NCBI RefSeq assembly: GCF_006345805.1
Contig: NC_042999.1
Span: forward strand, 131,068,001 to 131,132,000
Direction: 5' to 3'
Length of the DNA stretch: 64,000 bases
DNA from: Octopus sinensis
Taxonomy: Eukaryota
The notes under the pieces are model-generated. The model did no database searches. It saw only the letters and a program-made list of their open reading frames with translations, and was not told the origin of the DNA. Below are positions 1-64,000 of the stretch, in pieces. Within the stretch, counting starts at the first letter, position 1, and each line of letters opens with the position of its first letter. The position numbers were made by a program, and so were the translations under genes.

Positions 1-419
1 GGACACAAAGTGCCAATGGGAATTGAACTCATCACCTTACCTAACCCGTGTAAGTGGGAAAGTAGAAGTATAATGATGATATGTAGGAAGTCAGATAAAC
101 AACTTGGGGTGCTCAGTGGTGGTAATGATAGTGGTGATAGATGTTAAATTAATTGGTGGTGGTCGTGGTCATCAAGTTTGGTGGAGAAGCAGTATTGGTT
201 GTCAAATTTGGAAGTGGAGCATTGTCAATTACAGTGATAATGAGGTATTGTTAGGCTTGGTGGTGGTGGTGGAGAGAGGTCAAGTTCAGTGGTAGTGGAC
301 TGGTGTTGGTGGTTATTGAGTTCAGTGGAGGCAGTTGTCAAAATTTGTTGGTAGTGAAGGTAATCAAGTTTACTGGTGGTGACAGTGGTCAAGTTTGGCA
401 TCATCATCATTATCATACA

Positions 420-460
<41 letters not shown>

Positions 461-466
<6 letters not shown>

Positions 467-871
467 AAACAAGTCAAAATAGAAAATGCTAAGATAATTT
501 TATAAAGAACATTTTAGTACCGGTTTCGGTCATTTTGAGACCTTTTCAACTGTAACGATTAAATAATTAAATTTAGAAAAATTAGAAGGAAAGTTTTTTA
601 AAGGAATATTGGTATAGTGTTCAAATATAAGTGGCATTCTGCCTTTCTCTGTCTCCCTTGTTTACACAAACAAGGGAGACAGAGAAAGGCAGAATGCCAC
701 TTATATTTGAACACTATACCAATATTCCTTTAAAAAAACTTTCCTTCTAATTTTTCTAAATTTAATTATTTAATCGTTACAGTTGAAAAGGTCTCAAAAT
801 GACCGAAACCGGTACTAAAATGTTCTTTATAAAATTATCTTAGCATTTTCTATTTTGACTTGTTTTTTCAT
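461..871. mobile_element. Near-perfect palindromic (fold-back) element in a (TA)n tract; ~203-bp arms, 4-nt spacer
   Basis: 461-663 is the reverse complement of 668-871 apart from one indel in a T/A run; spacer ACAC at 664-667; flanked by (TA)n. Each arm carries a hammerhead-like motif. Confidence 0.9.
778..820 (+). ncRNA. Minimal type-I hammerhead ribozyme-like motif, U3:A8 core variant (mirror copy on minus strand at ~513-553)
   Basis: ag-TTGAAAA-ggtc(tcaaaat)gacc-GAAA-ccgg-TA-ct: 4-bp helix II, palindromic helix III (ACCGGT), GUA triplet; helix I is weak (2 bp). Confidence 0.55.
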
Positions 872-950
872 ATATATCAACTCGTTATATATATGTATAC
901 ACATATATATATATATAAATACATACATACATACATATATATATACATAT

Positions 951-987
<37 letters not shown>

Positions 988-1064
988 AATATATATACAT
1001 ATATATACATGTATATATATATATATATACACACACACATATATATACACACACATATATATAT

Positions 1065-1099
<35 letters not shown>

Positions 1100-1145
1100 A
1101 TGCATACCTATATACACACATACACACACACGCGCATATATATAT

Positions 1146-1530
1146 AGGTGCAGGCGTGGCTGCGTGGTAAGAAGCTTGCTTTCCAACCACATGGTTCCAG
1201 GTTCAGTCTGAATGTGTGGCACCTTTAGCAAGTATTTTCTACTATAGCCTCAGGCTGACCAAAGCTTTGTGAATGGATTTGGTAGATGGAAACTGAAAGA
1301 AGCTCATTGTGTGTGTGTGTGTGCACCACTATCCACTATTGCTTGACAACTGGTGTTGGTGAGTTTATGTTCATATAACTTAGTACCTTAGCAATAGACA
1401 TAGATAGAGTTAGTACCAGGTTTAACAAAAAATAAATATTGAGAGGGAGTCAAGACATACATGTAAAAATTCTTGAAGGTTGTTTTCCCCAACATGGCTG
1501 AAATCCAACGATTGAAACAAGTAAGAGATA
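1146..1530 (+). mobile_element. tRNA-derived SINE, family A
   Basis: A-box-like TGGCTGCGTGGTAAG and B-box-like GGTTCAGTC head; body GGATTTGGTAGAYGGAAACTGAAAGAAGC; internal (TG)n; many copies in the window. Confidence 0.85.
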
Positions 1531-1599
1531 AGACATAAAGTTACATGTTCATTCATACATATTCACATGGTGTATTTGTGGTCATACATGATATAAAGG

Positions 1600-1870
1600 C
1601 TCTGTAACCTCTTGCTGAAAAACCTACACATGGACAAATTATTTATTTATTGTGATCAAATTTGTGCCGAACATGAACACACTCAATCCATCAAATGAAC
1701 ATTACCTGTACAGGTGCACAGTGTGTCACACATTAGATGTTGAAGAGATCACAGAGGCATGTGAAATGAAGAAATGAAGAACACAATACACCTCCAGTAC
1801 AGGGATTGAAACCATAATCTAGCAATTACGAGTGTGACAACCTAAGCTCTAGGCTATGGACCCTCACTGT
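1600..1870 (-). mobile_element. tRNA-derived SINE fragment, family C-like
   Basis: Resembles the reverse complement of the 42072-42440 head (GATTGAAACC...AACC..TAGGC). Confidence 0.5.
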
Positions 1871-2401
1871 ATGTATATATATACACATATATGTATGTGT
1901 GTGTGTGTGTGTGTGTACATATATATATGTGCATGTATATCATTTAACCACAATAGTGGCTGAATATATTCCACCAATTTTGTCAATCATAGCAGCTTCC
2001 AAGCTTCACCACTAATTCAGTTCTCAACTAAATTGCTAACTGTTAATAGTTTTAAAGAAAACATCTCCTCAGCTACACATTATAAATAGTTTGAGATTTG
2101 GTTCAGTAGAAAAAAGTTACATCAAAATATTTGCTACCTCAAGGGGGGCAGTAAGGTAGATATTCATCTTCAATTAATATAAATTTTTAAATTTTAAAAT
2201 AAAGTATACTTTTCTTAGGCTTAAATGATAGAAAAATGCATGAGGAATTCAGAATTGCTAATTGCATTGAACAAAAATTAGTAGAAAAACAGTTATTAGG
2301 TAAAATGTGATGAAATTTCATGTCAGTAAGTAAGGAAGTTAGGGAGTAACGCTTAAGCAATAAGAATAAAGAATATATTTCTAAAATGAATGCTTACACT
2401 C

Positions 2402-2850
2402 TAAGGCAGCAAGTTGGTGGAAACGTTTGCATGCCAGGTGAAATGCTTAACAGCATTTTGTCTGTATTTAGATTTTGTGTTCAAATTTCGCTGAGGTCGA
2501 TTTTGATGTATAGATTATTTAATTAATTTTTTTTTATAAACACTTTCAAACTTCTGATACTGGTAGAATGTGTCACATAGAACAGGGTTTACCCTTAATG
2601 TTTCTGACAAAATTTTGTATTTTAGAAAGTATTTCGTCTGTCTTTACATTTTGAGTTCAAATTCTGCCGAGGTCGACTTTGCCTTTCATCCATTTCGGAT
2701 CTATTTAATTAGACGTACAGATTATTTAATTAATTTTTTTAAACTAAACCCTTTCAAACTTCTGGTGCTGGTAGAATGTGTCACATAGAACAGGGTTTAC
2801 TCTTAACGTTTTTGACAAAATTTTGTATTTTAGAAGTTATTTCGTCAGAA
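2402..2850 (+). repeat. SINE family B fragment with a ~205-bp-period tandem duplication
   Basis: AAGGCAGCAAGTTGG head; unit ...CAAATT..GC.GAGGTCGA...CTTTCAAACTTCTG.T.CTGGTAGAATGTGTCACATAGAACAGGGTTTAC... occurs twice. Confidence 0.7.
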
Positions 2851-3084
2851 GTTACAGTGACAATAGACAAATTTGTGTTTGATAAGTGCCAGTACATGAA
2901 ACTCTCAGCTTTTGACTTACTCTCTAACTTCTGCCAATGATATATATACATTTTATTTATATGTGTAAAAAAATCTCATCACACAATCAAACCAATCGAC
3001 ACGCTAAAAATAGCAGCCAAAGTATCCCCTTACCTAAATCACATGCCCAATGATTGAAGTGTACTTTTAAATGGGCTGGTTATA

Positions 3085-5275
3085 CAGCACTGGCATAGGC
3101 CATGGTTATGGTCTCACTTGGCTTGCCGGGTCTTCTCAAGCACAGCATATCTCTAAAGGTCTCGGTCACTTGTCATTACCTTGGTGAGGCCCAATGTTCA
3201 ATGGTCATGCTTCACTACCTCATCCCAGGTCTTCCTGAATCTGCCTCTTCCACAGGTTCCTTTGACTGCTAGCATGTGACACTTTTTCACACAGCTGTCC
3301 TCATCCATTTGCAACACATGGCCATACCAGCGCAGTCATTTCTCTTGCACACCACATCTGATGCTTCTTAAATCCAACTTTTCTCTCAGGGCACTTACAC
3401 TCTGTCGTGTATGCACACTGACATTACACATCCAGCGGAGCATACTGGCTTCATTCCTTGCAAGCTTATGCATGTCCTCAACAGTCATGGCCCATGTTTC
3501 ACTGCCATGTAGCATAGCTGTTCGCACACATGCTTCATACAGTCTACCTTTTACTCTGAGCGAGAGGCCCTTTGTGACCAGGAGAGGTAGGAGCTCTCTG
3601 AAATTTGCCCAAGCTATCCTTGCTCTAGCAGCTACACTTTCAGAGCATCCACTCCTGCTACTGACTTGGTCACCTAGGTAATGGAATCTATCAACTACTT
3701 GTAGTTTTTCCCCTGGAATGTGACGGAAGCTGTTCTCTGCACATTTTCAGTGTTATTTATTGCTTCCAAGCATCTGCCACATACAAAAACTATCCTCCCA
3801 GTTAGCGTTCCTTTGATATTGCTGCACCTCTTATGTGTCCATAGCTTACACTGGATACATCGTATGGAGTTTCTACCTACATCTTTTCTACAGATCAAGC
3901 AGGGCTATCTACCTGAAGGGATTTGTGCTTTATCTGCCTTCCTACTTATCAAGAATTTGGTTTTTGCTAGGTTGACTCTAAGGCCCTTTGATTCTAGACA
4001 TTGCTTTCGCACCTGAAACTTCTCCTCTAGTTCTGATAGTGACTCAGCAATTAGAGCAAGATCATCGGCATAGAGAAGGTCCCACGGGCATCCTGTCTTG
4101 AATTCCTCTGATATTTCCTGGAGGACTATGATAAGCAAGAGGGGGCTGAGGACTGATCCGTGGTGGAACACTACCCCTTCCCAGAATTCTTCGCTGTACT
4201 TATTGCCAACCCTCACCTTACTGACAGCATCCCTGTACATGGCTTGTACAGCTCTCACAAACCATTCATCTATCCCTAGTTTTCTCATTGACCACCAGAT
4301 AAGGATTGGGAGAACCTGTCAAAGGCTTTCTCCATGTCAACGAAAGCCAGGTTTATCTTTGGCTAGGTATTTCTCCTACAGCTGTCTTACCAGAAATATA
4401 GCACCAGTGGTGCTTTTCCCTGGCACAACCCAAACTGCATCTCATCTAGAATGAATCTCACCCTAATTAGTTGGGCTATGAGCCTCTCCATTACTTTCAT
4501 TACCTGATCCAACAACTTGATACCTCTAATTATTTGTATCTAATGCGTTACCTTTACCTTTGTAGCAGTTAACTATGGTGCTGCTACACCAATCATTGGG
4601 TATGACTCTTTCATGTATCACCTCATTGACTATACAGGTGACTAGACTATAGCTGACACCGCCAGATATTTTAAGCATCTCTGTGTTGATTCCTCATGCG
4701 CCGGGGGCTTTCCTTGTCTTCATACCCTTAATTGCTTTATCTACCAAGGTACTGTCAATTCAGACAGCTGGTCCTTCTGTTGGGTCAACATTCAGCAAAC
4801 TCTCTTTCTCCCATTCATTCTCTTCATTTAGCAACCTTTGAGAGTGGTGTCCCTAAGTCTCTCTCCTTGTAGCCTAGTTAAATGCAAGTGATCCCTCATC
4901 CATGCGGATACATTTCTCTCCTATGGCATCACGATTCTTTCATGCAGCTTTACAACATAAAACACCTCAAGTCTCTGGGCCTCATGATGCAGAACATTGG
5001 CAAATTTTTTCTTATCTGCTTCCCCTCTGGCTAAATAAACCTGTCTCCTGGCATTCCCTTCTGGCTGTCTGATACAATTCCTTGCTGCCACCATTCTTCC
5101 AGTCATCCTATGCCTGTTTCTTCTCCCTAATGGCCCTGTCAACTACATTGTTCCACCACCACATTACCTTTGGTTGAGAGAGGACTTTGCACTATCCACA
5201 GATCTGGTCAGTGGCCCTCAACAGGTTGTCCCATAGAAACCTCCAGTTGTTGTCCACATCATGTGATGCTATATC
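3085..5275 (-). mobile_element. Degenerate RTE-clade LINE (RT and C-terminal region)
   Basis: Frameshifted ORFs with GSVLSPLL, LLYADDLAL, CIQCKLWTHKRC, MLHGSETW, MLRWMC. Confidence 0.9.
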
Positions 5276-5335
5276 CCCCTCTATTTCATTGTGTGTGTGT
5301 ATACACACATATATCTATCTATATATATATATCTA

Positions 5336-5369
<34 letters not shown>

Positions 5370-5411
5370 CTTTATTTTCTGCTGCTTTAAATAAAGTATA
5401 TATATATATAT

Positions 5412-5451
<40 letters not shown>

Positions 5452-5689
5452 ATAGATAGGGAAACTCAGAGTAACAGATTTTGTTGGATTTTCTGCTGCT
5501 TTAAATAAATCAAATTACTCTACCACTGGTATTTGAGTACTCTTTTTTCCACCTTGTTTCACATTTATGTGTTTACTCCGGTATATATATATATATATAT
5601 ATATATAAATTAATAATAAATATTAGGGAATAAATCCAAACTTACAGGGAAAAATCAGATTTAGGATTGAATCCAATTTTATAGTAAAA

Positions 5690-6092
5690 TATTATATTAT
5701 ATTAAATTAGAGATAAAACCACTATTAGGCAAATCATACAATGAAAAACTTAAGCCAATACATAAGATTATTTAATTTATATTATTTAAATATATAACAA
5801 AATTATTAAAAAAATATAATTACTATAACACTACGATCGTTTCATAGCTGTTAATTTCTTTAAATTTTCAAGTTACAGTCATTCATCAGGTGGTTTAAAT
5901 ATTTAACTTGGCAAGGTTTAATCAATGAAATTAACAGCCATGAAACGAGCGTAGTGTTATATTAATTATATTTTTTCAATAATTTTGTTATATATTTAAA
6001 TAATATAAATTAAATAATCTTATGTATTGGCTAAGTTTTTCATTGTATGATTTGCCTAATAGTGGTTTTATCTCTAATTTAATGTAATATAT
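5690..6092. mobile_element. Fold-back element in a (TA)n tract; ~165-bp inverted arms around a ~70-bp spacer
   Basis: 5695-5858 is the reverse complement of 5927-6090 with a few substitutions; an AT-rich extension lies at 5606-5690. Confidence 0.85.
5826..5896 (-). ncRNA. Minimal type-I hammerhead ribozyme, canonical core
   Basis: Minus strand reads cac-CTGATGA-atgactgt...acagctat-GAAA-cgatcg-TA-gtg: helix I cac/gtg, ~7-bp helix II, palindromic helix III, GUA cleavage triplet. Confidence 0.75.
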
Positions 6093-6749
6093 ATATATAT
6101 ATATGTATATACACATACATATATGTGTGTATATGTTTATATTTATATATATGTGTGTGTATACCGATTTGTTTTACAAGATTCCTGATGTGAAATCGTG
6201 TGTTGAAACAGATATTGTTGTATTTCGAGATGATCATGTTATTTTATTTAATTTTTTCTTTTTCTGCCACATAAAACACATGGAGCACCAAGTAGGAAAA
6301 AGAACAATCATTTTTGACACCTGCTTCTGTTTGCTTTCATTCAAGGTTTCAAAGTTGCTAAATCTACACGAGACATTTGTGCTGTGTATGGAGAAGGTGC
6401 TATGACACCAAACTGCATAATGGTCTTCATGCTTCAAGGAGATAAACTGGACATCATAGCAGCCGACCTATTTACTCCAATGAATATCAATTCTGCTAGT
6501 CCAATAGGAAATTGGCCGAGCTGATGGGCTGCTTCTATGATTACAAACACTCGTCACCTTCACTCAATAGTTAAGGTCCAAAAACTTGATGCATGGCACC
6601 ACAGATTCTGAATGAAAGACACAAACTCCAGAGCTTCTCTATGACTGGCATTTTGCTCACTTAACATTAGGCCACACATGGGCACAAATTTCTTTATTGT
6701 TCACTAACTTCCTTTCCAGCTGATGACAGAGATAGAGAGAGAGAGATAC

Positions 6750-7500
6750 TGGTAGATTCTCTCTCTCATGCATTTCTCCACATTTATCAACCTCTCATAG
6801 TAGCACTTCTGTGTCGCTTTCTTTTCAGTATCAGTGAGTGCAAGTGCACCATTATCACTCCATAAACATTTCCACAATCACATTTCAATTCTTTCCAGTA
6901 GACTTGTTATTCTGAAAACCTCACACCTCTGATTCTCACATGTCAGAACATGTGTAGGCTTCTTTCTTTCCACTTCTCCTATTGTTAATTATACCCAATG
7001 CATAGCTTTCCTGGCTACATATTTCTCTGCAGCATTATCCACTATCATGTCACTGTCTGGGTGAGACCTTGCACCAAACACATATTTGGTTTGCAGCCTT
7101 TCAGTATGTTGTGCTTTAGAAATTTCTAGTTTTTCACTGTCATAAGTCTCAAACTCCTCTTACTTCTCGTCAATGCATCAAATAGTATTTCTCTGAACCT
7201 GATGTTTGTTCAGTAGCTCATTGAGCTTTTATATTTTCCTTCACCAAGCTACCTCTAGCCTCTGGTTTTATCAAGTTTTTATTCTAAAATCAATAACTTA
7301 TTTTAGGTGGTACATTTTTTACCAGAAAAAGACTGATACCATTTTCTGGTAAAAATGGAGTCTATCTAGCATTTATGTTCACCTCATTGCTAAATAATTA
7401 GCTGGTTTCCTTCAATTGCTAACTGCTGCAAATGGTTACATCATTTGCATCACAAAATTCCAGAAGCCTTGATTTTTGGCAATGTTGATGTTGGCATGAT
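6750..7500 (-). mobile_element. Old RTE LINE fragment (region upstream of RT)
   Basis: Similar to 4850-5100, 11980-12200 and 57770-57960. Confidence 0.6.
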
Positions 7501-8339
7501 TTGAGCTCAAAAGTGTAGACAGCTTGAATACCACATGGCATTCTGTCTTTTTAACTGCCCTGCCATCTGTTTGTGACTATGAGACATTTTGCAACCCCAA
7601 CCTTTCCTAATCTTAAATGGTTGGGTGTAATATGAGGGAATATCGGTTGCTATATCTAGCAGTTTGCACACCAGTGTGGAAGCCTTCCCTCATATGTTCA
7701 ATGTAAACATAGTTGTCGTGCGGTCCCAGATCAGTCGTAAATGAAAAAACTGTGAAGAAAAGCACTTCGATCACAACAAATTTGTCATTCATATATTAGG
7801 AACTACAATGTTCAATATAGCCTTAATTTAAGAGTGTTGATTTATAAAACTTGGATACTATTATGAGTAAGTTGAATGACAACTGAACTGTTGTTTACCA
7901 AACCCTGACATGTCTGATGATACAAGTGTTTGCTATAACTGCAATGTCTTTTCCATTATTTATGCAAATACAGCTTTCAGACGTGTAAAATTATATCAAA
8001 CCAAAACAAACTTTATATTTAGAACTGCATCTTGATTGGAAATGAGTTTTTTTCTACAACTCATCATTTAATGTATTTTGCTTGGTGTACTTTAGCAAAA
8101 CAGTCTCATTTTAATAATAGTGAACATCACTATAATTTAACATCTACTTTTCAATGCTTGCATGGATCAAATGGATTTTCTATAGTTGGATATCTTTACC
8201 TACTACTAACCCTTGCCTGTTTCCAAGCAAGGTAATGCTTTCCTGATAGCCAAATGTTTACGATGGAAGACTAGGAATAAATAACTTCGCTTCCATAATG
8301 ATGATGCTCATTAAAACCATGACATGATGTCAAGACAAG

Positions 8340-8495
8340 GGTACATACATACATATGCATATACAGGGTTTCTTTTCGTTTCTGTCTACTAAATCCGTTC
8401 ACAAAGTGAAAGACATTTACCAAAGGTGCTGTGTAGTGGGACTGAACCCAAAACCACATGGTCAGGGAGCAAGTTTGTTAACCACAGAGCCATGC
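8340..8495 (-). mobile_element. SINE family A, 5' part
   Basis: TTTCGTTTCTGTCTACTAAATCC...GTGGGACTGAACCC...AACCACAGAGCCATGC. Confidence 0.75.
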
Positions 8496-8538
8496 AAAGC
8501 TATTTGCATATGGTCAAAATAAACTCAGTTGACAGAGT

Positions 8539-8767
8539 TTTACCCTTTTAGCATTTAAAGCAGCCATATCTGGCCAAAATATTCGACCTGTTTTATGTTC
8601 AAAATGGCAGGATATGGCTTCTGAAACCAACCCTACAATATCATAGTGAAAATGAACAGTTACTTCACCAAAATCTCAAAGCTACAAGATAATGCATGAT
8701 TAATTCAAAATAATGTGAATAAATAAGCATTACTTTTGATGGAATAATGTGAATGCTAAAGGGTTAA
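8539..8767. mobile_element. piggyBac-type MITE (CCCTTT...AAAGGG with TTAA)
   Basis: Termini ACCCTTTTAGCATT / AATGCTAAAGGGTTAA; homologous copies at 22934, 26620 and 44348. Confidence 0.75.
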
Positions 8768-9435
8768 ACTAGGGTTCCTTGGTTCAATATAAATTGAGTT
8801 GAGGGCTCAAGGAATACTTAGATGTTAATGAGATTCAGTTTTATTCTTGAAATTATTACCAATCCTCATGTCTTGAGTTTGACCTAGGGAGGGTGATAGA
8901 AGCAGTTTTTCCAAACATGTATTGAAATAGACATATAAACATCATTGTATTAAGACCTGGGGAGATAGATTGGCAAAATAGAACATTGGACAAAATGCCT
9001 TGCAGTATTTCTTTAAGCTCTTTGTATTCTAGGTTCAAATCTCACGAAAGTCAACTTCCCTTTCATCCCTCAAATAATGGGGTGCAAATACTACTCAAAT
9101 AATAAAGGTTTGATAGTATCAGTAATCACTATCCCACAATTTCCAGGCCTTGTGCCTTTCCTAGAATATTACATTAAGACTCACTCCTCGTCGAAGGGAT
9201 ACATACTTTGAAGATAAGAAGGTTTCATTTCATAGACTAGATTTATGGTAATCAATTATGTCAAACGGAAGTGTCTCAATTTAACAGAATTTGTGTTTAT
9301 GCAACATAACTGGTAGTTAGGTTCAAAATTCTTAAAACTGAATCAAGAAGTCACTCAATTCAGAATTTACAGAATGTAGTACCTGTAGTGTCAAATGGGA
9401 AAAATTAACCATCTGATTCCTAGATCATAATACCT

Positions 9436-12250
9436 GAATCATCATCATCTTAAATGCTTGCATGAAATTTGTTTTATGGTCAGATACCCATCCTGCCATC
9501 AACCCTCACTTGTTTCCAAGTTACAGTAATATTTCTCCATGACCAGACACGCTCTCCTGGAGCCTGGAAGTGGGAGTCATAGGATTGCAATTCATTTCCA
9601 ATTTGTCCTCTTATCATCAACAAAAAAATCTAAGACCAGAACACTATTTAGAATAAAGAGTAAAGTGAGTTGACAGCTCATAGCTGGCTGCTGGTCATAA
9701 ATTTCATACTGTCATAAGTAACCCTCGACCCACAAAAAAACCCCCAAAAAACTTTAGAAAGAATCAATTAGATAGGGAAGTGCAGGAGGAGAGTGGGAGA
9801 TAGCAGGATAGAGATGGTGGCAAAATACTGGACATACTCACAAGGAACGGAGATGAGAGTATAAATGGGAAGGTTGAGTAAAGGAAGAGAAAGATATAGA
9901 CAGTGGCAAGTTCCAGGGCATACCCTTGAAGTTCAAATGCCATAATATAAGTGGCAGGATATTGCGAAGGGAGTGTAATTAAAGAGTGCGAGTAAGTAGT
10001 ATATACAGAGTCAGGGGGCGGGGGCTAGCGGATAGCAATGATATAGAGGAACAGGGGTGTGAGGACATGATTGTGGAGTGTATGAAGGAGGAAATATGAG
10101 AAAGAGGGGAGATGTGGAGGTGTAGATTGGTTTGTTGGAGTAGGGCAAGGGAAAAGTTGTCTTGTTATGTGTGGGTGGAACACCCAGGTCAGGAGCTAGC
10201 AGATAGCAATAATAGAGTGAGACAGGGCATGTGGGTAGAAGGCACAGGGATTGGGAAGTAATCATAATACATAAAGTGGAAATGCGAGGAAGAAAAGAGA
10301 TGTAGAGACGTAGTTTGGTTTGTTGTGGTAGATTGTGTGAGAAATTTTCATAAGTGTGGGTGGAACACACAGCGCTTCTAGAACTCAAGTTTCGCTGATA
10401 TGGGCGGGTCTTTTCAAAAACTTCATATTGCCAGACATCTCAGTCCATTGTCATTTCCTCTGTGAGGCCCAACTTCCTGGGATTGGTCCTTACCACTTCA
10501 TCCCATGTCTTCCTGGGTTTCCCTCTTCCACGAGTACCATCCACTTTCAGTGATCATGCAGCTGTCCTCATTCATATGCATCACATGTCCAAACCAACAT
10601 AGTCTTCTCTCTAGCATGCTACATTTGATTCCTCTTATGCTCAACTTTTCTCTCAATACATTTGCACTTTGCTGTCCATGTGCACTGATGTTGCACATCC
10701 AACGGAACATACTACCTTTGTTTCTCTCCAGTCTACGCATGTCTTCTGCATTCAGAGCCCATGTCTCACTACCATGGAGTATAGCCGTTCATACACAAGC
10801 ATCATATAGGCTATCATTTCTACCTTTCACTCTGAGAGAGAGTCCTTTTGTTGCCAACAGAGGTAATAGCCCTCTGAACTTCCTCCACCCAATTCTTATT
10901 CAAGAAACAATACTTTCAGAGCATCCTCCACCATTGCTAATTTGGTCACCTAGGTAACAAAATCTATTTACAACCTCAAGAGAGCCTCCTGGGCATTTGA
11001 GAGAATCTAATTCCCATGTGCTCTTAGTGCTTATTGTTCCTGCACATATATAAAGACTACTTCATCTGTTAATCTACCTGTGATTCCACTGCACCCTTTA
11101 TCTTCTTTCTTACTAACTTTTGTCTTAGCTAGGTTAATTTTAAGGCCCTTTGATTCCAGGTCTTGTTCTCATACCTGGAATTTCTTCTCCAATTCTGCAA
11201 TAAGAGCAAGGTCATCAACATAGCAGTTCCCACAGGTACCCAGTTTTGAATTCCCCTGTTATGGTCTGGAGGACTATAAGAGTGGGCTGAGAACCAGGCC
11301 CTGATGAACCCCTACCTGAATGCTAAATTCATCACTGTATTCATGGCTGACTCTCACCTTTCTGACAGCATCACTGTACATGGCTTGGACAGCTCCAACT
11401 AGCCACTCCCCTACTCTTAACTTCCTTAGAGACTACCATATAACAGCGGAGAACTCTGTTGAAAGCTTCTCCAGGTCAACAAAGGCTTAGTACAATGCCT
11501 TCTTACTTTTGGCCAAGTATTTTTCCAGCAGCTGTCTCACTAGGGAGACAGCATCTGTGGTACTCTTCCCAGGTACAAAACTAAACTGCATCTCATCTAG
11601 TTTAATTCTATTTCTAATCAATTGAGCTATAACCTTCTCAGAAATTTTCATGATTTGGTCTAGTAGTTTAATACCTCTGTAGTTATTTCTATCTAAGGCA
11701 TCACCTTTACCCTTGTAGCAGTTAACTCTAAAGCTACTACACCAGTCATTGGGGATGGTTCCTTCCTGAATAACCTGATTAACTATATGGTTGACTAAGC
11801 TCTATCCTACACTACTGGAAATTTTAATAATCTTAACAGTGATTCCTGGTGGCCCAGGGGCTTTCCCTGTCTTCATGTCCTAAATTGCTTTATCTAATAT
11901 ACTGTCATCAACTCTAATGGCTGGTTTGATATTTGGTAAATTCTCCTTCTCCCATTCATTTTCCATGTTTAGTAACCTTTTATAGTGACACTTCTGTGCA
12001 TCTTTCTGCTCTGAGTCACTAAGTACAAGCATGCCATTATCCATCTGCACACATTCCACATCTCTATTTTCTTTGATACACTGCTTTGCAATCCCGAACA
12101 CCTTATGGCACTGATCCTCATGTTGTAGAACATTTGCAAATCTCTTACCTTCAGCTAGTGCTTTTGCTATGTTTACCTGATGCCAAGCTGCCCTTTTGGC
12201 TACCTGATATAATTCTCTGCTTTCATTTTCCAGGCCTGTCTTTTTGCATT
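9436..12250 (-). mobile_element. Degenerate RTE LINE with long low-complexity 3' UTR and (GAT)n tail
   Basis: RT remnants 10400-12250 (MFRWMC, WFGHVMHM); G/A-rich internally duplicated 3' region 9770-10380; CATCAT tail at ~9440. Confidence 0.8.
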
Positions 12251-12329
12251 TATAACACTACGCATATATATATATATATATATATATATTCATACATACA
12301 CATATATATATATATATATCCATACACAC

Positions 12330-12857
12330 AGAGTTGTCCTCCAGGCGGGGCCACGGGTTCTGAGGCTCATGGCTCTCAACATGAGTGGCCTTTCCCTCAC
12401 CCACAGCTGTTGCGTACTCCTCAACAGGCCCTTCCTCCTCAGGCCAAACAAAAACGTTTTCATCTTTCATAACGATAAGCAATAACTTGATAAATGAATA
12501 ACATACACTGCTGTCACTGACACTGTAAGACTGTCTGTAATGTGACATCATCATAAGTGAACACAACTCAAAACTACAGAAGTACACAATGCTGCTCAGC
12601 TAGCTACTGCTGCATTGACCAATCACATCTTGTCATGTGTGCACGTAGTCAACCAATAGCATGCCTGATGGACTCTTTGAGACACGCCCGCAACAGACAG
12701 GAACAAATGTATGAATTTTGTTAGTGGATTTAAAGTTAGTGGAAGCTAATTGGTTGCTAACAGTTTCCAAAGTTAGCGAAAATGCTAATCCACTAAGCAG
12801 AAAGTTAGCTTCACTAATTAGCTTGTTAGCAGATTAGTGGGACTGAGCCCATCACTA
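12330..12857 (-). mobile_element. hAT-type DNA transposon, probable 5' end (TIR, GCTAA subterminal repeats, transposase N-terminus)
   Basis: Terminus TAGTGATGGGC on the minus strand at 12857; repeated GCTAA/TTAGC motifs; ORF piece ...ESHEPQNPWPRLE. Confidence 0.6.
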
Positions 12858-13429
12858 TATATATATGTGTGTGTGTATGTCCATGCTAGCATAGAACACA
12901 GACGTTAAATGATGATGATGATATGAGTGTTTGTGTAAATACACAAATTTATTAATTATTTTCTTCTTAATGCAATAAAATGTATAATAACTAACTGAAA
13001 TAAATGTCATAATATATATATTCCACTCATAATTAAGTCTGTACAGCCAAAACTGCAGTCTATAATGAAATAACAAATGAATGAAACTGAGTTCTGAACT
13101 TATGAAATTCCAACCATCTAGGTTATTCATCCTCACCTATCAAGGTAGTGTCACTATTTTCAAAAGTTTAATAACAAGACTAAATTATAAGCAATATTTC
13201 CATGAATTTAGAACAGGCTAGTAACAAATGTTGGACTACAATTTGAGTGATTTCTATAAACAAAATATGGTTATAAGATACTGCAATCAAATATCCTGCC
13301 TCCTTCCTACCCATGAAAAATTATACAAACCATTGCAACTTACATAGAGATGTGGATGAGAATATAGTTTTTTTTTTTTGTTTTTAAGTAGGCCTCGATC
13401 ATACTCCATGTCAGTTTAAATTCCCAATT

Positions 13430-14090
13430 CCTCCGTCTACACAGGCTCTGTAGTGACGACCATGACTTTGAAACTCAGTCTCAACTCGTGGTTCACCACC
13501 TCATTCTATGTGGATATCCCCTCACCACTATCCACACCACCCTTGCCAGAGCATTTTCCATGGACCATGCATCTGCTCTCTTCGCCCGAACCCGCCCTGC
13601 CGTCTCTTGCCTCCCATTTCCCCTTACCATTCTCCGAGCCTTTTGGCGACTCCAGTCTGATCCCTCCACTTCGTACACCTTCCCTAACTGACCCTTCCCC
13701 TCCTTCAAACAAGCCCACAACCTGAGACCTTCCATAACTGGCTCGTTCCCCTGCTCCCACACTTGCCCTTACTTCTCCAACACCACCTTCCTCACTGGCA
13801 CCCATCATTGACCCTATCACATCACCAACTCCTTCACCTGCACTTCTACCAATATCATCTACTGCATCTCCTGCTCTCCCCTATACATCGGGGATGCCGC
13901 TTGGCTGACCAGTTTGTGGAACACCTCTGAGACATCCGACTTGGCAATGACATCCTGGTCTCATGCCATTTCCGCTCTACTGGTCACTCATTGCAACGCC
14001 TGTCCGTGTTCAGATTGTCCTTGCACAGGGGCCATCTGGACTCCTGTTTGTGCCGTGAACAGGAATTAATCTTCTCTTCGCGCCACATTC
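13430..14090 (+). mobile_element. Penelope-like element remnant (GIY-YIG endonuclease)
   Basis: Manual translation ITNSFTCTSTNIIYCISCSPLYIG...RLADQFVEHL*DIR...VSCHFRSTGHS. Confidence 0.8.
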
Positions 14091-14309
14091 CTCCCACCCA
14101 TCTCTCCTGCGCTGACTCCTATCCTCTCTTCTATTCACTCCTACCCACTTTCTCCTTCATCGATCGTCACCCCTCCCTCATAAGCCCACCCCATGTTGGG
14201 GTTTGTTGTCTACACCAGTCTTTGTCTTGTTTTTTTGTGAATTCTCACTATATATATATATATATAATTTCATGTTTTTAACTTTACAATTTAACTTTTT
14301 TTAATTGTT

Positions 14310-15605
14310 CCCTGGGTGGCGACCACTGACGACTGCTGGTTGGGGCACAACAGGTCCTACCTGGGGATGACAGCACACAGGTTGGACACAAAACAACACG
14401 CTATCCTGGTCTGCTCTCAGCTCAAGAGGACATCACACCTCTTATGTTTTTTGCCCAGGCCGTGGTGGATACCCATTACAAGTTCCATCTGCAAGACCAC
14501 AACAGCAATGGCAAAAGTTTTGTGAAGGTATTTATGCAGTTTGGTACAAAAGCTGAATTCTTGTCAGAAATTCCTGAGGCCGCTGCTGATTTGGATGAGG
14601 ACTTGGATCCTGAGGTTGGAGATGTGGACAAAGTTGAGTACATCTTCACTTATTCTGATGTCAGCTTCCAAAGTACGCCCAGGTGATGTCTAATGTTGCC
14701 AAGGCCTTGGATAAAATCCAGGAGCATTCTGCCAACTGTAGTGGCTACCTTCCTGAGGTTGAAAGAGGCCAAGTTTAAATATCTCCTGAACTGCAGTTCT
14801 CTTGTAGACACAATACTGGGAGGCATCACAAAAAGGTTTGGGTTCCTCCTAGAAAACCCAGTGTGCCAGTTGACTGCTGCCTTCCCCCGGTTTTGGCTGG
14901 ATCAGTATAACAGCTAGGTCAGCAGAGTAACAAACATCATAGAGACAGCTCTAATGGAGACCAATGAGGGCAGCAGCACCACCAGCAATGTGAATGAGGA
15001 AGATTTCTTCAGCAACATCACTAGGTTCCATGAGAACAGCAGCCACAGGTCACTGAAGTTCAAGGCACAGAACTTGGTAAAGACCTGGCTGGAGGCTGTC
15101 TCGAAGGAGGTTCTGACTGAAGTTGCCTTTTTTTTGGGGGGGGGGGGGGTGAGCAGGTCTTGATAAACCTGTTCAAGCATAACACCACCATCCCATCCAG
15201 TACTGCAGTTGAGCACCTATTCTCTATAGGCAAAGATATTTTGAGAGCCAAGAGAGCTACCCTGTCAAATGGTAACTTTGAGAGGCTGATGTTTATGAAG
15301 GGCAACCTGCATCATGTCAAGGCAATGGAGAAGGCCCAGCCAGAGTATTATACCTTGATCATCATCTGATCTTGGCATGCTATACCTTTTTGGAAAGCTC
15401 TATGTCTAAGCTACAACATGAAAATTTCAGCCCTCTAGGTTTGTTTTAAGGGGGTTTAGAGCCCAAAACCAAACCGAAACTAAATTCATATGATAAAAGT
15501 GAGCGGTTATTAACTTCTGCTAAATTTTTTTACCTGTTTAGTATTTGTTTGCAATGCTAACTTTAGTGGATTAGCAAAACCAACTTTACTGTTAGCTGTG
15601 CCCAC

Positions 15606-15610
<5 letters not shown>
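14310..15610 (+). mobile_element. hAT transposase pseudogene with 3' TIR
   Basis: TTDDCW..HNRSYLGMTAH; hATC dimerisation-like NTTIPSSTAVEHLFSIGKDILRAKRATLSNGNFERLMFMK; terminus GCCCACCACTA at 15600-15610. Confidence 0.85.
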
Positions 15611-15693
<83 letters not shown>

Positions 15694-15744
15694 GTGTATG
15701 TGTATGTGTGTGTGCGTGTGTGTGTGTGTGTGTGTATATACACA

Positions 15745-15895
15745 CCCACACAACAGGCTTCTTTCAGTTTCTGTAAATCCATTTACAAAGCTTTTGCCAG
15801 CCTGAGGATATAGAGGACACTTGCTCAAGTTGTCATGTAATGAGACTGATACCCAGAATCATGTGGCCAAGAAGCAAACTTACCACACAGCCATG
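15745..15895 (-). mobile_element. SINE family A, 5' part
   Basis: GGCTTCTTTCAGTTTCTG...TACCACACAGCCATG. Confidence 0.75.
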
Positions 15896-17468
15896 TCACT
15901 TAATATTTTATATGTGAAACAAAGAATAAATTATGCTCTACAATCTATGGTATTTGAAACTACAATTTTTCAAACACTTTTAGAAGAGAAATTTTAAAAA
16001 CTAATGTTCCAATATATATACTGTCTATACAGCATCACTTAATAAAGATTAGGGGGAAAGCTCTACTCCATTATAACTATCAGCCTCTTATTTTTTTTTC
16101 TTCAATCCTCCTCGTTTTACCTCCTAGAGACCTCAGATCCATAAATTTTTCTTCATGCATTATTCTGGAGCAATTTAGGAATTATAAGCAAATTTTGGAC
16201 ATCTGTCGAGAAATTACTTAAAGATGCTAACAATTCAGAATTAAAGGTCTATAATGTTGGTTCTTTTATCCAAAGAGGTTATCATGATTCTAACTTTAAT
16301 TTATGAAAGTAAGAGTAGAGAGGGGGCAAATGTTTTGAATAAATATGTATATAACACAGAATTATTGTAATTCAATGAAGACATTCTCTAAATATTAATT
16401 TGTCGATATACAAAGTGTTTTCAAACAGAACTTTATTCTTTGAAGCTTTGCAACATTTAGGTATCTTACAGCATCATCAACAATATAGGGAACAGGTTAA
16501 CACAGTTATATTTACCAATATACAATTTGTGTTGACAGCTAAAATTTTATTGTTACTTGTGGGAAGTTTCTGATAAAATTGGTCAAAAGAAGTTAAAAAT
16601 TAAGATGTGATGTTTGTTTTTTTTTTTTTTTTGTTTTTTTTACAGTATAGTTGGAGGTTTCTGATAAAATTGGTTTGAAAGAAGTTTAAAATGTGATTAG
16701 TTCACTTCCTTAGATCAACTCTGCGTGAAAGGTTTAGTTAGTATGCTGTACTTGCTAAAAGAGGTCAATTAGGTTTATGAAAAAGCAAATATTTTCTTTT
16801 GATAGACGTCAAGTCAAACTATTAAATACATACTTCACATAATTTTTCAAGAACAAAAATACTGGAAACATTTTAATCTAGTTTAAGTATCAGAATATTG
16901 GTTACTATACATCATAGAAATACAATTTATATAAATGCCGTAAGATATATTAAAAAAATATATAGGGCATAGAGTATATAATATTTTATTACATCATACA
17001 CATAAAACTGTTTGTTACATGTGTGCACTATACATACACTATACAAACCTATTCAACAATTACATGAATATATACATACATGCACTATACATACACACAA
17101 ATGTTTATATACACATAAGTGCTTAATATTTTTATACACACACAGGAGCATGTGTGTGTGTGTATATATATACATATATGACTGTATATAATATATATTA
17201 TAGATATACACAAAATGTATGTACATAAATGCATGCAATCAAGAACTTCAAACTGCACCGAACTCACTTGGTCTCGGAGGGCCATGCAAAGGCCATAGGT
17301 ACAGCTCATTCTTCCACATCAGACCAATAAAGAAAATAGATACACACCCACACTATATATACAAATGTGTATTATATGTATACACCTGTATAAAATGTTA
17401 TATATACTCTCACACATATATGCACACACAAAAATTGTCTATATATATATATATACACACACAAAAAT

Positions 17469-17512
<44 letters not shown>

Positions 17513-19711
17513 TTCAGAATGTTTGTGTAGCCATACGTAATATATGCACATACGATTATATTTCTAAAATTATGCTCATGTAATACTGTTACAAGGTAAG
17601 TTGACAATTACTTTTCATCTCCCTTTAGCTAAATATCCTTTCGAACCAGATACACATACTCGCCGAACAAATATAACCCCACACCCCTATATATGTAATG
17701 CGTGTGTGTGTGAAAGAGAAGATTGATATTGAAACAATATTAATACAATGTTAACACCATGAATAAACAATCATAACAAAACAAAAAATACTTGATTTCC
17801 ATAACATGTAACATTTATACATTGGGGCGTAGCTGGCGCACCTGTACATACCTGTTGCATTAGCAGGTGGATATCTTTCTTCGTAAATGGCCGAAATCCT
17901 GTTCAAGCTGACGACCAATACGTGAATAAACAATACAGGCATACATATACATTATATATATATATATATATACATATATGATATTCGCGATAGCCAGTTG
18001 ATGTCTGGATTCAGTACTGTTCATGCGCCCATTTATTTTACTAAAATATACAAATACTAAAAGAAAAAAAAAAATTCAAACACACATTATGTAATTTACT
18101 AAATGATTCCCCAAACCAGAAGACAACTGCGCTTGTTTCATAGTCGCAGACTGGGATTTTAATGTCAATATGAGGTTGAATGTGAGAGCAAAAACAATTA
18201 GTCACGTCCAACAACGCAAGTTAAACATAAAATCATTTTTATACAATATTAAAAATATCAGGAAACAATAACATTAAACAACAGAAAGATTTGTTGTTGT
18301 TTTTTTTTGTTTTTTAATAATATCCTTAACTACTATAGTATTTGTGTATGTCAGTTTTAGTGTCACGGTGTGAGTGTGAATGAAGTAGGCTTGTGTACAT
18401 AAAATATAAACATTAAAATACGAAACAGAATTATAAAACGATTAAAATAAAGAGAAAGGAAAATTTAATCAAGATTTTTGTCACCTACAATTTACATTTC
18501 ACTTCAAGCTGAAGATTGTTCAGGGTATCACAAAAAATATCTATGAAATGATGCAAGTAGAAGGATATAAATAAAACATTACACAGAAAAATCAGGTTAT
18601 ACATTAAATGGAGCAGGTTAACACTTTTTTTTCCTTAAAAGGGACAATTTTTTTTTAAAGGGGAGAATGAGTCAAAGAAAGAAAGAAAAAGTGAAAGAGC
18701 GAAAGTTCAAAACATTCAGCTGGTGCCACCCAACTCCCGCAGTAGGCACCAAAACTATTTTAGAACGAAGCAACTTTGATCATATCTAGCTTCTTATTTA
18801 TATCATTCCACAGACGACTCAGCCTTCTGCTCAAACGAATTATATATATATTTATATATATATATAATCCGTTTGATGCGTATAAAAATTCAACGGTTAA
18901 GCCTACACCATCTTAAAAATTATTGCGATCCATCTTCAGTGTGTATATGTACATATATGCATTATATATATATACATATATGTATATGAGATGTACGTAT
19001 ACTATTGAAGTTTATTACATCAGTTTCATCCCTCGCCAGCTTATTACACTCATTGAATAATACAATTTACCTTAACAAAAGCATCAAACGAACAAGTAGA
19101 AACCCTTAAAATTTATTTCAGTTTGGTTTTCTGCATGAAGGATAAAATCATCTCTTATTTTCTAAAATAATATTTCCATTTTATACCTGTAGGAATGATT
19201 GCTCAATTAAAATTCCAGCAACCAATTGATTCAAGTCTCAAAGACAGTTTTGGTTTGATGCTGATACTGGTATCCACAAAAGCATGTTTCACCGATTTTA
19301 TTATTGTTATAACAATGTGAGTGATCACATCAACTCCTTTGACCATCAAAGCACTTATACTGTCTGGTTAAAAATATTTATCAGAGGATGAGTGGGTGGG
19401 AGAGAAAGTAAGAATGTATGCGTACATGTAAAAAGAAACAGACGGATAAGAAGATGGTATTTGTATTTAACCAAGTTAATTCTGTTAGGACTTTTTTCTT
19501 TTTATATCCAAAATACATTCCTCCCGATTTGTAATTGATATTTACAAGGAATTTTCAACCAGTCTTTGGTTAAATTTTTACAATGGATTAAGCAAGTTTA
19601 TATTCCAATGTCTTACGTATGACACACGAGACTGGTATTAAAAACAAAGTTGGTGCTTTTTTTTTTTTAAATCAAGACCTCGCTCGGAGCTTTCTCAAAA
19701 ATAGGCTTTTT

Positions 19712-20683
19712 TTAACGAGCAGCCGAAGCTTGTGTGGCTGTTTGCTGTTGTACGTTGCTTGTAGCTTTTTGTTTCAACATTGTCCAGTCAAATGTATAAT
19801 CGTACTGATAATTGAGAGTACGAAAAAGAATGCGGAAAAGCTGCCTGAGGTACATATAATCAGGAGCTTCCTCAAAACGCAATCCACGGCAGTAATTCAA
19901 ATACATAGCGAATTCTGTTGGAAAGCCTTTACACAGGGCTTCGACGGGAGTAGACATTTTCCTCTCGCTTATCTTCTCATACTTCTGTTTTTTGGTCGCC
20001 GCTTTCAGACCTTGCCAAGGAAGGCTACCACGATTGAAATACATCAAAACATAGCCAAGGGATTCCATATCGTCCCTACGACTCTGTTCGATTCCCAAGT
20101 GAGCATTAATGCTAGCATAACGAGCAGTTCCGGTCAAATTTTTATCTTCGCGGTAGACAATATGTTGTCGTGTCTTACTGTCGCGATATTTTTTAGCCAA
20201 ACCAAAATCTATTATGAATAACTTATTACAGTGTCGTCCGATTCCCATCAAGAAATTGTCAGGCTTAATATCTCGGTGAATAAAATTTCTGTTGTGAACA
20301 TATTCCATTCGTGCAATCATCTGGTCCGCAATCAACAATACAGTTTTCATGGTAAATCGTCTCGAACAGAAGTTGAACAAATCTTCAAGGCTCGGTCCTA
20401 ATAAATCCATAACAAGGATATTATAATCTCGCTCTTGATTATACCAACGGACATGGGGAATCCCAACACCTCCTTGTAAGATTTTATAGAGCTTACTTTC
20501 ATAGAGAAGTTGTTGATGTCGAGCTTTAATCGACTCCAATTTAACAGCGACTTCCTCGCCATTTGTTATGTTGATGCCTAGGTAAATATCACCGAACGAC
20601 CCACTGCCAATTTTCCGCACTAATCGATACTTTCCAGTGGCAAAGAAGTCTGTTCGACTAGATCTTTCGCTGCTTACCTCCAT
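19712..20683 (-). CDS. CSNK1A1: Casein kinase 1 alpha (323 aa, single uninterrupted ORF)
   Basis: [51 protein letters not shown] and LPWQGLKA motifs; alpha-type [16 protein letters not shown] and short C-tail after WTMLKQKA. Confidence 0.96.
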
Positions 20684-20756
20684 ACTTATTTTTTCGTGTA
20701 CAATACAATTATTCTTCTAATGAATTGGTAATAAAGTTAGACTACGCCAGCCAAAT

Positions 20757-20865
20757 CTGGCTGCCATTTTGGTTTATATAGAAAATTTAAGCCCACAATG
20801 CCACGCAAAAGTAATATCCCATAATATTAATAGCTAGCCAACTGCGCATGCGGACAGGAAGTTAT
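20757..20865. promoter_or_regulatory. Putative CK1-alpha core promoter (YY1, NRF1 and ETS motifs)
   Basis: GCCATTTT (YY1-like) at 20763-20770, TGCGCATGCG (NRF1-like) at 20843-20852, CAGGAAGT (ETS-like) at 20855-20862; 80-180 bp upstream of the ATG. Confidence 0.6.
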
Positions 20866-22933
20866 TACTACTTTATCCAACCGAAGCTAACTTTCATTTA
20901 TCTGGTCTGTCAGCTTTTACAGTCTACTCTCTCACTTCGTAAACGAAGAACTCGGTAGTCATATTAAAAATCAAAGTAGGAAAGTTACGAGAATCTGGAA
21001 TAATTTGTGTTCCTAAAAAAAATAAATAAAATTTTAAAAAACCCAAGCGCGTAAAAAATTAATGCTGTGAAAAGGTTTATTTATGAGGCGAAAATATTGA
21101 CTATTTCACTATAGCATATAGAAGTTTTAATTGCCTGCTCCACCCATAATTTTATTTTATTATTATCATTATTATTTTTTTTTTGTAGTAAACTTAACAT
21201 AATTTATGTATCTGCATTTCAAGAGGGCTGTACCCTGTAATTTATAATTATTTGTAAATCTATATTGTATCCGTCTTACAACATATGTATAGTAGTTAGT
21301 TATTTATACCTATTTTTTTTTTTTAAAGAAAATGCATTTAGTTAAATACATGTTAGAAATGAATCAAGAGAGCAAATTCAAGCAGTTATTTAATAGAGCT
21401 CATAAGAAATATTCAAAATAGATTTTTTTTTATCTATTTGAAGACAACCATTAATTCATTACAAAGTTCCATAATTTTTTTAGTTTTTTAAAATATCTTA
21501 TTTTACAAGCAAGTGTAAAAAATCAAAAACACATATGGTCACTTGTAATATGTCACATGACCTTAACATTAGTTGTATAGAGTCACGTGACTTAGAACTA
21601 TGATTCCATTGAATCTATCAGCCAACTTAAGTTAGACGTTAATTCACAATTGCTTGGATAATATTCTGGGAGTAACTGTAGCACTTATTAGATGTACTGT
21701 AGGCATGACCTTAATCAATTACTTGTTCTTTTCAGTTCAGTTATGAATTATTTATTCTGACTAATGACTTTGACACGTAATCCAGCCTTCAAAGACATAT
21801 CCATTTATTGAATGCATGTTAATAAGAGGTTTTGTAGTCAATAGGAAGTCTCAGCTCATTCCCTCATTCTTAAGTTTTAAATTTTGGTGGGAATCAGCTA
21901 TAAAATACATATGATTTCCTTATTCTGCTTTTGACATTAACTGGGAATTAAATCAAGCAGAAGAGTATATGTATTCATAACTTAGTTTTGCAGGGGTTTT
22001 CACCTCTAGCCTTATCAAGCCAAGTGGGGAACTTTATTTAACACTAAAGGAGTTATTAATTTAGCTCCTAAATTTTCTTGTATGTAAATCACTTTAGTCA
22101 TGACTGAGGGAAATCTCGCATAGTGTATAAGACTAACACCTGACAGTTACAATTGCCATTACCAGAAAACTAGCCAAAGAATAAATAAAGTAAAATGAAA
22201 CCTCAAATAATATACAATTGACAATGGTCAGTTCCTGTTGTAATATACCAATCTTTTTTCAGTGTGATAGATTTAGATAAATAGCTAAACATTTGTTGAA
22301 TCTGCAAAAACTAAATTTATTGGCAATTTTTAATCAAAGACTCATTTACAATTTTACTAAATGTAATTAATTCTTGTGATCATTTATACAGAACCCAATT
22401 ATTATATTTTGCATCAACCCTTCCTCCCCCTATTCTATATGTCTTTTAATTTCACATCCAAATTTCCTTTTACCCAACATACATAATTATTTACATTAAA
22501 TATCCATACCAACACAACAATCTTGCATAACATTAACACTATCTCTGTGTGTTCCTAGTACTTATCTTACTATCTACAAAAATATCCCCTCCTACTTTTT
22601 TATTTTGTCTATGTGGTTGGTCAAGGTAGTTGACATTTCTCTCTTGCAGTGTCTTCTCATTATGGCATTTAAAAACTCTGTTTTTACCATATTAAGCTTA
22701 ACTACAGTTAAATAGTGACCCAGAAGAGAACAAATAATATTGTCAGAAATGTGGCACAAATAAATGCAAGGATCCAGACTTCGTTGATATACAGTGAAAC
22801 TAATTGAATTTAATAAAAAGTTAACTTTTTTACTTTGTCCCAAGTAGACAATAAATTGAAAACATTATTCTCTTATGCTACAAAAAATTTGTGACTATGA
22901 GTCAATGGTAGAATTCAGTATAAGGGTTATTGC

Positions 22934-23804
22934 TTAAACCTTTAGCATTTAAATAATAATAATAATGAAATTATTGTATACAGTGCTCAGGTGCACCACA
23001 ACTTGTCAAAAGTGCATATAAAGTACATGCAGTAATGTAAAAATGTCTGGAAAGCGAACAATGTATGAGTCAGATACATGCTTGTGTGTGTATGGAGGGG
23101 AGAAAATCAGGTGTAGTGTTGGTGAATCTCAGAAAGCATGGAAGTTTTGAAGGACGCAGTGCTCCGACAACTAACAACTGATGCTGGCAGTTTGTTCCAT
23201 GCTTCAGCAACTCTCAGCGTGAAAAAATGTTTCCTGAAGTCATGGGAGCTGTGCTGTTTTCTTACTTTGTAAATATGTCCACGGGTGTTAGATAGGTGGA
23301 GTTTGAAAAGGTGCTCAGAGTTGTTGTTTGTACGATGGTTGATAATTTTATGGGTGTCTGCCAAGTCAGCTGCCAGACATCGGAGTTTCAATGTGTCCAT
23401 GCCCAGGGAAGTAAGGCGTTCAGGGGATATGGCAAATGCTTGATGGAGGATATTCTTTTGGTTGCACGTCGCTGAACAGCTTCCAGACGATTGATATCCT
23501 GGGCAAGATAGGGGTTCCAGACCGGTGATGCAAATTCCAGGTGAGGTCTTACCATAGCTATATAAAGCCGCAGATTTAAACTGACCATATCCGGCCTGAA
23601 TATTCTTGTTGCTTTATTATCAAACTGGTCAGAGCCAGCCTCTAACACCTACCCTATAATATCATTCTAAGAAAAAAAAAAGAAAAAAAACACAAAATAC
23701 ATCATTGAAATCTTAAAGCTATGAGATTATGCGTGATTTATTCAAAACAATGTGAATAAATAAGCATTACATTTGTCAGAATAATCCAAATGCTAAAGGG
23801 TTAA
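22934..23804. mobile_element. piggyBac-type MITE interrupted by a CR1-type LINE
   Basis: TTAAACCTTTAGCATTTAAA ... CTGACCATATCC...TGCTAAAGGGTTAA; ATTTAAA is duplicated around the LINE. Confidence 0.75.
22954..23573 (-). mobile_element. CR1/L2-type LINE 3' fragment with (ATT)n tail
   Basis: LYIAMVRPHLEFASPVWNPY...LEAVQRRATK; TRGHIYK...RKHFFTLRVAEAWNKLP. Confidence 0.9.
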
Positions 23805-23844
23805 ACCTTATCATTACTAGCACCAATCAGCAACATCATTATTC

Positions 23845-24803
23845 TTTGTTGCTGCATATACTGACACTCTGTCAGTTATGATGAGGGTTCCAGTTGATCC
23901 AATCAACAGAGCAGCCTGCTTGTGAAATTAATGTGCAAGTGGCTGAGCATTCCACAGACACATCGTCGGCTTTATATAGCTATGGTACAACTTCACCTGG
24001 AATTTGCATTACCGGTCTGGAACCCCTATCTTACCCAGGATATTATTCGCCTGGAGGCCGTTCAGTGACGTACAACCAAGAGAATACCCTCCATCAGGCA
24101 TTTGCCATATTCTGAATGCCTTACTTCCCTGGGCATGGATACATTGAAACTCCGACGTCTGGCAGCTGACTTGGCAGACACCCATAAAATTATTAACCAT
24201 CTTACAAACAATAACTCTGAGTACCTTTCCAAACTCCACCTGTCAAACACCCATGGACATGTTTACAAAGTCAGAAAACAGCACAGCTCCCATGACTTTC
24301 GGAAACATTTTTTCACGCTAAGAGTTGCTGACTGAAGCATGGAACAGACTGCCAGCATCAGTTGTTAGTTGTCGGAGCATTGCATCCTTCAAAACTTCCA
24401 TGCTTCCTGAGATTCGCCAACACTACACCTGATTTTCTCCCCTCCATACACACGCAAGCATGTATCTGACTCATACACTGTTCACTTTCCAGACATTTGT
24501 GCATTACTGCATGTACTTTATATGCACTTTTGACAGGTGGTGCACCTGAGCACTGTATACAATAATTTCATTATTATTATTTTATGTACCTATAATGTAG
24601 TTCTTATAGAAATTCAGTGTGACATAGAATGTGACAAGGCTGGCCCTTTGAAATACAGGTACAACTCATTTTTGCCAGCTGAGTAGAATGGAGCAATGTG
24701 AAATAAAGTGTCTTGCTCAAGAACACAACATGTCACTGAGAACTGAACTCACAACCTTACACTCATGAGCTAAATGTCCTAACCACTAGGCCACATGCCT
24801 TCA
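23845..24803 (-). mobile_element. SINE family C interrupted by a CR1-type LINE
   Basis: 23845-23963 and 24584-24803 together match the reverse complement of 42072-42440. Confidence 0.7.
23964..24582 (+). mobile_element. CR1/L2-type LINE 3' fragment, inverted relative to 22954-23573
   Basis: LGMDTLKLRRLAADLADTHKII...RKHFFTLRVA; same 3' UTR and ATT tail. Confidence 0.9.
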
Positions 24804-25088
24804 TACTAATTGGATTTAATAAAAAATTGATTTGTCCCAAGTAAACTATAAACTGAAAACATTATTCTCCCATGCTACAAAAATTTGTGGACATGAGCCA
24901 ATGGTAGAATTCAATAGTCCAAGTGTAAATGAAGCAGATAGCTGAATGAATAGGATCTTCAGTTACCAACTGAATACTCTGTGGTTTGAACCATATCCGT
25001 GGTATGAGCTTATGGCAAAATACTTAACTCTTTACAACTCATCTTTTGTAGGTAGGATGTTGCATAAATTGCTGTGAGCAGCATCATA

Positions 25089-26345
25089 TTAACCCTTTCA
25101 CTGTGAGGTAAATATCATGGTTATTCCTGTAATGATGTTAAATATCTATATATATAAAACTCAACTTGTGTGTCTGTGTGTTTAACTTCCTGGCACATCT
25201 CCTAGCCAACAAATCGTAGAACCACCAAAAATGGGTCACTTAAAGTTTAGGCGAATAAAAATTGAACTGCGCTATTTCTGTTCCGAAATTCATCTCGCAA
25301 GTGCAAAAATCGATAATGTGTTTGTTTAGGCCTTATCCCATGCATTGAATAGTGAACTTTACTCAGTCAGCTGTTTGATGTGAACTGTGTTCACCACACG
25401 TGCAAGCATGCGTAAATTGCATGAAAAATAAAAAATCAAGATATAAAAACGAATCGCCATAAACATTGTAGAAATTCGACAAAGAAATGAATTTTCAGGA
25501 TGTAGCCTGGAGGGTTTTTTTTGTATTAATCGTTTGGACTTTGTGAACACATACCAATTGTTTTCATAACATTTTTAACGCTTTGAATTAAATGTGACCA
25601 TTTTGCATTGAGTCTGCAGTTTGAATCACTTTAACCAAATTTTAGCAGGCCGGATTTTTGATCATCACGATACATCGCCAGCGACTCCCTGAAACATTCC
25701 CCTGAAATCCCCGTTGAGAAATCTATAAATATAAAACCCAACTTGTGTATCTGTGTGTTTAACTTTTGGATCTACCAAGTTTCATTATTAAGGATGGAAA
25801 GTAGTGTGTAGCAAATCTATATATATAAAGCTGAAATTGTCTGTGTGTGGCAGGTTTGGTAGCCTTCAACTAATACTATCTCCTTTGAGACCCTGCAGCA
25901 CAAGTTGACCAAAATTGAGAGTATGATAGAAGAAGGCTTGCTCTTCATTCTGTAGAAGATAAAATTCAAATCGGACCATGTTAACACCAAAAATTATTTA
26001 CATCAAAAAGGTGCTTTTTTTCTATGAAAATCCCTATTTTTTACGATTTTTGACTGCTGTGTCACTATTTTTCGGTGTATTTCAACTGGAAAAATGTTCA
26101 CTTGAAGAGAATAACAAGTTGTATAATTACTTTTCAAAAATTCCAATTCTAAAGGGTTGAAACAAACCCAAGCAACACCGAGTGATACTGCTAGTCTACT
26201 ATGAAAACAGAATTGGTATTCTCTGCAAGTCACACTGCCTCAACAGAAAATAGTTTCAAATGTGATATTCTTCAACAAAAAATGGATTAGTATTTAAAAC
26301 TACTTTTGGCAGTTAAAGGTAATGAAATTTGAGTAAAAGGGTTAA
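25089..26345. mobile_element. piggyBac-type TTAA MITE shell with nested Helitron-like pieces
   Basis: TTAACCCTTT at 25089 and AAAGGGTTAA at ~26336-26345. Confidence 0.45.
25816..26194 (+). mobile_element. Non-autonomous Helitron-like element
   Basis: 5' TCTATATATATAAAG, 3' ...CTGCTAG, inserted between A and T; related 5' ends at 25145 and 25722. Confidence 0.65.
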
Positions 26346-26619
26346 AATTGACAAATGCATTATTAACTTATAGCATTAAGTTCAACTCTTCCATTAGGTT
26401 TATAATTTTAAGTGGGATGGTCTCTGTTAAGCTGACTTACCTTTCATACACAATGTGAAAAAATTTTCGGTTGTGTTTCAGCAAGTGATGAAATCCCCAT
26501 TTGAAATATCAGTCATGAATTGAAGATTGTTTTGCGAAACTATTATAATTAAGGCAAAGGTAGTAAATTTTAACAAAAATATTTTCATCATAACCGTAAT
26601 AATCATAAATATTAGAATC

Positions 26620-26830
26620 TTTTAGCATTTAATCTGGCCATATCCAAACTGTTTTATGGTAAAACTGACTAGAGCCAACCTCTCAAACCTACTCTACAAT
26701 TTCAGTGCATAAATATACGATTACATTATTGAAAGCTTGAAACTACAAAATAATGCATGATTAATGCAAAAAAAAAATGTAAATAAATAAGCAATACATT
26801 TGAGAAGAAATCTGAATGCTAAAGGGTTAA
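26620..26830. mobile_element. piggyBac-type MITE
   Basis: TTTAGCATTTAA...AATGCTAAAGGGTTAA; homologous to 8539-8767. Confidence 0.7.
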
Positions 26831-27658
26831 TTGTTCACAGAGACAAAACAGATTATTATAAGTTTTTAAAAATAACTATTGATAACTATCAAATATTTTG
26901 ATAGGCATAATTATTCGGGGATATAAGACACTTTTAATAAATTGAAATATCACAGCAGCTGATTACAAAAGTTATATATTTAGTGATAACTATAACTATT
27001 ACGTAGAGTTGTCTCCCTTAGCCCTATTCGCTCCAAACAAAAACCGAATTGGTATACCATGAGAAATTTAAATCTTTGGGTGGGGTACAGGTTTTTTTAT
27101 TTTTCTTCCTTTCTTTTTCCTTTTTTTTTTGTTAATATTTCTTATCTCTTCCCACTCATATATAGATCGTCAATAGCCTACCCACTCTAGTGACTATCCT
27201 TATTTCCCAAATAAATTCTTAACATATTACTAATCACCTTAGCCACTTTAGAATTATATTATAGGTTTGTTGTGTTTATATGAATATATTTGTGGCATAT
27301 GGCCTATAGTAACGGAAATATATATGTATGTATGTATGTACTCTTTGGCTTTTAATTATTTGATGACTTCCTATTAGAAAGGTGCTATTTTTTTTTTAAC
27401 AAAGCTACAAAGCTCTGTGTTTGAAATGTAAATAACAAAAGTAATGTCACATTTTGAACTTGAGAAAACGGTTCTGCTTACAGAATATGTCAACTGGTTG
27501 ATTTCCGTTTTTAAAAACTAACTTTTCCACATTGTCATTTAGACCTTTACTCACAAAAGCAAGTGCACTAATTATTTTTGGTATAAGTGTTAATTAATAA
27601 TCTAGGCTTAGAATCTGATGTATTCATTTATGTATGTGTGTGTATGTATGCATGTAAT

Positions 27659-27699
<41 letters not shown>

Positions 27700-27714
27700 A
27701 ACTACTAAGTTCTG

Positions 27715-27775
27715 AGAGGGGGGTAAACACAACACCGGTTGTCAAGCAATGGTGGGGACATTCTCAGACACAAAG

Positions 27776-27808
<33 letters not shown>

Positions 27809-27960
27809 TACAGCAGGCTTCTTTCAGTTTCTGTCAACCAAATCCACTCACAAAGTTTGGTAGTTCCGAGGCTATAGTTGAAGACACGTGCCTAAGGTAC
27901 CATGCAGTGGGACTGAACCCAGAACCATGTTGTTGGAAAGCAAACTTCTTACTACATGGC
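27715..27960 (-). mobile_element. SINE family A
   Basis: CAGGCTTCTTTCAGTTTCTGTCAACCAAATCCACTCACAA...GTGGGACTGAACCCAGAACCATG. Confidence 0.8.
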
Positions 27961-28056
27961 CAATGCCAGCAGGTTTCATTTGGAGAATATTTAAACACCA
28001 AATGCAGTGTTGAGCACACATTCTCACTGTTTGATGTTTGTGTGTGTGTGTGTATA

Positions 28057-28485
28057 TCATCATCATCATCATCATCATCATCGTCGTTTAACGTCCGTTC
28101 TCCATGCTAGCATTGGTTGGACGGTTCGACCGGGGATCTGGGAAGCCAGAAGGCTGCACCAGGCTCCAGTCTTATCTGGCAATGTTTCTACAGCTGGATG
28201 CCCTTCCTAACGCCAACCACTCCGTGAGTGTAGTGGGTGCTTTTTACGTGCCACCTGCACAGGTGCCAGGCAAGGCTGGCAACAGCCACTGTCGGATTGG
28301 TGTATTTTATGTGCCACCGGCACGGAAGCCAGTCGAGGCGGCGCTGGCATTGGCCACGAGTCGGATAGTGCTTTTTACGTACCACCAGATCAGTGATCCT
28401 GGCTGGTTCAATTCGATTTCGATTTCGATTTCTCTTGCCCCAACATGTCTTTGCAAGCAAAGGGGGTTGGCATGGGTGTCTGTCG
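28057..28485 (-). mobile_element. RTE LINE 3' UTR fragment with (GAT)n tail
   Basis: Matches the 3' UTR of 39413-40233 (GGATGCCCTTCCTA..GCCAACCACTCCGTGAGTG). Confidence 0.8.
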
Positions 28486-29209
28486 TACATATATATATAT
28501 ATTCCATTATTGTTAGTCCAATAAAATATTCTATTTCACCTATGGCTCCTGATGAGCCACAAGCAAAACAATATATTCTATCAAACTAATGATTATGGAT
28601 TAAATAATTTAATTACATGCAAACTTATCTTTGAGTATTTAATACTTAGCGGCCACATATATCTTCTTTATGAACTTGTCACCCACTGGAATGTGTGTGT
28701 GTGTGTGTGCATGCGAGCATGTGTGTATTTGGAAAAAGAAAAGTTAAATACAGATAGCATCTAACAATGCAGAAAGTGATAGGAAAGCTTTTATATTTCA
28801 GGCACAAAAGCCTATCTTCAGACGGAAGCAGTCCAACAAAACTTTCTGCATTGTGAGAAATTTTCTTTATTTCCCTTTCCTTTTCTACATCTGTACCGCA
28901 ACACTCTTATGTGTGTGTGTGTACACTGGTTATATAACTAGTATGTTTTACAACTCTTATATGTTTGCATGAAGTTCTATTACTTGATGAGGTGTTTTCT
29001 GCAATATTAAATATCACTAGCTTCTAGTGATTTAACAAATCTGATTTTTTTTTGTTTAGTTGTTTTTTTTCCTACAAGAAGAAACAGTGTCCATACACTT
29101 TGCCAGTCCTTCTAAATTTATTTAAGAAACTTAATTGTATTTTTGATAATGTAAATAACCATATACAAAAACATTTTATTTTTTTAAAGTTTTTATAATT
29201 TATTATCAT

Positions 29210-29600
29210 AGGTGCAGGTGTGGCTGTGTGATAAGAAGTTTGCTTCCCAACCACATGGTTCTGAGTTCAGTCCCACTGTGTGTCATCTTGTGCAGATGTC
29301 TTCCATTATAGCCACAGCCCGACCAAAGTCTTGTGAGTGGATTTGGTAGACAAAAACTGAGGGAAGCCCATCATGTATATATGTGTGTATGTATGTGTGT
29401 GTGTGTGCTTGGGTATGTGTGCATCCTTGACAACCGATTGTTGGTGTGTTTACATCCCTGTAACTTAGTGGTTCAGCTAAAGTGACTGATACAATAAGTA
29501 CTTCAGAAAAAGTGAATACTGGGGTCGATTCATTCAACTAAAATTCCTCAAGGTGGTGCTGCAGCATGGCCTCAGTCTAATAACTGAAACAAACAAAAAA
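29210..29600 (+). mobile_element. SINE family A, full length
   Basis: Collinear with 1146-1530 and 54730-55110. Confidence 0.85.
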
Positions 29601-29723
29601 AAAAGAAATATATTTTTCAAACATTGGTACAGTCTTTCATCATGCATGTCTATAGAAAAAAGTTACACCATGTTATGTTCTCCTGGGTGCAACCTTGAAT
29701 AAGGTAATATGGAGGTCTGGCAG

Positions 29724-29731
29724 TAAGTCCC

Positions 29732-29806
<75 letters not shown>

Positions 29807-29838
29807 CTCTCCTTCCTCTCTTCCCCTCTCTCTCTCTC

Positions 29839-29887
<49 letters not shown>

Positions 29888-29923
29888 CTTCCTCTCTTCC
29901 CCTCTCTCTCTCCTTCCTCTCTT

Positions 29924-29968
<45 letters not shown>
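29724..29968. repeat. Imperfect (CT)n polypyrimidine tract, ~245 bp
   Basis: Direct reading. Confidence 0.95.
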
Positions 29969-29969
<1 letters not shown>

Positions 29970-31497
29970 ATGTTAGAATGGTCCAAAGTAAAGAAAATCA
30001 CCAACTGAGATTGGTGCCTATACTGCAACAGGAATTATTAGACAAACAGAATTGTGTAATATGTGCCATACATTAAGACTGTCTCTGAGTCAAAGACTGA
30101 ATATCTTTGAAAGTACATTTCTGATAAATAAATCCTGTTAATTTTTTTTCTATTTGGACTTCATATGAATCAAAACAGCTTTCCCAGTGAAATAGAAGGA
30201 AAAATTTGCAAGTGGAAGGTGTCAACTGACTGATCTTTTGAAGTAGAACATAGTTGTTTTTATTGTTGTTGATGACTATTAATATACCAATCACTGAAAA
30301 TAATATTCTTGGTAATAATTTGATCATTACCTAGATGTGAATAACAGAATAATAATAAAGCTCTTTTGAAATTTGGCTACCAATGTAGCATATACCTGAA
30401 AAAAAAAATTATGTCATCATTCTATTATTTGTAATTTTCATCTTCATCATAATCGTCCTTGTTGTTGTCACCATCATCATCATCAGCAGCAGCAGCAACA
30501 TTTTAATGTCCACGTTCCCATGCAAGATGGAAAAGTGGATGTTGAAATGATGATAGTCGGATGGAAATTATAGAAACAGATTTTCTATGGCTTGGTTTCA
30601 AGCAAGGTAATATTTCCCTATGGCTAGACATGTTTTTATAGAATATTAGAAATAAATGCCGTTCATTTACAAGAATTATGCAATGTCAAAACAAGAAGAC
30701 ACTCAGACACAAATACACACACACACTCCACAACATGAAAGAACCCATCATGTTGTGGGTGTATGTGTGTGTATGTAAAGTCATAAATGATAGAGAAATA
30801 GATTTCTTTTTTTTATATATAAATAATTTATATTATATTTAGTAATAAATAAATTACTTACATGTTTACATTTTTGCAAAATGCAAAAAATCTTCCAAAA
30901 TAATGCAGAATTTTTTGCATTTTGCATTAATGCAGACATGTAATTTATTTATTATTAAATATATTAATATAAATTAATTACATGTTTTTAAGTTACGAAA
31001 CAATTTGTCACAATATTTGAATTTTCTTATTGTTAAATAAAATTTCATCAAACTATTTCTCTGTCATTAATGACTTTATATACTCTTTATCATTTTCTCT
31101 TGTATTATATTATATATTCTATGTTTTGTAGAATGATACATTAAGGAGCTTTTTTTATGAGTACTACTGGATTACTGGAATCCATAAATTGTGACATACA
31201 TGTACATGTATGTATGTATGTATATATATATATATATATATATAGTAGAAATATGTTACAAAAAGAAAATATAAAATACACGTGGAAATGTAAGGGTAAA
31301 ATACAAAAATCAATGAAAATGCACATTGTAAATAAAAAAAGGCTTTTTATGACAGGTAACGACAAATATATATATTCAGATTGACTGAGGTAGTAATAAA
31401 AGTCATTATTATGAGATGATTATAAAGTCAGAAAACAAAGCGTACCATGGTTTCCGCAAAGCTATTCATTGCTTTGAAAACACCGGCTAATACACCG

Positions 31498-31544
<47 letters not shown>

Positions 31545-31710
31545 ACATGATGGGTTCTCTCAGTTTCTATCTACCTAATCCACTCCCAAGGCTTTGGTCA
31601 TCCTGGAACTGTTAACAGAAGACATTTGCTCAAGCTACACACTGAGACTAAACTCAAAACCATGTGGTTGGGAAGCAAACTTCTTAACCACACACCCATG
31701 TTCATACCTA
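31545..31710 (-). mobile_element. SINE family A, 5' part
   Basis: CAGTTTCTATCTACCTAATCCACTC...AACCATGTGGTTGGGAAGCAAACTTCTTAACC. Confidence 0.75.
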
Positions 31711-34145
31711 TATGAATGTAAATAGACAGAGTCATAGCATTTGATAAAATGCCTTATAGTGTTTGTTCCAGCTATCTGTGGCTTTGATTCTTTGAGCAAA
31801 GCATTGTATTTCACATTACTTATTTCTTGAGCAAATGCATGTGTGTCTGTGTGTGCATATTCCTCTGAACCATACTTTGAGTTGGTGTAATGTGGCACAT
31901 TCACCTGTAGTCCCTGGATAAACTTTACTGGGTTCAGTCTTGTTTAAGCATTGGAACTAAGTGGAAATATGGTCAGTGATGCAGTTGTCATTCATCTTTC
32001 AGAGATCTATGATCAAAGATATTTTATCTGAGAGCATTTCATTTACATTGTTTTTTTAAGCATCATGTACCTTAGACTATATTATCCAATGTGTTGTTTT
32101 TTTTTTTTTTTTGAGGCAGGAGGGCGGGATTTACCTGTCATTTCTAGAAGGTAGAGTGAGCAATTATAGGCTCCATTGTTACTACTGATGTCTGAAAACT
32201 GCTATGGCCAAGTGGGTAAGAGGCAACAGACAGAGGTCATTGCTTTATTTTCTGTTGCAGGTGTCTAATTGTATATATCTATCGTTACTTTTCATAAAAA
32301 AAGGCTATTATTTTTTCTTGATTTCCAATGTGCATTTTCGCTTATTTTTCTTTTTACTTTACCCTTTCATTTCCATGTGTAGTTTCTATTTTCTTTTTGT
32401 AACATACTTCTATTATATATACATGTATATATTTAACAGCAAAGGATCAAGTTCTTATTAACTGTAGATTTCTGGCTGGCTATCTTAATATGACACTTGA
32501 TTTGTGATTGTTTTGGCAGAAATCCAGCATTTTGGTTGGTTGACTTCTTGGTGATGTCATTTGTTTGTCTAATGTTTTTATCTCTTGTTTTTGACCCAGT
32601 GCTCTGACTGATTGATTTTCTGCTTATGTCTTTTGTTGTTGTCAAAAACTTGGTAGCTTGTTTTTGTCTGACGATTATCCAGTGGCCAGTTAGTTGATTC
32701 CCTTATGAAGCCACTGGTTCAGTCAGCTCAATGTTTATTTGTTTTCCCTGATTAGGTAACTTGTTTTGTTTGAGGGTCATCCAGCATTCAAGTTGGTTGA
32801 TTCCCTTAAGAAGTCACGAGTTCAGTAGGCTCAAAGTTTATTTGCTTTTCACTGAGGCTCTGGATTTGATCCAAAACTAATCACACTAGTTCAGCATAGG
32901 GTGACATAAGCAACTGGTGTTTGAGAAGGTGCAAGGTGTTATTGTACAACAGTTTGGAGTTAAGGTTTTGAATCTCTGAGGTAGGCCGTTACTTAAACTT
33001 TTGATTTATATCTGTTGTCTCAGCTCAATTTTCATGAATAAATTGAGTTTTCTCATTCTGGTGTGTTGTTATAGGATATTCAGTTGTTGTTTCTTAATAA
33101 ACATATTTTTCTTAAGCTGAAGTGTTTCTGGTGCATTGATAGAGAGTCTGTTGAAGGATCACTCATTTTTGCCAGCAGAATATAAAATGAATTGGTTTAT
33201 TCAAGAACATAACAAATTACCCAGTCCAGGAATCAAAACCTCAATTGTGTGTGTGTATGTGTGTGTGTGTGCATTTGTATTTATGTGGTGTTTTCTCTTT
33301 CCCACTCTTTGATGACTGATGTTGGTTTGTTTACATCTCTGTAACTCAGCAGTTTGGCAAAAAAAAAATAATAACTGGCAGCAATTTGTTCAACTAAGAC
33401 TCCTCCAGGTTATGTCCCAGTACAGTCACGATCCAGTGACTGAAACAAGTAAAAGAAAGATAAAAGATTGTAGATTAGCAGAGTTGTTAATATGTTCAGC
33501 AAGAAGTTTCATGGCCTTTGCTCTAGTTCTTTGCATTCTGGGTTCAAATTCTGCTTCATGATTGAAACCCTGTTAATGGCCAGGCTAAAACATTCAGCCA
33601 TGAAACTGAGACCACTTTTGGTTATGGAAGTTAAAATGAGTGGAGAAGGAATGAAACCATCTGCTATGAGGTCAAGAGAAATTTAAGTAATGAATGTGAG
33701 TTGGGAAAATGTTATAGTAATAATGTAACACTTGAATGCATTGAATAATTTCAAAACTGTTCAGTTTGCAGGCTGTTACATGTAAATATTTCCCTTTGTT
33801 TACTTATGAAGAAACTAAATTTTATATTTTATAATATCACAGTGCAAAATTGTTCACAAGCACTAAAAAAATTCAATAAAATAATATTGACTAAGTAAGG
33901 TGGTATCACATATTCAGTACATATGAACAGAGTAGTTCAGTGGCAGAAAGGGCATTGGGATTAATAGTATTTATATTTATTCTCCTTTTTATTTGTACTC
34001 CTTTATTCTGAATTAAAATTCTACTGAGTCAGCTTTGCCTTTCATCCCTCCAAAGACAATAAATTATGTACTACACATGTATTGTGGGTGATTCAACCGG
34101 ATATATTTTTCTCAGTACACTGAATTTGTGTTAATGTTTGAAATA

Positions 34146-34208
34146 ACACACACACACACACATACATATGTATATATGTATGTGTATATATGTATATGTA
34201 TTATATAT

Positions 34209-34250
<42 letters not shown>

Positions 34251-34258
34251 ATATACAT

Positions 34259-34313
<55 letters not shown>

Positions 34314-34383
34314 ATATATACTATATATATATATATATATATAATTATATATATATAATATATATATAATTATATATATATAA

Positions 34384-34415
<32 letters not shown>

Positions 34416-34476
34416 CATACATATATATATATATATATATATGTGTATGTATGTATGTATATATATATATATATAC
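34146..34476. repeat. Compound (CA)n/(TA)n/(TACA)n microsatellite
   Basis: Direct reading. Confidence 0.95.
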
Positions 34477-35629
34477 ACTTGGTGTGGTTTTTGTCTTCTG
34501 ATAATACAGCCAGATGTTACAACTTTGAGGATACAAAAGTTGTAACACCTGGCCATGTTGTAAGAAGACAATACCAAGTATCCTATACTCTGTTTGTCCC
34601 TTTGAATTATTTCTTATTGAACACAACTATGATAATCTGCACACACACACATACATGATGAATTTTATTGTTGTGAGTGACAAATGAGTGTTCAGTAAAA
34701 TAAAGTGTTAATCATGTTCTATGGACATGAATATGTCTTTTGAGGTATGCTGGTGCCTTGCAAACTTTTTGGCAAATTGAACAAGTTGAGGGCTCAGTTT
34801 GCTTGAGTGCTTGTGGATCATTCACTGTGTGTTTTCTTGCTGCAAAACCACAATGACAGGTAAGGTTTTCATTCAGAGGAGCAGTATTTTGCTAGTGTGC
34901 CTTCATGCTTGATGAAGTTGGCCCCAATGTTGGAGTCAACTTTGTTCAAATCTTTGAACTGAGAAGCAGCAACACTGGCACCAGGTCCTGCATTCTAATG
35001 CTTTGTTTTCCCAAGAAGAAGAGGGAATGTTGCATCGATTCAGATTGTGTTTTAGTTTGCCCCTGAGGTGCAAGAGTGGCCTTCCAACTGCCCTTCTTGT
35101 TGAGAATTGGCTAAAGAGAAGTTGCTGGCCACAGCGTTGTAGTCTCTATTGCAGCTGTCCATGTCATGTCTTACAGTCTTTACAGTGTTCACAGAGCACT
35201 GAGTAACAGAGGCTGAATATTTTGCTATTTTCTACTGTCACCATAAGTTAATCTTCTCCCAATTTTTTTTTATTATTGGCTAATAAACTGACTCTCCAAA
35301 CACTGTTTACCTGTTTCTCACTTCTAAACTAGCCTTTATTCAACTATCATTGTCTATGTCTCAATGGACAGTTTGAACATTGCTTAATGAAGGCAACCAT
35401 GGTTATATTAACCTACTGTAGAACAAGCCTTCCTTGCAAATCCTTTAGTATTTCAAGTCAGCTTACTGGTTGGAGCTCCTCAGATGTTACACTGATTACT
35501 CCTAGCAGAAAATTTGCTTCAAGATTTCATTGTTTCCCAAACTCTTCCTACTCGCTACTACTTGTATTCCTCTTCTTATGCTGATGATACCATGCTTCAC
35601 TCTTCCTTAATCACCTATTTGCACACCAG

Positions 35630-35962
35630 ACAAAGTACCAGTGGATCTCTGGGATCGATGTAATCAACTTAACCCCTCCCCACGAACTTGCTGGCCATGT
35701 GCCCAAATTTGAAACCAATATTTGAACATTATTGGACTTGTACACATTTTAATATAACATACATAAAAAGGTAGCGAGCTGGCAAAATTTTTAGCATGTC
35801 AAAATGCTTAGTGACATTTCATTCATCATTACATTCTAAGTTCACATTCCTCTAAGACTTTGGGGTCAATAAAATGAGTACCAGTTGACCACTGGAATCA
35901 ATGTAATCGACTAACCTCCTCCCCAGAAATTGCTGGCCTTGTGCCAAAATTTGAAACCAATA
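35630..35962 (+). mobile_element. SINE family B (a 3' fragment followed by a near-complete copy)
   Basis: AAGGTAGCGAGCTGGCA head at ~35768; tail GGCC.TGTGCC.AAATTTGAAACCAATA occurs twice. Confidence 0.7.
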
Positions 35963-36368
35963 TAACATACATAAATAAATTTTGAAAACATTCATTCTTC
36001 ATTTCTAATTTATTTAATGTAAGCATTTAGTTATCATGCATAAGTTACTTTACAGAGAGAAAGACAATACTATTTTATCAGATATAAATTTAAGATGTGT
36101 GACAGCTAAGAGGTAGATCTAAATGTTAAGAATCAGTCCATGCATAGTCAATGTATTATTTTAAAAACAAATCTAGAAAGACATCTTAAAGAGGTAATTT
36201 TATTTACCCAAAGTATAAAAATATTAATCTATTTGAATTGATGTTAAATATTCATAAAACTGGGGGTAAATATCCTAGTAATTCTCCATTCTCATATGAT
36301 TGCGTTCCTATAAATATGTTCTTGTATGGATAGGAATATATGTATAAGAACTTAATAACACAGCCTGT

Positions 36369-36399
<31 letters not shown>

Positions 36400-37200
36400 G
36401 GATGCATAAGTTCTTTTTGGGGTCATTTGTTTTAATTTAGAAAAAGATGTATAGTTCATCATGGAAAAACTGGTTTTGAAAACAAATTGGTACAAATAAT
36501 CTGGAGAATTATTTGATCAGACCTATTCAATAAATCCACTGTTAGCATGAATGGTTGCTTCAGTACAGGATCAGAAACGTTGACATGCCCAGATCACATG
36601 ATCTTTATCAATTTTGGACTTAGTGCTTGTTATGGTGGACTTGAGAGGTTGTATAGTATTATGGGGGTGTTGATTGACCTCTCTCTTGATTGTGCCTCAT
36701 ACATAATAGTCCAGTGGATTGAGAAGTGGTGAGTTAGGAGGCCATGTGCCTAGAGGAATATGATCACGTAGATTGGTACTCATTCACACTTGAGTTATCT
36801 TAGTCTTATAAGACGGTGTAGAATCTTGTTGGACGATATACAGTACTCTGTGACATACTCTGTCTATCCAGGGTCTCACAACTTTCCCCAATATGTCTGT
36901 GTAGACAGCAGTATTGACTCTTTAACCCTGTGATAAAAAGTGAAGAGGCATGATACCTCCCTCGTTGCTCATGATTCCCAGAACCATCACATTTGCTGGG
37001 AAATTAGTATACATGACCAGTAGAACCTCACTTGGGTCTTTGCAAATTCATTCTGTTATTCCTTCACTTTACCTTTTGGCCTTGATCAAAGTTTTCTCAT
37101 CAGTGAAAAGTCAAAGCATTCCAAAAGGAAAATATAAAAACTTAGTTTATCAACACATTATAAATTGCCCCAAATAAAACAGAAATCTGGTCTAGTCAAG
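36400..37200 (-). mobile_element. Tc1/mariner transposase remnant
   Basis: Minus strand gives FTDEK, QQDSTPSIR-like and PNSPLLNPLDYYV motifs. Confidence 0.75.
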
Positions 37201-37309
37201 AGGCTTATCCCTCAGAGAGAACATGGTCTGACATGGAATAAAAAAATTGAAATAAAATTAAGGCGTTCTATTGTAGAAATTGCCCAGCAATGTTGGGATG
37301 CTCAGATAC

Positions 37310-37346
<37 letters not shown>

Positions 37347-38099
37347 GTACTTCTTACTGCACAGCCATGCCTGCACCTATGTTTGATAAGAATACATTTA
37401 ATTTTCCTTTGTAAATAGACACTGCATAGGGTTTTCCCTACAAGATGGACTGGAGACCAGCTTGACTAGTTTCATCTGGTTTTGATGGAATAAAACAGCT
37501 TATAGCTCCTAATTAAGATTACTTAGAAACATGCATTGATTTCAGTTATTTGCATTAGCAGCCTGTTACTTACGTAAAGTATCTGAACTGTGTTTGTATG
37601 GATAGGTTATAAATATGTTTATATGTATACCTTCAGTAAACATGCATTTAGCTTTGTTGAAACTAAATGTGTGCTTATTGAATTAGAGAGTAGAGTCTAT
37701 CTACACAACTGCCTCTGCTTACACTGATAAATTATACAATTGTTTGGCACCTATTTATAGCTAGATGAACAGGAAGTAAAATATTTTGGTCATGAAACAT
37801 TAATGCATAGCAGTATTAGTCACAGATATAATGTGCTGTATATTAATGCAAAAACTGCATATAAAAAAGGGATAAATGGTCCTTCTTGAGCCATAGGCTT
37901 ATAAGGCTGGTTTCTTCATTTTGGTAGCATATACACATACCTCCGCATCACAGGATTATTCATTTTTGCCAGTTGAGTGGACTGGAGCAACATGAAATGA
38001 GGTGTTTTGTTTAAGAACAAAACACATTGTCTAGTCCAAGAATTGAAACCACAAACTTATGATCATGAGTGCAAACATCTCCACAGGCATCACTCAGCA

Positions 38100-38520
38100 A
38101 GACCTCTGTCAGCTGCTCTCCAGCTATTTATTTAAGGCTGTATATGGCTATGGTGCAGTCACATTTGAAATTTGTATCATCAATCTAGAACCCCTATCTT
38201 GCTCCGAACAATGACCTCTTGGAAACTGTTGAGAGATGTGCAACCAAGCGAATATCTTCCATCAGGCATCTACCATACTCTGAACGCCTTGCTTCCCTGG
38301 GCATGGGTACACTGAAGTTCTGACATCTGGCGACTGACTTGGTAAACACCCACAAAATTATTAACCTTCATACCAACAACAACCTTAAGCATCTTTTTGA
38401 ATTTCATGTGTCTAACATACGTGGGTATGCCTACAAAGTCAGAAAACAGCACAGCTCTCATGACTTTCGGAAACATTTTTTCACACTAAGAGTTGCTGGA
38501 GCAGGGAATAAACTGTCATT
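38100..38520 (+). mobile_element. CR1/L2-type LINE fragment
   Basis: Same family as 23964-24582 (THKIINL...RKQHSSHDFRKHFFTLRVA). Confidence 0.85.
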
Positions 38521-38854
38521 ACTTTAAAGACAGTACTTCTTGATTTTGGCTGTCTTCGTTACACTAGCACCTGCCATACAGGCACCAACAATTTGACCTC
38601 TTTGAAAGTCCAATAGATCTATCATTTTCACAAATTTTAATTCCCTTTATCTGATGATATCGAAAAAGAAACAGCAATTTTAGCAAAACATATTAAGCAA
38701 CACTAATAATAAATCCAAAAGTATAAAAATAAACAAGCTTTTGACGGTTTTATAGATATTTCAAAATTATGATGCTTTGATGCTAGGTGTTTCCATTATT
38801 GTGTCCATCCTCTGTGTATATATACATGGCACTTGTGCATATGATAGTAGGGTG

Positions 38855-39216
38855 CCAATCCAAGCATAATCGTTGCCAGAGCAGCCAACTGGCTTCCATA
38901 CCCGTGGCACGTAAAAGGGCACCATTTGAGCGTGATCGTTACCAACATCGCTTCACTGGCACCTGTGCCGGTGGCACGTGTAAAAAGATTCAAGTGAGGT
39001 CGTTGCCAGTACCGCCTGACTGGCTCCTGTGCCAGTGGCACGTAAAAGCACCCACTACACTCTCAGAGTGGTTGGCGTTAGGAAGGGCATCCAGCTGTAG
39101 AAACTCTGCCAGATCAAGATTGGAGCCTGGTGCAGCCATCTGGTTCAGTCAAAATCGTCCAACCCATGCTAGCATGGAAAGCAGACGTTAAACGATGATG
39201 ATGATGATGATGATGA
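38855..39216 (+). mobile_element. RTE LINE 3' UTR fragment with (GAT)n tail
   Basis: ...GGAAGGGCATCCAGCTGTAGAAAC...CCATGCTAGCATGGAAAGCAGACGTTAAACGATGATGAT. Confidence 0.8.
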
Positions 39217-39219
39217 TAT

Positions 39220-39376
39220 ACGACAAGCTTATTTCAGATATCAAATACACTCACAATGGTTTTTGGTTGGCCTGAGGCTATAGTAGAAGATGCTTGCCCA
39301 AAGTACCATGCATTGAGACTGAACTCAGAACCCTCTGGTTGAGAAGCAAGCTTCTTACCACATAGCCATGCCTACA

Positions 39377-39380
<4 letters not shown>
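39220..39380 (-). mobile_element. SINE family A, 5' part
   Basis: GGCCTGAGGCTATAGTAGAAGA...CTTCTTACCACATAGCCATGCCTACACC. Confidence 0.75.
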
Positions 39381-39412
<32 letters not shown>

Positions 39413-39415
<3 letters not shown>

Positions 39416-40231
39416 TCATCATCATCATCATCATTTAGCGTCCGTTTTCCATGCTAGCATGGGTTGGACGGTTCTACTGGGGTCTGTGAAGCCAGAAGGC
39501 TTCATCAGGCCCAGTCAAATCTGGCAGTGTTTCTACGGCTGGATGCCCTTCCTAGCGCCAACCACTCCGTGAGTGTAGTGGGTGCTTTTTACGTGCCACC
39601 CGCACTGGTGCCAGACAGAGCTGGCAAACGGCCACGAACGGATGATGCTTTTTATGTGCCACCGGCATGAGGGCCAGGCGAGGCTGGCAACGGACACGAA
39701 ACGGGGCGGTGCTGGCAACGGTCGCGAAACGGAAAGTTCTCTTACATGCCACCGGCACTGGTAACACATCTGCAATTTCCATTGATCGATTTCCATTGAT
39801 CGATTTCGATTCAGATCCTCACTTGCCTCAATGGGTCTTCACAAGCAGAGTTTCGACATGCCACCGGCACTGGTAGCACATCCGCAATTTCCATTGATCG
39901 ATTTCGATTCTGATCCTCACTTACCTCAACACGTCTTCACAAGTAGAGTTTTGTGTCCCAAGAAGGGAAGGTATGTATACGTAGGCTGGCTCCATCCCAT
40001 GTAGAAGGCCACGGGTTGTGGACTCACTTGTCCTGCCGGGTCTTCTCGCGCACAGCACACTTCCAGAGGTCTCGGTCTCTAGTCATTTCCTCAGTGAGAC
40101 CTAAAGTTCGAAGGTCGTGCTTCACCACCTCGTCCCAGGTTTTCCTGGGTCTGCCTCTTCCACAGGTTCCCTCAACCGCTAGGGTGTGGCACTTTTTCAC
40201 ACAACTATCTTCATCCATTCTCGCCACATGA

Positions 40232-40233
<2 letters not shown>
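39413..40233 (-). mobile_element. Young 5'-truncated RTE LINE between (TA)n tracts
   Basis: Intact C-terminus GHVARMDEDSCVKKC...GRGRPRKTWDEVVKHDL...DRDLWK; CpG-rich 3' UTR with internal duplications; (GAT)n tail. Confidence 0.9.
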
Positions 40234-40280
<47 letters not shown>

Positions 40281-40428
40281 ATATACATATATAAATATAC
40301 ACATACATATATATATATATAATATATATACATATAACATAATGAAGGTGGATTTATGCAATGTAAAATTCATCTGCAGGGTAGTACCTACATTGCTATA
40401 TATGTAACTATACATACATATATATATA

Positions 40429-40481
<53 letters not shown>

Positions 40482-40829
40482 CTAAAAGCCAATCCACGTG
40501 ATGCAAATATTTATGAGCAAAATCATTCGAATGCACACAGTTTACATAGTTTTAATATATATTTAAATATATTTAATAAGTGAAAGAGTATTGTGTTTGT
40601 CGACTGGTTTCACTTTTGCTAACTCTGACTTTGAAATTATTTCCATTTCGTGTTTTCTTAAGAAGATTTTAGTCCGTGTTGTAAATGTAATAAATCAGCA
40701 GGTAGAAAAATCTAATGGGAGGTAATTGGTAATTGTTAGTATTCAGGAAAGGGAAAGTAATTGCTTATTTTGGTGAGAGGAGTAAATAAATATACAAAAA
40801 CTCAAAAGCTAGAGTAGTGAGATGAAATA

Positions 40830-41420
40830 TTTACAGTGATGTGTATGAGAACATGAATTAAAATATATACTGAGATCAAAGTTGGTTGTACATTCATATT
40901 TGGGTGTGTTTTGCATCTTTCAATGAATAAATTTTCTTTATGTAAACGTCCTTGTACAGAAATTGTTTCTTTGCACTGGTAGATGGGGAAAACTGTGCAG
41001 TTTGGTTGGGTGGATATTTTCTGCATATGTCTCAATGTGTTCACTCAAAGGAATCTGTCTGCACTGTGGTAAACGAATCTGTCCCTTATGAAGTGTGGTT
41101 CTCTATGTAAGAGTCATACTTCTCTGTCCTATATAGTTATGTCCACAACCTAAACAAGTAATAGCATAAATTAGATTCTCCGAGGCACAAGTAAAGTTGG
41201 TTTTAATTGTGAACCTTTCTCCTTGTTTGAATAAGAATTCTCAGCCAGGTTTTGTAGTTGTTGTGTAAAGCTTCATATTTGTCTTTTCAGTGATTTGTGT
41301 TGCTTTTTCTATTTGATGAATGTATGTGTTTTCAGAATGTTGTTCATTTTTGGATCCCTAGTGAGCATAGGTAAATTTTGTACAATAGTGTTGTATGCCT
41401 CATTGTTTCTAGGGTTACAT
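40830..41420 (-). mobile_element. Penelope-like element remnant (GIY-YIG endonuclease)
   Basis: Manual translation NPRNNEAYNTIVQNLPML...FTIKTNFTCASENLIYAITCLGCGHNYIGQ...LSEHI. Confidence 0.85.
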
Positions 41421-42071
41421 ATATAATATAAAGGATTAGGGATTTGGAATTTAGGCAGGTACCTTATAAGCACTTTGACATAATCCTTCCAGATCTAGCT
41501 AACCATATCAAATTATAGGGAACATATAGAAGTGTTTAAGATAAGCAATTACATGGTACCTCGCCTGATGGGTAAATCTTGAGTTTGCTTCATTGGATTT
41601 CAAATAGCATACAGGTTATATTATCTAGACATGACAAAGAAGAAAGAAGAATGGACAAATACACATCTTCAAAATTTGTTTATTACTGTATTATGCTAAT
41701 TAAAATCACCTTAAAGTACAATCCAACACTTGCTTCTGCTGGATAAGTGTCCTAATGTCTTTTTTGATGTTGCATTAACGTGCATTTAGTTGGTTCAGTT
41801 GCTGTGCATATTCATCAAAGGTAGACATTCCTATGTAGTTTTGTTCAAAGTTTTACCCATGCAGGTAAAACTATATATATATTTCATCATGTTGAACCAA
41901 TGATCCCTACACATTTTTTCTCTCTTTATTTTTCCTTCTTAATCCTTTCAGTCGAAGAGTGTTGGATCAAAACATCAAAGTCTTTTCTATTCCTTCTGAG
42001 TATCAAACTAATACACTTGTTTGTTGTTCCGTCACCTGTCTTCATCTTTTATTTTCTGTAAATTCGAACAT

Positions 42072-42440
42072 ATGTGGAGGAGCAATGGCCCAGTGGTTAG
42101 GGCAGCAAACTTGCAGTCATAGGATCGTGGTTTTGATTCCCAGACTGGGCACTGTGAGTGCTTATTGAGCGAAAACACCTGAAGCTCCATGAGCTCCAGC
42201 AGGGGCTGGTGGCGAACCCTGCTGTATTCTTTCACCACAACTTTCTCCCTGTTTCTGTTGTACCCGTGTTTCAAAGGGCCAGTCTTGCCACACACTGTGT
42301 CATGCTGAATCTCCCCGAGAACTACGTTAAGAGTACACGTGTCTGTGGGGTCCTCAGCTACTTGCATGTTAATTTCAAGAGCAGGCAGTTCTGTTGATTG
42401 CATCAACTGGTACCCTCATTGTTGTAACCAATGGAATGCC
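42072..42440 (+). mobile_element. tRNA-derived SINE, family C
   Basis: A box TGGCCCAGTGG and B-box-like GGTTTTGATTCC head; homologous minus-strand copies elsewhere. Confidence 0.8.
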
Positions 42441-42494
42441 ACAATATATACATATATTATATATTATATATATATATATATAATTTTTGAAGTG

Positions 42495-43080
42495 TTGATG
42501 ATGATGATGATGATGATGATGATAGCATGGGTTAGATGGTTTGACTGGAACAGGTAAGCCGGAGGGCTGCACCAGGTTCCAGTCTGATTTGGCATGGTTT
42601 CTATGGCTGGATGCCCTTCCTAACACCAACCACTCTGAGAGTGTAATGGATGCTTTTTATGTGCCACTGACATGGGTTCCATTTACGTGACACCTGCAAT
42701 GGCCACAACTACACTTTCATGGGTACAGTTTTCATGACACAGGAAACAGCTATAAGTACAATTTCACTTGGCTTGATGTGTCTTCTCAATCACAGCATAT
42801 TACCAAAGGTCTGAGTCAATTGTTGTCGCCTCAGTGAGGCCCAGCATTTGAAGGTCATGCTACTGGCAACAGCTATGATTATGATTTCATTGGTGCCATT
42901 TACATGACACTAGCAATGATTATGATTTCACTTGGCTTGATGAGGTTTCTCAAGTACAGCATATCACCAAAGTCTCAGTCACTTGTCATCACCTCTGTTA
43001 TACCCAGCATTCGAAGATCATGCTTCTCCACCTTGTCCCATGTCTTTCTGAGATTACCTCTTTCACAGGTTCTCTCCACA
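42495..43080 (-). mobile_element. RTE LINE 3' end
   Basis: 3' UTR and duplicated C-terminal coding piece similar to 3100-3260 and 40024-40170. Confidence 0.75.
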
Positions 43081-43097
43081 ATACACAATATATCTAT

Positions 43098-43128
<31 letters not shown>

Positions 43129-43137
43129 ATATATATA

Positions 43138-43250
<113 letters not shown>

Positions 43251-43328
43251 ATCATTGGCGATTTTCTTTCTCTGTTTTTCCTTCCTATGTTTCTGACAAA
43301 GAGCTCCACTCTTTGTTCATGTTTGGAT

Positions 43329-43383
<55 letters not shown>

Positions 43384-43875
43384 AATATGTACTTACATAT
43401 CAGACCAAAAGGGTACGGGCGCCGCTATATATATATATATGTATATGTAAAAAAATACAAACTGGGACAAGAACACAAAACATTTAGAAGACGATACAAA
43501 AAACACGGACGGGACATTCGAAGCCTTCAATCTTCAGTCAAGAACCGGATCGTCCTCGCAATTTCGGGTGATTAATCTTGAGATCGCTCCGATCCGGCCA
43601 GCTCCAAGGAAAAACTAAGCTACGAGCATTAGATTTCTTGGAAAAAGGATCGAATGTATACGAAACAGGGACAGAAAAACGGACGATGCCACACGAATAT
43701 AAATACAAAAAGCAATAATAGTAATAACAGGACAAAAACAGCGGGTGTCTTATGACTATAGACAGTACAACTTAGTTTAGCTGGCGTATTTGGAAAAAAT
43801 GCCTTTTTCGGCAGATGAAGAAAACGATGTTCTCATGGCGGTGGTTGGAAGCCGAAAGGCTGGTTGACCAGCAGT

Positions 43876-43909
<34 letters not shown>

Positions 43910-44347
43910 CATACATATATATATATATATACACACATACACAAAATATATATGAAACTTTGTCTCTATAAATTTCTACTGTAAAATGTTCATAAAAAAT
44001 ATAATATACAAACACATACACACACACACAAAAAAAATCTCCCTGTTATCTATATGGTAAATATTTAGGCTGCCACTTGAAGTGTAATTAGATTATATTA
44101 AGATTTGATACAACTTTTGTGAATACTATAATAACATCAAGTCTTATTCTACTTCAAACAATGATTAGCTCATGCTGTTTTGTCAAGTATTGAGAAAAGA
44201 TTTAGTGAGGCCATATTGCTGTGGAAAAATAATACCCAAGTCATTTGGACTTACATTACAGCTCACTAATCCCTTGTTATATGATGAATGTTGCTTCAAA
44301 ATTAGAATTTGAGAAAATTTTTTACTACAAATAGGTTTTAAATATTG

Positions 44348-44571
44348 TTAAACCTTTAGCTTTCAGATTATTCTGTCAAATGTAATGCTTCTTTATTGAC
44401 ATAGTTTTGAATTAACTATGCATTGTCTAGTAGCTTCAAGATTTCAATGATTTGGTTGTTTATTTTTAAAATGACACTGTGTAATAGGTGTGAGAGGCCA
44501 GAACTACTTTGAACACGAAACAAGTAGAATAGCTTGGCTAGACATGGCCAATTGAAATATTAAAGGGTTAA
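44348..44571. mobile_element. piggyBac-type MITE, opposite orientation to 8539-8767
   Basis: TTAAACCTTTAGC...TAAAGGGTTAA. Confidence 0.7.
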
Positions 44572-45504
44572 ACTTAGTATTTGTAAGAGGTGTGATAGTT
44601 CAAGCAGTGTTTCAATATTTGTAAGTAGAGAAGAAGGTATGATGAAGTGGGTGTTCTTTTCTATGAGATGTGTTGTATTTGTTTAGATGGAATTGTTTAG
44701 ACCCTGTTTGGTGAAAATGTGAACATTCACTGGCATGCAGTAGTGAAGTTGAATGTGGATAAAAACCTATGAAAAAGAAGTAAAGAATAATATTCTTTGT
44801 AGAGATTGTGTATAGTTAGAAATGGTCACGAGGAAGTTGTAAAGAAATAGGAGAAAGAATAAGACAGTTGATGAATGAGTTCTAGTGACACATAATCATT
44901 TAGCATATGTTTTCCATGCTGGCATGAGTAGGATGGCTTGATAGAAGCTGGTCAGCTGAAGAGTTGCCCAAGCTTCATTTGTCTGTTTTGGCACAGTTTG
45001 TAGTGTTGGATGTCCTTCCTAACATCAACCACTTTACAGAGTGTACTGGATGCTTTTCATGTGGCACCAGCCTCCACGAGGCAACAAGATTAGGATTGCT
45101 CAACCGAAGAGGGATGTAAGGGACATGCCTTTATGCAAAGACAACCATGATTTTACTTGTCCTGAGTGCAGGCTTCATCCAGGTGGAAAGTGATGGATGA
45201 TTCCAAACTATAATATAACAACTGGTTTTGTTGATATTAAAAACAACTTTACTTCTGGTAAAAGAACATAAGATCAATGATGGAAAATTTCAAGGCTTTC
45301 AATGGATCTGGTACTGTGGAACTAACAGTAATGGTTCCTCAGGATTGAAATACCTAAAATCAATAGGTCTTAAGATTGTGTATGTAGGTCAGTCAGCTTG
45401 TTAAAACTAAATACAATAAGGCATTTTGTCTGATGTTCTAAAAAGTCTTGACTATGATTGTATCAACATAACATAGTTTTCATTAGTAATATATTTGGAA
45501 CAAA

Positions 45505-46026
45505 GAAGGTGGCAAGCTGGCAGATTCGTTAGCATGCTGGACAAAATGCTTAGTAATATTTCATCATCATCATTGTTTAGCATCCGCTTTCCATGCTGGC
45601 AGAGGTTGGACAGCTTGACTGAGGTCAGGAGAGCCAGCATCTGCACCGGGCTCCCATCTGACCTGGCATTACTTCTACAGCTGGATGCCCTTCCTAACAC
45701 CAACCACTACAAGAGTGTAGTGGGTGCTTTTTACATACCACATGCACAGGATCCAGTCAGGTGGGCTTGGCATCGATCACGTTCAGTTGGTGCATTACAG
45801 GAACCACTCTGGGGATACTGGCATCAGCCACATTCAGTTGGTGCTTTTTACATGCCACTGGCATGGGAGCCAGTCAGGACTCTGAATTCAAATTCCACCA
45901 AGGTAGACTTTGCCTTTTATCCTTTGAGGGTCGATGAAATAAGTACCAGTTGAGCACTGGGGTTGAAGTAAGTGACTTGCTCCTCCCCCAAAATTGTTAA
46001 CCTAGTTCCAAAATTTGAAACCAATA
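45505..46026 (+). mobile_element. SINE family B with a nested minus-strand RTE 3' UTR (45562-45880)
   Basis: SINE head stops at ATTTCATC and resumes at TCTGAATTCAAATTCCACC after a (CAT)n-tailed insert. Confidence 0.7.
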
Positions 46027-46559
46027 TATTTGGAACAAAGTCACAAATTTTGGTGGATAGGTTGTAGTTGATTTAAATTACTTCAGAAAATGATTAGTAC
46101 TTATTTTATTAACTCTAGAATAATTAAAAGCAATATTGGCATCAGTGGGATTTGAACTCAGAATGTAAAAGACAAAATTTAATTAAAAGGCAAATCCATA
46201 ATTATAATTACAGAGATGTACTTGCATAGAAAGTGACCTGACCTGAGATCATGTGCTTGAACAAAAACAATTGCAGTGTGGAAGGTGTTTATAAGCCATT
46301 TAAGAAACACACAAAAACCATTAGATTCACTTCAACATTTAAATTTAATTTTTCAAAATATTTTTGCCACTTTGAGACCACGACATGTTCACTAACAAAA
46401 TTCAGTGCTGCATCTCTTGTTCATAATTATAATATTATAGTGATAATGTCACAATTCTATAATTACAATATAAATATTAAATATAATATTTCCAAAAGGA
46501 AGAACTGCATGCACACAAGCTTCAACCCACAGCCTCCCACCTCATAGCTACGTGTCACA

Positions 46560-46800
46560 TGTGCTGGTATGGACATGTCCTCCATCTCCCCTAGATCATC
46601 CTACCAGGGCTTTACTCTCATTTGAGGCAGCAGCTGCAGACTAGAGGAGGCCTTGTAGCAGACCCTGCACCAGATGGCTGGATGTGATTGGAGAAGATCT
46701 CTAGCAGCTCAATGTCACCTTGGAAAATGCAGAAGGGCTGGCACAAGACTGCCAGTGGTGGGGAGCACTGGTAGACCTGATCAGCTCTATGCATGATGAC
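46560..46800 (+). mobile_element. C-terminal fragment of a second RTE-like LINE family
   Basis: WYGHVLHLP.DHPTRALL...RRPCSRPCTRWLDVIGEDL. Confidence 0.65.
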
Positions 46801-47707
46801 ATCTCTGGGATTACTAAGCTGGGATGACCCCAGCCTCATCAAGCAAGAGCATGAAACAAGCAAGCAAAAAGGAGAAATCACAACACTCCACATAAACCAC
46901 TTTTTTTTCACAACACAAATGTAATTGCTTTCTCCTTGTTTTTAATCTGCTATAGAAAATTGAGAGTTGATACTATCATTCATGAAACACTTACCAGTTT
47001 CATTGACCTTTCATAAATTTTACTGGAGATCAGAATTACATTTTCTGCCTGCACTTTCTACCTCAGGGGATTCTGACAGAAGATAATTAGGGATTTATTT
47101 GAACAGAAAGGTTCTGGCCTCAACTATCTCAACTGCACTGTCTCTTTTATCCTAACTCCCAGGCATAAAAATACCACCTTTCTTTAACAATTTTCATTGT
47201 TAAAGGTAGGTGGTGGAAAATATTTTACTTTGAATGTGGAGAACAACTCAATTCTTTTCCAGTAGTTCTTTACAAATATATGTCTTACCAGCTCTCAGCA
47301 TATGGTAGCCTCAGTGCAAGTATGTGCATGATGAGATCCCTATGATGTGAGTCGAAGATGGTATATGAACTTTCTGAACCATGGTATTGTAGCTTTTACA
47401 AAAAAGCAGAGGTGTGGGAACGCCAGTTTAGTCAGATCATCCTTGGAATGAAGTTTGGTTGTTAAATTATTGTGCAAAACCAGTGATGTATCTGTTGACT
47501 GTGTTCAGTCCTGCATTTCAGTAACAGCTTCCTCTTAGTTCACTTTGTTAATTTTTCATACTTCTACAATTAGAAGACTAGGAAAACCAAGCCCTCAAAA
47601 AATTTTACCAGACAATTGGTACAACAATTGTTTATTGGTAAGGACTTACCTTCCAGCTGTTCAGACAAGAGTTCACCAATTCCCCACCCACTTTTTTTTT
47701 TTATTTT

Positions 47708-47793
47708 TTGTGCTTGTATTGTCTGCTTGCATTCAGCATGTTTGATACAATTGTGCTTGTATTGTCTGCTTGCATTCAGCATGTTTGATACAA
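47708..47793. repeat. 43-bp tandem duplication
   Basis: TTGTGCTTGTATTGTCTGCTTGCATTCAGCATGTTTGATACAA x2. Confidence 0.9.
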
Positions 47794-48694
47794 TATTTCA
47801 ATTTTGGAGGTGTGTGACACCATGATTGTTATATCATCTATGTAAACAAATTCCACATTTTCTTCCATTTTAAGTGGGATGTTTCTTGTAATATTCAACT
47901 TATCAGTAGAGGTACAAAGATCAATATGTACAAAAAAAAAAAAAAAATGAGAGTATAAATTGTGACTGAGCCATAATTGGATGCTGAGTACCTTTATGTT
48001 GCTGTTAGCTTAAACCATAAAATAACTGTTGCCATTGTGAAAATTAGTCATCCACTTGCAGAGCAAGTGAATGCTTTTGAACTGATCAAATTGATCAGGA
48101 CCCCTAACAAAATCTCAACTATTCTCTTCCCTCACTGTTATGTATATTGATGCGAAAGTTGCCAAGATGAATATATCTGGAAGTGCACAAGTTTCTGCAC
48201 TTCCAGTAGACAAACATCTACTTCTGTGTCAGTACTTTAATTTTGTATTTAGCAGAGTTATGGGTCTGAAGTTTATCTCTTTCTCATCAGTACTGCCATA
48301 CAACAAGGCATGCTCCCAGTCTTCTGCTAAACAAATATATTTTCAAACTCTTGAGTCTTTCAGATACTCACAGAAAATTAACACCACAAGACACAGCACA
48401 TATATTATACAGAGTTCTGCTTATATATATATGAAAATTCAAAAGCAGGAAAAAAAAACATGTATATATCAAAGGCAAACAGTGTTGTGTTGAGTTGAGC
48501 AGTGAATGAACACTAAACAAAACTACTGGAAGAAAAAATGCATTGTAACATAGGCACAAGGTCACATTTTAAGGATATGTTGTTATAATTGTCTCCAGTA
48601 TCTGACTATCACTTACTTTACTGACCTCCCCACCCACCAAAAAAAGAAAAATGAAACACAACCTTGGAGACACTTGAAATCAGTATAAGAGATT

Positions 48695-48846
48695 AACTAA
48701 ATATTACAAGGCAATATCTTCGGTACTCTCTGAATATTTGTTTGCTTATTATATCTAATATAGTTCATGCAACTAAATATTACAAGACAAAATGTTCGGT
48801 ACTCTTTGAATATTTGTTTGCTTATTATATCTAATATAGTTCATGC
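48695..48846. repeat. ~75-bp tandem duplication
   Basis: AACTAAATATTACAAG...GAATATTTGTTTGCTTATTATATCTAATATAGTTCATGC x2. Confidence 0.9.
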
Positions 48847-48964
48847 ACTAAATATTTTAGAATAAAGAATTGTCCCACATCTTTTTAAACCTCAATAGTG
48901 GTACAATTAGATTTACATAATTTTTTAAAAGTTGTTGGAAACCACACACACACACACATATTAC

Positions 48965-48998
<34 letters not shown>

Positions 48999-49299
48999 TT
49001 TACATAAATTGATTTTGATAAATTAATTATAGTCAGCCTTTCTATTGTTTTTAATTTATACTTGAGGTACAGTTATAAAAAAAATTTTCTGTCAATATTC
49101 ATTTCACAATTTGCTTTCTAATAATAATAATAATAATAATAACTTGAATACTGATTTCATCAACAAATCACTTATATGAAGAAATAATCTCTATTCTATA
49201 AAAATTTACACAGAAATCAATCATTGTTTGAAAGATTGCGCAAAAGAATTATTCAAGTCTGAAAGTTTCCCCAATTTATTGAAATAATAAACTAGACAT

Positions 49300-49377
49300 T
49301 CGAAGACTCGAGTAGAACCGCGGATTACTGCGCAGGCGTACAGGAAGTTGATAATTTTTTTTTTTTTTTGGTAAGTT
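49300..49377 (+). promoter_or_regulatory. Putative promoter and first splice donor of an unidentified transcript
   Basis: NRF1+ETS-like ACTGCGCAGGCGTACAGGAAGTT (49327-49349), a poly-T tract, then G|GTAAGT at 49370/49371; start of a CpG-retaining block. Confidence 0.5.
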
Positions 49378-50960
49378 GTCGCCGACGTTGAATGGTTTTT
49401 TTTTCGGTGTCAACTGTTCCGCTGCTGACACCATCTTATCATCACTGTTTGCAGTGCTTTGTCTATCATTTTGCAGCTGGCTGAAACGTTTAGGGTTAGA
49501 ATATTTCTGCTTGGTGTCGAAACGATTTTGTTGTGGTTATTCTTTTCCCTGGTTTCTATTTTTACTCTCCCCTATACATCTACCCATATATTAACGGATA
49601 ACCCTGCGTTGGATCCTTTATAGCCGTATCAGTTTCTCCCTCGTAAAGAAGGAGTACAACATTTCCAAACAACTTATGGTTGAACCCATGAAAAACCCCT
49701 TCGTCCACAGACTCAATCTTGGACCTGTGGATGTAATAAAGGTTAGTTGTTGAATTATTATTTACCACTACATCTCTTTATATTTTCGTCTGCTGTTTTG
49801 TTTTTAAATTGCATATAAAAATTCCATCATGCTTGTAAATTATGTATATATATATATATCATGTTATCAGGAAATTGATTAATAGACGCCTTTGCTTGGG
49901 AACCCTTAACATTTACATTTAATATGCATTGCTGCAATCTTCTGTCCACCGGTTAAACATAATCTATCCGAAATTAATCTGTAATAAGTCAATCTACATC
50001 AAACTCATACAGTGCACGACAGGATTCAATTGACATGCGATGCCACTTCCATAAGGAATATCAGTTTATTGGAGTCTTGTAATTGTGTGAAAGTGTCAAC
50101 AATGTTTCTTTAGATTTCTTTCTTAGAATTTAAACTTAACAAGTGTAACGGCAAATGCCGACATGTTGGAATTAGTGTTGGTGCTTTCAAAAATGCTTGT
50201 AGAGTCTAACCTAAGGCAACGTACATCTGACATGGTGCAGTAATTATTTATATTCTCTGAAATTGTATGTAAATACCTTGAATTTTAAGAAAACTCTGTA
50301 GAGATGGTTTTCTGTATACCCCAAACTCTTTGATCGATTCAGTGCGTAGTGCACGAGAATCTACGGTCAAGGATAAAAGGTTTCGTTTTTCTTTTTACTT
50401 CGTATTAAGAAAAAGATTTAAAAAAAAAAACAAAAAAAAAAAACAGATTCCCCTCCCTTAAAACCCGATATCTGTGTAATGAAAATTTAGTTTTACTTTT
50501 AGTGGGACATTAAAGTAATTTCTAACTTCTCAATCGGCAGTAGGTGATATAGCAGAAGTCCGCGGCAACCGATTGGAACGGGTTGGATAGGATCTTCATG
50601 TAGAATCAGAAAGATGTCCTGCATCACCAAGACAACGCATGTGATATGCTTGATGCAGCAAAAAGATCATGGACTTATGTTGGGAAATTCTCCACCTATC
50701 ATGTTCTCAAGAAATGGCACTATCTATCTGATGACCATACTTTGCTACATCATCATCTTTAATGTGAAAATAGCATGCTAATGTTAAGATATTAGAAAAA
50801 GAGGTTGTGCTTAAAAACATTTTAATTAGCAAGGCAGCCAAAACCTAAATGAAATCTGTGAAATCGTTAGTTGAAAGAACATAAACTTTAAGAAAGAATT
50901 TTTATTCGCTTATAAGTTGATTTTTTAAAAATTTCTTGAGTTATGATATTCTCTGGCGAC

Positions 50961-51005
<45 letters not shown>

Positions 51006-54000
51006 TCATTCATCACTGCTCAGAGTTTTGCGTTCCTATTTTCTTTTCCTTTTTCACAGAACGAGTTGGGGGGGACATGAAACAAGGAGCGTCATCGTCG
51101 TTGAATAAATGAATTAACTTTATTTCATGTATTGAGTACTTTTTCCTGTTTATATAAGAACACGCATATACGTACGCACACACAATTCGAGTCTCTATAT
51201 TTAATATATGATTTTTTTAGGTTTTTAAATTCGTAAAAAGAAAAAAAAGTTTGTTATTCGTTGCTATTGTTATATCGAAAGTGTTTCTATATCATGTGTT
51301 AAGGCTGCATCGTAGCACATAGTCAAGTGGTTTAATCTGTAATTAAACTACATATTACTGTCAGTAAACGAAAAGAAGGGGTTGTGATTAGTCCTGAGCT
51401 TCTCTCTAAAGTGACATCATCTTATAATTGTGATCAAGTCATCAGTTGTGTCGAGTGCAGACCCCATCAGGCCATCATTTCAGTGTCATCTGATATCTGT
51501 CCAATGCTAATTCTGTTTCCACTTCCTCTTTTCCTATGCACTTCTGTCTTTACCGGCAGTTATTTCTTTTCATTCTTCTTTCTTTTGCAACTCTCTTTAA
51601 TTCAAGTGTGTTATATCGAGTATTTATCATTTTCTTTCAACAATTATTGCTCACAATGGTTTATTAAGTACTAATTTTTCCCAGACATTAAGATTGTCGA
51701 TGATCAAATGTTATATTTATTACATTAGATTTTATAAATATTTAGTTATTTTTTCGTAATTTCTTATCAGTAGATTTGGTTTTAATAATGCTTCTTACAA
51801 AGCTTTATCGCGCAAATGATGCTTGTCTGCAAAACTGAATGTTAATTTTTGCTCATTAAAACTTCGTATAATGAGGCATTATATGTTGTGTATGTGTGTG
51901 TGTATATAGATAGATAGATAGATAGATAGATAGATCGGTTCATTAAGAAAATATTCAAGGAGAAACTTGAAATGTTCATAATTAAACCAAGGATAATCTT
52001 TAATCGGCATATACGGTCAAAATAATTTCTGTACTAAATCTAACGTCGCTGAGATGTTCTTTAGGCTAGATTTTATTTTAAAAACACTCGAGTTATATAA
52101 CATAGATTTCCTTGGTTTAATCTCATCTCCAACGCTTTTTTGAACTAAACTATTTAAAATATTTATTGGCATTTCTTTCGTAATTGCTACAAATTAAAGC
52201 ATCATATGCGACAAGATGTTATGAGCATACTCACACAAACACTACTCTAGCTGAGGATTTTCCTCATCTTTTATTTTGTTTTCCCATCTCAATTGTGACG
52301 CCACATATGTTCGCACGCACATTTACATACAACGAACGCACACCATTCTATACGCACGCACATCTCGTGTGTTCACAAGCAGAAAACCTGCTGTAAATAA
52401 AAGCAAGAACACGCATGCGTATTTCTGCTTGTATCCCCCTCATGCACTTTAAATTTTTCTCTGTTGAAATAGCTGAAAACTTTTCTCGGTACACGCTTTA
52501 CACACACACACACACGTGTAAATATGATCCAGGGATCCGAGTTAGGAAGTTTGTAAACTCCAAGCAATAAACGGGTAGATAGAGAACAAATTCATATTTA
52601 TCGTATGCTGTCCAATTTTTGTTCTCTATACTAGCCGTATATATATATTTATACTTTCATCAGGAAAACCACTTTTTTTTTTTAACACATTCTTTTAATT
52701 CTGAATTGTTTTTGATAAATTTGAAATATACATGAATATTTTAGCTATTAGTACAAAAAGGAGCATCAAGATTTGACATTTACTAAAGACGTTTGTTAAT
52801 TAAAAATATAAACGCATTAAGGAAATGTACTTCTATTATTTTACCAGTCGCTTGTATACGCTGTGTCGGCCCTTCCTTTATTTTAGGCTATACGTGTCCT
52901 TTTGTTGTGAATGAGTCGTGAATTGAACAGGTGTTCACGATAAACCTAGGCGTTGGCAAACAATCAACAACACAAAGTTGAAAGTGAAAGGAAAACCAAT
53001 TGGAGGAAAACTGCAAGTACATAAACGGAACAATAATTTGTCATTCATGCAGATCGGACATTACCCCATGAGGCTCTCCTAAAATGTGCATTGTCCATGC
53101 CCCTTTGCTTTATTTCTTTTTAACATTAAAAAAAAAAATCCTATGACTATTGTATACTTTTGTAAGCCATAAAAAAATTTTCTAAAGAAAATAGTAACAA
53201 ATACGTTTTTTTTCTGTAGTTTCGCTAATATTTAATCCGACAAACCAGAAAAAAAGAATAAAGAACTGAGCTTATTTTTAGACCTTAATCTCTAATGTGT
53301 AATGAACTATCTTTTCAATAGATTGATTTATTTTACTAGGATGCTATTGTCTAGATTATTGATTTTTGTTGAATAGGTTAGGTGGGATTTCCGACAACTT
53401 ATTGGTAAATAATTTGACCGTTGATGTTAAGAGGGATGAGAATATATCTATTACTCTTGTTAGAGGTTAGTGGGCTGAATAAATTTGTTGGTAAAATGTG
53501 TTTTCTGCTGGTCATGTTGATGTTAGATCTTGAGAACTTGACATTTCGAAACTTTAGAATGGTAGCTATATTTAAGGGATTTGCTGCAATTACAGTAAAA
53601 AAAAATCCGATTGATTTGGTTACTGAATAAACGTTATTTATATTTGGACATAGGTCAAGTAAAACCAAATCTAATTGGTCTTCATAGCTGCTTTCTCATC
53701 ATAAATTATATATTGATTTTATTATTAAATTTGTATATATTTTTAAGGCTAAAATTAACTATCTCAATCCTTATTGCAACTTAAAAGGGTTCAGTAATCT
53801 CATCCTCCATCCTGCTCTCTCAAAACACACTAAGTTCCAATTTATCTCATTTTAGTAACAGTTACACTTTTTCCAATTAGGACAAATTGGAAAGTTCTTA
53901 ATGTCATATATTTCCTTGTATTTTTTCCTTTTTTCTCCTTGTCTTTAGTTTACAATAAAAATCTCAACCCATTGTTATATGTGTGGCTTCCTTCAGTTAG

Positions 54001-54729
54001 CTAATTTTTGTAAGGCATTATTATACTCTTTGCTATTGGCTTTCTGCTAACTCTTTTAAACCCTACTTTACTATCAATTTATACTTTTAAGAAAGCTCAA
54101 ATAAAAGTCCCTAATTGTTTCAGCTTTGTAATTAGATATTCTCATTCTGTTCTTTATGCAATAAATTCACCATTTGCACAATCAGTTGAATATCTTAAGT
54201 TACATTGGATTCTCCAGTGACAAACTCTATTGGAAGAAAATTTATTTGAATTTTATTCTGTAATTGTTACATACACCATACATAATGAAATAGTCATTAT
54301 GTATACCTATTGACATGACTCGTAATCTTGTGATATATATTTATAGTGGTTTTCATTAATGTTTCAGACATAGAATTCCATTTCTTTGTCTTCTAACAGA
54401 ATTTCATGTCTGGTTGTCTACAAATAACTTAACGTGTAAAATTCTACAATTTAGCAAGACTTTTGTCCAGTGTTTTATTCAGCAATTTACTTCACAGAAC
54501 ATGTTCCTTTTTCTAGTGAACAAGTTTGACAGTGTACTTCATTTCACTCTCTCTACACATTTCATGTACACTACCTCTTTAACCATTCCCATTGCCATAT
54601 TTTTTTAATTCTCTGTATGTTAACTGAACATTAAGAAATTTATATGAATATTTTATTAACAACTGATAAATTGGCCGCTGAGAGTTTATGTAAATAAAGG
54701 CTTTATAAGCATCAGTTTGAGATAGAAAA

Positions 54730-55110
54730 GAATGGCTGTGTGGTAAGTAGCTTGCTTACCAACCACATAGTTCCGGGTTCAGTCCCACTGCGTGGCATCT
54801 TAGGCAAGTGTCTTCTGCTATAGCCTTGGGCCGACCAATGCCTTGTGAGTGGATTTGGTAGACGGAAACTGAAAGAAGCCTGTCGTATATATGTATGTGT
54901 GTGTATATGTTTGTGTTTCTGTGTTTGTCCCCCCAACATCACTTGACAACCGATGCTGGTGTGTTTACGTCCCCGTCACCTAGCAGTTCGGCAAAAGAGA
55001 CCGATAGAATAAGTACTGGGCTTACAAAGAATAAGTCCCGGAGTCGATTTGCTCGACTTAAGGTGGTGCTCTAGCATGGCCGCAGTCAAATGACTGAAAC
55101 AAGTAAAAAA
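54730..55110 (+). mobile_element. SINE family A, young full-length copy
   Basis: TGGCTGTGTGGTAAG...GGGTTCAGTCCC head; CpGs retained; A-rich tail. Confidence 0.9.
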
Positions 55111-55624
55111 AGAAAGAGACTGCTTTCATTGTAGCATTGATCAAAAATCTAATTAAGGTGACTACCTGCTCAATTATGTTTTACCGTTTATATTAGTCAA
55201 GCTGGTGTCCTCATTTTCATTGTTGTTTTCACTTCATTTTGTCTATTGTATGATTCAACCTTCTTTGGGTGGATTTTGTGACATTTTTTTGCTTCAGTTG
55301 TATTGTGTGAATTACCTTAATGTCTTGCCTGGGATTGAATTCAGAACCTCTAGGTGACTGCACTGCATTAACCAATCTCTTTATCTATTACACATAGTAG
55401 ATGAAATAAATACAACAACCGAGTTCAACACAAGACACTTGAAGGAAGCTAGAGCGTACAACAGCCAAAATGTAGTGAAAGCAACAATCAAGATGAGGAC
55501 ACTAGTCTGACTAATATAAACAGTATGCATAATATAAATTCATCCTCTCAGAAATATAGAATTGTATTACTTGCTTAATATTGAAACTTGTTTATTCAGT
55601 TGAGTAAAATTTCTGAATGTGAAG

Positions 55625-56810
55625 GATCATCATCTTTTAACGTCATCTATGATAGCATGGTTGAACAGTTCAACAGAATCCAATGTGTCTGAGGACTACA
55701 TTGTGCTCCAATGTCTGCATTGCTTTGGTTTCTACAACTCTATGGCCTTCCTATTGTCAACCATTTTATAGTGTGTACTGGGTGCTTCTTTCATGACACC
55801 AGTGCTAGTGAGATCACCACGCAGGTCCCAAACTATGATCACTGCAAAGAATGCAGCTGTATACATTGTCATCATTATACTAGATGAGTGGTTAATGTAA
55901 GAAAGAAGGGGCAGAACAGAACTCGATTTTTGATGTAGGGGAGCTACATGGCTACTCACATTATAGAAGAGAGGCTGGAATTAAGTGGGAAGGAGCCGGA
56001 AAGAGAACTAAGATAAAATAGTGATGAAGTGGACCCTTAGGGACAAGAAAGGGAATAGAAGTGATTGTTCACAGAACAGGGAGTGAGGGTGGGTAGAAGT
56101 TGCAGGGGTGTATGAGAAGAGTGAATGACGGTTAGTGATGGGAATGGATGAAGGAGAGAACGTAATGATGAACAAGAGTTGGAAAGTGGTTGCTGATAAA
56201 TAGATAGGGATGGTGGGGAAGAGTAGGTGATGACTAGAGATTGGGTAAGATTGAGGGGTGGATGTGTTGCATAGTGGACAAAAGTAGAGGGGTGATTCAT
56301 GTGAGATAGGGTAGGTTAGGTGATGACCGACAGTACAAAAGTGGGTAAAAGTAGCAGAATAGTAATAATATAGTACATAACGGTAGGATGAGAGAGAGGG
56401 AGCTGACATGTAGGGTGCATGAGAAAGTGAAGGAAGATATAATAAGCAGTTCTACTCTCATTTAATTACAACAACAGAATATTGCAGTTACAAAGTTAAT
56501 GGTGGGGGCTTCACTGATAGACAAATGTTGGATGGTAGAGAAGGCTTGAGGAGGAATGCAGCTGTATATATTGTATTTCCAGGATCTCAGTTTCACTGAA
56601 ATGGGTGGGTCTTCTTGAGCACCACATATCTCTAGTCCTCATGAATCTTTATCATCTTCTCTGTAAGGTTCAGAGTCTTGAGATCAGTTTTCCCTATGTC
56701 TTCCTAGATCTCATCCACAAGCTCTGTCCACCTTAAGTGATCAGCACTTCTTCAAACAACTCTCCTCGTCCATATGCATTGCATATCGGTGTAGTCTTCT
56801 TTCTTACATA
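55625..56810 (-). mobile_element. Old RTE LINE 3' end with long low-complexity 3' UTR
   Basis: CATCAT tail at ~55627, G/A-rich tract 55900-56550, C-terminal coding remnant 56600-56800; same layout as 9436-10600. Confidence 0.6.
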
Positions 56811-57409
56811 CTTTATAACAGTTTAGACAAGTTGGTTATACTCTTTTAATCCAGCACTAATCACAAAATGAAGATGTGTTGATACATCTGTATACACATG
56901 TGCCTATGCAACATATATTTTGCCATTTAACCTCATAAACACAAATTACTGTTTTTCTCTTTTTTTTTCCCTCTCCAAAGACTTAAAACTGATTTTATGC
57001 ATAATAATTGCATATCAATTTTTACTTGGGTATGATATAATGAATCCCTGCCACTGTGACTGATAAAGAAAGCATTATCAACCCTTTTAATATCAACCTG
57101 CTTGAAATTGTCCCTGCATCTCTCATACAAAACTCTTGTAGAAAATCTTGATTCAATTTGTAATATGTTTTTAATTTTTTTAAACCTCACTTTAGTTATT
57201 TTAGTATGAAGTACATATATTTTAAATTGATATTCATTTGTTTCAATTAAAAATTCAACCTGATGAGTTCATATATATGATTTAAATCATAATTCAGTTG
57301 TTTTATATTAAATTTATCTTAATTTGAAATGCAGTTGCTTTAATTTGAGAGAGAAAAGGTGTGCTGTAACTTTCTGTACTTAATTGAATCGCATCTCTTT
57401 TTGTAACAT

Positions 57410-57975
57410 TCATGACCCCATTCATCAGTTTGATACCTCTACAATTTCCTCTCTGTAAAGCATATCCTCTATCCTTGTTACTGTTGACTATGATGCTACA
57501 CCAGTTATTAGGTACACACCAGTGGTTAGGTACAACCCCTTTCTGTGCAACCTGATTGGCTATATTGGTAACTAGGCTGTATCCTCACTGCCAGACATTT
57601 TAAGCATCTCTACCTAATTTCAGATGGTCCAAGGGCTTTTTCTGTCATCATATCCTTAAATGCTTTCTCTATCATACTGTTATTAACTAGGATAGCTGGT
57701 CCCTCTGTTGAGTCCACATTAGGAATAACCACTTTCTCCAAGGCATTCTCTACATTTAATAGCCTTTCAGAGTAGCACTTCCATACCTCTTTCTTTTTAG
57801 AATCAGTAATTGCAAGTGTACCATTATCCATTTTTACAAACTTCTCACCCACATTTCAATTCTCTCTGATATACTTTCTTGTAGGCTGGAACATTCTCAT
57901 ACCTCAGATTCTCATGATGTAGAACATGAGCAAATCTCTTTCTTTCTGCTCCTGCCCTTGCCAAGTAAATCCACT
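57410..57975 (-). mobile_element. RTE LINE fragment
   Basis: KEVWKCYSERLLNVEN...EGPAI...KALGPSEI. Confidence 0.75.
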
Positions 57976-58499
57976 GCTTGATCATGTGTGACTGGCGCTA
58001 TTTGGATACACTTAACAGTGTCATTGATGATTAATAAACTTCCACTCAATGGCTCAAATATGACTGAGGCTTCACTGAGATGCTTTTGGCTACAGCAAGA
58101 ATGAAAAAGCTTTTAGACACGAATGAAAAGAAACAAATGAGATTTGTTTTTATCAAAAAGAAGTATACTGTCAGAAAAGTTTCTATAAGGATGAAATACA
58201 TGAAACTTGAAGAAACTAATTTTAGTGCCATAAGATCAGTTCATCCAAAAGAAAATTGATAATTGCTGAAATAGTCAGATTTTTATAATAACATCAAAAT
58301 TTGAATTAGTTTAAAGTCATTATCAGAAATTGTTTTTTTTTTATGAATTTGAAAAAAAAAAGATTGAAACTCATGCACTGCAGAAGTTATGATTCAAATG
58401 AGACTCAAAGATGGTATGTAGTCACCTGAGCATTAAAACATTTCATTCAGATTCTTCTCCAAATTCCCTCTCAACATTTCATTTTCTTTCTGGCATGAA

Positions 58500-60240
58500 T
58501 TATTTTGCTCAGTTGTATTTGAAGGAACTTATAATCAGATAGAAATTTGTTCTGGTGTAAGAGAAGTTACACCAACAAATACACCAATAAATCATTTAGG
58601 AAAAGCATGACTACTATATAGAATTAAACCAACCAGTGTTGTTTTTAGATTGAAAATATTATTTCCAATAATCATTGATAATCATTCATTAAAGTGAGGT
58701 GTGTTAAAACTGTTGAAAGTCTACATTTCAAGGTAAATAAGATCATAAAAAGGTTGGAAGTATCAGGTATAGTAATAAATTGAGCTTAATTTATGTATGA
58801 GATTGATGTAGTGTCTATTTTGGGACATTGACTATCAGAGGAAGGTATATCACCAGATTATTGTTTAGCAGTGAGAGTCATGTATATAAAATCATCAAAG
58901 AATAAGAAGCAATTCGAATCTTTTATTGGACTTGCCATTTTCGTGGGAAAAATATTAACTATTATTCAGATATTATATTATTTTGTAAACTTGGTGTTCC
59001 ATTGTTTTTGATTATCCAACTGCAAAAGGCAGCATATAAAATTGATGGTCAGTATCGAAGCCAGTTGTTCAGATTTTTGATGTCACAAAAAACATTGCTT
59101 CAACTAATGCAAATGATAAGGCTGTACCAGGAATACTTTCACATGATGCTCATCCTGTATTATATTTGTCAAGTATAAACCACAGCTGAAACAAAACGGT
59201 CAGATATTGAAAGGAAGGCCATGGCAGCAATTGTAAGGTGTAGTCAGTGTACAGCATTTTCTGCTTGGCTTGAAATTCAAATTTGGTTTCAGATCATAAG
59301 CTCCATAATTTATTTTTAGCAAAAATTATGGTTTACCAAAAGTCACACCTGCACATAAATTAAGATGAGCCTTACAAATGGATAGCATTTAATTATGAAA
59401 TTAATTATGTAAGAGATCTGAAAAACCATAAGGTGAAAGTGACCATGATGATTTTTCTTCATTCATCTTGTATAAATTGATGCTATGAAATGTAAAAGTA
59501 TAAAGTTGGAGATGGCCAGTGGTAGTATTTTATCTGGTATATTAAAAAGAATTTTTAATAATAATTGGAGCAACTGTTCTGTTGCTGAAAAGTCATTTGA
59601 GTAATTCAAAAGTAAGTTAATAGTTGAAGATGGTATCTTGTGTTATGTTGAATGAATTGTCCCCCTGATCTGTTTGACAACATTAATAATAAAATCTATG
59701 CATGATGTACACTTTTGTTCAATGGCCACAAGGAATTGATTGAAATTAGAAGTTAGTAGCCAGGTTATTGTGAAGATGTGAATAATATGTAAGAAAAAGC
59801 CCAATGTATACTAAAATAAAACAAGAGTTACTTCAAGCATGATTTAAAGAAAGTAAAAGTTTAGATATGTGTACATATAAATCATGCTTATTTCTAGAAT
59901 CTAGGCCTGTTCCTATTATTCATTGATGCACATTTTGGGTGGCCAGAAGTATTAAGAGCGAAGAATTAAGACACAGAAATAGTTTTCTTGAAATAGGATT
60001 CCAGAAATGTTAGTGTCTGATAATAGCTGTGAATTTCATGATAATGGTTTATGTACATAGTTTAATAAGTTCAAATATAAAACTATAAAAATACCCCCAT
60101 ATCATCCAGAATCAAACAGAATTGCTGAAAGAATGGTTGTAAGTATTAAGACAGATTTAAGAGTATTTACCAAGTTCTGTTAATGCATTTTTGAGTTGCA
60201 TGCTTTTGAGTTATCAGACAATCCCTCACTTTGGATGACT
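58500..60240 (+). mobile_element. Highly decayed Ty3/Gypsy pol remnant (RT, RNase H, integrase)
   Basis: Integrase motifs by manual reading: FIDAHFGWPEV, PEMLVSDNSCEF, PPYHPESNRIAERMV, LLSYQTIPH; many stops and frameshifts. Confidence 0.75.
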
Positions 60241-60804
60241 TCTTAGTTCATCTGCTTTAAGGGTACACAAATATGATTGTTAGTAACAGTGCCTGATAAA
60301 ACTACATCTTCTGTTTGACATTGATGTAAAAGACCTGACAAACCACAAGCAGGCTGTGATTCTAAAAGGTTTATGAAGATCAAATAAACATTGACAGAAA
60401 TATTAATGGTGAACATTTGCAGAATCACTCTTAATAAAGTGTGTGATCTGAAAACTGACACAGGAACAAACCCTGCAAATGTCATTAAAATGCAGTTCTC
60501 AAATAACAAAAGGAATTATGATGATTTGTTTCCAGGAGATGTGATATCATTAAAATGCTTATATTGTGTGTGTTTTATATACTAATTAAGACTAAAGTGG
60601 CTATCAGTTCAATGTTGAAATTTGGCCAGGCAGTTGGATAAAACTTGTTTGAACACATGACTACAGTGTTACTTAGATAAATTTAGTAAGATACTTATAA
60701 TGACTAATATCATTTGGTATTTTGTAATTAAATATACTTGCTGCAGTCTTCTTTAAATGAAAAAAACAAACAAAACGTAAAAGTTACCTCAACTTTTGGA
60801 CTCA

Positions 60805-61040
60805 AATTTATGGCTGTGTAGTTAAAATTCTCTTTGCTGCCTTGTGGTTTTGAGTTTGGTTCAATTGCACAACCTTCTTGGGCCAGCCAATTCCTTGTGA
60901 GTGAATTTGGTAGACATAAACTGGGAAGACTATCGTGTGTGTGTGTGTGTGTGTTTGTAGTGTTTGTTCCCCTCACCACTTGGCAACTAGTGTTGGTTTG
61001 TTAATATACCTACCTGTAACTTATTGGTTTAGCTGAAGAG
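60805..61040 (+). mobile_element. SINE family A, degenerate
   Basis: CCTTGTGAGTGAATTTGGTAGAC...(TG)n...TGTTGGTTTGTT. Confidence 0.65.
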
Positions 61041-61204
61041 ACCCTTAATAGCATTCTATTTTAGCCTAGTTTTCAATCCTTTTAATATTTTGGTGTTTGA
61101 TTAAGTTAGTTGAACAAATAACATGTAGTTTTCTCTTGGAAGAATGATTAGCTTTATGGCATTGTTTTAGTGAAGTTTCATGATGATGATCATAATTTTG
61201 TCTG

Positions 61205-61560
61205 AAGTTGTCTTGTTAAGTGGCACAAACCCAACTATCTCATCTAAGCAAATTTTCTGGCACAGAACTAATTTTCTTCCTAATTAGTTGTACTGTAATT
61301 CTTTCTGCTACTTTCATGACTTGGTCCATTAGTTTGGCATCTGCTTCTCTTCTGGTTCCCCTTGATAAAAATATCTGCTGTCTGCCTTCTCTTTTAGCTA
61401 CCTGATATTGTTCCTTTCTCATTACTTTCTGCTATTCTTTTGAGGCCTTTGTCTTAGCTTTTATGGCTCTAACTACAGTACCATCTCACTACTGCATCCT
61501 CTTCTTTTTGGCTGGAACTTTACTCCATCCATAGTTCTGGCCTGTGGTATATTAATTTTC
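61205..61560 (-). mobile_element. RTE LINE fragment
   Basis: EQYQVAKREGRQQIFLSRG...LMDQVMKVAERITVQLIRKKI. Confidence 0.65.
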
Positions 61561-61627
61561 ATAGTACTTTGGAGATGGTTGATGTAAATATCAGTTAAAA
61601 TATGTTGCTATTGTTCTTTTGGTACAC

Positions 61628-61850
61628 TAAGGCGGCATGCTGGCAGAGTCATTAGCATGCTGGGCAAAATGCTTAGTGGCATTTTATCTGTCTTTATGTT
61701 CTGAGTTCAGATGCCACCAAGGTCAACTTTGTCTTTCATCCTTTCAGGGTCGATGAAATGTGCACGTTGAACACTGCAGTCAGTCAATATAATCAACTAA
61801 CCCTCTTCAGCAAAATTTCAGGCCTTATACTTATAGTAGAAAAGATTATT
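61628..61850 (+). mobile_element. SINE family B
   Basis: AAGGCGGCATGCTGGCAGA...GGTCAACTTTGTCTTTCATCCTTTCAGGGTCGATGAAAT. Confidence 0.8.
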
Positions 61851-62349
61851 TTGGTACCCCATTATTTTGAGTTAAGATCTTGATCGTATTAAGGTGGCTA
61901 GTGAGCCAGTTTTGTGAATTTGAATCTTGTTGATTCAAATTCACAAAGCTGACTCACTAGTCCTGTGTTGTCTCTTTTGCGAAACAAAATATTTGACTTG
62001 CTTTCAGTAACTGGGAAAATATGCTACACCCACCTTACAGTTGACTGATTAGTATTGATTTATAAATAATATTTTATGTCAGTAACATACAGTCTGGCCC
62101 ATATTAGCAGAGACAAGATTGATACTATATGATAATGTATGATTCTTCAATGTGTGTTAATAGAAAGCAAAGTTTTAAGGGGGGGGGGAAGAAATGTTTT
62201 TTTGAAGTTGTATTACATTGTTTGTTATTCAAAAAATAAGAGTAATCACAGACAATTTTTAACAGAATTAAATTTAAGTACAGTGTCATGGATTTCATAG
62301 TTTGAATACTTTCTGCTGCATGTTTTTAATGTTGGGTATGTTAATTTAA

Positions 62350-63200
62350 AGAGAAAGATTAGTCCAGTCCTTAGTGGAGACATGAGAAGTACTGTTATCT
62401 TTGAAATGCTTTTTTAGTATTGTAAAGAAATACTGAAGCATAAACAGAAATCTCAAGTGGTGCATGCTAAAAGTGGCAGACAGCAGAAAAATAGGTGCAG
62501 CAATCTTGTAGAAGTTAGCATGACATTAAAGGGAGTAGAGGATTTTGTTAAAAGAGAATTAAAGAAAAAGTAGAGACTCCCGTTTTAAGATTCTTAGAAG
62601 TACAGTTTATCACATAAATGATATTTTCTGATATATTGAATATTGGCAATTGAAGATAATGCACTGTCATAAATATGCTTCTCCAAGAAATATCTTTTAA
62701 AGCTGAAGAGGGAGAAACATTTTTTTCTTTGGTTATCTTGTCAATACATGGACATACAGTAAATGGATTTCTTGGGCTTTGAAGCTGTTCATTAAAACTG
62801 CACTTTTTATTTTTTTCCCTTATTCTTTCTGCTCCTAACATAAATACAGTATGTAGTTTGCAGTTGTTAAAGTTTACTAATTTGCTAGATTCATGTATGA
62901 AGACTTCTCTTTAGTTAGAGAATATAGATACCTGGCAGGACATTTGAAGATTGGTAGTGGCAAATGTTTGCTGTAAAATTGCTACACCAACTCTGCCACA
63001 TTTTTTTTTTTACTGAGCTACTAACTTGTTTTATTTTAAAGAACTATTAACATAATCAGTAAAGCTGAAAGTTTTGTCTTGACAGATGTATTCACCGTTT
63101 CCATGACATCATTGATAAACTGTGGAAGCTGTTCTGACAATAGATTCTAATCTTTTGTAACAGATTGTGATAGATAATTAGTTATCAGTAAGTCTTCATT
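62350..63200 (-). mobile_element. Possible very old hAT (Buster/Charlie-like) transposase remnant
   Basis: Weak peptide resemblance only (LSEQLPQFINDVMETVN; YKIAAPIFLL). Confidence 0.25.
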
Positions 63201-64000
63201 TGTTTCTTGATTAATCACTCCTTTCTTAAACAATAAAGCAAAGATATGTTTAAAACTATTATAGATAAGCCAAGTTATATATCTTAAAATTCAGATGTTT
63301 CATGCTAACTGTTCACATGCACCAGTTTCATATCAAATTAATTTCTTACTAAATTATAGAAAAATTAAGGGAATATGTCAAAAGAAAGGATGAACTACTT
63401 GTTTATGTCAAAAGAGATTTTATCTTTTTGATGTTAAATTTTAAATATTTTTACTATGTTTCACTGGGTTTTATTGCTATGAATTGAAAACAAATTTGAA
63501 TTTTAGGTTACAGCATATTGGTTAATATGTACTTCAAAACTTAGTGAACTTAGTGAACTTCTACAAAATTTGTGATCAACATATGTAAACTGATCAAATC
63601 AGAATCTTGATTCTGTAAAGATTGTGAAAATGAAAAATAAAAATAGGTTTAAGTGACCATCATAACCATCATTATTTCACATCTGTTTTCCATGCTGATA
63701 TGAGTTGAAGGGGGTCATCACAATCAAAGTCAATTCCCATTTGAAGTTATTGTCCTCTTATTGGTGAGGAATCCTACATCACTCATACATATCATTTTTT
63801 GCATGGTTTCTGTGGCTGAATACTCTTTTTAACATCAACTACATGGCACCATCATGAATGAGGTTGCCTGGTCCCTGCCTAGACTAAAGATTCCTTTCTA
63901 TCATACGTTGTCTCTTCTCATTCAAGGATACATGACTTAGTGAATAGAAAAGCAGTGAAAAAGAGATCCAAGATGAGACGATGGTAATATAAGAGGATAT

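Follow-up and report, generated by a model that had tools for sequence, protein, structure and literature searches.

The closest described systems are Penelope-like elements (PLEs), whose known traits, in the parts of the literature consulted here, include inverted pLTRs, one-sided tails, TA targets, leader introns and hammerheads (PMC8557442, PMC3846280, PMC2377424, PMC8969392). Within this group, the Hydra clade (Craig et al. 2021, PMC8557442) combines a C-terminal GIY-YIG domain with DKT, R-x-x-WK and YRDD motifs, a CxCX5C linker, CxxC and CxH motifs without CCHH, a (TA)n target and a canonical hammerhead near the 3' end, and described Hydra elements are generally shorter than 3 kb. In the pLTR of D. 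virilis Penelope (PMC2377424; PMC4209133), the transcription start is followed by a short exon 1, a 5'-UTR intron that ends beside the hammerhead, and then the ORF; this intron is 75 nt long and is described as being retained through transposition. As far as the consulted passages go, PLE hammerheads of such kind show low activity in vitro and a dimer requirement (PMC4209133), and the significance of intron retention in PLEs is called unknown (PMC8557442).

For the inversions of PLEs, antisense self-priming has been favoured, while an unspliced sense template was also considered possible (PMC3846280, in the part consulted). Frangieh et al. (2024, PMC11167929) reported that the anole Poseidon protein PAc cut and extended both target strands in vitro, and that its reverse transcription started at two internal sites bounding the tail on uncut RNA; the parts of the paper covered here draw no link between the two sites and the two arms of an inversion. 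Short, ORF-less, PLE-derived units with a type-I hammerhead and a palindromic helix III have been described as non-LTR retrozymes, which, in the consulted part of that preprint, form head-to-tail arrays (bioRxiv 10.64898/2026.07.22.740005).

Here we analyse a fold-back element in a stretch of 64,000 nucleotides of Octopus sinensis DNA (hereafter the window). It is a mobile-element relic with no sign of a host function, and we regard it as nearly certain that it is a copy of the spliced leader of a PLE, whichever of the copying models discussed below (twin priming, fold-back or two RNAs) holds.

Structure of the fold-back element

The element consists of two inverted arms of 169 and 165 nt embedded in (TA)n (Table 1), in agreement with a sequence-only reading of the window that had described inverted arms of about 165 bp at this place. 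The arms are 93% identical between 5745-5861 and 5924-6040 and 98% identical between 5693-5752 and 6032-6091. The tail is a single-copy stretch of 83 nt that lies outside the arms and is present on one arm only; the sequence-only reading had passed over it. Another short repeat (5374-5581) ends at the left TA run; it shows a 22-nt direct repeat around a TA/TAGA insertion and recurs beside TA runs at two further loci (L105, L337).

Table 1 Features of the fold-back element and its hammerhead motif in the window. Positions are given in window coordinates.
Feature	Position	Strand	Basis
(TA)n target microsatellite, left flank	5582..5607		read from sequence
Tail of ~80 nt between inner and outer 3' end sites (putative RT starts)	5610..5692	-	copy mapping
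Sense arm, belonging to exon 2 of the leader and repeated by the inverted arm	5693..5861	-	arm alignment
Type-I hammerhead motif with 3-bp helix I, CUGAUGA core, long helix II, GAAA, palindromic helix III and GUA site	5829..5892	-	sequence
Hammerhead CAC	5892-5890	-	
Hammerhead CTGATGA core	5889-5883	-	
Hammerhead helix II, 5' strand, followed by a 23-nt insert	5882-5875	-	
Hammerhead helix II, 3' strand	5851-5844	-	
Hammerhead GAAA	5843-5840	-	
Hammerhead helix III palindrome CGATCG	5839-5834	-	
Hammerhead TA	5833-5832	-	
Hammerhead GTG	5831-5829	-	
Exon 1/exon 2 junction, parental 700-887-nt GT-AG intron precisely gone	5902..5903	-	parent alignment
Exon 1 remnant, starting 2 bases inside the major 5' end of spliced copies (putative transcription start)	5903..5929	-	
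Head-to-head junction, 3 nt common to both arms	5927..5929		window vs parent sequence
Inverted arm, 5'-truncated inside helix II, ending at the inner TA-like site, tail-less	5927..6091	+	
(TA)n target microsatellite, right flank	6088..6104		read from sequence

Copies of the family in the genome

The Octopus sinensis genome (2.72 Gb, 30 large scaffolds) was searched with exact patterns. A 24-mer from the tail stretch gave 2,747 matches and a 22-mer over the ribozyme core 250, compared to none for the reversed control in either case. We mapped 125 loci (128 minus 3 duplicates) onto one natural copy as reference, which yielded 83 head-to-head pairs and 39 solos, with leftover pieces in 13 loci. 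The 5' end of the family unit, which is approximately 320 nt long, is fixed; the hammerhead occupies about 46-103, and the 3' ends fall at two places about 80 nt apart. TA runs follow 78 of 80 tail-bearing arm ends, as opposed to 4% of random window positions, and the position of the junction varies from copy to copy among the mapped loci. Related subfamilies have the 3' part in common and differ in helix II. In a few loci the element was duplicated locally together with its flanks (pairs L010, L076 and L077 are local duplicates).

The family shares its small size, the missing ORF, the PLE derivation, the type-I hammerhead and the palindromic helix III with the retrozymes. However, the head-to-tail tandems of hammerhead units that characterise retrozymes were absent from the 125 loci, where copies are dispersed solos or head-to-head pairs ending at the two putative start sites. 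Fixed symmetric TIRs without an RNA intermediate, as in MITEs and fold-back DNA transposons, do not describe the family either, since its ends are unequal, solos occur and an intron has been lost. One locus (L185:950-1620) carries an identical GC-rich sequence of about 190 nt on both arms, 5' of exon 2 and in place of exon 1, which is possibly the join of a chimeric or host-spliced RNA that was copied by the PLE.

The parent element

Some copies carry a long AT-rich stretch that is absent from the window. It starts with GT, ends with AG, is 700-887 nt long in four aligned copies (L228, L256, L277, L281) and is removed base-exactly in the window element. The unspliced donor pattern has 167 exact matches in the genome, and a hammerhead was found 692-1,138 nt downstream in 12 of 30 donor loci. 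Frames with RT and GIY-YIG motifs lie upstream of unspliced copies on the same strand, and ORF, donor, intron, hammerhead and 3' end follow each other in this order on one strand in 5 of 20 loci (L256, L258, L269, L271, L272). The copy at L281 matches exon 2 of the window at 96.6% identity over 205 nt, and a GIY-YIG C-terminus is encoded 1.24 kb upstream of it. The tandems at L260 and L273 place the end of the tail about 50 nt ahead of the ATG of the ORF, which identifies the unit found in the window as the 5' leader in spliced form. The further arrangements typical of PLEs are also present, with pLTR tandems at L260, L268 and L273, the inverted copy and one-sided tail, and an inverted arm together with an ORF fragment at L281 and L283.

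The parent frames comprise 859 and 762 aa and contain YRDD and Y-I-G-S-T/R motifs. A Pfam search of two parent frames found neither RT nor GIY-YIG and a PDB sequence search returned nothing relevant, while the best PDB matches of an AF2 model of the protein (pLDDT 75.7) were telomerase RTs (E 3.7e-10). Motifs and structural match point to the combination of RT and GIY-YIG in one ORF that is characteristic of PLEs, the putative GIY-YIG assignment resting on motifs and Hydra homology. Read against the text and supplement alignment of PMC8557442 as far as consulted, L259 and L260 show DKT, the CxCX5C linker, CxxC/CxH, no CCHH and the (TA)n target, with the RWK motif in the form RIKWK. The parent protein is 36% identical to P0007 (E 3.9e-79), which by eye is near-identical to Hydra-2_Amil. 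By its motifs and its homology to P0007, the parent can be placed as a Hydra-clade PLE.

Nevertheless, the octopus family differs from Hydra-1_Obim and the other Hydra elements in the consulted parts of PMC8557442 by its pLTR tandems, a leader intron of 0.7-1.1 kb, a 3' region of at least about 1.3 kb, an N-rich linker and a tail of about 80 nt instead of 30-40 nt. Six family motifs are absent from the supplement of that paper, in the part consulted, and hence the family is not Hydra-1_Obim. In L259 and L260, a long asparagine-rich low-complexity insert lies between RT and linker (model residues ~450-560) and resembles the N-rich inserts of rotifer PLEs (PMC3846280, part consulted). The order of start, short exon 1, 5'-UTR spliceosomal intron, hammerhead within the pLTR and ORF corresponds to that of D. 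virilis Penelope, whereas intron-less copies, in contrast to the retained intron described there, are abundant in the octopus. No intact ORF of the exact subfamily of the window was found among the genome copies examined.

The sequence-only reading had likened the element to terminal repeats of PLEs persisting without their ORF. The PLE origin stands, as the element is the leader or pLTR of a PLE with RT and putative GIY-YIG that is placed in the Hydra clade; the persistence without ORF does not, as ORF-bearing relatives occur in the same genome.

Two other proposals for the origin were discarded. Intact Neptune-type frames obtained with a Pfam GIY-YIG genome search had been considered as the parent. 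Two of them, at L064 and L066, neighbour family-like pieces, but frame and piece were inserted separately into TA runs, and BLASTP showed no relationship between the L064 protein and the true parent (best E 0.23). A parentless family, based on the lack of upstream family sequence in all 16 extreme-5' copies, was overturned by the intron-bearing copies.

The hammerhead motif

All parts of the complete type-I hammerhead that had been claimed for the minus strand were located, including the CUGANGA/GAAA core, three helices and an NUH site, with a predicted cut between positions 5832 and 5831. The opposite arm carries the GAAA half only, as also stated in the sequence-only reading, and its palindrome has one change. 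Helix II contains one A.C mismatch and one G.U pair; it begins with an A-U pair where G-C is usual, and in 6 of 19 variants these two positions do not pair. In the window alone, the motif is weak. A scan of the window with Rfam detected no hammerhead family at E<=1 and only microsatellite and hairpin noise, the core pattern was also present in 23 of 100 shuffles, and the fold of 91 nt (z=-1.42) was predicted to differ from the hammerhead fold.

The significance of the motif comes from the family, in which the 22-mer over the core has 250 exact genomic matches and its reversed control none. We compared 19 hand-picked subfamily variants, which are mutually related and were chosen by the core pattern; the core, fixed by that pattern, is kept, and 87.4% of helix cells pair compared to 81.5% after shuffling. 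Two-sided changes were found in 5 of 16 helix pairs across these selected and related variants, including a change from G-C to A-U in the helix III palindrome of six variants (n=19). With rows that are related and share the core pattern by selection, these pairing counts amount to support and not to proof.

For the monomer, folding predicts +1.2 kcal/mol for the hammerhead fold in comparison to a minimum of -5.7 kcal/mol (helices I and II only), while the helix III palindrome is predicted to co-fold as a dimer at -12.0 kcal/mol. In the predicted fold of the whole fold-back transcript, the GAAA half is locked in a long hairpin. Genomic copies span the cut site, which suggests that the copied template RNA was uncut, as in the consulted parts of PMC11167929. 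The hammerhead was inherited from the pLTR, and the predicted cutting would probably need a dimer or a protein.

A spliced sense RNA as likely template

We counted by hand the base before the major 5' end in 93 matches that span both this end and the splice site. It is a G in 25 of 65 spliced and in none of 28 unspliced matches (Fisher p=2.6e-5), a comparison that is partly trivial because most unspliced matches simply continue in parent sequence; among the 46 spliced matches that do not continue in parent sequence, the same 25 carry the extra G. The parent base at this position is T, and in 2 of the 25 cases the prefix could be supplied by antisense-arm sequence. In seven solo copies, found with a search pattern that selected for G, the G directly follows TA runs. 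An extra G opposite the cap is known in other retroelements, and the extra 5' G is likely a copied cap. Nineteen spliced copies extend upstream by about 5-125 nt, and none of them reaches the ORF. Together, the precise loss of the intron and the extra G indicate that a sense, spliced RNA was the likely template.

A tree of 81 rows, comprising all 36 unspliced and 45 of 87 spliced copies, showed both states interleaved, with 12 label changes of which at least four are forced by strong branches. A single label change was found in 0 of 200 bootstrap trees, while clustering by splice state on the same tree exceeds that of shuffles. This interleaving suggests that short spliced copies arose repeatedly from intron-bearing sources, and the leader-only fold-backs look like recurrent by-products and not like an independent lineage.

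Comparison of the two arms

The 83 pairs included 76 that could be classed, the other 7 having an arm that ends elsewhere. The tail was present on exactly one arm in 72 of these 76 pairs, compared to 38 expected if the arms were independent (p=1.8e-17). Two of the exceptions are two-tailed and two tail-less, one of the latter being split by an insertion. This one-tail rule also held for 39 of 40 pairs in a pattern-sampled subset, and among 40 loci sampled by the tail the partner arm was tail-less in 28 of 28 cases, with 12 of the 40 loci having no inverted arm. Towards the 5' end, the tail arm reaches further in 34 pairs, the tail-less arm in 27, and both are equal in 11. The arms do not overlap in 6 of 72 pairs, where the tail arm consists only of sequence that is missing from the other arm. 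An overlap of at least 2 nt at the junction was found in 53 of 83 pairs (uncontrolled count).

Arms diverge by 1.9% within one insertion and by 3.2% between insertions. Private variants are common to both arms in 89 cases (48 pairs) and limited to one arm in 186. One-arm variants are expected from later mutation or assembly error, and shared variants could also reflect gene conversion or the copying of one arm off the other. With regard to splice state, both arms are spliced in 10 pairs and unspliced in 2, and no mixed pair occurs in this small set of 12; 10 more pairs were not clearly scored. One pair carries a rare core change in both arms (L199), another an unrelated insert in both arms (L185).

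A second PLE family and other features of the window

The element at 455-877 of the window is the 3' end of a Neptune-type PLE, for which frames with RT-thumb, Zn-finger and GIY-YIG were found upstream at L326, L334 and L338. Its hammerhead shows the U3-A8 core variant, as described in the consulted part of PMC4209133, and its tail of about 35 nt, which is partial in the window, is present on one arm only. A first look at the genome yielded 2,266 candidates of this family. In the sequence-only reading, this element (461-871) had been considered unrelated to the fold-back in sequence and the same in architecture. BLAST detected no similarity between the two, and the likeness extends to the one-tail rule, which holds in 6 of 6 pairs of the Neptune-type family and is thus seen in two PLE clades of the genome (Hydra and Neptune-type). 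At L061-L075, Neptune-type PLE frames of 775-883 aa are free of stops in several copies (781 aa in L064-L067) and are accompanied by a second frame upstream and their own hammerheads. At least two PLE clades are represented by young families in this genome.

An uninterrupted, intron-less frame of 334 aa on the minus strand (19712-20716), which from its motifs we take to be a casein kinase 1, is possibly a retrocopy. Broken fragments at 3336-4318, 10466-12257 and 23107-23613 are, judging from their motifs, presumably remains of LINE-like RTs. Two short hairpins (36348-36413 and 61895-61963) show weak miRNA-like matches in Rfam.

Proposed mechanism and alternatives

In the twin priming of L1 elements, a second, internal start on the same RNA is primed by the other target strand, and the resulting head-to-head pieces are joined by microhomology. 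The octopus fold-backs differ from L1 inversions in their fixed internal site and in arms that usually overlap into inverted repeats. With moderate confidence, we propose that they arise by twin priming from two internal start sites on a single RNA, spliced and likely capped, a mechanism that is read from genomic end-products throughout. The RT-endonuclease of the parent would nick a (TA)n tract on both strands. Priming from one nick at the outer site would give rise to the tail arm, and priming from the other, about 80 nt further 5' on the RNA, would yield the tail-less arm. As a rule, one cDNA would reach the 5' end of the RNA and the other would stop early; their 3' ends would then join via a few matching bases to form head-to-head arms with the tail on one side. 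Both putative start sites precede the ATG, so that priming at either of them on a spliced mRNA would give nothing but leader-only copies. ORF-bearing copies may instead derive from a longer read-through RNA that is primed in the downstream pLTR and still contains the intron. The anole PAc system resembles this scheme in its two internal RT starts bounding the tail, the AT-rich target, the cutting of both strands and the uncut hammerhead RNA, although the PAc starts lie within the first ~120 nt of the ORF and the putative octopus starts both lie before the ATG (PMC11167929, parts covered). Together with these parallels, the one-tail rule, the non-overlapping arms, the likeness of the arms and the lack of mixed pairs favour one sense RNA with one start per strand.

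Several of these observations can also be accommodated by other models with the same PLE origin. The shared variants, the matching splice state of the arms and the short junction overlaps would all result if a cDNA or antisense-template copy primed itself by fold-back and an endonuclease trimmed one arm at the inner TA-like site, and the tail has indeed been attributed to endonuclease resolution (PMC8557442, part consulted). We consider this unlikely, because an antisense template permits neither splicing nor a cap at the sense 5' end and because a fold-back copy cannot hold sequence that its template lacks, whereas in 27 of 72 pairs it is the tail arm that is shorter, and in 6 the two arms do not overlap; later asymmetric deletions would be required. 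The one-tail rule, the greater length of either arm and the non-overlapping arms are explained equally well by a dimeric PLE complex with two RNAs, one per subunit, the geometry of which would force one outer and one inner start, and a PLE dimer is predicted in the consulted part of PMC11167929. Nevertheless, two RNAs leave unexplained why none of the 12 scored pairs is mixed in splice state though both states are copied, and why private variants, the core change of L199 and the insert of L185 occur on both arms. Two RNAs from one locus would account for the variants and not for the splice match, and we judge this model, too, to be unlikely.

High copy number, the fixed 5' end and the size of about 320 nt are also features of an independent lineage resembling SINEs or retrozymes, in which a single intron loss was followed by renewed transcription and amplification of the short copies themselves, and non-autonomous PLE derivatives with type-I hammerheads have been described (bioRxiv 10.64898/2026.07.22.740005, part consulted). 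With spliced and unspliced copies interleaved on the tree, variable junctions and no head-to-tail arrays of the short unit, such a lineage is largely refuted as the sole origin and overall very unlikely, although, given the clustering by splice state, some re-amplification may have occurred. A MITE or fold-back DNA transposon, with the arms as TIRs and a hammerhead arisen by chance, would fit the TA target, the inverted arms and a motif that is not significant in the window by itself; the spliced junction and the ORF of the parent refute it, and almost no credibility is left once variable 5' truncation, unequal ends, the conserved ribozyme core and solos at 39 of 125 loci are considered.

Implications for PLE biology

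The recurrent class of ribozyme-bearing fold-back retroelements that the sequence-only reading had suggested is not new, as its traits are those of PLEs described in the consulted parts of PMC8557442 and PMC4209133. In a literature search that covered subscription journals thinly, we found no report of spliced PLE copies or of twin priming in PLEs. The novelty appears to lie in a population of PLE copies that are leader-only, spliced and likely capped, and in the count that places the tail almost always on exactly one arm. With this family, models of PLE inversion can be told apart on hundreds of natural products; its head-to-head copies, spliced and likely capped, speak for a sense template and against antisense self-priming. 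Moreover, the one-tail rule, at 95%, ties the start sites observed in vitro in the consulted parts of PMC11167929 to the two target strands.

These findings bear on the inversions, tails and intron retention of PLEs. There is an even chance, in our estimation, that inverted pLTRs and one-sided tails in general result from programmed twin priming and that intron retention is positional, in that spliced, capped mRNA would be copied in bulk and give rise to dead leader copies only, and ORF-bearing copies would come from unspliced RNA primed in the downstream pLTR. This provides a testable account of retention. The family also shows that palindromes in such genomes that look like MITEs are, by the thousands, retro-products of PLEs.

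What the first reader, a model, noticed from the sequence alone, without database searches (positions are those of the whole stretch)
46345..46400. Hammerhead relic with the third compensatory core, G3:C8
Seen on the minus strand: tttgtta-GTGAACA-t-gtcgt(ggtctcaa)agtggc-AAAA-atat-TT-tgaaaaa. Helix I is tttgtta/tgaaaaa, helix III is palindromic (AAAATATTTT), and the GAAA-to-AAAA and helix II wobbles fit CpG decay. GUGAACA swaps C3:G8 for G3:C8. With 783-789 (U3:A8) and 5826-5896 (C3:G8), three Watson-Crick versions of the tertiary pair occur in unrelated elements within 64 kb. Such covariation is expected of ribozymes under selection and suggests an unusually diverse hammerhead repertoire that canonical searches would miss.
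Basis: partly seen in the sequence, partly recalled or inferred. Interest (0 to 1): 0.7.

Follow-up and report, generated by a model that had tools for sequence, protein, structure and literature searches.

The report
Swapped-core hammerhead in Penelope-like retroelement
This is a worn-out copy of the end of a jumping gene whose thousands of sister copies carry a small hammerhead RNA motif with two paired core letters swapped (G3:C8); the intact form likely still cuts itself slowly, but cutting is untested and this copy is predicted to be dead.

Summary
The motif is there as described. It lies in a 210-base repeat (46207-46416, minus strand). 2,011 genomic matches leave positions 3 and 8 free, and 89 of the first 100 listed read G3:C8. 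The family majority restores GAAA, a 5-bp helix II, a 7-bp helix I and a 6-base palindromic helix III. The repeat is the 3' pseudo-LTR of a protein-coding Penelope-like element: 20 of 30 loci of its GIY-YIG gene carry the motif 0.9-1.3 kb downstream. A related family (protein 50% identical) has U3:A8. Metagenome relatives have C3:G8, U3:A8 and, in one copy, A3:U8. So the pair covaries between element lineages. Inserted copies decay neutrally, with no covariation within the family, and this copy has lost G12. Natural U3:A8 and the partly active lab double mutant C3G/G8C are published. I found no natural G3:C8 in the papers I could read, but the most relevant one (Lunse 2017) was not held. This scan noted G3:C8 before, in other genomes (Penelope-like elements, phages). 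Verdict: new variant of a known kind; cleavage untested.

The parts
46207..46416 (-). Solo pseudo-LTR fragment (3' end) of a Penelope-like element, family A; 90% identical to a near-majority copy
46393..46399 (-). Helix I, 5' strand (2.7-2.1); C2.2 changed to T in this copy
46386..46392 (-). Core G3 U4 G5 A6 A7 C8 A9 (G3 = 46392, C8 = 46387), same as the family majority
46385..46385 (-). Extra nucleotide between A9 and G10.1 (G in the majority, T here)
   Evidence: feature described in PMC4209133
46366..46384 (-). Helix II (5 bp in the majority, G10.1:C11.1) with 9-nt loop; three stem changes here, two at CpG
46362..46365 (-). G12-A13-A14-A15.1 box; G12 changed to A at a CpG, so the general base is lost
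   Evidence: role of G12 from PMC8495972 passage
46357..46362 (-). Palindrome AATATT (15.1-16.1); would form helix III only between two molecules
   Evidence: inferred from PMC4209133
46355..46356 (-). U17 and predicted cleavage site (between 46356 and 46355)
   Evidence: hammerhead numbering applied; inferred
46349..46355 (-). Helix I, 3' strand (1.1-1.7); C1.4 changed to A here
46207..46265 (-). About 60-nt 'tail' between the two preferred 3' ends of the family (element positions 146-153 and 206-212)
   Evidence: interpretation from PMC11167929
780..817 (+). Family B hammerhead, U3:A8, palindrome ACCGGT, A17; inverted twin at 549(-); a different Penelope-like family
5829..5892 (-). Family C hammerhead, C3:G8, palindrome ACGATCGT; link to a Penelope-like ORF not established

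Best explanation
The site is a decayed copy of the 3' pseudo-LTR of a Penelope-like retrotransposon whose intact copies carry a minimal type I hammerhead motif with G3:C8 in place of C3:G8, and that intact motif likely self-cleaves slowly as a dimer, while this copy is predicted to be dead. SHOWN: the repeat, its majority structure, its place 0.9-1.3 kb after an RT plus GIY-YIG reading frame, neutral decay of inserted copies, and Watson-Crick 3:8 pairs of different kinds in related elements. INFERRED: the element is transcribed from a promoter in the pseudo-LTR. Helices I and II fold within one molecule, and the AAUAUU palindromes of two molecules pair to make helix III. G3:C8 holds residue 8 so that its 2'-OH can still act with G12, and the cut falls after U17. 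U at 17 avoids the G3:C17 pair that would trap the core. Reverse transcription starts at two sites about 90 and 150 bases past the cut site and mostly uses uncut RNA, running to a fixed 5' end about 24 bases before G3. That yields thousands of 150- or 210-base solo copies, often with an inverted partial twin. Selection acts only on the propagating master copies.
For: 20 of 30 best loci of a GIY-YIG query carry a same-strand family-A motif downstream (19 G3:C8, 1 G3:G8); open frames reach 793 and 1,042 codons. One locus (L318) has this window copy's loop type. The protein's nearest Atlas clusters carry RVT_1, HTH_animal and GIY-YIG (score 0.95-0.96). Intact real copies fold with helices I and II as the minimum-energy structure (-14.5 and -15.4 kcal/mol); the window copy does not. 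Between two subfamilies loop II differs at 5 of 9 positions and core plus stems at 0 of 42. Family E (protein 49-50% identical; motif about 590 bases after its ORF in L278) has U3:A8 with double changes also at 10.3:11.3, 2.2:1.2 and 2.3:1.3. 4 of 35 metagenome relatives gave a descriptor hit after the ORF, 3 C3:G8 and 1 U3:A8, with 0 hits in the reversed control. 3' ends are bimodal and 5' ends cluster at element positions 1-10 (39 of 61 aligned pieces). C3G/G8C partly restores cleavage in a lizard Penelope-like hammerhead, and uncut RNA was the main template there (PMC11167929, passages).
Against: No cleavage data. Only 2 of 61 aligned pieces begin near the predicted cut, which fits slow cutting or none. 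The extra nucleotide is G, where the published consensus is H (1 of 56 examples has G). The predicted fold adds a G3-U17 wobble on helix I, and the predicted dimer did not use the palindrome. Core conservation between subfamilies (0 of 42) is not clearly better than the flanks (6 of 101). Pfam found nothing on the two long ORF pieces, and the family-A endonuclease fragment scored under the GIY-YIG cut-off (19.5 against 22.6 bits). No element with both direct pseudo-LTRs was seen in 4 upstream stretches. A and E group with only 73% support, and their DNA similarity past the motif is weak (25 of 1,000 shuffles reach it).
Confidence: 0.68

Rival explanations
1. The master element keeps a hammerhead-shaped fold that no longer cuts usefully. 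The stems are kept for another job (binding the element's protein, promoter or splice signals), and G3:C8 was fixed by drift or by an overlapping signal.
For: Copies nearly all come from uncut RNA (2 of 61 start near the cut). Hammerhead cutting was not needed for insertion in vitro in a lizard element, and Naiad elements spread without canonical hammerheads (PMC8557442 passages). The extra G and the predicted G3-U17 wobble could suppress activity. A2.1-G3 lies in a TCAG word that resembles an initiator or splice acceptor (motif recalled, not tested).
Against: The 3:8 pair is a catalytic-core contact, yet it is Watson-Crick in all 6 lineages read without bias at 3 and 8 (A, E and four descriptor hits; 12 of 720 permutations; kin are not independent). 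All other core letters are kept.
Confidence: 0.25
2. The inserted copies themselves are host-selected ribozymes, and the 3:8 diversity reflects selection on genomic loci.
For: Thousands of copies keep a perfect core (1,459 identical 32-mers in one subfamily).
Against: Non-CpG core sites change at 2.45% and non-core sites at 2.43%; G12 is lost at the CpG rate (9 of 37, against 21% for all CpG sites). 11 of 100 listed copies have a single 3:8 mismatch, and 1 of 3 double changes is compensatory.
Confidence: 0.04
3. Chance look-alike in AT-rich DNA.
For: No Rfam hammerhead match. A relaxed descriptor does give chance hits (5 in the reversed control) and one repeated look-alike with G3:G8.
Against: The strict descriptor gave 9 hits in 1.46 Mb against 0 reversed and 0 in five shuffles. 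The motif sits where Penelope-like hammerheads are described, and relatives have canonical cores at the same place.
Confidence: 0.02

Closest known systems
Minimal type I hammerheads (min-HHR) of metazoan Penelope-like elements (Cervera and de la Pena 2014, PMC4209133; main text parts 1-2 of 4 and supplement file 2 parts 1-2 of 3 read)
   Same: Place in the pseudo-LTR after the ORF, mostly solo or inverted copies, extra nucleotide between 9 and 10.1, G10.1:C11.1, palindromic 15-16 segment, U-rich 5' and AU-rich 3' flank, U17 common, several families per genome.
   Different: G3:C8: 0 of their 56 aligned examples have it (53 C3:G8, 2 U3:A8, 1 U3-G8; my count). The extra nucleotide is G. Helix I is 7 bp or more.
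Natural U3:A8 core variants (Perreault 2011, PMC3088659, passages; Schistosoma Cercyon elements, PMC4209133)
   Same: Compensated 3:8 pair in nature; families B, E and F here are of this kind.
   Different: Purine at 3 and pyrimidine at 8.
Laboratory C3G/G8C double mutants (Frangieh 2024, PMC11167929, passages; review PMC8495972, passage; Kalweit 2013, PMC3884650, passage)
   Same: Same pair; single mutants are dead and the double mutant is partly active, also in a Penelope-like hammerhead.
   Different: Engineered there, fixed in a natural multi-thousand-copy family here.
Neptune/Nematis clades of Penelope-like elements (described in Craig 2021, PMC8557442, passages)
   Same: [quoted passage not shown]
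   Different: Tail about 60 bases rather than 30-40; the clade was not placed against reference elements.

Membership tests
min-HHR of Penelope-like elements | Literal core C3 U G A N G8 A | tested here: not met
   G3 and C8 in 89 of 100 listed copies; hence filed as a variant, not a plain member
min-HHR of Penelope-like elements | Watson-Crick pair between 3 and 8, with U4 G5 A6 A9 kept | tested here: met
   Majority G3:C8; paired in related lineages. The 3-D pair itself is inferred.
min-HHR of Penelope-like elements | G12 A13 A14 A15.1 (family majority) | tested here: met
   G12 in 28 of 37 and 32 of 35 copies; A13 and A14 in 37 of 37
min-HHR of Penelope-like elements | G12 in the window copy | tested here: not met
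   A at 46365: this copy is a relic
min-HHR of Penelope-like elements | Helices I and II, G10.1:C11.1, extra nucleotide after A9 | tested here: met
   the extra base is G, outside the published H consensus
min-HHR of Penelope-like elements | Palindromic 15-16 segment and NUH cleavage triplet | tested here: met
   AATATT, then U17 in 38 of 38
min-HHR of Penelope-like elements | Located in the pseudo-LTR of an element | tested here: met
   20 of 30 ORF loci
min-HHR of Penelope-like elements | Self-cleavage as a dimer | not testable with these tools
   needs a bench assay
Rfam hammerhead families | Covariance-model match | tested here: not met
   None at E <= 10 on an intact copy or this copy; none among the 150 of 171 window hits shown, so the C3:G8 family C was missed there too
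Penelope-like elements, Neptune/Nematis type | RT with C-terminal GIY-YIG endonuclease in one ORF | tested here: met
   YVDD and YIGETSR motifs in one frame; Atlas clusters; family E fragment passes Pfam GIY-YIG. Pfam was blank on the long family-A pieces.
Penelope-like elements, Neptune/Nematis type | CX2-5CxxC linker before the endonuclease | tested here: met
   C-x3-C-x2-C in L290, L301, L317
Penelope-like elements, Neptune/Nematis type | 5'-truncated copies with inverted partner and optional tail | tested here: met
Penelope-like elements, Neptune/Nematis type | Direct pseudo-LTRs on both sides of the ORF | tested here: inconclusive
   0 of 4 upstream stretches showed one; 2 had an inverted copy
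Penelope-like elements, Neptune/Nematis type | Phylogenetic placement against named reference elements | not tested
   the tree holds only unnamed relatives

The most novel reading that the evidence does not exclude
One clade of Penelope-like elements has used all four Watson-Crick versions of the hammerhead 3:8 pair in nature (C:G, U:A, G:C in this family of roughly 10,000 insertions, and A:U in one metagenome copy). The G3:C8 form is an active ribozyme, unreported in print, and its weaker core tunes how much RNA stays uncut for reverse transcription. Hammerhead counts made with a fixed core would then miss whole high-copy families.
Probability: 0.35. Interest if true: 0.68.

Novelty: new variant of a known kind. 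Interest (0 to 1): 0.5.

Why it matters
The C3:G8 pair came from a crystal structure and was confirmed by swap mutants; nature was known to use U3:A8. A G3:C8 core carried through several amplification waves of a protein-coding element is evolutionary support for the pair, with far more copies than the single motifs this scan noted elsewhere. It gives natural substrates for an open question: whether hammerhead cleavage matters to Penelope-like elements at all. It also shows that fixed-core searches and Rfam skip a family of several thousand copies. A specialist would find it neat rather than startling, because the swap was predicted to work.

Tried and rejected
Rfam: no hammerhead hit. Within-family covariation: absent. 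First 60 family-A loci: no element ORF running into the motif on its own strand, so I first took the family for non-autonomous. The link came from the ORF lying back-to-back with the copy in L038; that locus itself has no downstream motif, but its relatives do. A short ATG frame inside the repeat was considered as the ORF start; no 5' pseudo-LTR was found to test it. Pfam on the long ORF pieces and the PDB sequence search were blank. No relatives in prokaryote genomes. Sequencing runs: no RNA holder listed. Four runs kept as contigs cover the motif and list no variant at positions 3 or 8 at 5% or more, but contigs cannot show ends or expression. The predicted dimer fold paired loops, not the palindrome, so it gives no support for dimer helix III. 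The relaxed descriptor is noisy: 21 real hits (13 paired, 8 mismatched) against 5 reversed and 11 in five shuffles. A repeat with G3:G8 in 14 of 14 copies (window 39842, minus) was rejected as a hammerhead because its hairpin uses the G of GAAA and helix I has 2 pairs. Splicing at the acceptor-like site before the repeat was not tested. Searches for a printed natural G3:C8; none showed one. Lunse 2017, Przybilski and Hammann 2007 and Martick and Scott 2006 were not held. Supplement file 1 of PMC4209133, part 3 of its file 2 and all figure images were not seen and may bear on novelty.

Full report
OBSERVATION. In hammerhead numbering G3 is 46392, C8 46387, position 12 is 46365 and U17 46356. 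The window is AT-rich animal DNA full of microsatellites from a 2.7-Gb genome. The closest named protein relative of the element is an Octopus vulgaris entry at 56% identity; I did not establish the organism. Rfam gives no hammerhead hit for this copy, for an intact copy, or among the 150 of 171 window hits shown.

THE REPEAT. The site lies in a 210-base dispersed repeat, 46207-46416. A 30-base pattern with 3 and 8 free matches 2,011 places against 0 for the control. Of the first 100 listed, 89 are G3:C8 and 11 have one change (my count). Only 3 matches change both positions, and 1 of those is a pair. A looser pattern covering families A and E matches 8,637 places, and one subfamily has 1,459 identical 32-mers. 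Six of 140 blind 10-kb stretches hold an insertion, which extrapolates to roughly 10,000. The majority of 38 aligned pieces in L002-L030 has a 7-bp helix I, core GUGAACA, one extra G, a 5-bp helix II closed by G10.1:C11.1, GAAA, the palindrome AAUAUU and U17. Intact real copies fold into helices I and II as their lowest-energy structure, with a G3-U17 wobble added; the window copy folds otherwise. This copy differs from the majority at 7 positions of the motif, 3 of them at CpG, including G12A.

DECAY. Non-CpG core positions differ in 9 of 368 cells, non-CpG positions outside the motif in 112 of 4,618, CpG positions in 148 of 694 and G12 in 9 of 37. These loci were the best hits to the window copy, which may raise the G12A count; in L031-L060 G12 is kept in 32 of 35. 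Inserted copies are therefore not under visible selection.

HOST ELEMENT. The first 60 loci showed no element ORF leading into the motif on its own strand. One copy sat back-to-back with a broken RT and GIY-YIG frame (L038). Searching the genome with that endonuclease piece gave 150 scored matches from 3,137 candidates. Of the 30 best loci, 20 have a same-strand family-A motif 0.9-1.3 kb after the ORF: 19 G3:C8 and 1 G3:G8. The other 10, including the query locus, showed none by my pattern. Open frames reach 793 and 1,042 codons and hold YVDD, a C-x3-C-x2-C linker and YIGETSR. The Atlas places the protein with RVT_1, HTH_animal and GIY-YIG clusters; Pfam was blank on the long pieces. By the description in Craig 2021 (PMC8557442, passages) this is the Neptune/Nematis layout. 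Four upstream stretches showed no direct 5' pseudo-LTR; two had an inverted one. Of 61 aligned pieces, 3' ends fall at element positions 146-153 (22) or 206-212 (33), next to AT-rich or TA sequence, and 39 begin at positions 1-10. This matches the two internal RT start sites and tail shown for a lizard element (Frangieh 2024, PMC11167929, passages). In long copies the bases before the repeat look like a branch point, pyrimidines and CAG (motif recalled). In other copies 22 of 32 start with AG, preceded by G in 11 and by the template's C in 4. A transcription start with a cap-derived G or a splice joint would both fit; neither is tested. Only 2 of 61 pieces begin near the predicted cut, so the templates were mostly uncut.

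COVARIATION. In 140 blind stretches plus the window (1,463,600 bases) a strict descriptor with 3 and 8 free gave 9 hits against 0 reversed and 0 in five shuffles. Seven were paired; the 2 mismatched ones belong to a family whose majority is C3:G8 (9 of 14 copies). A relaxed version gave 21 hits, 13 paired, against 5 reversed and 11 in five shuffles. Families read out were C3:G8 (C, D and two seen only in flanks), U3:A8 (B, E, F) and G3:C8 (A). Family B follows a GIY-YIG frame by about 1 kb in 7 of 25 loci; its endonuclease is only 26% identical to A's. Family E has the same extra G, a shorter palindrome and U17, with U3:A8 and double changes at three stem pairs. Its protein is 49-50% identical to A's and its motif follows the ORF in L278. 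A and E group with 73% support, and DNA similarity past the motif is weak (25 of 1,000 shuffles). Among 35 metagenome contigs with related proteins, the descriptor hit 4 just after the ORF: three C3:G8 and one U3:A8, 0 in the reversed control; many contigs end too early. Reading 17 of the 35 by eye and with a looser scan added decayed C3:G8 motifs (L324, L333 and its near twin L336), a U3:A8-like one (L323), an unclear one (L348) and one A3:U8 motif with 3-bp helix I and 4-bp helix II (L341, a single copy). All-paired by permutation is 12 of 720 for the six unbiased lineages and 48 of 40,320 with L333 and L341 added; relatives are not independent, so these are not true probabilities. The tree does not fix the direction of change. 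Between two family-A subfamilies loop II differs at 5 of 9 sites, core and stems at 0 of 42, flanks at 6 of 101.

MECHANISM. Most likely the intact motif works as other minimal hammerheads do: two molecules pair through the palindrome, G12 and the 2'-OH of residue 8 catalyse a slow cut after U17, and the 3:8 pair only positions residue 8, so its orientation can swap. Single C3G or G8C changes kill a Penelope-like hammerhead and the double change partly restores it; a review states the same for the standard ribozyme (PMC8495972, passage). Kalweit 2013 (PMC3884650, passage, data not shown there) found G3-C8 more active when position 17 is not C, which fits U17 here. Against: the extra base is G (from memory, G at this place hurt a viroid hammerhead; not checked), the G3-U17 wobble may compete, the computed dimer did not use the palindrome, and copies come from uncut RNA. 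I put about 0.93 on the identification as a pseudo-LTR hammerhead motif and about 0.7 on measurable cleavage by the intact form.

WHAT IS KNOWN. Cervera and de la Pena 2014 (PMC4209133; main text parts 1-2 of 4, supplement file 2 parts 1-2 of 3) describe every feature except G3:C8 and report about 1,300 U3:A8 hits in Schistosoma; 0 of their 56 aligned motifs have G3:C8. Perreault 2011 (PMC3088659, passages) reported natural U3:A8. I also saw passages of PMC6765202, PMC6155905, PMC13282606 and PMC11014351 and part 1 of 5 of bioRxiv 10.64898/2026.07.22.740005; none mentions a natural G3:C8 in what I saw. Seven searches found none. Lunse 2017 on variant hammerheads of these elements, Przybilski and Hammann 2007 and Martick and Scott 2006 were not held, so absence from print is not established. 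Earlier notes of this scan report G3:C8 motifs in four Penelope-like loci and in phages of other genomes (unchecked by me); none exist for this genome.

VERDICT. Observation confirmed; interpretation partly supported. A new variant of a known kind, unusually well backed by copy number and by paired changes in relatives, with activity untested. Interest 0.5.

Noticed in passing
L341:1700-1745 (+), metagenome contig: Hammerhead-shaped motif with A3:U8, the fourth Watson-Crick version, 386 bases after a related Penelope-like ORF match; single copy, odd-centred palindrome.
   Followed up: partly
L211:5940-6000; L254-L283: Family E: abundant U3:A8 hammerhead of a related Penelope-like element (2,908 first-look candidates).
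   Followed up: yes
L213:6532 and 6414 (-); L180:4525 (-): Two different U3:A8 type I hammerheads 118 bases apart in one repeat, retrozyme-like, and a related motif elsewhere.
   Followed up: no
L175:5293 (-) and 13 other copies in the blind sample: Family D, a very abundant C3:G8 minimal hammerhead; 1 of 14 copies reads U3:A8, possibly a subfamily.
   Followed up: partly
window 39790-39855 (-): High-copy repeat with a hammerhead look-alike, G3:G8 in 14 of 14 copies; its hairpin takes the G of GAAA, so probably not a ribozyme.
   Followed up: partly
window 434-899 and 5753-6032: Head-to-head inverted pairs of families B and C, 96% and 83% identical arms; the perfect hairpins give spurious microRNA hits in Rfam.
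   Followed up: partly
window 19715-20716 (-): Uninterrupted 334-codon frame resembling a casein kinase I gene without introns (name from recall), possibly a retrocopy.
   Followed up: no
L307:2835-3085: A-to-G differences at four places are much commoner in runs X7 and X9 than in X2 and X18; could be RNA editing of inverted copies, but the run type is only a guess.
   Followed up: no
L290, L307 just before the repeat's 5' end: Branch-point-like and acceptor-like sequence ends exactly where most short copies begin, and half of the copies starting with AG carry a G where the template has C.
   Followed up: partly
L031, L033, L034, L050, L052, L057, L059, L208: One inverted family-A pair with shared flanks recurs at many loci, so it has been carried inside a larger repeat; such copies inflate the pattern counts somewhat.
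   Followed up: no
window 3339-4318 (-), 23110-23613 (-): Fragments of other, LINE-like reverse-transcriptase frames (type from recall).
   Followed up: no
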